This document shows, piece after piece, positions 1 to 37,345 of a DNA stretch of 37,345 bases. The notes below the pieces were generated by a model. The model had not been told where the DNA came from. It ran no database searches and saw only the letters and a program-made list of their open reading frames with translations. Each line of letters begins with the position of its first letter. Within the stretch, counting starts at the first letter, position 1. Source of the stretch: Thiomargarita sp. (GTDB lineage Bacteria; Pseudomonadota; Gammaproteobacteria; Beggiatoales; Beggiatoaceae); NCBI GenBank assembly GCA_020721025.1, contig DYNO01000003.1, positions 1 to 37,345 of the forward strand, written 5' to 3'. Made by a program: the position numbers and the translations under genes.

Positions 1-216
1 TGATAATTTCTAACTCATTGTTTTTTATCATCTTGATGAAAAATTGTTGCTCCGTTGAAATGGAGAGTGAAATACAGATGGTTAAACTCATCAAATTTGA
101 ACCGGTGACGCGGAGCGTTTGGGCTGCATTCCAACGCGGAGCATCGGAACGAGGAACTCTTTGTTTTATTTGAAATGATTTCTCAAGCTAATCTTATGAT
201 AAACCAAGGATAAACG

Positions 217-1611
217 ATGGCTGAACTCCCCGTTTTACTACTGATTGATGACGACACCCTCATTTGCGAAACTCTAGCCTTCGGATTACGTGACAGTTTT
301 ATTGTGCATACCGCAGCGACCCGAGATGAAGCAAAACGCCTGCTATACGACATGATCGAGCTACCAAAAATTGCCTTGGTTGACTTAGGATTGCCCCCCA
401 AGCCCCACAGCCCAGAAGAAGGCTTTACATTGGTAAAAGAACTGCTAGAATTCAGTACCGCCATGCGTATCTTGGTACTTTCAGGGCAAGATTCTCAAAA
501 AAATGTCAAGCACGCCTACACGTTAGGAGCGGTGGATTTTATCGCCAAACCGTGTGAAACGCCCGCGCTCAAACAACGATTACAACAGCAACTTGACATT
601 ATTCAGCGCAAAGATTTTCCCGCCAAACCGAAAAATTGTGATTTTCTGATTGGTCAAAGTGTCGCAATGGAATCATTACGCTTACAAATCAAACAGTTTG
701 CAGACTCACCGTTTTCTGTCCTCGTACAAGGGGAATCGGGCACTGGAAAAGAATTAGTGGCACAATGTTTACACATTCAAAGCCAACGCTCACATCATCC
801 CTGTCTCACAGTCAACTGTGCCGCATTTACCTCAGAATTATTAGAAGCACAATTATTCGGACACACCAAGGGCGCGTTTACCGGCGCAGTCGTTGCGAAA
901 TCGGGTTTTTTTGAAGAAGCGGGCAAAGGCTCATTAATTCTCGATGAAATTGGCGAAATGCCGATGGCGTTGCAATCTAAGTTATTGCGTGTGCTCGAAA
1001 ATGGGGAATATTACCGGATCGGAGAAACCAAGGTTCGCAAATCCAATGCCCGTATTATCGCAGAAACCAACCGAGATTTACGTCAAGAAGTAGAAAAAGG
1101 CAATTTTCGCAAAGATTTATATCACCGTCTCAGCGTGTTGACTATCAAAATGCCAAATGTTTCAGAACGGGACGCAGACAAGCTATTGTTACTAGAACAC
1201 TTTCAAAACTTTTACGCCGATATAGGGGCATCCTTTCAACTGGACGCAGAAGCCAAAAAAGTGTGGGAACATTATGATTTTCCGGGCAACGTGCGTGAAT
1301 TACGCAACATCATTATCCGTTTGGGGGCAAAATATCCAAAGCAAGAAGTGACGAAAACACAATTAGAAAACGAACTTGAAATTGAAACTTTTGACAAGAA
1401 AAATCATAGTTTAGATTCAGACGAAGCGATTGCCCAACAATTGAACAGCGGGGATTTTAGCTTAGATGATGTGCTATTGGAATGGGAACGACGTTATATT
1501 AATGTGGCTTTAGAAATAAGTCATGGCAATCTGAGCCAAGCTGCACGGTTTTTAGGCATTAATCGCACCACTTTGTACAGCAAAACGCAACGATTGAATA
1601 AAGAATTGTAG
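217..1611 (+). CDS. sigma54-dependent response regulator (NtrC family, PrsR-like subfamily): receiver + AAA+ + Fis-type HTH
   Basis: N-terminal receiver (LLLIDDD; VDLGLPPKPHSPEEGF phospho-acceptor region, a pattern typical of PEP-CTERM-box regulator PrsR). AAA+ core with Walker A GESGTGKE and sigma54-contact loop GAFTGA. C-terminal HTH SQAARFLGINRTTLYSK. Confidence 0.9.
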   Translation: MAELPVLLLIDDDTLICETLAFGLRDSFIVHTAATRDEAKRLLYDMIELPKIALVDLGLPPKPHSPEEGFTLVKELLEFSTAMRILVLSGQDSQKNVKHAYTLGAVDFIAKPCETPALKQRLQQQLDIIQRKDFPAKPKNCDFLIGQSVAMESLRLQIKQFADSPFSVLVQGESGTGKELVAQCLHIQSQRSHHPCLTVNCAAFTSELLEAQLFGHTKGAFTGAVVAKSGFFEEAGKGSLILDEIGEMPMALQSKLLRVLENGEYYRIGETKVRKSNARIIAETNRDLRQEVEKGNFRKDLYHRLSVLTIKMPNVSERDADKLLLLEHFQNFYADIGASFQLDAEAKKVWEHYDFPGNVRELRNIIIRLGAKYPKQEVTKTQLENELEIETFDKKNHSLDSDEAIAQQLNSGDFSLDDVLLEWERRYINVALEISHGNLSQAARFLGINRTTLYSKTQRLNKEL

Positions 1612-1684
1612 CCGCAGACGGTGAGTGAATTAAGTCATACGGCACGGGATTGTCAGCGCAACTCAACAGTACGGATGCAACCTC

Positions 1685-3721
1685 ATGATATATCATTGGT
1701 TTTTACTATCACTGTTATTAGCAACATCCGCCCACGCCCTAGACGAAATCAATTTAAACGTTGGCGAAATTGAAAACACGGGGTGGAAACTAAAAGGAGT
1801 GGTTTTGACCGCTCGTGATTTATCGTTGGACAAACCAGAAATAAGTTTGAAAATTCAAGAAATTAAGTTAGCTGCATTGAAGCAACCGCTGAAAAATCTC
1901 GCCCTCAGTTGCAACCGTCTTGAATACCAACCAGACAAAATTTCGTGTGCTCAAGGCAATTTACAAACGGACAACAATTTACTCGAAAAAACTGATTCCA
2001 TACTGATAGTTAACTACGACCTCAAGCAAAAAAATCTGAATGTCGAGTTGAAACAAGTGACGCTGGCACAGGGTAAGATTCAAGCCAAAATTACCACGAC
2101 TCCGACCCATTGGCAAGCCGATATTGCAATCCAAAAGTTAGTTTTAGACGCACTGGTGAAGAAAATTCAGCATTTTACCGACAAAGTACCTGATTTCAAG
2201 CCGCAAGGTAAACTCACCGCAACGACCCAAATTTCTGGCAATGTGGGGTTAGAACAGATTGTTCTCAAAGGAGATATTGAAAAATTAGGGTTTGAAAGTA
2301 ACAGTGGAATGCAGGCGGCACAAAAGCTCGATTTATTGTTCAATGCCACGTTACAACCGATTAAAAATACTTGGAAAATGAACGGTTCGTTGGGATTAAA
2401 ACAAGGTGAGATGTTATTTGATCCCGTTTATGTCACTTTTACCAAACCGGCAAGTGCTGAATTTGATCTGGTTTGGTCTCCCGAATTTCTCGATATTGCT
2501 CATTTGGCGTATCATCACAGCGATATTTTAAATTTTGAAGGCTATAGCGAAGTTAACTTGGGAAAAAATTTTAAAATCAAAGAATTATTTGTTCGGTTTG
2601 ACAAAACTTCGTTGCCCTCGCTATACGAAATTTATCTCAAAAATTGGTTACAGACCAGTTATAACCTCGAATTAATCACTTCTGGGGCGTTGGAGGCAGA
2701 ATTTGGTTGGGATGGTCAAAATAGCATGTTAAGTTCTCAACTGTACGACGTGTCACTCGAAAATTCACAGCAATCATTTGGCTGGCAGGGCATTCACGGT
2801 ACAATTCAGTGGCATAACCAAGATGAAGATTTGCAAACCGAATTACGCTGGACCGGCGGCTATCTGGGCAAGGTAAAGTTGGGAAAAAGTGCGATTAAAC
2901 TAGATTCATCGGGCAACACGATAAAATTGCTCACTCCCGTCGAACAGCCAATTTTAGATGGCGCATTGCGGATCGAAAAATTCCTGTTGCAACATCCGGG
3001 CAAGGCAGAAATGTCGTGGGAACTGTTGCCCAGTTTTCGTCAAATTTCAATGGAAAGTATCACTCAAACCTTTGAATTACCTGCGCTGAAGGGAAAATTT
3101 GCCAGTCATTTACCACTATTTCGCTATCACAATCAATTGTTACAAGCCGAAGGAAAAGTGTTAATTCAAGCCTTTGACGGTGATATTGTCTTAAACGACC
3201 TGAAAATAGAAAATTTGCTCGGTAAGTCACCGATATTAAAAACCAATGTCGATATTCAAAAAATCAATTTAAAAACCTTGACCAGCGTCACTAACTTTGG
3301 TGAGATTCAAGGGCAATTATCAGGAAAAATCAATCAGTTACATTTGAATCATTGGCAACCGGTTTCATTTGATGCCTACTTTGCAACGCCCGAAGATAAC
3401 ACGTTACCGCGCAAAATTAGCCAAAAAGCCGTGAACAGCCTTTCTAATTTGGGAGGGGGCGGTGTGGTCAATGCATTGTCGCAGGGAATCTTGAGTTTTT
3501 TTGAAGACTTTTCGTATGAAAAAATCAATTGGGGCTGTCACTTAGAAAATAAAATTTGTCAATTGCGCCAGATGGAGCCTGCAACTCAGGGTTATTACAT
3601 TGTCAAAGGAAGTGGTTTGCCGCGCATCGATGTGATTGGTTATAACAAAGAATTTAGTTGGGATACCTTGCTCAATCGTTTGAAAACATTGGCAAAAACA
3701 GGAAAACCGGTGATTAAATAA
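1685..3721 (+). CDS. large exported protein of unknown function (678 aa); possibly an AsmA/YdbH-like envelope protein
   Basis: Long uninterrupted ORF with a cleavable-looking signal peptide (MIYHWFLLSLLLATSAHA/LDE). No catalytic motifs recognised. The AsmA/YdbH-like idea rests only on size, export signal and the C-terminal region, and is weak. Confidence 0.75.
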   Translation: MIYHWFLLSLLLATSAHALDEINLNVGEIENTGWKLKGVVLTARDLSLDKPEISLKIQEIKLAALKQPLKNLALSCNRLEYQPDKISCAQGNLQTDNNLLEKTDSILIVNYDLKQKNLNVELKQVTLAQGKIQAKITTTPTHWQADIAIQKLVLDALVKKIQHFTDKVPDFKPQGKLTATTQISGNVGLEQIVLKGDIEKLGFESNSGMQAAQKLDLLFNATLQPIKNTWKMNGSLGLKQGEMLFDPVYVTFTKPASAEFDLVWSPEFLDIAHLAYHHSDILNFEGYSEVNLGKNFKIKELFVRFDKTSLPSLYEIYLKNWLQTSYNLELITSGALEAEFGWDGQNSMLSSQLYDVSLENSQQSFGWQGIHGTIQWHNQDEDLQTELRWTGGYLGKVKLGKSAIKLDSSGNTIKLLTPVEQPILDGALRIEKFLLQHPGKAEMSWELLPSFRQISMESITQTFELPALKGKFASHLPLFRYHNQLLQAEGKVLIQAFDGDIVLNDLKIENLLGKSPILKTNVDIQKINLKTLTSVTNFGEIQGQLSGKINQLHLNHWQPVSFDAYFATPEDNTLPRKISQKAVNSLSNLGGGGVVNALSQGILSFFEDFSYEKINWGCHLENKICQLRQMEPATQGYYIVKGSGLPRIDVIGYNKEFSWDTLLNRLKTLAKTGKPVIK

Positions 3722-4021
3722 TCTGGTGATCTCAAATTTGCACGCGGTCATGATAAAACTCGTTACGTGCGTTCAAAAATAGATTGACTCAGAATTATCT
3801 AAATTACAAACCAATTGTTGCTAATTGATTGATTTATCGAAAATTAAATATGATTTTTTTAGTTATCTCCAAATTGATATCACAATAGTCACATTTCGCC
3901 TAAATTTTCATTTTTTCAAACGCGTGAGCCGTTGCTATGGTGTAACGCTTGTGCATTTTTGTTTCAGATAATGCTATGATTCTCGCCAACATAGAACACA
4001 ACAATTACCAAGGAGGTTACG

Positions 4022-4414
4022 ATGGCATTTTTTGAATGGGACAGCGCGCTTGATGTGGGCGTGGCAGAAATGAATGAGCAGCATAAGACGTTGATTAGTC
4101 TCATGAAAGTGTTGTATCAGGAAAACTTGGCGAGCCATTCTAAGGCTGAATTGATCGTTGCCATCGACAATCTGGTCAGTTATGTGGTGAAACATTTCCA
4201 TGACGAAGAAAGCTATATGGCAAGTATTCAATTTCCCACGTTGGAAACACACAAGCAAATTCATCAACATCTGCTGGAAGATTTAGGCAAACTCATTGAA
4301 CAGTTTAAATAAAGTGATATGAATCAATTGAATAGCGAGTTTATCATGTTCTTAAAATTCTGGTTATCGACTCATATCAGAGGGATAGACACAAAATACG
4401 GACAACGCCGATAG
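4022..4414 (+). pseudogene. bacteriohemerythrin interrupted by a single in-frame TAA (4310-4312)
   Basis: Strong RBS AAGGAGG before the ATG at 4022. Residues 1-96 carry hemerythrin ligand motifs (EQH, HFHDEE, HKQIHQH). After the TAA the same frame continues as SDMNQLNSEFIMFLKFWLSTHIRGIDTKYGQRR to TAG 4412-4414, supplying the missing WLxxHIxxxD ligand motif. The total of about 130 codons is the normal hemerythrin length. Confidence 0.8.
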
Positions 4415-4471
4415 CAGCAATGCGCGCGAATGGGTCGAAAATTGCGCCATCCATTCGCAATGAAACCATGT

Positions 4472-5239
4472 TTAAATAGGCGGTACTTCAAAAATTTGAT
4501 TCACAGAAATTTCACCAGATTCAATCACTTGCACGTAGATGCCGCAATTGCGATGTCCAAAAGTTTTCATCAGTGTTTGTGGAATTTGTAAATCCCGTTG
4601 TGCAGTCTCAGGATTCACATTCGTCGCCGCGCACCGTTCGGTAGCCTTCAATACCTTGACCGTTGCTGTACCCAATTGAAACGTTTTTCCTGTCCAATCA
4701 AGCTCTTCAAATGCCGTCCCGCCATCGAAATACAAATTCGCACGAAATCGCAATGGGTGTAGTTCCTTGCCAAAAACGGGTTCTAATTCTCGCAAAGTAG
4801 CCAAATTAATACATGAAATTACCCGTGCAGCCACATCAGAAAATGTATAATCAATATCTTGCGCATAAACCAACTTAGGACGCGCAGGAATTTCATTCCC
4901 CAAATATTCCACTATAAAATCTTCCAATTGCTGCCGCCCCGCCGCCGTATCGACTTGTCCGCTCACCATTGCCGCCCCCGGTGGTTGAATGTACAAAGTG
5001 CGTGTGGCTTCATCAAAAGTGGTCTGCAACGCGGATAATTTCTCATTTTTCATCAACATCAAGAAATCCGTTTTGGGATGATGTTGTGGTGCAAGCGGAT
5101 TAAATGGCGTGGTTTGATGAGCAAATGCCAGACAACGATCTGATTTTATTGCTTTACCCACTTCAACCGTCACTGAGGACAGCGATTCAGGACTGCCCCC
5201 TTTCAGTGGATAACGATACAACTGTTTGATAATAGGCAT
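4472..5239 (-). CDS. MOSC domain-containing protein (MOSC_N beta-barrel + MOSC)
   Basis: N-terminus MPIIKQLYRYPLKGGSPESL is typical of MOSC_N. The C-terminal part has a conserved Cys context (ATERCAATNVNPETA). Confidence 0.8.
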   Translation of the reverse strand: MPIIKQLYRYPLKGGSPESLSSVTVEVGKAIKSDRCLAFAHQTTPFNPLAPQHHPKTDFLMLMKNEKLSALQTTFDEATRTLYIQPPGAAMVSGQVDTAAGRQQLEDFIVEYLGNEIPARPKLVYAQDIDYTFSDVAARVISCINLATLRELEPVFGKELHPLRFRANLYFDGGTAFEELDWTGKTFQLGTATVKVLKATERCAATNVNPETAQRDLQIPQTLMKTFGHRNCGIYVQVIESGEISVNQIFEVPPI

Positions 5240-5378
5240 GATAATCCTTAAGTTTGATAAATTTGGACAAGTACGAAATTCATTTATAAAGATATTTTAT
5301 TATCCAACTGATTGAAACTAAAATAAAATTCTAAAACTGGCTGAACTGCGCCTCTATCTCGCACCATTTCTACAATGG

Positions 5379-8300
5379 TTAATCCAAAATTGACTTTTCT
5401 GGTGGGGCAGCAGGGAGAGAGACAGAATCAATTTGAGGTTTATCCCATGTTCCCGTTACACGATACTGATAATTAACACTTTTTTCAATTTCGCTTTCAA
5501 TTATTTTTTGTATAATTATCGCAATTGCCCCCACACCAAACCCACCCACCAAGGCTCCGGCAATGGGCAATGTATTGGAAACATGAGGGAAAACATTGAC
5601 TAACTGATTATACTCTTGTTTAATAAAATTAGTCTGTCCTCGAATTTCAATACGTGCCGCAGGTGCTTGAATAATCAGATGATCGGTATGAGCCACCCCA
5701 CGATCTAGGGCAAATTCACCGATGATGTCTGAAAAAACAAAGCCTTTGGAGAAGATATCATTGAAATCCAAAGTAATGCGACGCGGCAATACTCGCAAAT
5801 CAAACAAACCAATCACCCGCCCCACGCCCGGATCCACATCCACAATTTGCCCATCGGTCAAGAGAAAACGCAATTTTCCGATTAATTTCGAGAGCTTGAA
5901 ACGATAGGGCGTGTCGAACCAACTGACATCGACTTCGATTTGTGCATGACCTTCAGAAATCGGTGAATTGGTGAATCCCAATTTTTTTAGAAACAGCGGG
6001 ATATTTTTGCTGTCCAACCACAAAGTAAGCAGAGTATGCTGTTGATTATTCACATATTTCCACTCGCCTTTTGCCGCTAAATTCAATCCATCGTTTTTTG
6101 CTTCCAACAGCTCAATAAACAAACCTTCGGGCGTGGGACGGGTGTATAAATTGACATTGCCTAATGCCATCTTGCCCAGTTGAAAATTATCCGCATGAAA
6201 CGTGAAAGTCGGCAATTCACGCGGGTCGGTGCTATCTTTTGGTTCATTTTCGACCAATTCGGGCTTTTCGTCTTCTTGAGGCGGAATAATTAAATTTTTG
6301 AAACTGAGATTGGCAACAGGTTTCTCCTGCGTTGGATCAAACTGAATTTTGCCATCGATGCCTTTACCTGCTAAGGAAACATACCAGATTTCATCGAGTA
6401 ACTTGGCTTTTACTGCCACTTCATCAAATATTTGCCCAAACAGGTCTAAATGATCTGTTTTCACGTCAATTAAAAAAGGAACAGGAAATTTATCTTCTTC
6501 ATTTTGATTATTTTTTTCTTTTTCGCCAAATAACGTTTGTTGCCAAGTTCGCCACGCCAATTCTGGAGTCTGTCCCGTCAACTGTAGCACCGCTGCGTCA
6601 GGTAGGTCAACCGGCGTATCTTGTCCTAATACAATATTGCCACGAGTCAAGCCATGGGCGAAACTGAGCGTGGTACTGACCATTTTTTCAAAACTGACTC
6701 GAACCACCGTATCCCCCAATTTGGGCACAAACGCGTGAACTTGGAAGGGCAAAATTTGTTCTTTCGTTTTCAGTAACGGCTTGGGGAAATCGAGTTGCAT
6801 TCCTTGCATATCACTGTGTAAGTAAATATCGGTGTAGCTGGTTTCTGGCTGTTTTGTTTTAAAAACGCGCACATTACCTTGTAACAGCATCGAACCCGAT
6901 AAATTTTTATAAATATGCTGCCAGTTTTCAAATTCAGAACTGATGTTGTACATTTGTTGATAAATGAAATGTCTATCTACTTGACCAGACAGGGAAACAA
7001 GGATCAATTTTTCATGATTGGCTTGGGGCAGAACGTTGACGGTAAAATCAATGGGCGTATCCGATAATTTGCCGTGCATCGTGTCGCTTGCCAGATGTTT
7101 GCCGTCAAAATACAGCGCGCCGGTCACATCCGTGAGCTTTATTTTTAAGCTATCGTCGTTCACAATTGAATTTTTAAACAAAATTTTGACAAATGTAGTA
7201 TTCGGCGCAGCAGAGAATGGAATGTGCATTTTAAGCTGTATTACAACATTTCCAGCCACTTCTAATTTCCCCTTGCCGACATCAATGTCTTGATGCAATG
7301 GGCTGTTTTGAATGAATTTAATACTGTCTTCACCCGTTCCCGTCAATTCTCCAACAAAATCTAAAGCGGGTTCATCTAGCGTAATATCTTTAATAATTGC
7401 AGTTGCTTGTGTTATCTTACTGCGGTAAATTGTGCCACTTTGCGAAACTAATGTCACCGTGCGTCCTTGAATCTGTAACGAAGTGGTTAAATTTTCAACG
7501 GGGGGCCAACCCTGTTCATATTTCAAACGCACTTTTTCTAAAACCGTTTTCAGTTGCAAATTTTTCTTGTCAAGCAATTGATTGATCGCCCCTTGAATTT
7601 TGATCTCGGCGGTTCTAAAAATTCCTGAAAGTAAAGACTTTTTAAACCATTCCACTGTTGCGGGCAACAATTTATCTGGAATATAACGATGAATTTGGTT
7701 GACCTGTCCATGATGTAGTTGAATACGCAAATCGACTGTGGGAACTTGGGTCGGTTGATTGCCTGACGAAGTTGCGATGGGCACGATAATTTTGCCTGCC
7801 ATTTGAATTTTCAAAGTTTTTTCGTGGGCAAGCAATTGATGGACGATGAAGCTCCATTGATGAGCGGTTTGTTTCCATTGGAAATCGGCTTGAAAATTTT
7901 CTAATTTGAATGAGTGGCTATACCACTGTTGTTGATTAATCACCAAAGTCGCTTGTTGGATTTTGAACCGAGTTTGTGGCAAATTCAGTTCAAGTAATCC
8001 ACTGAAATTGACTGCGGGTAAATTGAGCGTAAATTGAATTTTTAGTTGAGTTAATTCTTTGTTAGAACTTAAGATTTTTCCTTCAAATTTGAATTGTTGC
8101 GATTGATTCTGATTGTCGGATAAATTGGCTTGAATAATAATTTTTTGGGCATTGTTCTGATGTTGCAAAGCCAACGTGATATTTTGCAAACGCACCGGTT
8201 TATTTTCCGTCGCTAACCAAGTTAATTCGGGAATTTTTAGGGATAATTCTTGTTGCTGTAATAGCCAATGTAACAACATAGCCATTTGAGGGGTATCCAT

Positions 8301-8438
8301 CGCGGAAGTCGCACGCGCGGGCGAAATGAGTGATATAGTTATACAACTCATTGAATAGACGATTATTAATTGACATGCGAATAGTGTTACGTGATGCAAT
8401 ATTTTAAGCATAGTTGTTTGAAATTCGGTAAAAATCAT
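5379..8438 (-). CDS. yhdP: YhdP-family (AsmA-like, TIGR02099-type) envelope protein
   Basis: The C-terminal region matches the YhdP signature by eye: GRVIGLFDLRVLPRRITLDFNDIFSKGFVFSDI...YRVTGTWDKPQI. There is an N-terminal membrane anchor. At 1019 aa it is shorter than enterobacterial YhdP. The start codon is uncertain (no clear RBS; alternative ATG at 8411). Confidence 0.8.
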   Translation of the reverse strand: MIFTEFQTTMLKILHHVTLFACQLIIVYSMSCITISLISPARATSAMDTPQMAMLLHWLLQQQELSLKIPELTWLATENKPVRLQNITLALQHQNNAQKIIIQANLSDNQNQSQQFKFEGKILSSNKELTQLKIQFTLNLPAVNFSGLLELNLPQTRFKIQQATLVINQQQWYSHSFKLENFQADFQWKQTAHQWSFIVHQLLAHEKTLKIQMAGKIIVPIATSSGNQPTQVPTVDLRIQLHHGQVNQIHRYIPDKLLPATVEWFKKSLLSGIFRTAEIKIQGAINQLLDKKNLQLKTVLEKVRLKYEQGWPPVENLTTSLQIQGRTVTLVSQSGTIYRSKITQATAIIKDITLDEPALDFVGELTGTGEDSIKFIQNSPLHQDIDVGKGKLEVAGNVVIQLKMHIPFSAAPNTTFVKILFKNSIVNDDSLKIKLTDVTGALYFDGKHLASDTMHGKLSDTPIDFTVNVLPQANHEKLILVSLSGQVDRHFIYQQMYNISSEFENWQHIYKNLSGSMLLQGNVRVFKTKQPETSYTDIYLHSDMQGMQLDFPKPLLKTKEQILPFQVHAFVPKLGDTVVRVSFEKMVSTTLSFAHGLTRGNIVLGQDTPVDLPDAAVLQLTGQTPELAWRTWQQTLFGEKEKNNQNEEDKFPVPFLIDVKTDHLDLFGQIFDEVAVKAKLLDEIWYVSLAGKGIDGKIQFDPTQEKPVANLSFKNLIIPPQEDEKPELVENEPKDSTDPRELPTFTFHADNFQLGKMALGNVNLYTRPTPEGLFIELLEAKNDGLNLAAKGEWKYVNNQQHTLLTLWLDSKNIPLFLKKLGFTNSPISEGHAQIEVDVSWFDTPYRFKLSKLIGKLRFLLTDGQIVDVDPGVGRVIGLFDLRVLPRRITLDFNDIFSKGFVFSDIIGEFALDRGVAHTDHLIIQAPAARIEIRGQTNFIKQEYNQLVNVFPHVSNTLPIAGALVGGFGVGAIAIIIQKIIESEIEKSVNYQYRVTGTWDKPQIDSVSLPAAPPEKSILD

Positions 8439-9252
8439 TGTTGCAGGCTTAATACGATTAAGTAAAAGTCATTTTCAAGATCGGATGAAGAGATTGATTC
8501 GCTATATTGAAAAACAAAATCAGTCACAAATATCATTAATTTATTGAAATATAATTAGTTTTATTATCAGTTTTTGAATCATTTTTTGGTGTTGTCCTCG
8601 GTTGAGATTGTGCGAAATTTTTAAATTTTCTCTTGGTGTGATGCGCCTAGATAAAGGGAATACGCTGGGTAAAATTTGTAAACGAGGGTATGTTACAGGA
8701 AAATTGAATATTTGGGGTAATTTATCAATTTTTGCTCGTCAGTACAACTGAGATGATTTTAAATATTGTGACATGGTGAAACATTTATGTCCATTCCCAT
8801 TTTAGATGCTGCTATAATAGAACCAATCGAGTGAACAATTAATATGATGATGAAGACAAAAAACGTACCAATCTGTTAAAAGGGTCTGTAAGCGATGATT
8901 TACATAACTAATTCAATTTATTAATGATAATTATACCATCTTTACCGAAAGTTGCAGCACTATTTTAACTACATTGTGATGAGCATTGAGCATTCATTAT
9001 CACAAATTTTCCCCAAATAACTATTTTATACAGTAAAATAAATTATTCTGGTCATTTTGTATTAGCTCAGTTTGTGTGCAGTCTCAATCATGCCGAATGA
9101 CTCATTGATAAAATGAGCGTTACGTGTTGATTAGAGTTTTTTAGCGCAATTTCAGCAGTAATCTGATAATAAATTTATTATATTTGAACAAGTTACATTT
9201 TCCATTTATCACAATCCAAGGTATCCCATCTTTTCACGGTTTTATATCACAG

Positions 9253-9633
9253 ATGACACAAAACTCTTCCGAGACCGTCCCAGCAATTGATACTAAGGTA
9301 CTATTGCATATCAAGCTCATGATGGGGGCGGAGTTACAAAGTGTATTGATACAACATTTTATCGACGGTGTGCAGCCCCAACTTGAGGAACTTCGAGAGG
9401 CAATTATCCATCGGGATATTACAAAAATTCGCCAAAAATCCCATCGTCTCAAAGGTGAAAGTTTACAGATGGGTGCGAATCAGATGGCGATGACTTGTCA
9501 ATTGCTTGAAAATATGGCAAAAGAGGCGAATAGCAGCGATGAGCTAAAATACCATGAATATTTAGAAAGATTAGAAATTGAGTTCTCAAGTGTAAAAATT
9601 TTATTGCAGCCGGAAAATGCTCATGAAAACTAA
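9253..9633 (+). CDS. histidine phosphotransfer (Hpt) domain protein
   Basis: Hpt motif SHRLKGESLQMGA with surrounding helical pattern. The ORF track begins at a TTG (9184); the first ATG at 9253 gives a normal-size Hpt. The 3' end overlaps the next gene. Confidence 0.7.
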   Translation: MTQNSSETVPAIDTKVLLHIKLMMGAELQSVLIQHFIDGVQPQLEELREAIIHRDITKIRQKSHRLKGESLQMGANQMAMTCQLLENMAKEANSSDELKYHEYLERLEIEFSSVKILLQPENAHEN

Positions 9634-11725
9634 ACAACCCACCATTTTAGTCGTCGATGATGCCCCGCTGATGCGTCGTATCTTGGTCGAAGTGCTCGGT
9701 CGCTTCGGATACCATGTTGAAACCGCAGAAAATGGGCAGCAAGCGATTGATTTTTTCCTGACCAATCGTCCAGATTTGATTTTAATGGATGCTGATATGC
9801 CCATTCTCGACGGGGTGGCTGCGTGTGCCCACATTCGCGGGTTAGCGGGTGCCAAATATTTGCCCATTATTATCGTGACTGCCTTTGTCGGACGGGATTG
9901 GGTAGATCGCGCATTTGCGGCGGGTGCGACCGATTATGTCATGAAACCAGTAAATTGGGACGTTTTGCGTAATCGCATTCAGTATATTCTTCAAGCAAAA
10001 CAATCGGAAGAAGCATTATTTGAAGAAAAGGAAAAAGCACAAATCACTTTAGCGTCGATTGGTGATGGCGTGATTACGACCAACGCACAGGGCGAAATTG
10101 AATACCTTAATCCGGTTGCCAGTAAATTGACCGGGTGGCATATTGACGAAGCCAAAGGTTTATTGTTGAATCAAGTTTTTTGTCTGATTGATGAAAATGA
10201 TAAGCAACCGATTGAATTTCCTATCCAACTGTGTCTGACAGGTAACATCATCAAATTACCGGAGCATACCAATACCATCTTAGTGCACCGGGATAGGCAA
10301 CATTTTTTCGCGATTGAAGATTCTGCCGCGCCGATCAAGGATAAACAAGGAAATATCATCGGAGTGGTGTTAGTGTTCCACGATGTGACTGAAAATCATA
10401 AAATGAATCAACAGCTTGCGTATCAAGCAAAACACGATGCGTTGACTAATTTATTCAATCGTCATGAATTTCATCTGCGTCTTAAAACACTGTTAAACCA
10501 ATGGCACTCACAAAGTTCCTCGCAACATTCTTTGATGTTTTTAGACCTTGATCAGTTTAAAACGGTCAACGATACTTGTGGACACGAAGCCGGCGATGAG
10601 TTATTGAAAGATGTGGCGTTATTGTTAGAAAAAGTTACAAAAAACACCCGAACTTACACTCAAGCCACCCTAGCGCGGTTGGGCGGCGATGAATTTGGCT
10701 TGCTTTTAGAAAATTGTGATTTAGAAAATGCCAAAAAGTTAGCAAATACGCTGTGTGAGGCGATCCAAAATTTAAAATTCTATTGGGAAGATGAGCAACA
10801 AGCCAATGGCAAGCGAGTTTTCAATATTGGTGTGAGTATCGGTTTGGTGCCTGTCAGTGCGCAAACAGTGAATGATAAAAGTTTATTGGCAATGGCGGAT
10901 GCGGCGTGTTATGCTGCAAAAAATGCAGGGCGTAATAATGTGCATGTTTATAAAGATACGGATTTGATTGACGAAATCGAATGGGTCTCATTGTTAAATT
11001 ATAGTTTAGAGAGTTTGGATGGGTTTAAGCTATTTTATCAGCCCATTGTCAAAACCAATCTTTTTGGGACAGAAAATCAGCATGAAGTGTGGTATGAAGT
11101 CTTGCTACGAATGCACACACCCAAGGGTCATATTGTGCCACCGGGAGCGTTTCTTTCCACTGCTACGCGCTATACCCTAACGGCATCGTTGGATAAATGG
11201 GTGATCAATGCGTGCATTGCATGGCTGCAACGTCGTGATCTCAGTCAATTTAAGCTCTTGAATATTAACATTTCTGGACACTCACTCAACGATAAAACAT
11301 TTATTAACCACATTGTTGAACGACTCAGCCACCCGAGTATTCCTGCGAATAAATTGTGCTTTGAAATCACGGAAGCCACTGCCATCACAAATTTTTCCAA
11401 TACAGTCAAATTCATCACTGAATTGAAAAAATTAGGCTGTCAATTTGCATTAGATGATTTCGGTAGTGGGATGTCATCGTTTAGCTATTTGAAAAATTTA
11501 CCGGTTGATTTTATTAAAATTGACGGTGGATTCATCAAGGGCATGGTGAAAGACAAAGTTGATTTCGCCGTGGTGCGGTCGATTAATGACATTGCGCATG
11601 AAATGAATTTATGTACTATTGCGGAATTTGTGGAAACAGAAGAAATTTTTCAATGTTTACAAGAAATTAAAGTTGATTATGTGCAAGGTTACTGGATTGG
11701 TAAACCGCAACCCTTGCCATCATAA
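9617..11725 (+). CDS. response regulator receiver-PAS-GGDEF-EAL protein (c-di-GMP turnover)
   Basis: REC (ILVVDDAPL...LILMDADMP). PAS (ITLASIGDGVITTNAQGEIEYLNP). GGDEF (RLGGDEFGLLL). EAL domain (YQPIV...EVLLR, EITE, DDFGSGMSS, KIDG, QGY). Confidence 0.9.
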   Translation: MLMKTKQPTILVVDDAPLMRRILVEVLGRFGYHVETAENGQQAIDFFLTNRPDLILMDADMPILDGVAACAHIRGLAGAKYLPIIIVTAFVGRDWVDRAFAAGATDYVMKPVNWDVLRNRIQYILQAKQSEEALFEEKEKAQITLASIGDGVITTNAQGEIEYLNPVASKLTGWHIDEAKGLLLNQVFCLIDENDKQPIEFPIQLCLTGNIIKLPEHTNTILVHRDRQHFFAIEDSAAPIKDKQGNIIGVVLVFHDVTENHKMNQQLAYQAKHDALTNLFNRHEFHLRLKTLLNQWHSQSSSQHSLMFLDLDQFKTVNDTCGHEAGDELLKDVALLLEKVTKNTRTYTQATLARLGGDEFGLLLENCDLENAKKLANTLCEAIQNLKFYWEDEQQANGKRVFNIGVSIGLVPVSAQTVNDKSLLAMADAACYAAKNAGRNNVHVYKDTDLIDEIEWVSLLNYSLESLDGFKLFYQPIVKTNLFGTENQHEVWYEVLLRMHTPKGHIVPPGAFLSTATRYTLTASLDKWVINACIAWLQRRDLSQFKLLNINISGHSLNDKTFINHIVERLSHPSIPANKLCFEITEATAITNFSNTVKFITELKKLGCQFALDDFGSGMSSFSYLKNLPVDFIKIDGGFIKGMVKDKVDFAVVRSINDIAHEMNLCTIAEFVETEEIFQCLQEIKVDYVQGYWIGKPQPLPS

Positions 11726-11743
11726 TGAGAGGAAAAAAATACA

Positions 11744-12532
11744 ATGTCAAAGTTTTTATTGAATATTTTACTATTTTTAACGTTAGCCAGTTGTGTCACC
11801 AATCCATTGGGACGCTCGCAACTCTCTCTTTTAGCGGGAGATCAACTGACTCAGATGGGGCTACAAGCCTTCAGCGAAATCAAGCAAGAAACGCCCATTG
11901 AAACCAATCAAGCGATTAATACTTATGTCAATTGCGTGGTAAAATCGTTGTTGCGCGCCTTTCAGCACGATGGAACCCCTTGGGAAGTGGTAGTTTTTCG
12001 CAGTGAGGAGGTGAATGCGTTTGCATTGCCGGGCGGTAAAATTGGAGTTTATACAGGATTATTGCCGGTGGCGAATTCTCAGCATCAATTGGCAGCGGTG
12101 TTAGGTCATGAAATTGCACATGTTTTGTCAAATCATGGCGGTGAGCGCATGTCACAAGATGTGGTGGCGAATGTTGGCATGGCAATCGTGGGAACGGTGC
12201 TAGATACCAATACGCAGAGTGGCAAATTGACCATGGCGGCGTTGGGAGTGGGGGCGCAAGTGGGCATCTTGTTGCCTTATGGGCGTTTGCAAGAAACCGA
12301 GTCAGATCGTTTGGGTTTGGAAATTATGGCACGGGCGGGTTTTGATCCCAGAGAAAGCGTTACATTGTGGCAGAATATGGCGAAAGCCAGTAGTGGCGGT
12401 AAGTTAGAATTCTTGTCAACTCATCCCGCGCACCAAACCCGTATTGACGCATTGCGCGCTCAGATGAATTATGCTCTGAAACTTTCAAGACAATCACAAG
12501 CGGGGGGATGGCAACCCAATTGTCATTTATAA
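11744..12532 (+). CDS. M48-family zinc metallopeptidase lipoprotein
   Basis: Lipobox LTLASC at the N-terminus. HEIAH zinc motif with a downstream ETESD glutamate. Confidence 0.85.
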   Translation: MSKFLLNILLFLTLASCVTNPLGRSQLSLLAGDQLTQMGLQAFSEIKQETPIETNQAINTYVNCVVKSLLRAFQHDGTPWEVVVFRSEEVNAFALPGGKIGVYTGLLPVANSQHQLAAVLGHEIAHVLSNHGGERMSQDVVANVGMAIVGTVLDTNTQSGKLTMAALGVGAQVGILLPYGRLQETESDRLGLEIMARAGFDPRESVTLWQNMAKASSGGKLEFLSTHPAHQTRIDALRAQMNYALKLSRQSQAGGWQPNCHL

Positions 12533-12701
12533 TCAACCAAGTAGTTCACCTTCCCTAACAAAAACAGAACTGCGACTGTTAACTCCCCCCTATTTTACCT
12601 ATTATTTCACTCCCTTTGTAATGCTCCTGGTGAAATTGTATTTTGATCAAATCGGGTCTATTTTCAATCTGAGCCAAGATAGTGGGATAATTATCAACTT
12701 T

Positions 12702-13727
12702 TCAAGTGAATCGACGTTGTTGGCGCGCAAGGCTATGACTGAGAATATGTTGCAATACATCACGTTGACTTATTCCGATCCGTTGTGCAGATTGGCTCAC
12801 CGCGGCATACGATGCCAAATTACAAGCAATATTGACTTCGGTGAAAAAAATGTGTCGTCGATCTTCACTGAGGCGAAAATCTACCCGCAAATAGTCAAAC
12901 GGCGTAATTATCTCCAGCAACCGATTGATATAACTTATAATTACCGCACTCAAATCAGATTCTCGTAGCATCACCCGTTCCCGCCCCTTCGCTTGCAACA
13001 ACTTGTGTTCGCGCACCGCCACACCAAATGCGGTTTCAGAAATTTCTTCCATGCAAGGCAAAATAATCGGTACTTTTCCGCCCAACACTGGCACCGTGAT
13101 GTCTGTTCCTGCAATTGCTTGTTCTAACAGACATGCTTTGCCATCTTGCGTCATTAATTGATGAATTTGTTGTTTCGCCCCCGCCCACGTCGTTTGAAAA
13201 GAATCTTGGCTGATACCTTCCGATGCTGCCCCAAAACGCGGTTTAATGAAATAAGGTGGAGGAAAATCAGGAGGATACAGGGCATCAAGATCAGAATATG
13301 CCTTGCCCAAGGGAGTGGGAATTTGAAGGGATTGTGCTAACATTTTGGTAAGCAGTTTATCTTCCGCAGATGCCCGAATATTGGGAGGCGCGCCGAGATA
13401 AGGTAGATGCAAATATTCGCAAACGCTTGAAATAAATACTTCAAAATTTCGCACGGGACGAGTCGAACGATTATAAACAGTAAAAATGTAATTGTAACGC
13501 GAAGCGGATGTAAGCAAATCTGCCACATCACGACTTGGCGTGACATTGATGCCTAGCGATTGAATTAATTTATAAAGTTCATGATGATACTGTGCAAACA
13601 CCCCCCCAATAGGATGAAATGCCGGACGTTCCTCGCCTACATCAGGTTCTGGCGCGAAACGGGCGAGATAAAGCACATTTAATGTTTCAATTTGTTGTGG
13701 CGAAAGTGTTTCTAACGAAGTGTGCAT
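12702..13727 (-). CDS. ATP-grasp domain protein (D-Ala-D-Ala ligase-like fold), substrate unknown
   Basis: Ddl-like C-terminal pattern (YFIKPRFGAASEGI; LLEQAIAGTDITVPVLGG; LRVDFRLSEDRRHIFFTEVNIACNL). Confidence 0.7.
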   Translation of the reverse strand: MHTSLETLSPQQIETLNVLYLARFAPEPDVGEERPAFHPIGGVFAQYHHELYKLIQSLGINVTPSRDVADLLTSASRYNYIFTVYNRSTRPVRNFEVFISSVCEYLHLPYLGAPPNIRASAEDKLLTKMLAQSLQIPTPLGKAYSDLDALYPPDFPPPYFIKPRFGAASEGISQDSFQTTWAGAKQQIHQLMTQDGKACLLEQAIAGTDITVPVLGGKVPIILPCMEEISETAFGVAVREHKLLQAKGRERVMLRESDLSAVIISYINRLLEIITPFDYLRVDFRLSEDRRHIFFTEVNIACNLASYAAVSQSAQRIGISQRDVLQHILSHSLARQQRRFT

Positions 13728-13776
13728 AAGTTTTTTTGGATGAGATTGATTTAAAAATAAAATGTTAATTACTTTC

Positions 13777-13894
13777 GCAATAGTTCAGACAGTTCCAAAA
13801 TTATATTTGAATATCAATCAGTTATCGAATGAGTAAAATAACGATAACTGATTGATTTTCATAAGTAGTTGTAGAAAACTGTCCGAACCATTGC
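13777..13894. repeat. nested-palindrome MITE/REP-like element, long copy (118 bp)
   Basis: Terminal inverted repeats GCAATAGTTCAGACAGTT (13777-13794) and AACTGTCCGAACCATTGC (13877-13894), with 2 A/G mismatches. Internal perfect 15-bp inverted repeat ATCAATCAGTTATCG (13813-13827) / CGATAACTGATTGAT (13842-13856). A shorter copy lies at 34092-34146. Confidence 0.7.
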
Positions 13895-14046
13895 GAATTT
13901 TACAGAGAGGCTTCATGATGACACTTGATTTCAGATTGAAATTTTTGTCACAGCAATCGACCTGTCGTCGGGAATTCTCGCCTGATTTTCGCTTTCCATG
14001 TTATCATGTATGATTATTCAAAAGTCAGTGCGAACCGATCACTCAA

Positions 14047-16041
14047 ATGACCCACGCTATTTTTTTTCGTTTCATTGCACTATTGTTGATTTTATTGACA
14101 CCGCTCGCTTCGGCACAGATGGTTACCATGAATTTCAAAGACATGGACATCAAAATTCTGGCAGATACCGTTGCAGAAGTGACGGGCAAGACCTTTGTGA
14201 TCGATCCGCGAGTCAAGGGCGAAATCACGATTATTTCTGCGACACCGATGGAAAGTAAACAGATTTATGAAGTATTTTTATCGGTGCTCAGCGTCCATGG
14301 TTTTGCTGCCGTTCCCAGTGGTAATGTGGTTAAAATCCTTCCCGACAGCTTGGTGAAAGCAGAAAATACTCCCGTATTAGCCGATGGTGAACAACGTCGT
14401 AGTGCAGAAATTGTCACACAAGTGATTAAAATTCATCAAGTTTCCGCAGCGCAACTTATCCCCTTACTGCGTCCCCTCGTACCTCAACAAGGGCATTTGG
14501 TCGCCTATCCTGATAACAATACACTCATTATTTCTGATACCGCTGACAATGTGGCGCGCATGGAAAAAATCATCCAACGCATTGACAAAGTGAGCGAAGA
14601 ACAAATCGAAGTCATTGTTTTAGAACATGCCACCGCTGCGGAAGTGGCGCGCATTCTCAACACATTGGAACAAAAAACCAGTAATGCTGCAACTGGTACA
14701 GGGAATAATCCGGCAACAACACATTCTAGCATTGTGGCAGATGAACGGACGAACAGTATATTAATCAGTGGCGATAAAACCACGCGGCTGAAATTACGCA
14801 CTATTATCAGTAATTTAGATACCCCACTCAAAGCCACTGGCGACACTCAAGTGATTTATTTGCGTTATGCCCGTGCCAAAAATCTTGCCGATGTGTTGAA
14901 AGGAATCAGCGATACTATTGCAAAACAAGGTGTTGCCGGACAACCGCCACTTGCCGCGCCACCGACAACCACGCAAGATTCAGTAAAAACCACCATTCAA
15001 GCCGATGAAAGTACCAACAGTTTAATTATCACAGCAGAACCCAATGCATTGAAAAATCTACAATCGGTCATCAGTCGTTTAGATGTGCGGCGGGCGCAAG
15101 TGTTGGTGGAAGCGGTGATTGCTGAAATTTCTGTGGATACAGCAAAAAAGCTAGGTGTGCAATGGGCATTGTTCAGCGAAAATGGCGTGAGTCCGGTTGG
15201 CGTGAGCAATTTTCCAAATTCAGGCATAGGGATTGTCGATGTTGCCAGCACCGCCTATCAATTGCGTAACAATGGCAGTGCGACCTTACCCAGCGAGGGT
15301 TTGAACGGGGCAACGCTCGGATTGGGACGGTTTGGGCAGGCAGGCTTAAATTTTGGCGTGTTATTGCAAGCACTGTCGGCAGATACCAATTCTAATGTAC
15401 TTTCTACACCTTCATTATTAACTTTGGATAATCAAGAAGCTGAAATTCACGTCGGTCAAAATGTTCCCTTCGTCACGGGGCAATATACCAATACCGGTTC
15501 TGCGAATACTTCGACCAGTCCATTTCAAACCATTCAACGGGAAGATGTCGGGATTAAGCTCAAAGTTACCCCACAAATTAACGAAGGTAACGCAATTCAA
15601 CTGCAAATTGAACAAGAAGTATCCAGTTTAACGCGCAGCACCGTTGCCACTGCCGACGTGGTCACCAACAAGCGTACCATTAAAACTTCCGTCATGGTAG
15701 AAGATGGCAAAATGGTCGTATTGGGGGGCTTGATTTCTGATGATTTACAACAAGTCACGCAAAAAGTGCCGGTGCTGGGTGATATTCCCGTGTTAGGCAT
15801 GTTATTTCGTTCCGAAAGCGTGCAAAAAGTAAAACGTAACTTGATGATTTTCTTGCACCCGGTGATTGTACGGGATGATGCCAGCAGTACCCAAATGAGC
15901 CAAAGCAAATACGGCTATATGCGTGCGAAACAATTGGAACAACAAACTTCGACTTCGCCCCTATTATCGCCCAAAGATGTCCCTGTGTTACCCAATTTGA
16001 ATGATTTTTTGATCAGTTTGCCGGAGCGAAAACAGCGTTAA
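14047..16041 (+). CDS. gspD: type II secretion system secretin GspD
   Basis: Signal peptide (LLILLTPLASAQ). N0-N3-like region (VIDPRVKGEITI...). Secretin core (NVLSTPSLLTLDNQEAEIHVGQNVPF...KVPVLGDIPVLGMLFRS). Confidence 0.9.
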   Translation: MTHAIFFRFIALLLILLTPLASAQMVTMNFKDMDIKILADTVAEVTGKTFVIDPRVKGEITIISATPMESKQIYEVFLSVLSVHGFAAVPSGNVVKILPDSLVKAENTPVLADGEQRRSAEIVTQVIKIHQVSAAQLIPLLRPLVPQQGHLVAYPDNNTLIISDTADNVARMEKIIQRIDKVSEEQIEVIVLEHATAAEVARILNTLEQKTSNAATGTGNNPATTHSSIVADERTNSILISGDKTTRLKLRTIISNLDTPLKATGDTQVIYLRYARAKNLADVLKGISDTIAKQGVAGQPPLAAPPTTTQDSVKTTIQADESTNSLIITAEPNALKNLQSVISRLDVRRAQVLVEAVIAEISVDTAKKLGVQWALFSENGVSPVGVSNFPNSGIGIVDVASTAYQLRNNGSATLPSEGLNGATLGLGRFGQAGLNFGVLLQALSADTNSNVLSTPSLLTLDNQEAEIHVGQNVPFVTGQYTNTGSANTSTSPFQTIQREDVGIKLKVTPQINEGNAIQLQIEQEVSSLTRSTVATADVVTNKRTIKTSVMVEDGKMVVLGGLISDDLQQVTQKVPVLGDIPVLGMLFRSESVQKVKRNLMIFLHPVIVRDDASSTQMSQSKYGYMRAKQLEQQTSTSPLLSPKDVPVLPNLNDFLISLPERKQR

Positions 16042-16278
16042 AATCCGTAAGTTAGCGATAAGGTGGCAGTTTAAACGCATCAATCTGACAGCAGCACAAA
16101 AAACGACAAAATAAGCTCAGTTTACATTGTAACAAATTGATTCTCAATAGAATTTTAAAATTGATACGCGCTTACTCTGTTATTCAACTTCGGTCGAGTG
16201 GCAAGACAACTGAATTCTGTTACAATAACCGGATTATCTTGTGACCCGCTGGGAGTTATCCCGCAAAAAGGAATTGAC

Positions 16279-17040
16279 ATGAATTGGTATGGCATGTACA
16301 CCTTGTTCAGCAAAGAAGTGTGGCGATTTATCAAGGTCATATCGCAAACGATCATCACGCCGCTGATCACTGTTTTATTATATCTATTGGTTTTTTCATC
16401 CGTTTTACAAGATCACGTCGAAATTTACGAAAATGTCAGTTACACCGCATTTCTCATCCCCGGCTTGATTATGATGAGCATTATTCAAAATGCCTTTGCC
16501 AACAGCTCATCCAGTTTATTTCAATCCAAGATGACCGGCAACATTATTTTCATGCTGATCGCGCCGATTTCCAGCGTCGAATTTTACATTGCATTCGTTG
16601 CGGCTTCGGTGGTGCGTGGCATTTGTGTTGGCGTAGGCGTATGGATCACGGCACTCTGGTTTGATATTTCTCCAATACACAACTTATTGATACTTATAAT
16701 TTTTACGGTACTCAGTAGCGCAGTTTTGGGCGGTTTAGGCGTGATCGCAGCACTTTGGGCGGATAAATGGGATCATATCGCCGGCTTTCAAAACTTCGTC
16801 ATCTTACCGTTCTCATTCCTAAGTGGCGCATTTTACTCAATTACCGCACTTCCGGAGTTTTGGCAAACGGTATCCTACTATAACCCATTTTTTTACATGG
16901 TGGATGGCTTTCGCTACGGATTTTTAGGAGTGTCCGACGTTCCCGTGAGCGCGAGTTTAGCCGTCATCCTCATTTCCCTGTTTCTCGTCAGCGCATGGTG
17001 CATTTGGCTACTTGAAATCGGTTATAACGTCCGCAGATAG
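16279..17040 (+). CDS. ABC-2 type transporter permease (YadH-like); no adjacent ATPase gene
   Basis: YadH-like N-terminus (MNWYGMYTLFSKEVWRFIKVISQT) with about 6 predicted TM segments. Start chosen at the ATG at 16279, which is preceded by AAAGGAA. The ORF-track start 16198 is probably an upstream extension. Confidence 0.8.
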   Translation: MNWYGMYTLFSKEVWRFIKVISQTIITPLITVLLYLLVFSSVLQDHVEIYENVSYTAFLIPGLIMMSIIQNAFANSSSSLFQSKMTGNIIFMLIAPISSVEFYIAFVAASVVRGICVGVGVWITALWFDISPIHNLLILIIFTVLSSAVLGGLGVIAALWADKWDHIAGFQNFVILPFSFLSGAFYSITALPEFWQTVSYYNPFFYMVDGFRYGFLGVSDVPVSASLAVILISLFLVSAWCIWLLEIGYNVRR

Positions 17041-17059
17041 GTAAATCATTTATTCCCTC

Positions 17060-19489
17060 ATGTCAATTCGTAAACGTTTGTTTGACCTCATTATTGCAAT
17101 TCCTCTGTTATTGCTATTGTTGCCCGTGTTCGCGGTGATAGCCCTATGTATCACCTTAGAAAGTCGCGGCGGCATCTTCATGCAACAACGTCGGATTGGG
17201 CAATTTGGCAAACCGTTTCAAATGGTTAGATTTCGCACGCTCTACGCGCCTTACACCGAAGAATCCCCTACCAGTATCGGCTATGATGCCCATGTCACCC
17301 GCTGCGGTTATTGGTTGCGACAATTGCATCTCGATGATCTGCCACAACTGTTTAATGTGATTCGGGGCGAAATGAGCTTGGTCGGTCCCCGTCCAGAACT
17401 GCCTGAATATGTTGCACTTTATCCGGATAATATCAAACAAACCATTTTATCAGTGCCCGTAGGAATGACGGATTATGCCGAAGGAGAATTACAACAAGAA
17501 AATGATTTACTGGCAGCCTCCCTACGTCCCGAAGCAGATTACATTGAGAAAATTTTACCGCTCAAATTAGCTTATCATCAACAGTATGTCCATGAACAAT
17601 CGCTATTTTTAGACCTTCAATTGCTATTTAACGCGTTAAAACGCCTGCTACTGACTCCATGTGGTACTTTGCTCTCTTTACAACGTTTCCCAATTTTTCT
17701 GCACGACTTGATCATGGTCGCATTGAGTTGGACGGGTGCGATCTTAATCCGCTATAATTTCACGCTAACTTCTGATATTTACTTGATTATATTAGAAACT
17801 TTGCCACTGATTCTCGCAATCCAATGTGCAATTCTCTGGTATAACGGCGTGCATCAAGGAATTTGGCGATTTGTCAGTTTGCCCGACGTTGCCAACATTT
17901 TGCGTTCGGTATTGCTGGGAGTGCTTGGAATTATTATGATTTTGGTGATTTATAATCGTTTAGAAGGCGTACCACGTTCATCACTGCTATTTTATCCATT
18001 TTTGCTCATTTTGCTGTTGGGAATGCCACGCTTAATTTACAGAATATTGCATGAACACACCCTGACCTTGACCGCAAAACCAAGACAACGGGTGCTGGTT
18101 CTCGGCGCGGGGACGGCGGGTGACATGCTGATACGAGATATGTTGCGCAATCCGAAAAGCAATTACATTCCCGTTGGATTTCTCGACGACCAACAACGCT
18201 TGCAAGGTGGCAAATTACAAGGGGTTGCGGTGCTGGGTGGGCTGGATCGCTTGCAAGAGATGGTTAAATTGCTGCAAGTGGATTTAGTGATGATTGCGAT
18301 GCCGTCTGCGTCCGATGAACAGATGAGTCGTGCGGTTGCTCTGTGCGAACACTGCGGCGTAGCTTTTCGTACTTTGCCGAAGTTACATGACATTGTAAAT
18401 CAACAAGTTACCTTGAGAGAAGTGCGCGAAGTTTCCATTGAAGACCTGTTAGGGCGGGCAAAGGTCGAATTAGACTGGAAAGCGATTGAATCCGGCGTGA
18501 CGGGAAAGGTGGTGTTGGTCAGCGGCGGCGGTGGCTCGATTGGCTCAGAATTATGCCGGCAAATCGTGCGATTGAAACCGGCTAAATTGGTGATTGTGGA
18601 ACGCAGCGAATTTAATTTATATCAGGTTGAAATGCAGCTTAAACAAGAAGTTGGTGAGCTTGAACTGCACTGTTGTTTGGGCGATGTTGGCGATAAAGTG
18701 GCGATGCAACATATTTTGGGAATCCACCGTCCAAAAATCATTTTTCATGCTGCTGCGTATAAACACGTTCCGATGTTGCAATTTCAAGTGCGAGAAGCGG
18801 TGCGTAATAATATCTTGGGCACAAAGACACTTGCGGAAACTGCGATGCAGCAAGGATGCGATACATTTGTATTAATTTCAACCGATAAAGCAGTCAATCC
18901 GACCAATATTATGGGAGCGAGCAAGCGTGCTGCCGAAATTTTGTGTCAAACGATGAATTCCCGCGGGATGACTAAATTTATTACGGTGCGTTTTGGCAAT
19001 GTATTGGGGTCGGCGGGCAGTGTGGTTCCTCTGTTTAAACAACAAATTGCACAAGGCGGACCGGTGACCGTGACGCATCCGGAGGTCAGCCGCTATTTTA
19101 TGACGATTCCCGAAGCAACGCAGTTAATTTTGCAAGCGGGCGCGATGGGGCAGGGTGGCGAAATTTTTGTTTTGGATATGGGAAAACCGATAAAAATCAG
19201 ATTATTAGCAGAACAAATGATCCGTTTATCGGGCAAAGTGCCAGAACGGCAGATCAAAATCGTTTATACTGGATTACGCCCCGGCGAAAAGTTACATGAA
19301 GAATTGTTTTATTCCGCAGAAAAGTTTGGTAAAACCATGCACTCTAAAATTTTTCTCGCCGCGCATCACGCTCAACATTGGGAAAATTTAGGCGAAATTA
19401 TTGAACAGTTGTCGCAAGCCTGTGATCGATATGCAGAAGATGAAATTAGTCGTGGTTTATTGCAATTAGTTCCAGAATTAACATATTGA
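17060..19489 (+). CDS. fusion protein: monotopic phosphoglycosyl transferase (PglC/WbaP C-terminal type) + polytopic NDP-sugar 4,6-dehydratase (PglF/WbpM/CapD type)
   Basis: Residues about 1-200: RLFDLIIAIPLLLL..., KPFQMVRFRT, LDDLPQLFNVIRGEMSLVGPRPE (bacterial sugar transferase). Then about 4 TM helices, a pseudo-Rossmann VLVLGAGTAGDML, the NAD site VLVSGGGGSIGSEL, and the catalytic region ISTDKAVNPTNIMGASKRAAE. Confidence 0.85.
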   Translation: MSIRKRLFDLIIAIPLLLLLLPVFAVIALCITLESRGGIFMQQRRIGQFGKPFQMVRFRTLYAPYTEESPTSIGYDAHVTRCGYWLRQLHLDDLPQLFNVIRGEMSLVGPRPELPEYVALYPDNIKQTILSVPVGMTDYAEGELQQENDLLAASLRPEADYIEKILPLKLAYHQQYVHEQSLFLDLQLLFNALKRLLLTPCGTLLSLQRFPIFLHDLIMVALSWTGAILIRYNFTLTSDIYLIILETLPLILAIQCAILWYNGVHQGIWRFVSLPDVANILRSVLLGVLGIIMILVIYNRLEGVPRSSLLFYPFLLILLLGMPRLIYRILHEHTLTLTAKPRQRVLVLGAGTAGDMLIRDMLRNPKSNYIPVGFLDDQQRLQGGKLQGVAVLGGLDRLQEMVKLLQVDLVMIAMPSASDEQMSRAVALCEHCGVAFRTLPKLHDIVNQQVTLREVREVSIEDLLGRAKVELDWKAIESGVTGKVVLVSGGGGSIGSELCRQIVRLKPAKLVIVERSEFNLYQVEMQLKQEVGELELHCCLGDVGDKVAMQHILGIHRPKIIFHAAAYKHVPMLQFQVREAVRNNILGTKTLAETAMQQGCDTFVLISTDKAVNPTNIMGASKRAAEILCQTMNSRGMTKFITVRFGNVLGSAGSVVPLFKQQIAQGGPVTVTHPEVSRYFMTIPEATQLILQAGAMGQGGEIFVLDMGKPIKIRLLAEQMIRLSGKVPERQIKIVYTGLRPGEKLHEELFYSAEKFGKTMHSKIFLAAHHAQHWENLGEIIEQLSQACDRYAEDEISRGLLQLVPELTY

Positions 19490-19580
19490 TAATTAGACTG
19501 TTTAGCGGTCAGTGCTCCGTCCTGTTACCATAACAGTTGACAACAGATAACTTAGGTTGCTACCCATTTACAGGATTTTT

Positions 19581-19706
19581 ATGTTACTGGCACACAAAGT
19601 AGAATTGCGACCCAAGCCCGATCAGCTTGATTATTTTGAGAAAGCCTGCGGTCACTATCGACATTGTTGGAATCATACGTTGGCATGGTTTAGTCAACTA
19701 ATCTGA
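19581..19706 (+). mobile_element. tnpB: remnant of an IS200/IS605-family tnpB (N-terminal 41 codons only)
   Basis: The translation MLLAHKVELRPKPDQLDYFEKACGHYRHCWNHTLAWFSQLI* fits the TnpB/OrfB N-terminal pattern K-x-x-L-x-P-x-x-x-Q-x-x-x-F-x-K-x-x-G-x-x-R-x-x-x-N-x-x-L. No RuvC or zinc-finger part follows. Confidence 0.55.
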
Positions 19707-19986
19707 ACAACTACGCTGCTTAAATTGTTTTTTTTGCTGTCAGTCCCGACAAGCTTCAGCGGGACTCTAATCGCCCGTCATAGTGACCGTAAGACTTGAG
19801 TAATCAAGCAGTTGCGAAAATAGTTTGATACGACGGGAATATCACTGATAACCATTCTCATTGTTAATGATTGTCAATGGTTTAGAAGCTGCTGAACTCA
19901 ATAAATATTTTAGCCATCACAGCCTACCAAGTTTGTTTACATTACAAATATGATAGGCTACATAATCAATAAGCGTTCAGTCTCAC

Positions 19987-22900
19987 CTACTTCCGCCGTA
20001 AATCCAACGTGTAAGGATAATCGGTATTCACTTCTTCAATTGGGGGCTGCATGGGCCCAACCGGATGTCCTTGTGGATGAAAACCTGATAAACCCGTGAA
20101 CCAATCTGGTGGTTGAATCCAGCCCGGCGTGTGTCCCATGTCGAAGAATCGAGAAATCCGGCGTGATTCTGCGGCATTGGCATTCACTGGGAAATCATCG
20201 TAACTCCGCCCGCCCGGATGCGCCACATGATAAGTACATCCGCCAATTGCTCGCCCATTCCACGTATCAATCATGTCAAAAACCAATGGCACATGCACCG
20301 GAATTGTCGGATGTAATGCCGAAGCCGGTTGCCACGCCCGATAACGCACGCCCGCGACATATTCGCCTTGTACGCCCGTTGCTTGCAGAGGAACGCGCCG
20401 CCCGTTACACGTCACCACGTAGCGAGAATCTGTCAGCCCGGTGATGTGAATTTGTACCCGCTCAACGGAAGAGTCCACATAACGCGCCGTGCCACCCGCC
20501 CCCGCTTCTTCACCCAACACATGCCAAGGTTCTATCGCCATGTTTAAATTCAACACCATATCCCGCATTTGCACCTTGCCATAATGAGGAAAACGGAATT
20601 CAAAAAATGGATCAAGCCATTCCAATTGAAACGGATAACCTTCGTGCTGCAATTCCTCGACAATTTCCTTCATGTCTTGGCGCACAAAATAGGGCAACAT
20701 AAAGCGGTCGTGTAATTCCGTCCCCCAACGCACCAAACGATGTGAATACGGTTTTTTCCAAAAACGCATCACTAAGGCACGAATTAACAGCATCTGCATC
20801 AAGCTCATCCGCGCATGGGGAGGCATTTCAAATGCCCGCATTTCTACCAATCCCAACCGTCCGCTACTGCTGTCGGGGGAATACAGTTTGTCGATACAAA
20901 ATTCCGCGCGATGGGTATTTCCAGTTAAATCAACCAGTAAGTGACGCAACAGTCGATCAACTAACCAAGGTTCGGTCACTTCTCCGGTCGGCATTTGTTT
21001 GAACGCAATTTCCAATTCATACAAACTTTCGTTGCGCGCCTCATCAACTCGCGGGGCTTGACTGGTGGGACCAATGAACATTCCTGAAAATAAATACGAC
21101 AAACTGGGGTGGTGCTGCCAATAGGTGATTAAACTTTTCAGCACGTCCGGACGACGTAGCATCGGACTGTCTGCCGGAGTTGCCCCGCCCAAAGTAACGT
21201 GATTGCCGCCGCCCGTGCCAGTATGTCTGCCATCAAGCATAAATTTTTCAGTGCTTAACCGAGATAAATAGGCTTCTTCATACAAGGTGTTGGTATTTTT
21301 AACCAGTTCATCCCAACTGTTTGCCGGATGCACATTGACTTCAATCACGCCGGGATCAGGAGTGATCTTGAAATTTTGAATGCGTGGATCGTTCGGCGGA
21401 TCGTAACCTTCTAACATCACTGGCATTTTTAACGCTTTCGCGGTCGATTCGATGCTGGCAATTAAATCTAAATAATGTTCCAAATGTGTCAAGGGCGGAA
21501 GGAAAACATGCAGAAAACCTTCACGCGATTCGACACATAGTGCGGTATGAATGATTTGTTGCGTTACGGCTTTTTTGCCATTTTTTGGCAACGGTTGCTG
21601 ATGCGTTCCCGGATGCTCGGCGGGTGATTGTTGATAATACGCATAGCGTTTTGCCACTTCCCCATGAAAATCTTGTAGCGGCAGATGTTCTTCAAATAAA
21701 CTGTGTTCTTCTTGAAATTCAGTCTCTTGCTCGGCATTCCAAGGCAGTGAATCAAGTGGCAACCGCAAACCAATCGGAGAATCGCCGGGAATTAAATACA
21801 TCGCCCCACGCCGAAATTCCCATATATTACTGCGCCAATGAGTGCTCGGGTTGGGAGGCTGATAATTCCATGCTAAAGGGAGCGCGTAACCGACGGGATG
21901 ATTTACGCCTTCACTGAGCAATCGCAACAACCGTTTTCGTTCTAAATCTTTTTTCAAATCAGCCGTTTTGATATCGACATTGGCGGGAATCGTGCCTTCT
22001 TTCCACAAATAATACACAGTATCTTCATACGCCGGCGCAACGTTGTCATAATGCACGCCCAACCGTTTGCACAGATGGTTCATGAAATGCTCGGCATCTG
22101 CCACCGTGTAATTGTACTTCTGTAGATCATTGGCAAGCCATTGATCATCCTGCCAAATCGGTTGTTGATCCTTACGCCAAAAGCACGCCAACGCCCAGCG
22201 CGGAAGTTCTTCACCGGGATACCATTTTCCCTGTGCATAATGTAAAACACTGCCGGGGGCAAAACGGGCGCGCAAGCGTTTCAATAAGTTACCCGCCAAT
22301 TTACGCTTATTTTTACCCAATGCCGCAGTATTCCACTCCGCACTTTCCATATCATCGACAGACACAAAAGTGGGTTCGCCACCCATTGTCAAGCGCACAT
22401 CGTGTTCCACCAATTCCGCATCAATCTTGTGTCCGAGGGCTTCAATTGCCGTCCACTGCTCTTCGCTATAGGGTTTAGTGACGCGCGGGTCTTCGTGAAG
22501 ACGTTTGATTTCATTATGAAAATAAAATGTGACTTCGCATTTATCGGTCGCGCCGGTGATGGGAGAAGCACTGCCCGGATCAGGAGTACATGCCAGTGGA
22601 ATGTGTCCTTCCCCTGCGAATAATCCGGAAGTGGGATCCAGTCCCACCCAACCTGCGCCGGGTAAAAATACTTCTGTCCACGCGTGTAAGTCGGTGAAAT
22701 CATTGCTCGGACCGGAGGGACCATCGAGAGATTTCACATCGGTGGTTAATTGCACCAAGTAACCAGAGACAAATCGGGCGGCAAGTCCCAAATGTCGTAA
22801 AATTTGCACCAACAACCACGCGCTGTCACGACATGATCCCGTGTGTTTTGTCAGCGTTTCTTCACACGTTTGCACGCCCGGTTCTAAGCGAATGGTGTAG

Positions 22901-23370
22901 CTGATATCTTTTTGTAATCGTTGATTTAGTTCAACCAAGAAATCGACAATGCGCAGTTTTTTACGATCTACTTTTTCAAGCCACTGCATTAATTTGGGAC
23001 CCAATTCCTTGATTTCTAAATAGGGCACCAATTCTTTCGCCAATTTTTCTTCATACGGAAACGGGAAAGATTCCGCATAATCTTCAACAAAGAAATCAAA
23101 GGGATTGATCACCACCATTTCGGCAACAAGATCAACTTCGACGCTGAATTCCTTGACTTTTTCCAGAAACACGATGCGCGCCAAATAATTACCAAAAGGG
23201 TCTTGTTGCCAGTTGATAAAGTGATTTTCTGGCTTGATATTCAATGAGTAAGATAAAATCGGGGTACGACAATGCGCTGCGGGACGTAACCGAATGACAT
23301 GCGGCGACATCGACACGAGACGGTCGTAAGTGTAGCGGGTGTAATGATTGAGTGCGACATGAATAGCCAT
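19987..23370 (-). CDS. transglutaminase-family protein with DUF2126-type C-terminal region (Bact_transglu_N + transglutaminase core + DUF2126)
   Basis: N-terminus MAIHVALNHYTRYTYDR (Bact_transglu_N). Cys-His-Asp core (TGSCRDSAW, DLHAWTEV, GLDPTSG). Long conserved C-terminal region. Start moved to the ATG at 23370, which is preceded by AGGTAG; the ORF-track start is 23388. Confidence 0.85.
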   Translation of the reverse strand: MAIHVALNHYTRYTYDRLVSMSPHVIRLRPAAHCRTPILSYSLNIKPENHFINWQQDPFGNYLARIVFLEKVKEFSVEVDLVAEMVVINPFDFFVEDYAESFPFPYEEKLAKELVPYLEIKELGPKLMQWLEKVDRKKLRIVDFLVELNQRLQKDISYTIRLEPGVQTCEETLTKHTGSCRDSAWLLVQILRHLGLAARFVSGYLVQLTTDVKSLDGPSGPSNDFTDLHAWTEVFLPGAGWVGLDPTSGLFAGEGHIPLACTPDPGSASPITGATDKCEVTFYFHNEIKRLHEDPRVTKPYSEEQWTAIEALGHKIDAELVEHDVRLTMGGEPTFVSVDDMESAEWNTAALGKNKRKLAGNLLKRLRARFAPGSVLHYAQGKWYPGEELPRWALACFWRKDQQPIWQDDQWLANDLQKYNYTVADAEHFMNHLCKRLGVHYDNVAPAYEDTVYYLWKEGTIPANVDIKTADLKKDLERKRLLRLLSEGVNHPVGYALPLAWNYQPPNPSTHWRSNIWEFRRGAMYLIPGDSPIGLRLPLDSLPWNAEQETEFQEEHSLFEEHLPLQDFHGEVAKRYAYYQQSPAEHPGTHQQPLPKNGKKAVTQQIIHTALCVESREGFLHVFLPPLTHLEHYLDLIASIESTAKALKMPVMLEGYDPPNDPRIQNFKITPDPGVIEVNVHPANSWDELVKNTNTLYEEAYLSRLSTEKFMLDGRHTGTGGGNHVTLGGATPADSPMLRRPDVLKSLITYWQHHPSLSYLFSGMFIGPTSQAPRVDEARNESLYELEIAFKQMPTGEVTEPWLVDRLLRHLLVDLTGNTHRAEFCIDKLYSPDSSSGRLGLVEMRAFEMPPHARMSLMQMLLIRALVMRFWKKPYSHRLVRWGTELHDRFMLPYFVRQDMKEIVEELQHEGYPFQLEWLDPFFEFRFPHYGKVQMRDMVLNLNMAIEPWHVLGEEAGAGGTARYVDSSVERVQIHITGLTDSRYVVTCNGRRVPLQATGVQGEYVAGVRYRAWQPASALHPTIPVHVPLVFDMIDTWNGRAIGGCTYHVAHPGGRSYDDFPVNANAAESRRISRFFDMGHTPGWIQPPDWFTGLSGFHPQGHPVGPMQPPIEEVNTDYPYTLDLRRK

Positions 23371-23506
23371 TATTCTACCTGTTGGCAATAGGGCGTGAAG
23401 AAAGTTATAAAGCTAATTATTTGAGTATATTAAAATATTTTAACCAATTTAACAGTTGAGAGACAAGAAGCAAAAACTATCGCGTGAATTATCTTAGTGG
23501 TTGAAC

Positions 23507-24115
23507 TCATCTTTTTTTAAAGAGCAGTGGATTAACTAACGGTTTCATGCGCTTAACTTCCTCCAAGTTATGTTTTAATAATTCATGCTGCCACAGTTCA
23601 TCGTCATCATTGATACAGGCTTGGGCAAGTGATTCTCCTATCTTTTCAAAACTTTGTCCGAAATTTTGTCTAAGTTGCTCGGGTTCTGACCACACCCCTA
23701 AAACAAAGACACGCTTCCTAAGTTCTTCCAATTTATTTTCCAATTTTAATTCTTCCTCCGATTTTAATTCTTCCCCCAATTTTAATTTTTCCTTCAATTT
23801 CATCTTCAACTGACGAAATGTATATTCTCTGCGATTGTGATCACCCGTTTTTTCATCGAAATCAATCAACAGCAGAACCATCCGATGAGGAAATTTATCA
23901 AACATCTTCGGAACTTGATCTCCAATGAATTTTCCATCGACTGTTTTTTTCCATCCATCTTTTGGAGGCTTCCCGGCACGTTTTCGTAACACTTCAATTT
24001 GACGTGAATCAGGCATCCGCCCCTTTATTTCAAGCAGAAACGCATGAGCGAGTTGTCGATTTGCATCATCTTCAGCTAATATAATAAGATGCGGTTTTTC
24101 CGGATCCATACTCAT
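23507..24115 (-). CDS. 202-aa protein of unknown function with Toprim-like E...DxD pattern and a central hexad-repeat coiled coil; candidate effector of a two-gene defence cassette
   Basis: Beta-strand-like LIILAE15DD near the N-terminus and LLLID85FD87E after about 70 residues, a Toprim-like acidic pattern. Residues about 104-135 are a K/E/L-rich repeat. The ATG overlaps the stop of the upstream ATPase gene (ATGA, 24112-24115). Confidence 0.7.
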   Translation of the reverse strand: MSMDPEKPHLIILAEDDANRQLAHAFLLEIKGRMPDSRQIEVLRKRAGKPPKDGWKKTVDGKFIGDQVPKMFDKFPHRMVLLLIDFDEKTGDHNRREYTFRQLKMKLKEKLKLGEELKSEEELKLENKLEELRKRVFVLGVWSEPEQLRQNFGQSFEKIGESLAQACINDDDELWQHELLKHNLEEVKRMKPLVNPLLFKKR

Positions 24116-25251
24116 AATTTAATATCCCCGCAAATTAACGAATCTATTAAATTACCCGTAACTTGAATTTCATTAAGTCGTTTGATTGAGGGAGGCTCAA
24201 GATGGCTTTTTCGATCCAACACGAAAGTATTTTCATCAAAAAAACGACTGATGGTTTCTTCATGATGAGAAGTGATTAGAATTTGCCCCTTGCTCTTAAA
24301 TGAACTTTGCAATTCACCGATGAAATAACCTACTTCTGACAGTGATACATAATTATCTGGTTCATCCCAAAAACAAAATAATGGCTGATTATAATCATTT
24401 GATGCCAATACGACTGCACAGAGGAAAAAGCATTTTTCTCCATCTGATAATTGATTGAAATCAAACTTAAAGCGAACTGACGTACCACTTATACTTTGAA
24501 AACGCACTACAATATTTCTATTTTTTTTGCCGATGATTTCATTTTCAAACTCATAAATATCTGGCAGAACATTCTTTAAGTAATTGGATATTCTATTGTA
24601 TGCCGCAGGATAGCGACTCAATAAACCAGATAACCAATCACCAAAATTTGCTACATTTCGCATCGGTTGCAAAGTTTCTTCACTGGATTCACCAGACATC
24701 AATTGAGGAATTGGGGCTAAAATGAGCATATTAGACAGCCACGTTTTGAAAACTCTCGATGGATCATCATGGGATTCTTGAATGATTGAAAGTGCAATTA
24801 AATGCCAATCTAACATGAATTTAGATTGTTCTGGTCTTGATTCAATCGAAATTTCACTACTTTGGCGAGAGTAAAATATTTGTTCATTAACTCTAAGATT
24901 TTCTTCTAACACTACAAGTTCGCCATCTGATAGTGCCAAAGCCAATTCATATTTATAAAGTTGTTGATCAAGCAATACTTCAACTTCAAAACGCATAGGA
25001 ATTTGGGTTTGGACACGGGAACGAACGTGTTTTGGAATATGAGCAAGACCAAATGTAAAATCGTGTGGTTCAATCAGGTTGCTAACTCGATTCACCCCGC
25101 GCCCAATATTTTGAAAAATTTCTAAAGCTGCACCGATGGTAGATTTTCCCGATCCATTTTTTCCAATCAATAGGGCGGAGGAAATGTCTTTGAGTTTCAA
25201 TTCAAAATTTTCCAAACATCTGAAGTTATGAACATAGAGTCGTTGCAACAT
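24112..25251 (-). CDS. ABC/SMC-like ATPase (AAA_21/AAA_15-type), candidate sensor/motor of a two-gene defence cassette
   Basis: N-terminus MLQRLYVHNFRCLENF. Walker A GKNGSGKST. ABC signature-like LSDGEK. Walker B LFCFWDEPDNY. H-loop ITSHH. Start set at the ATG at 25251 because of a perfect AAGGAG RBS 7 nt upstream; the ORF-track start 25392 adds 47 non-conserved residues. Confidence 0.85.
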   Translation of the reverse strand: MLQRLYVHNFRCLENFELKLKDISSALLIGKNGSGKSTIGAALEIFQNIGRGVNRVSNLIEPHDFTFGLAHIPKHVRSRVQTQIPMRFEVEVLLDQQLYKYELALALSDGELVVLEENLRVNEQIFYSRQSSEISIESRPEQSKFMLDWHLIALSIIQESHDDPSRVFKTWLSNMLILAPIPQLMSGESSEETLQPMRNVANFGDWLSGLLSRYPAAYNRISNYLKNVLPDIYEFENEIIGKKNRNIVVRFQSISGTSVRFKFDFNQLSDGEKCFFLCAVVLASNDYNQPLFCFWDEPDNYVSLSEVGYFIGELQSSFKSKGQILITSHHEETISRFFDENTFVLDRKSHLEPPSIKRLNEIQVTGNLIDSLICGDIKL

Positions 25252-25541
25252 GAGATACTCCTTATTGTATGAGAAGTTGAACGTGATGTAACCAAAATGA
25301 CTTATTTCATCTTGATTTTTTGCTGAAGGAATTTGACAATGATACACTAAAATGACGTGAAATTGGATTTTATGACTCTCTTTCGACATCACGCAATTTT
25401 TCGATGATTTAGAACGGTCAGTTGGAAACCTACATGGCAGTGGCGGCTATATTTTTTGAAACATCGCCCTGACTAATTTTTATTGAATTACCATAACTTC
25501 AAGTTTTCATACTAAAAATTGCGCATCCTACAAATTGCCGC

Positions 25542-25570
25542 TTGCTTATGATCCGAAGATACGTTAGAAT
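25542..25570 (+). promoter_or_regulatory. sigma70-type promoter of the tRNA-Thr pair
   Basis: TTGCTT (25542-25547), a 17-nt spacer, TAGAAT (25565-25570), then a GC-rich discriminator GCGCAG. It lies 21 nt upstream of the first tRNA. Confidence 0.55.
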
Positions 25571-25590
25571 GCGCAGATTATTCACCTCGC

Positions 25591-25667
<77 letters not shown>

Positions 25668-25693
25668 TCGCACCGTGACAGCAGATCAAAATT

Positions 25694-25769
<76 letters not shown>

Positions 25770-25819
25770 CTCATCCTAGTCACACTGATTTAAAACGCGT
25801 TCCCTAATTCAACGTCCTC

Positions 25820-26695
25820 ATGTCACACTCGCATTCACACGCCGTTGAAAATATTAAACTTGCATTCTTTCTCAACCTCGCTTTCACCATCCTAGAAATT
25901 TTTGGCGGACTGTTCACCAACAGCATGGCAATTCTCGCCGACGCACTCCACGATTTTGGCGACAGTATCGCGCTGGGTCTATCTTGGTATTTTGCCCATC
26001 TCAGCGAACGTGGACGCGATCAACAGTTTTCTTATGGTTACAAACGCTTTTCCTTGCTTGGCGCGCTGATCACCAGTATTTTGCTTATTATCGGTTCCAT
26101 TATTATTTTATTCAATGCGATACCGCGCTTACTTCACCCAGAAAGTGTTCACGTCAGCGGCATGATCGCGTTCGCTATTTTGGGCGTAATTGTTAATGGA
26201 ATCGCAGTGTTACGGTTGCATAAGGGCAAAACCCAAAACGAGCGGATGGTCACGTTACATTTGCTAGAAGACGTGTTGGGCTGGATTGTGGTACTGATCG
26301 CCAGTATTGTCATGTTATTTGCTGATCTGCCGTGGCTCGATCCGCTGCTATCTATCGGAATTACCGGCTATATTTTATGGAACGTATTGAAAAACTTGCG
26401 GGAAACCCTTCACATTTTTCTCCAAGCCACACCACAACATGTAGATTCTACCACGCTGGAATCTTTATTGTTGCAACAACTGCCCATTGCAGCGATTCAC
26501 GATTGGCATGTGTGGACATTGGACGGAGAATATCATGTGTTATCCTTGCATGTTGTGGTTGCAGACCAAATGCTTGCAATGGATATTATTGAATTGAAAC
26601 AGAAGATTCGAGAAATTTTGAAACAACACGCCATTGATCATGCCACCATAGAAATTGAATTTCAGCAAGAACAATGTGAGCTGGCGCATCATTGA
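25820..26695 (+). CDS. cation diffusion facilitator family transporter (CzcD/ZitB-like)
   Basis: His-rich N-terminus MSHSHSH. CDF signature region LAFTILEIFGGLFTNSMAILADALHDFGDS. Six TM pattern plus a cytoplasmic C-terminal domain. Confidence 0.9.
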   Translation: MSHSHSHAVENIKLAFFLNLAFTILEIFGGLFTNSMAILADALHDFGDSIALGLSWYFAHLSERGRDQQFSYGYKRFSLLGALITSILLIIGSIIILFNAIPRLLHPESVHVSGMIAFAILGVIVNGIAVLRLHKGKTQNERMVTLHLLEDVLGWIVVLIASIVMLFADLPWLDPLLSIGITGYILWNVLKNLRETLHIFLQATPQHVDSTTLESLLLQQLPIAAIHDWHVWTLDGEYHVLSLHVVVADQMLAMDIIELKQKIREILKQHAIDHATIEIEFQQEQCELAHH

Positions 26696-26832
26696 ATATT
26701 ATCTAAACCGTCATTTGTCTGATTTTTCTCTCAGTCCGATTCATCAGTGAAAGTTTAGATAATTTGTTCCTAAAATAGATTTTCCATCTCTTGGCAAGTT
26801 CTACCCTATTTTTTCAATAAAGGCAAAAAAAT

Positions 26833-28017
26833 ATGTCTTCAAACAAACAGATATGTTCCACTCGACAAAATTTTCTGGTTTTTGGTTCACCACAAATTCA
26901 ACAAGCAGAAATTGACGAAGTGGTTGCCACGCTCAATTCAGGGTGGTTGGGGACGGGACCCAAAGTTGCTCAATTTGAACAAGATTTTGCGCGCTATAAA
27001 GCAGTGACGGCGGATCAGGTGGCAGCGGTCAATTCCTGTACCGCCGCTCTGCATGTGAGTATGATTGCCGCCAATTTGCAACCCGGTGACGAAGTGATTA
27101 CCACGCCATTAACATTTTGCGCCACCGTGAACGCCATTATTCATGCGGGACTGACTCCAAAACTTGCCGATATTGACCCGTTGACGCTGAATATTGACCC
27201 CAAGGTATTAAAACAAGCTATTTCGCCGCGCACCCGTGCCATCGTTCCGGTGCATTTTGCTGGTCGTCCGTGTGAAATGAATGACCTCATGGCAGTGGCG
27301 CAACAGTATGATTTACAAATCATTGAAGACTGCGCTCACGCGATAGAAAGTGAATATCAGGGGCAGAAAACCGGCACGTTTGGCAATTTTGGTTGTTTTA
27401 GTTTTTATGTCACCAAGAATGTCGTAACGGGGGAAGGGGGCATGGTGATCGCCAAAAATGAGGAAGATTGCGGACGAGTGAAAATATTGGCATTACATGG
27501 CATGAGCAAGGATGCGTGGCATCGCTTCGGAGATTCTGGATTTAAGCACTATCAAGTGGTCGAATGTGGCTTTAAATACAATATGATGGATGTACAAGCG
27601 GCGATAGGGATTCATCAATTAGCGCGAGTTGAAACCAATTGGCAACGGCGGCAGGAAATTTGGCAACACTATCAGAGTGAACTCGCTGATTTACCGATTG
27701 TTTTACCGCAACCACCGGCACCGAATATGCGTCATGGTTATCATCTTTATACGATATTGATTGATGAAAAACAGACCGGAATCAGCCGGGATCAGTTTTT
27801 AGATGCGATGACAGCCAACAAGATCGGCGTAGGTGTGCATTATTTAAGCATTCCTGAGCATCCATTTTATCAACAAAGCTTCGGTTGGCGACCCGAAGAT
27901 TTTCCCCATGCGATGCGTATTGGCAGACAAACGGTCAGCTTACCATTGTCGGCAAAACTGACTGAAACGGACGTTGCTCAAGTAATTGACGCAGTACGCC
28001 GCATTTTATCAAGTTAG
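26833..28017 (+). CDS. DegT/DnrJ/EryC1/StrS-family PLP-dependent sugar aminotransferase (PglE/ArnB-like)
   Basis: Family pattern by eye: GPKVAQFEQDFARY, NSCTAALH, IEDCAHA, FSFYVTKNVVTGEGG (PLP lysine context), YNMMDVQAAIG. Confidence 0.9.
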   Translation: MSSNKQICSTRQNFLVFGSPQIQQAEIDEVVATLNSGWLGTGPKVAQFEQDFARYKAVTADQVAAVNSCTAALHVSMIAANLQPGDEVITTPLTFCATVNAIIHAGLTPKLADIDPLTLNIDPKVLKQAISPRTRAIVPVHFAGRPCEMNDLMAVAQQYDLQIIEDCAHAIESEYQGQKTGTFGNFGCFSFYVTKNVVTGEGGMVIAKNEEDCGRVKILALHGMSKDAWHRFGDSGFKHYQVVECGFKYNMMDVQAAIGIHQLARVETNWQRRQEIWQHYQSELADLPIVLPQPPAPNMRHGYHLYTILIDEKQTGISRDQFLDAMTANKIGVGVHYLSIPEHPFYQQSFGWRPEDFPHAMRIGRQTVSLPLSAKLTETDVAQVIDAVRRILSS

Positions 28018-28065
28018 GGCGCGAAATTGGGTGATGAAATTGATGCTCAGGCTGAACTTGATTGG

Positions 28066-29511
28066 TTAAATGCCGCCTAAACAAACATATTTCTTTTCTA
28101 AAAATTCCTCAATCCCGTATTTAGAACCTTCGCGCCCAATTCCGGACTCTTTCATGCCTCCAAAGGGAGCAACTTCTGTAGAAACAAGCCCTTCGTTCAC
28201 CCCAACGATCCCATATTCCAATGCTTCCAGCACCCGATAAACCCGCCCAATATCACGGGTGTAAAAATACGCGGCAAGTCCAAACGGCGTATTATTTGCC
28301 AATTCAATCGCTTGCTGTTCGGTATCGAATCGAAACAACGGGGCGACGGGTCCAAAAATTTCCTCTTGTGCCACTTGCATATTGGGCATTACTTCAGTTA
28401 AAACCGTAGGTTGAAAGAATGTCCCGCCCAACGCATGACGCTGTCCACCCCATGCCAATTTTGCCCCTTTTTGCACAGCATCATCAAGATACGCTTCGAT
28501 TTTTTCCACCGCAGCGAGATTTATCAGGGGCCCTTGCTGCACCCCTTGCGTTAATCCATTGCCAATCTTCAAATTTTGCACCGCTTCGATCAAACGTTGC
28601 GTAAAAGCATCATAAATTTCTGTTTGTACCAAGATTCGATTCGCGCAGACGCAAGTTTGCCCAGAATTCCGATATTTAGAAGCCATCACGCCAGAAATTG
28701 CCCGGTCTAAATCCGCATCGGCAAACACGATAAAGGGCGCGTTGCCTCCCAATTCTAACGATATTTTTTTCACGGTGTGAGAACATTGTTGCATCAATAG
28801 CTTACCGACAGCGGTTGAACCGGTGAATGATAATTTTCGCACTGATGGATTTTCGGTCAATTCTGCTCCAATTGCTTTGGGATATCCTGTCACCACGTTG
28901 AATACCCCCGCTGGAATGCCGGCTCGTGCTGCCAACTCTGCCAATGCCAAGGCGGAAAATGGTGTGCTTTCTGCGGGTTTGACCACCACAGGACAGCCGG
29001 CTGCCAATGCGGGAGCGCATTTACGGGTAATCATGGCGATGGGAAAATTCCAAGGGGTAATCGCTGCAACTACGCCAATAGGTTGTTTTAACACGAAAAT
29101 TCGTTGATCAGGCTTGGGAGCGGCTATCGTATCTCCATAAATTCGTTTGGCTTCTTCTGCGTACCATTCGACAAAGGCGGCTCCATAAGTGACTTCTGCT
29201 TGTGCTTCTGCCAACGGTTTGCCCTGTTCAGCGGTCATCAATAATGCCAAATCTTCTTGATTTTGCACGATTAAATCAAACCATCGCCGCAAAATTTGGG
29301 AACGTTCTTTCGCCGTCCGAGCGCGCCAATCTTGCCATGCAATCGTTGCTGCATCAATGGCTTGTCGGGTTTCCAGCCGTCCTAAATTTGGCACACTTCC
29401 GATGATTTCTTGGGTCGCGGGATTGATAACTTGAATAGTTTCCGCAGCATCCACCCATAAACCGTTAATATAGGCTTGTTGATGAAATAATTGGTGATCT
29501 TGTAGTTTCAT
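28066..29511 (-). CDS. gabD: succinate-semialdehyde dehydrogenase (NAD(P)+)
   Basis: Collinear with E. coli GabD as recalled, over the full length: MKLQDHQLFHQQAYINGLWVDA..., ITPWNFPIAMITRK, LELGGNAPFIVF, GQTCVCANR, EEIFGPVAPLFRF, REGSKYGIEEFLEKKY. Confidence 0.92.
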   Translation of the reverse strand: MKLQDHQLFHQQAYINGLWVDAAETIQVINPATQEIIGSVPNLGRLETRQAIDAATIAWQDWRARTAKERSQILRRWFDLIVQNQEDLALLMTAEQGKPLAEAQAEVTYGAAFVEWYAEEAKRIYGDTIAAPKPDQRIFVLKQPIGVVAAITPWNFPIAMITRKCAPALAAGCPVVVKPAESTPFSALALAELAARAGIPAGVFNVVTGYPKAIGAELTENPSVRKLSFTGSTAVGKLLMQQCSHTVKKISLELGGNAPFIVFADADLDRAISGVMASKYRNSGQTCVCANRILVQTEIYDAFTQRLIEAVQNLKIGNGLTQGVQQGPLINLAAVEKIEAYLDDAVQKGAKLAWGGQRHALGGTFFQPTVLTEVMPNMQVAQEEIFGPVAPLFRFDTEQQAIELANNTPFGLAAYFYTRDIGRVYRVLEALEYGIVGVNEGLVSTEVAPFGGMKESGIGREGSKYGIEEFLEKKYVCLGGI

Positions 29512-29662
29512 GCGCTTGATCTGTCTGATTGGAGTTTGAGCATAGTAACATCATGCTTGACTTTATTATTTCAACAAGATGTTTTCATTGAACATAGGGT
29601 GGTGCCACACCGGTCAGGACAATTGGTCGTAACCTGTCCAGTGCGTAACTTCCCCAGACGGT

Positions 29663-31246
29663 CTATTTTTGCTTAATAACCAACAATGTAATGTCATCCA
29701 ACGGTTGTACTCCTCCCAAATGTTCAATGATATCAACGATGATGATTTGTTTGATAACTTGCGAAGTGTTGTTCTGCCAATGAGAACTGACCACCTGACA
29801 GAGACGGTCAAGTCCATAACATTCTCCACGCGGATTAAACGCTTCCGTCACTCCATCCGTGTAAAGCACCACGCCGTCACCACGTTCTAATTCAAAATTG
29901 CGCTTCTCAATAAATCCAGAAATATCATCAACTAAGCCAACCATAAAGCCCAATGATATCGTATCAATCCGTTCAATACTGCCATTTTGTTTTACTAGCA
30001 ATACATCCTCATGTTGTCCGCTTAATTGCAACACTCCTGCTTGATAATCAAGTAATGCCAAGGTGAGATTTTTATCAGTTTGCATCCGTTTGATATTGCC
30101 GTATAATGCCCGGTTCAGTGTACTGAGCACTTCACGTTGATTTTGTTCATGATGACAAAGCAGGGTACGCACCGCCATTTGCACCATCAACATGACCACG
30201 CCGCTTTCTAATCCATGTCCTGTGACATCGCCAATTCCAATTTTTACCCGACCATCCTCTTGCAACACATCGTAATAATCCCCACCTACTTCTGTCGCCG
30301 GCTGCATAAAACACGCAATATCAAGTTCTTGAATTGCCGCAAGTTCTTCCTCCTTCGGCAAGACCATCTGTTGCAGTTTGCGAGTGATTTCTAACTCTGC
30401 CCCCATACGAGAATTTTCTGCTGCCAATCGCTCATTCAATGCTGAAATTTCGTGATTTGCGAATGCCAATTCTTGGGTACGCTGGGTACGCTCCGCCACT
30501 CGTTGTTCTAGTTCTTCATTGAGTTGATGTTGTAATGAAACTTTTTCTTCTATAGATTCAAGTAATTGGTTGGCAACAATCGCTAGCCGTCCTAATTCAT
30601 CATTTTCATGTCCGACAGGAATGTCGAGCCGTAATTTCTCTGGATTGTGAGCATCAATGTGAGCTAATCGGTCACTCAGTTGCTCCAGCGGACGAGTCAA
30701 CAACACGCGTAGTAGCAAAAATAATCCCGTGGCAAATAACAGGGCTTGAGCCAATCCCGTGAGCAAGGTGAAGCGAGTCCGTTTGATGAAACTTTCCGCC
30801 AGTTGATAAATATCGACTTTGACCTTGATAATTCCATAAATTTGCCCGGATTTCTCCAGTTTTATGCTATATTCGCGGTGTTTTTGAAACCAATAATCTG
30901 CCAACCACGCCCAACGAGTTGCTACGGCGGGTTGTCGTTGTTCCGCTAAAATGATGTTCAATTCGTTCGATAATTCTACTTCGTGAAACATGTGGTATTT
31001 CGATACTCCATTGACGACCTCACGCGCCAAGTCAGTATCAAAATTATACGCCGCTTGCAATGCCGAAGTTTTACTGATTTCAAGCACTTCTGTTGCTGTC
31101 CTTCCCGCGGCATGACAGGTGTCGAAGTAGTCAAACGTAATTTGTACAATACTAAACACGATTCCCAAGGCAACCGCGATCAGTAGCATCGACTTGGCTT
31201 GCTTGAAATATAAGCGTTGATATAATGGGATTTCATTAATTGGCAT
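29663..31246 (-). CDS. membrane-bound HAMP domain + PP2C/SpoIIE-family serine phosphatase (RsbU-like)
   Basis: Two TM segments flank a periplasmic loop of about 130 aa. HAMP (TRPLEQLSDRL...DELGRLAIVANQLLESIEE), a coiled coil, and PP2C motifs (VGGDYYDV, GIGDVTGHGLESG, LYTDGVTEA). Confidence 0.85.
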   Translation of the reverse strand: MPINEIPLYQRLYFKQAKSMLLIAVALGIVFSIVQITFDYFDTCHAAGRTATEVLEISKTSALQAAYNFDTDLAREVVNGVSKYHMFHEVELSNELNIILAEQRQPAVATRWAWLADYWFQKHREYSIKLEKSGQIYGIIKVKVDIYQLAESFIKRTRFTLLTGLAQALLFATGLFLLLRVLLTRPLEQLSDRLAHIDAHNPEKLRLDIPVGHENDELGRLAIVANQLLESIEEKVSLQHQLNEELEQRVAERTQRTQELAFANHEISALNERLAAENSRMGAELEITRKLQQMVLPKEEELAAIQELDIACFMQPATEVGGDYYDVLQEDGRVKIGIGDVTGHGLESGVVMLMVQMAVRTLLCHHEQNQREVLSTLNRALYGNIKRMQTDKNLTLALLDYQAGVLQLSGQHEDVLLVKQNGSIERIDTISLGFMVGLVDDISGFIEKRNFELERGDGVVLYTDGVTEAFNPRGECYGLDRLCQVVSSHWQNNTSQVIKQIIIVDIIEHLGGVQPLDDITLLVIKQK

Positions 31247-31249
31247 AAC

Positions 31250-32074
31250 TCACTCTGCTTGCAGATGATATTTGTGTTTAAGCTCGGCGATTTTGTCGGA
31301 TTGTTCTACTAGAAAACGATTGAAATCTTTGATCAATTCTGGATGAGTATGCGAAGAAAGTCGATAACTGCTGCGAACATGTGGAAGTTCAGCGGCAAAA
31401 ACGAGCGTTCCTTCTTTTTGCAAACGAGGAGGAATCGGAATATCAGATTTACCGAGTTTGATTTGTTGTAGCCGATGTAGCCCCACATCCACATTGGCAT
31501 AAACCCCGTCAATTCGTTCTCCTACCAATGCCATCAATAATAGACTGTCGTAATGTTTCACACTGATTCGCTTAACTTTTCCATTATCAACTCGCTCCTG
31601 CCAAAAATCCTGAAGGGTAAATCCGAGCATGGTTGCAAATTGTTTGATATCATCCACTTGATGAGGTTTGTCACTGGGACGCACTAATAAACCTTCGATA
31701 AACGGCACAACTGGGTCACTGTAGGCAATCGTTGTGGTTCCCTTGACATGCCGACCCCACTCCTCGTCATCAGGGTATTTCATTGCAATGTCGCCATCAA
31801 CCAAATCCCTAAATTGTCGTTCTATCGGTGCAGGTAGATATTCAAAAGAAATCCCCCGCCAAGTGGCGAATGCGTCCAAAATTTCTCGCGCAATTCCGAA
31901 AAACTCGTTGTCATTGTTGATACCATGAAAGGGATAGTAATCGTAATCACTGACTCCAACGGAAATTTTTGGAATGACTGCGGGTTCATCCACTGCTAGG
32001 GCGGGTAATCCGTAGCAAAATCCGACGATGATCCATAACAAATAACATTGCCGAGATAACAGAAATAAGCCCAT
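31250..32074 (-). CDS. periplasmic substrate-binding-protein-like protein (SBP family 3-like), paralog A
   Basis: Signal peptide. Sits 3 nt upstream of the HAMP-PP2C gene. Strong similarity to the 33114-33917 product (e.g. HYDSLLLMALVGERIDGVYANVDVGL). Confidence 0.75.
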   Translation of the reverse strand: MGLFLLSRQCYLLWIIVGFCYGLPALAVDEPAVIPKISVGVSDYDYYPFHGINNDNEFFGIAREILDAFATWRGISFEYLPAPIERQFRDLVDGDIAMKYPDDEEWGRHVKGTTTIAYSDPVVPFIEGLLVRPSDKPHQVDDIKQFATMLGFTLQDFWQERVDNGKVKRISVKHYDSLLLMALVGERIDGVYANVDVGLHRLQQIKLGKSDIPIPPRLQKEGTLVFAAELPHVRSSYRLSSHTHPELIKDFNRFLVEQSDKIAELKHKYHLQAE

Positions 32075-32364
32075 AATGAGTCCTCGTAGTAGATATTTTT
32101 AGTTAAAGCGGGAAAGTACCCGGAATTAAAGTTAATCTAACTGGGTGTGTCTAAACTTTTTTACGTTGTCGAAATCGGCGTTGTATCCTAGCATCATGAC
32201 TTAATTTTGAATTTTTTACATGAAGGAAGTGAGCAGGGCAAATCTTAATGATGGCACTTCATTCATCGCTTATGTGGTTTATCAATTCTTTGGCTACAGT
32301 GTCTTCTTACTGTAACAAAGACATCATATCATTAAACTGTTTTAACATTCAATGAGGTAACACA

Positions 32365-33111
32365 GTGACCCGATTGAAGTTGAGCAGGTTTATCGTATTA
32401 AGTGTCTGTCTATCTGTTGCAACTGCCGCCGCCGAAGATTATTTTTCCAAAAATGAGTTATTAATTCACGCTGAAGCCGACCGACATCCGGCACATACGG
32501 GTATGTGGACGTTGACTTTTGAGCACTTTTCCGAATGGCGTTATGGTGACACTTTTTTCTTTGCAGATGTCGAAGGAAAGCCAGATTTTGCAATAGAAAA
32601 CAATACACTATATTTTGAATTCGCACCTCGTTTCAGTCTTGACCGCTTGCTACAAACCAAATTACTTTCACCCAGTTGGCTTGGCGAATTGTATGCGACA
32701 GTGCAATACAACGACAGTGACCGTAATTTTATTAATCCAGTCTGGTTATACGGCATATCGTTTGATTTTGCTGGACAACCGCATCACGGATTTAGCAATC
32801 TGCACTTCCTCGCACGCAAGGAGGAAACGCAAAATATGGCATGGCAGGTTTCATTCGCGTGGGAATAAGCATTTTATGTGAATAGTTTGAATTTGGTATT
32901 TCGAGGTTTTTTGGATGTGTGGAAAAATAACGAAAATTCGGTCGTCCTGACAGAACCACAACTATTGATACCATTAAAACAATTTGTGAACTCTGGACAT
33001 TGGTTAGAACGAGTTTCTTTGGGCACAGAACTCGAAATTTCTAAAAACTTTTTTGGGCGGGATTACGGCTGGGAAGTTAATCCTACCCTATTTTTTCGGA
33101 TAGATTTTTAG
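32365..33111 (+). pseudogene. Tsx/OmpK-like outer-membrane channel interrupted by a single in-frame TAA (32866-32868)
   Basis: GTG start after GAGG. Signal peptide (LSVCLSVATAAA). Tsx/OmpK-like TLTFEHFSEWRYGDTFFFADVEG. After the TAA the same frame continues (AFYVNSLNLVFRGFLDVW...) to the beta-barrel terminal motif FFRIDF*. The combined length of about 248 codons fits the family. Confidence 0.7.
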
Positions 33112-33113
33112 CT

Positions 33114-33917
33114 ATGTTACGCATTTTATTATTAATTAATATTCTCATCATCACAACATTTTCCACAGTTCATGCCGAATCTCCCCCCACCCGGCAAAAA
33201 ATAATCGTGGGTGTGGAAGATAATGACTCTTATCCTCATTATGGTTTTGGTAACGACGGTGAATTTCATGGGGTTGCCAGAGAGATTCTCGATGCGTTTG
33301 CGCTATGGCAGAAGATTGACATAGAATACAAGCCGTTACCGATAGAGAGACTGTATCATGCACTGATTAATGGGGAAGTGGATTTCAAATATCCAGACCA
33401 TCCAGAGTGGGGTAAGCCGGTGAAGGGTGCTGCCGAAATTACTTATAGTTTACCCGTTGTTCCCTTCATTGATGGTGTGTTGGCGCGCCCACGAACGCAA
33501 CCGCGTCAAATTGAAGAAATCCATCAATTGGGTACAATTCTTGGTTTTACGCTCCCCACTTTCTGGCAAACTCGGATTGATAGCAGTGCGATAAAGTTAA
33601 TTGGAGTGAGGCATTATGACAGTTTGTTATTAATGGCATTGGTTGGTGAGCGAGTTGATGGTGTTTATGCTAACGTGGATGTGGGATTGTATCGCTTACA
33701 ACAAATCAAAAGCGGTAAGTCAAATATTCCCATTCCACCGCGCTTACAAAAAGAAGGTATTCTCGTTTTCGCCCCCGAATTGCCTTATGAGCGTAGCCAC
33801 TATCATCTTTCTACACAGCAACATCACAAATTAATGCAAGATTTCAATCGTTTCCTCGTGGAACAAGCGGCACAAGTTGAAATGTTTAAGCGCAAATATC
33901 TGTCACATGCAGAGTGA
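33114..33917 (+). CDS. periplasmic substrate-binding-protein-like protein, paralog B
   Basis: Signal peptide (ITTFSTVHAES). Starts 2 nt after the porin-like gene. Paralog of 31250-32074. Confidence 0.75.
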   Translation: MLRILLLINILIITTFSTVHAESPPTRQKIIVGVEDNDSYPHYGFGNDGEFHGVAREILDAFALWQKIDIEYKPLPIERLYHALINGEVDFKYPDHPEWGKPVKGAAEITYSLPVVPFIDGVLARPRTQPRQIEEIHQLGTILGFTLPTFWQTRIDSSAIKLIGVRHYDSLLLMALVGERVDGVYANVDVGLYRLQQIKSGKSNIPIPPRLQKEGILVFAPELPYERSHYHLSTQQHHKLMQDFNRFLVEQAAQVEMFKRKYLSHAE

Positions 33918-34091
33918 TATTGAATCAAACGTCATGCTCGATACATCAACCAGTTGTTTCTATTGAACATAAATTTATAGCGAAGAACGCTTCAATATTT
34001 GGTAGTGCCACTGGTTAGGAACAGAACCATTTTTGGGGTATGAAATCAAACTCAACTCATTGAACATAAATGTTTCTATCGAATATTTTCC

Positions 34092-34146
34092 CAACAGTTC
34101 GGACAGTTTCAAAATGAGTTATTGTAGAAAACTGTCTGAACTATTG
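34092..34146. repeat. nested-palindrome MITE/REP-like element, short copy (55 bp)
   Basis: CAACAGTTCGGACAGTT (34092-34108) and AACTGTCTGAACTATTG (34130-34146) form the same terminal inverted repeat as 13777-13894. The flanking inner bases are shared (GACAGTTYCAAAAT..., TTGTAGAAAACTGTC). It lacks the internal 15-bp palindrome. Confidence 0.7.
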
Positions 34147-34207
34147 TTCTAACCAATTGTATCAATTCGCTTCCTTTTTAGACTGCATAAGGTGAGTTAG
34201 AAAATAT

Positions 34208-34972
34208 TCAACGCGCTTGATCCGCCACCCATTCTTGCACCCAACGCGTATTTCGTTCCCGGCTCAACACTTCGCAACGAGCTCGCATCAATACGACGCT
34301 GAAATAAAAGAATTTAAACGCCAATGCCATCAGTAATAGTGGAATAAGCATGTCAATATGGATTGAGGAAGTGCCTTTTAACACGTTGATGCTTGAGCCT
34401 TGATGCAGGGTATTCCACCACACCACTGAGTAGTGAATGATGGGAATATTGACCACGCCAACTAAAGTTAGAATGGTGCTCGCACGCGCTGCGGTACGTT
34501 TATCTTCAATGGCAGAATTGAGGGCGATAATGCCCAAATAGAGAAATAAGAGAATTAATTCAGACGTTAAGCGCGCATCCCACACCCACCATGTGCCCCA
34601 CATCGGCTTGCCCCATAAAGAACCGGTTGCCAACGCAAGAAATGCGAACCATGCCCCAATGGGTGCCGAACTTGCCGCCATAATGTCCGCTAATTTAATC
34701 TGCCACACCAAGCCAATTGCGCTTGCAACTGCCATGACCATGTAGATGAACATCGACATCCATGCAGCGGGAACGTGAATGTACATGATGCGGTAACTTT
34801 CCCCTTGTTGATAATCGGGGGGGGAGTTGAATAACGCGAAATATAAGCCTGTCGTCATCAATCCAAAACACAGCACGCCAAATACGGCGATGAAGTAGCG
34901 CGAAACGGTGTAAAAATACTTCGGTGAGGCGAATTTATGTAAAAATGCCCAAATTACTTTGAAAATATTCAT
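34208..34972 (-). CDS. ccmC: heme exporter protein C (cytochrome c maturation system I)
   Basis: WWD motif region WGKPMWGTWWVWDARLTSE, conserved histidines, and about 6 TM segments. Confidence 0.9.
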   Translation of the reverse strand: MNIFKVIWAFLHKFASPKYFYTVSRYFIAVFGVLCFGLMTTGLYFALFNSPPDYQQGESYRIMYIHVPAAWMSMFIYMVMAVASAIGLVWQIKLADIMAASSAPIGAWFAFLALATGSLWGKPMWGTWWVWDARLTSELILLFLYLGIIALNSAIEDKRTAARASTILTLVGVVNIPIIHYSVVWWNTLHQGSSINVLKGTSSIHIDMLIPLLLMALAFKFFYFSVVLMRARCEVLSRERNTRWVQEWVADQAR

Positions 34973-35079
34973 GGTGACGATTCATTTTGTGGTCAATTGT
35001 GAGATGATGTGGTTGAAGCAGGATGTGACATTCTCCAGTAAAATCAATCTACCTGATTAAAAACTGTTTGTCATATTGG

Positions 35080-36759
35080 TTATTCAGCGTTTAATCGCGG
35101 TTCACCATTGGTTTGATCACTTAGCAATAACAAAATTTGTTCGCCTGCAACCCCATCGGCTGTCATATTTTGTTGTTGCTGAAATTCAAAAATTCGTCGT
35201 TTGAGTGCATTGTCATAACGTGCAGATAGTTTTTTTTCATCTTCCACAACGTTTTGTAACGCATTCAAATTTCGGCGAATCCATTTCACTGAATCATGTG
35301 TAATTCCTTGTTTTAAAATGGGAATCGGCATCGCCGGCGGCTTCCATAAAATCAGAAACGCGCCCAACCAATATTCACTGATTTTACTGGTCGGAAATTG
35401 ATGGGTTTGTCCACCAAAACTTAAGGTTGCAACATTGTCTTTTAATTTCACTACCGTGACGTGATGCGCCTTACTCTTATCAGTGATCAATTCAATAATC
35501 GTGGGGCGGTTAAAACGACGAATATCGTCCCAACTTCCTGTATGATAAAGACAAGCCAAACCTTGCGTCGCCGCACGTTCACAAGCGGTCTTGCCCTGCA
35601 AATTTCCATAATTCACATTCCATAACTGAAACAGCGTGGAAAAAGCGGCTTGAGTATCGCTGGGAATGGTTTGATTATTCAATAAATCCAATAGATTAGG
35701 TTCAGCCGGTGCTGGAGCCGGGGGCGGGGTCGCTTCGGTCACGGGCGGAGTTACTTGAGCCACAGGTTGGGGCGTGGGAGGTGGAATCGCTGGCGCGGCG
35801 GCGGGGGGGGCGGGCGAATGCGCTTGTAACGCTGACAACAGCATGGATTGCCAAGTGGGTGGTAACCAGAGGTCTTTATAGGCAATTGCCGCAATGAACA
35901 AGGTCAGAACCAACGCGCCTGTCGCCCAACGTAATGCCGTTTGTTGTTGAAAATAGCGGTTACCAACGCCACGAATGGCTTTATTCACCGTATTGGGTTT
36001 GATAATCGCTTGATTTTCAAGATATCCGTCCAGCAAGGAGCGTTCACAAATAATATTAATCAGGCGCGGAATGCCTCGCGAATATTGATAAATCTGACGC
36101 ATGGCGGACTTGGTAAACAAGGACTTATGCACCCCCGCCACCGCGAGACGATGTTCAATATAGGCTTGAGTATCTTTAAAAGACAGGGAAGTTAAATTGG
36201 CGCGAGCAGTGACTCGTTGAGATAATTGACGTAAGTTCTTGCGACGCAACAAATTATTCAGTTCTGGCTGACCGACCAAGATAATTTGGAGCAGTTTGTG
36301 ATTATCGGTTTCCAAATTATTGAGTAATCGCACTTGTTCCAAGACAGCAACACTCAAATTTTGTGATTCATCCAACACGATAACGGTATTTCGTCCCACC
36401 GAACGAGCAGTCACCAAGTAAGTTTTTAGCACATCATTGAAATCTTTCAGTGTGAACGATTCGTCATGACTGATGCGTAATTCGTCAAATAATGCAGTGA
36501 GTAGTTCAAGCGGGGAAGCACAGGGATTTGAGAGGAAGATGATATCGACATTTTCTGGCAGACGCGCCATGAGGCAACGACACAGCATCGTTTTTCCGGT
36601 CCCGACTTCTCCTGCCAATAACACGAACCCGGAACTTTCATTGATGCTATATTCCAATTGGGATAAAGCTTCACGATGACGTTCACTGAGGTAAAGATAT
36701 TGGGGATCAGGCGTAAGCGAAAAGGGGGCAGCTTTAAGTCCGAAATGTGCTGTGTACAT
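35080..36759 (-). CDS. gspA: ExeA/GspA-type AAA ATPase with Pro-rich linker and C-terminal peptidoglycan-binding domain
   Basis: N-terminus MYTAHFGLKAAPFSLTPDPQYLY. Walker A GEVGTGKT. Walker B VIVLDESQ. TM segment ATGALVLTLFIAAIAY. A Pro/Ala-rich tract. PG_binding-like YDNALKRRIFEFQQQQNMTADGVAGEQ. Start moved to the ATG at 36759 because the ORF-track start (36852) runs into the tRNA-Leu gene. Confidence 0.85.
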   Translation of the reverse strand: MYTAHFGLKAAPFSLTPDPQYLYLSERHREALSQLEYSINESSGFVLLAGEVGTGKTMLCRCLMARLPENVDIIFLSNPCASPLELLTALFDELRISHDESFTLKDFNDVLKTYLVTARSVGRNTVIVLDESQNLSVAVLEQVRLLNNLETDNHKLLQIILVGQPELNNLLRRKNLRQLSQRVTARANLTSLSFKDTQAYIEHRLAVAGVHKSLFTKSAMRQIYQYSRGIPRLINIICERSLLDGYLENQAIIKPNTVNKAIRGVGNRYFQQQTALRWATGALVLTLFIAAIAYKDLWLPPTWQSMLLSALQAHSPAPPAAAPAIPPPTPQPVAQVTPPVTEATPPPAPAPAEPNLLDLLNNQTIPSDTQAAFSTLFQLWNVNYGNLQGKTACERAATQGLACLYHTGSWDDIRRFNRPTIIELITDKSKAHHVTVVKLKDNVATLSFGGQTHQFPTSKISEYWLGAFLILWKPPAMPIPILKQGITHDSVKWIRRNLNALQNVVEDEKKLSARYDNALKRRIFEFQQQQNMTADGVAGEQILLLLSDQTNGEPRLNAE

Positions 36760-36810
36760 GGGAATTCTTCGGCAAGCGATGTGGCTGCAGGGTGTCATCC
36801 CCTGTTGGCA

Positions 36811-36898
36811 TGGTGCCCGGGGCCGGACTCGAACCGGCACGGTGTGTTGCACCGAGGGATTTTAAGTCCCTTGCGTCTACCAATTTCGCCACCCGGGC
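36811..36898 (-). tRNA. tRNA-Leu (anticodon UAA), long variable arm
   Basis: The reverse complement folds as acceptor GCCCGGG/CCCGGGC, anticodon arm AGGGA-CTTAAAA-TCCCT, long variable arm, T arm GCCGG-TTCGAGT-CCGGC, encoded CCA. Confidence 0.9.
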
Positions 36899-36910
36899 TA
36901 AAAAACTCAA

Positions 36911-36984
36911 TGGAGGCTGAAGCCGGAATCGAACCGACATCCACGGCTTTGCAGGCCGCTGCATAGCCATTCTGCCATTCAGCC
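36911..36984 (-). tRNA. tRNA-Cys (anticodon GCA)
   Basis: Reverse complement: acceptor GGCTGAA/TTCAGCC, anticodon arm GCGGC-CTGCAAA-GCCGT, T arm GTCGG-TTCGATT-CCGGC, encoded CCA. Confidence 0.9.
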
Positions 36985-37054
36985 AATTCTAATCACGACG
37001 AGAGTATTTAGCCAATCCGTGCTGGTTTTTAAGTACAAAAGATGACAACAAATT

Positions 37055-37130
<76 letters not shown>

Positions 37131-37149
37131 ATATCGTCTGAAGATGTGC

Positions 37150-37178
37150 ATTTTACTGGTTTTCAAACTTCTTGTCAA
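37150..37178 (-). promoter_or_regulatory. sigma70 promoter of the tRNA Gly-Cys-Leu operon
   Basis: On the minus strand: consensus TTGACA (37178-37173), a 17-nt spacer, TAAAAT (37155-37150). The -10 element ends 19 nt upstream of tRNA-Gly. Confidence 0.6.
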
Positions 37179-37345
37179 GCAGTAAAATACTTTTTAATCT
37201 TTGTGAAGTGAGCGACTCATACCAACTGACTTTGGCAAACGCCCCGTGTTTTAGGGCTGTCTCAGCCAGTTACTTCCAATGAGTGCGCATTATATAGAAC
37301 CGATTTGAAATCTTTAATACCAAGTGAAACAGGTCTATAACCCAA

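Follow-up and report, generated by a model that had tools for sequence, protein, structure and literature searches.

Within the 37,345-nucleotide stretch of Thiomargarita sp. DNA analyzed here (the window), two overlapping minus-strand genes form a genuine module that looks like an unnamed relative of the ATPase-plus-nuclease anti-phage systems. The reading that we favor, and that we place slightly on the probable side, is a self-contained two-gene operon in which an ABC-type ATPase is combined with a small, Toprim-like, metal-binding effector, the two working like split OLD-type systems. The features on which the description below relies are as follows.

24112-25251, minus strand: gene for an ABC/SMC-like ATPase of 379 aa (open reading frame listing, Pfam and PADLOC matches, homolog starts)
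23507-24115, minus strand: gene for a small, acidic alpha/beta protein (202 aa), putatively Toprim-like (family alignments, AlphaFold model)
24112-24115, minus strand: ATGA start/stop overlap (sequence)
23739-23800, minus strand: 18-nt in-frame tandem repeat, 3.4 copies (TRF score 96; direct-repeat family D2)
25592-25769, plus strand: two tRNA-Thr genes, CGT and TGT (ARAGORN, Rfam)

The locus and its two genes

The full minus-strand open reading frame of the ATPase spans 24112-25392, and an internal ATG at 25251 yields the 379-aa protein; AAGGAG is found 7 nt upstream of this ATG, and the resulting N-terminus (MLQRLY) coincides with the start position of all homologs. The original prediction, made from the sequence of the window, had described an ATGA-coupled minus-strand pair, and this is what the sequence holds at 24112-24115, where the ATG of the 202-aa gene overlaps the TGA of the ATPase gene; that is, the translational coupling of the two genes is real. 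They are also clearly genuine genes as opposed to chance open reading frames, since they recur in 339 GTDB species.

Two further elements of that prediction, a low GC content and the proximity of two tRNA genes, were confirmed as well: the GC content of the cassette is 0.35-0.37 vs. 0.44-0.48 for its flanks, and a tRNA-Thr pair, recognized by both ARAGORN and Rfam, lies 340 nt upstream of the cassette in divergent orientation. Synteny with a close relative breaks at ~25521 (L087 comparison), and in this relative the same two tRNA-Thr genes are accompanied by rnhB and not by the cassette. The genes that flank the cassette in the window are DUF2126, tRNA-Thr, a CDF transporter and DegT. The IS remnant that had been placed next to the cassette was only loosely right, as the DUF2126 gene and a distance of 3.8 kb separate the cassette from the sole candidate found. 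This candidate is a 49-aa open reading frame at 19557-19706, read by eye as a putative TnpB-like N-terminal fragment. A search for direct repeats or att-like sites flanking the cassette gave no convincing candidate, and promoter and terminator scans gave signals at background level only.

The ATPase

The ATPase carries a Walker A motif (GKNGSGK36ST), a signature motif (LSDGEK), a Walker B motif (FCFWDEPD) and an H-loop (TSHH), all at the residues at which they had been predicted and each at least 95% conserved across 73 homologs. Its assignment as an ABC/SMC-like ATPase of the AAA_15/AAA_21 type is upheld by Pfam (AAA_21 at 5.5e-15, plus AAA_15 and SMC_N), and the family to which it belongs has about 3,400 members. 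The best PADLOC matches were to AbiLi (1.6e-22; partial, profile positions 49-262 of 326), HEC-01A (7.6e-22), mad3 (5.5e-18) and AriA (5e-15). The HEC-01A match, to model PDLC04178, scored 76 bits over profile positions 9-332 of 399, which is a model match and not a system call, and four further HEC-01A models also match the ATPase. In addition, its N-terminus matches the OLD structure 6p74.

The small protein and its fold

The motifs that had been singled out in the small protein are present, i.e., LIILAE15 (which continues as LIILAE15DD) and LLLID85FD87E, and their residues E15, D16, D85 and D87 are invariant among 115 homologs. The window protein has no Pfam, NCBIfam or PADLOC match, its 123 relatives have no significant Pfam or PADLOC match, and a profile search of the PDB with the small protein returned chance matches only (thioredoxin, a designed Rossmann protein). 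The protein is part of a large unannotated family, which at 50% identity forms at least 897 clusters and which is present in 339 GTDB species (among 185,579 species representatives), mostly cyanobacteria. The K/E/L repeat noted originally was also recovered: it covers about residues 96-133, is encoded by the 3.4 copies of the 18-nt tandem repeat, and represents an insertion confined to the window's clade, the ~160-aa homologs being without it. In the AlphaFold model this insert is predicted to be helical (residues 95-110 and 119-133) and is placed between strand 3 and strand 4.

The Toprim domain has a three-layer alpha/beta architecture, the parallel sheet of which consists of four strands ordered 2-1-3-4. 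The AlphaFold models of the window protein (pLDDT 88.9) and of P0021 (pLDDT 89-90 across the two) both consist of four strands alternating with helices, and in the former E15/D16 follow a predicted strand at 9-14 and D85/D87 follow one at 78-83, with equivalent placement in the latter. A conserved Glu that ends strand 1 and a DxD after strand 3 are described for Toprim (PMC12065111), and the acidic residues of the small protein, as modeled, would occupy these positions. Structural comparison with Foldseek, using the window-protein model vs. the PDB and an insert-free homolog model vs. the PDB and BFVD, matched several Toprim proteins, including the retron Eco2 RT-Toprim (rank 1), the C-terminal Toprim region of BpOLD (6nk8; rank 2), a phage primase TOPRIM and a RloB-like phage protein (TM 0.44). 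These Toprim matches had E values of at least 4.6e-3 and TM scores of 0.37-0.46 (0.37 for BpOLD), and none of the three runs gave any match at E <= 1e-3 or TM >= 0.5. Of the earlier expectation, the invariant E...DxD set, placed after strand 1 and strand 3 in the models, is supported, and the Toprim fold of the small protein is weakly supported. We also considered whether the acidic residues might belong to a PIN domain and rejected this reading, as PIN and VapC structures were missing from every Foldseek top 50 and the model is four-stranded.

In Foldseek, generic folds of the flavodoxin, receiver and Rossmann-like kind reach about the same scores as the Toprim proteins, which is relevant for an alternative that we consider quite improbable, namely that the small protein is a non-nuclease regulator or adaptor, flavodoxin- or receiver-like, that binds a metal, a phosphoryl group or a nucleotide. 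The ATPase would then do the actual work, for instance by binding DNA ends or acting in repair, as RecF does together with the Toprim protein RecR, or as SbcC/Rad50 does. Receiver domains, too, have an acidic pair after strand 1 and an Asp after strand 3, and comparable Foldseek matches were obtained to receiver-like, PTS-EIIA, lumazine synthase and small GTPase folds; the match of the ATPase to SMC_N over its full length and to RecF at its N-terminus, and the chromosomal housekeeping neighborhoods described below, point in the same direction. However, the models are four-stranded whereas receiver and flavodoxin folds are five-stranded, the RecF model (TIGR00611) gives 27 bits against a cutoff of 172, and all of the nearest ATPase families are paired with a nuclease. 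Moreover, a core repair function is a poor fit because the pair occurs in only 339 of the 185,579 species representatives and is absent at the locus of the close relative.

Sub-threshold PADLOC matches among the 123 relatives were to HEC-01B, mad4 (one weak match), ATPase-Toprim and RT-Toprim, and for one family member the automatic JGI annotation is RNase M5, which is a Toprim enzyme. HEC-01B was the most common of these matches (6/123 relatives, over 3 models, best E 5e-3), and it spans the E...DxD region of the family. This frequency is one reason to consider that the pair might genuinely belong, as a diverged member, to the HEC-01 or MADS Mad3-Mad4 (DUF4276) lineage, i.e., already cataloged and falling below current HMM thresholds, which we regard as somewhat unlikely. 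Further points for it are that the HEC-01A model covers almost the entire ATPase and that, by eye, both families have an ExE after the fourth strand at similar spacing. For a profile comparison of the families with hhalign, a DUF4276 alignment was built, starting from the HEC-01B sequence given in the supplement of Payne et al. The earlier link to DUF4276 did not hold at a significant level in this comparison (probability 0.7%, E 0.079; local, relaxed and global modes all non-significant), which is limited as a test because the DUF4276 alignment is low in diversity (at least 59% identity). The non-significant alignment is nonetheless in register, with LPEDD facing LLEE and IDFD facing RDQD. 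Also speaking against membership, the window protein has no HEC-01B or DUF4276 match at E <= 1, the ATPase is 24% identical to HEC-01A over the C-terminal 174 residues only, and there are no Hma or MADS genes beside the pair.

Linkage, distribution and neighborhood

An ATPase homolog was located directly upstream of the small gene in all 86 loci fetched, 80 of which are genome loci (the best 80 from the 339 GTDB species). That is, the co-occurrence of homologous pairs, proposed earlier as a check, took the form of strict linkage (80/80 genome loci examined), and the 4-nt overlap is retained in 60 of 79 homologous loci. No third conserved gene was found near the pair, so that the neighborhood conserves these two genes only, and the distribution of the pair across phyla is patchy. 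By Pfam, the 144 neighbors in 25 diverse genomes belong mostly to signaling, metabolic and housekeeping families, and about eight of them match PADLOC defense models at E <= 1e-10 (a raw, upper-bound reading of the per-family table rather than a tally of distinct proteins); for these 25 loci, enrichment in defense islands is unsupported. Likewise unsupported is an association with mobile elements or phages, as searches of 2.9 million viral contigs and of 50,697 phage records yielded no copy, and plasmid carriage amounted to two cyanobacterial plasmids only. One plasmid ATPase copy is without the small partner. VapBC modules adjoin the plasmid copy.

Alternatively, the pair could be a selfish addiction (toxin-antitoxin-like) or stress module with no anti-phage role, in which a toxic small protein is neutralized by the ATPase and which persists via post-segregational killing or horizontal transfer. 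Tight two-gene coupling within variable, non-defense neighborhoods is consistent with this view, and so are the patchy spread across phyla, the VapBC modules next to the plasmid copy, and two precedents, PARIS itself having been likened to a type II toxin-antitoxin pair and HEC-01 having given no defense in tests. On the other hand, the pair has no evident autoregulatory domain for DNA binding, the ATPase (about 55% identity among homologs) is far larger and more conserved than a typical antitoxin, and toxin-antitoxin behavior and abortive-infection defense can coexist. On balance, we find the addiction scenario unlikely, and prefer to interpret the pair as a split OLD-type operon.

Proposed function and significance

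In this split OLD-type operon, for which PARIS (AriA/AriB), AbiL, HEC-01 and MADS Mad3/Mad4 serve as model systems, the ATPase is expected to dimerize on ATP and would hold or regulate the small subunit. The effector, ~160 aa in size (202 aa here), would bind metal ions, its acidic cluster being formed by the residues that follow strand 1 (E15/D16) and strand 3 (D85/D87), and probably also by those that follow strand 4 (E144/E146). A trigger, e.g., a phage protein or foreign nucleic acid, might then alter the state of the ATPase, whereupon the small subunit, with Mg2+ bound by its acidic cluster, could cut nucleic acid (DNA, or else tRNA/RNA), and this cleavage would halt the infection or the cell. 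We infer nuclease activity, complex formation, trigger and target for the pair along these lines, and its anti-phage role has the same standing because the neighborhoods are mostly housekeeping and no phage copies were found.

It is also possible, while falling short of probable, that the pair represents a distinct, unnamed immune family of split ABC-ATPase/minimal-Toprim type, chromosomal, concentrated in filamentous cyanobacteria and large sulfur bacteria, and with a trigger and target unlike those of PARIS, AbiL and OLD. In such a family the ~160-aa effector, controlled by its ATPase, would be one of the smallest Toprim nucleases. The helical insert that separates strand 3 from strand 4, which is variable and in the window is expanded by the 18-nt tandem repeat, may serve to adjust specificity or assembly.

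If active, the pair would constitute a widespread new branch of the ATPase-plus-Toprim defense class, the small subunit of which is missed by present annotation (Pfam, NCBIfam and PADLOC models), and would extend the defense catalogs to cyanobacteria and giant sulfur bacteria, for which experimental data are scarce. Its compact effector would, in that case, also offer a convenient system in which to study the gating of a Toprim nuclease by an ABC ATPase. If the pair is instead non-defensive, the ABC-ATPase/Toprim pairing has another use, an outcome that would bear on the many candidate systems predicted by architecture alone.

Comparison with known systems

The likening of the pair to PARIS, AbiL, Septu and split-OLD systems in the original prediction was correct with respect to the ATPase, which matches AbiLi and AriA, and did not extend to the second gene, in which the partner of no named system was recognized. 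The PADLOC check, run as a model search, leaves the pair outside the named systems, to none of which it could be assigned at the outset either, the small protein being without significant PADLOC, Pfam or NCBIfam match. For each of the best-matching ATPases (AbiLi, HEC-01A, Mad3 and AriA), papers describe Toprim-type partners, namely HEC-01B/DUF4276, Mad4/DUF4276, RloB, AriB and AbiLii; a literature search on DUF3226 and Mad3/Mad4 gave nothing useful.

The pair was further compared with Septu, RecF/RecR, OLD/Gabija and MADS. For Septu (PtuA plus the HNH nuclease PtuB), PtuA models cover residues 2-119 of the ATPase only (N-terminal; NCBIfam PtuA, 25 bits vs. a cutoff of 500) and the small protein has no HNH match; for RecF/RecR, the low RecF score given above is accompanied by no match to RecR, a protein of HhH, zinc finger and Toprim parts. 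OLD and GajA likewise combine an ABC ATPase with a Toprim-type acidic metal site, but in one fused polypeptide, whereas the present system consists of two separate open reading frames; GajA models cover only the N-terminal ~95 residues of the ATPase, and no UvrD-like GajB helicase is adjacent to the pair. MADS resembles the pair in that the mad3 model matches the ATPase and Mad4 is a DUF4276 Toprim protein, but the NCBIfam MAD3 model (NF047739) scores 38 bits vs. a cutoff of 420, and neither the methyltransferase nor other mad genes are adjacent.

AbiL is a two-gene system of an ATPase and a predicted Toprim protein and provides, with AbiLi, the top PADLOC match. It is, however, a lactococcal plasmid system, the AbiLi match is partial, and no AbiLii or RloB sequence match was found in the window protein or its 123 relatives. 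PARIS (AriA plus AriB) shares the split ATPase/Toprim architecture, the AriA models matching the ATPase, as well as the proposed logic of a sensor ATPase and a released nuclease, and has been described as behaving like a type II toxin-antitoxin pair. AriB, in contrast, is a DUF4435 protein of about 35 kDa, whereas the small protein here has 160-202 aa and neither it nor its 123 relatives match DUF4435/AriB; further, PARIS is often phage- or satellite-borne and the present family was not found in viral collections.

The nearest published candidate is HEC-01 (Hma-embedded candidate 01), comprising the ABC ATPase HEC-01A and the DUF4276 TOPRIM protein HEC-01B, which in E. coli gave no protection from any phage in the tests (Payne et al., bioRxiv 10.1101/2024.01.29.577857). 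HEC-01 sits in an Hma system and the present pair does not, and the present family is centered on cyanobacteria. Judged by model matches, the ATPase would qualify as HEC-01A-type, whereas the small subunit would not qualify as HEC-01B, since it does not resemble DUF4276 (PF14103) significantly in sequence or by profile. The organization of the two systems is nevertheless alike: in both, the ATPase gene comes first and its coding region overlaps that of the partner, the ATPases are of similar size (379 aa vs. 395 aa for HEC-01A) and match almost end to end at the model level, and the small partners measure 160-202 aa here and 192 aa in HEC-01B.

A conserved two-gene module

The cassette consists of two co-directional minus-strand genes overlapping by ATGA, as the original prediction had described and as both the ORF list and the sequence confirm:

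25392 to 24112, minus strand: upstream ORF, encoding the ATPase (ORF list and reverse-strand sequence)
25251, minus strand: likely ATG start of the ATPase gene, 379 aa
24115-23507, minus strand: small-protein ORF, 202 aa (ORF list and reverse-strand sequence)
24112-24115, minus strand: ATGA overlap of the ATPase TGA stop and the small-gene ATG (sequence)

Translation of the ATPase probably begins at the ATG at 25251, since AAGGAG precedes it by 7 nt and all homologs start at the equivalent MLQRLY. All motifs cited for the ATPase (K36 in GKNGSGKST, LSDGEK, FCFWDEPD, TSHH) and for the small protein (E15 in LIILAEDD, D85/D87 in LLLIDFDE) were found, as was the low GC content of the cassette (0.35-0.37 vs. 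0.44-0.48 on either side). A second low-GC stretch, with the window minimum (0.33) and a strong positive GC skew, lies at 8001-9500.

The proposed translational coupling and linkage of homologous pairs hold widely: in 86 of 86 fetched loci, 80 of them from different species representatives, a homolog of the window ATPase (~55% identity) ends exactly at the start of the small gene, and the 4-nt start/stop overlap is kept in 60 of 79 loci. When flanking ORFs were called and clustered across 79 loci to look for conserved neighbours, only the ATPase and the small gene were conserved; no other family occurred in more than 9 of the 79 loci, the commonest of them being traceable to closely related genomes. 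Adjacency in all loci, the lack of a third conserved gene and the retained overlap define the pair as a module that is autonomous and translationally coupled, both real and strongly conserved.

Two variants of the arrangement were also seen. In family member P0157 (282 aa; from a high-GC organism), a complete small protein appears to be fused in frame to the C-terminal ~50 residues of the ATPase, which may be genuine or an artefact of gene calling. A Dolichospermum conjugative plasmid (CP070234.1, locus L108) carries an ATPase homolog (55% identity) at 8001-9309 followed by a 51-aa ORF, with no small partner detected by tblastn in this locus; VapBC modules and reverse transcriptases of group II introns flank the ATPase gene.

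The ATPase

Pfam AAA_21, AAA_15 and SMC_N all match the ATPase, with AAA_21 and SMC_N covering most of its length, in agreement with the ABC/SMC-like protein of AAA_15/AAA_21 type originally proposed. Its best PADLOC models are AbiLi (1.6e-22) and several of HEC-01A (7.6e-22, almost end to end), followed by PDC-M25A, mad3, PDC-M07A and AriA, while the PtuA and GajA models match only within its N-terminal P-loop region. Every NCBIfam model falls far short of its cutoff (MAD3 38/420, RecF 27/172, PtuA 25/500), and the sole solved relative found by sequence search is the N-terminus of an OLD nuclease, 6p74. The Walker A, signature, Walker B/D-loop and H-loop motifs are each at least 95% conserved in 73 homologs, which shows that selection maintains the family as an active ABC ATPase. 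The family comprises ~3,440 members at E <= 1e-10, labelled only "AAA family ATPase" or similar.

The small protein family

At E <= 1, the window small protein matched nothing in Pfam, NCBIfam or PADLOC except low-complexity artefacts from its Lys/Glu-rich insert, and a search of PDB sequences with the family profile found nothing. It belongs to a large family with members ~160 aa long: an indexed search found 188 relatives, and an exhaustive profile search gave 897 clusters at 50% identity, of which 750 have E <= 1e-10, with relatives in 339 GTDB species representatives. The spread across phyla is patchy. Cyanobacteria (Nostoc, Microcoleus, Calothrix, Hormoscilla and others) provide ~64 of the 80 best genome loci, and the remainder includes Chlorobiaceae, Beggiatoaceae/Thiotrichaceae (Thiomargarita, Parabeggiatoa), Desulfobacterota, Acidobacteriota and Gemmatimonadota. 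A separate copy of the pair (38% and 54% identity) is present in the deltaproteobacterial Desulfatirhabdium MAG SulCav_GS10_10 (locus L061). Judging by its name, this MAG may share a sample series (GS10_10) with the metagenome contigs of the window, and its copy suggests circulation of the module among unrelated members of the community.

Twelve positions are invariant among 115 sequences (E15, D16, F26, G54, D85, D87, V136, F137, G140, G160, C167, N183), and D17, R20, W55, S143, E144, P145, E146, W175, H182 and R189, among others, nearly so. Residues ~96-133 of the window protein, an insert between strands 3 and 4 modelled as two helices, have no counterpart in the 160-aa homologs and are shorter in the closest metagenomic relatives (60-78% identity). 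The corresponding DNA holds a tandem repeat:

23739-23800, within the small-protein gene insert: 18-nt tandem repeat, 3.4 copies, 86% matches, in frame

This repeat encodes the hexapeptides (E/K)ELKLx that recur in the helical insert, which thus grew by in-frame duplication. At this place family member P0208 carries an insert of unrelated sequence, marking the loop as permissive.

Fold of the small protein

AlphaFold2 models built with the family alignment for the window protein (pLDDT 88.9, pTM 0.85) and the insert-free homolog P0021 (pLDDT 90.2) both have four beta strands alternating with helices, then a C-terminal helical bundle. In both, conserved residues stand after strand 1 (E15/D16), strand 3 (D85/D87) and strand 4 (S143-E144-P-E146); a Glu after strand 1 and a DxD after strand 3 are published Toprim hallmarks (PMC12065111). 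The placement of the acidic residues agrees with the Toprim-like character originally proposed. Foldseek returned no match to these models at E <= 1e-3. Among its weaker matches, the C-terminal region of the Burkholderia OLD protein 6nk8 ranked second (19% identity, TM 0.37), and retron Eco2, an RT-Toprim fusion, ranked first (TM 0.44) in the run in which E. coli topoisomerase I ranked 47th. Against BFVD, phage primase/helicase and DnaG-TOPRIM proteins and one RloB-like protein were among the leading matches. Toprim proteins recur among the leading matches; interspersed with them are flavodoxin-like, receiver-like and other Rossmann-type folds whose scores are comparable. A regulatory, non-nuclease small subunit with a repair-type ATPase is an alternative that we judge quite improbable.

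A PADLOC scan of 123 aligned family members gave sub-threshold matches skewed to Toprim partners, namely HEC-01B (6 members, 3 models), mad4, ATPase-Toprim_I-B and RT-Toprim_I-C, and one family member was auto-annotated by JGI as RNase M5, a Toprim enzyme. The HEC-01B match spans the E...DxD region. By contrast, profile-profile comparison with a DUF4276 alignment seeded with the published HEC-01B sequence was not significant (probability 0.7%, E 0.079), although its local alignment placed LPEDD on LLEE and IDFD on RDQD. A diverged member of the DUF4276/HEC-01 lineage, a reading that overlaps with our preferred one, is an alternative we regard as somewhat unlikely. The expected DUF4276, DUF4435 or RloB membership was tested, and the small protein could be placed in none of the three. 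Weighing the acidic positions and Toprim matches against the non-significant DUF4276 comparison, we consider a Toprim-like metal-binding alpha/beta domain likely, short of demonstrated.

The best-supported reading, which we hold to be slightly on the probable side of even, is that the pair acts in biological conflict, its ATPase serving as sensor or regulator and coupled to a Toprim-like nuclease that depends on Mg2+. The nuclease would be the small subunit; this activity, the formation of a complex by the two proteins, and the trigger, target and phenotype are inferred.

Genomic surroundings and mobility

The cassette is surrounded by the following:

340 nt upstream, opposite strand: two tRNA-Thr genes, as originally noted
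other flank: 1133-aa DUF2126/transglutaminase-like gene
farther out: CDF transporter, DegT aminotransferase and polysaccharide genes
19557-19706, plus strand: 49-aa ORF (MLPIYRIF...HKVELRPKPDQLDYFEKACGHYRHCWNHTLAWF)

Three further tRNA genes (Leu-TAA, Cys-GCA, Gly-GCC) lie at the window end (36811-37130, minus strand). Contigs identical to the window come from sulfidic-cave-type JGI metagenomes and one NCBI MAG. In the close relative L087 (protein identity 94% for CDF, 96% for DegT; same tRNA-Thr pair), rnhB (RNase HII) lies directly upstream of the tRNA-Thr pair in the cassette's place (1-1100 vs. window 25521-25948), and nucleotide homology begins at 25521, within a 16-nt tandem repeat (25508-25538, 1.9 copies). 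In L003, a sister strain with an identical cassette, collinearity ends at ~19705. These breaks place the cassette in a stretch that varies between strains. Beyond DUF2126, L003 (14917-20609) carries an MmeI-type restriction-modification gene (1133 aa), HicA/HicB, a MethyltransfD12 (Dam-type) methylase gene and a DpnII endonuclease gene, in place of the polysaccharide-synthesis gene of the window; these genes resemble a defence islet that varies between strains, at a distance of ~4 kb from the cassette. The 49-aa ORF lies exactly at the L003 break. By eye it resembles the start of a TnpB of the IS200/IS605 family (its N-terminus), and it is presumably the IS remnant of the original prediction.

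Among the six nearest neighbours at each of 25 taxonomically diverse loci (144 proteins), histidine kinases, response regulators, TrkA, NmrA, dehydrogenases and similar families dominate. About 8 of the 144, in an upper-bound reading of the per-family table without background control, match PADLOC models at E <= 1e-10 (type I and type IV restriction enzymes, PbeA, Csx1, two ATPases), several of them clustering in one locus, L045. A TA-like selfish module without defence function is in our estimate unlikely. In L045 (uncultured bacterium, 1825-7002), a 645-aa DndD/SMC-like ATPase and a second ATPase (357 aa) lie beside the pair, followed by a 294-aa protein with CEG...DRDFD motifs, AriB/DUF4435-like by eye; a PARIS-like pair may lie here next to this family's pair. 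Searches of 2.9 million viral contigs and 50,697 phage records turned up no relatives, and only two cyanobacterial plasmids carry one. Any association with defence islands or mobile elements is therefore tentative.

Comparison with known systems

The same order, an ABC ATPase and then a small protein of Toprim type, is seen in PARIS (AriA/AriB; PMC11464382, PMC10568477), AbiL (PMC13064643), the MADS Mad3/Mad4 pair (PMC12065111) and the candidate HEC-01 (bioRxiv 10.1101/2024.01.29.577857), whose ATPase models are exactly those best matching the window ATPase. The pair lacks the partner protein that defines each of these systems and stays, as first stated, unassigned to a named system; PADLOC-type rules would not call it. 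HEC-01 is nearest in size and layout, and its authors saw no protection with any of the phages they tried (bioRxiv 10.1101/2024.01.29.577857). Many comparable ATPase-plus-nuclease candidates exist, the closest of which (HEC-01) has so far failed functional tests; what the present pair offers is a widespread family that lacks annotation and whose putative effector is compact. Overall, the original observation was correct and its interpretation reasonable, though borne out only in part, and the pair is a further variety of the ATPase-plus-nuclease architecture rather than a categorically new system.
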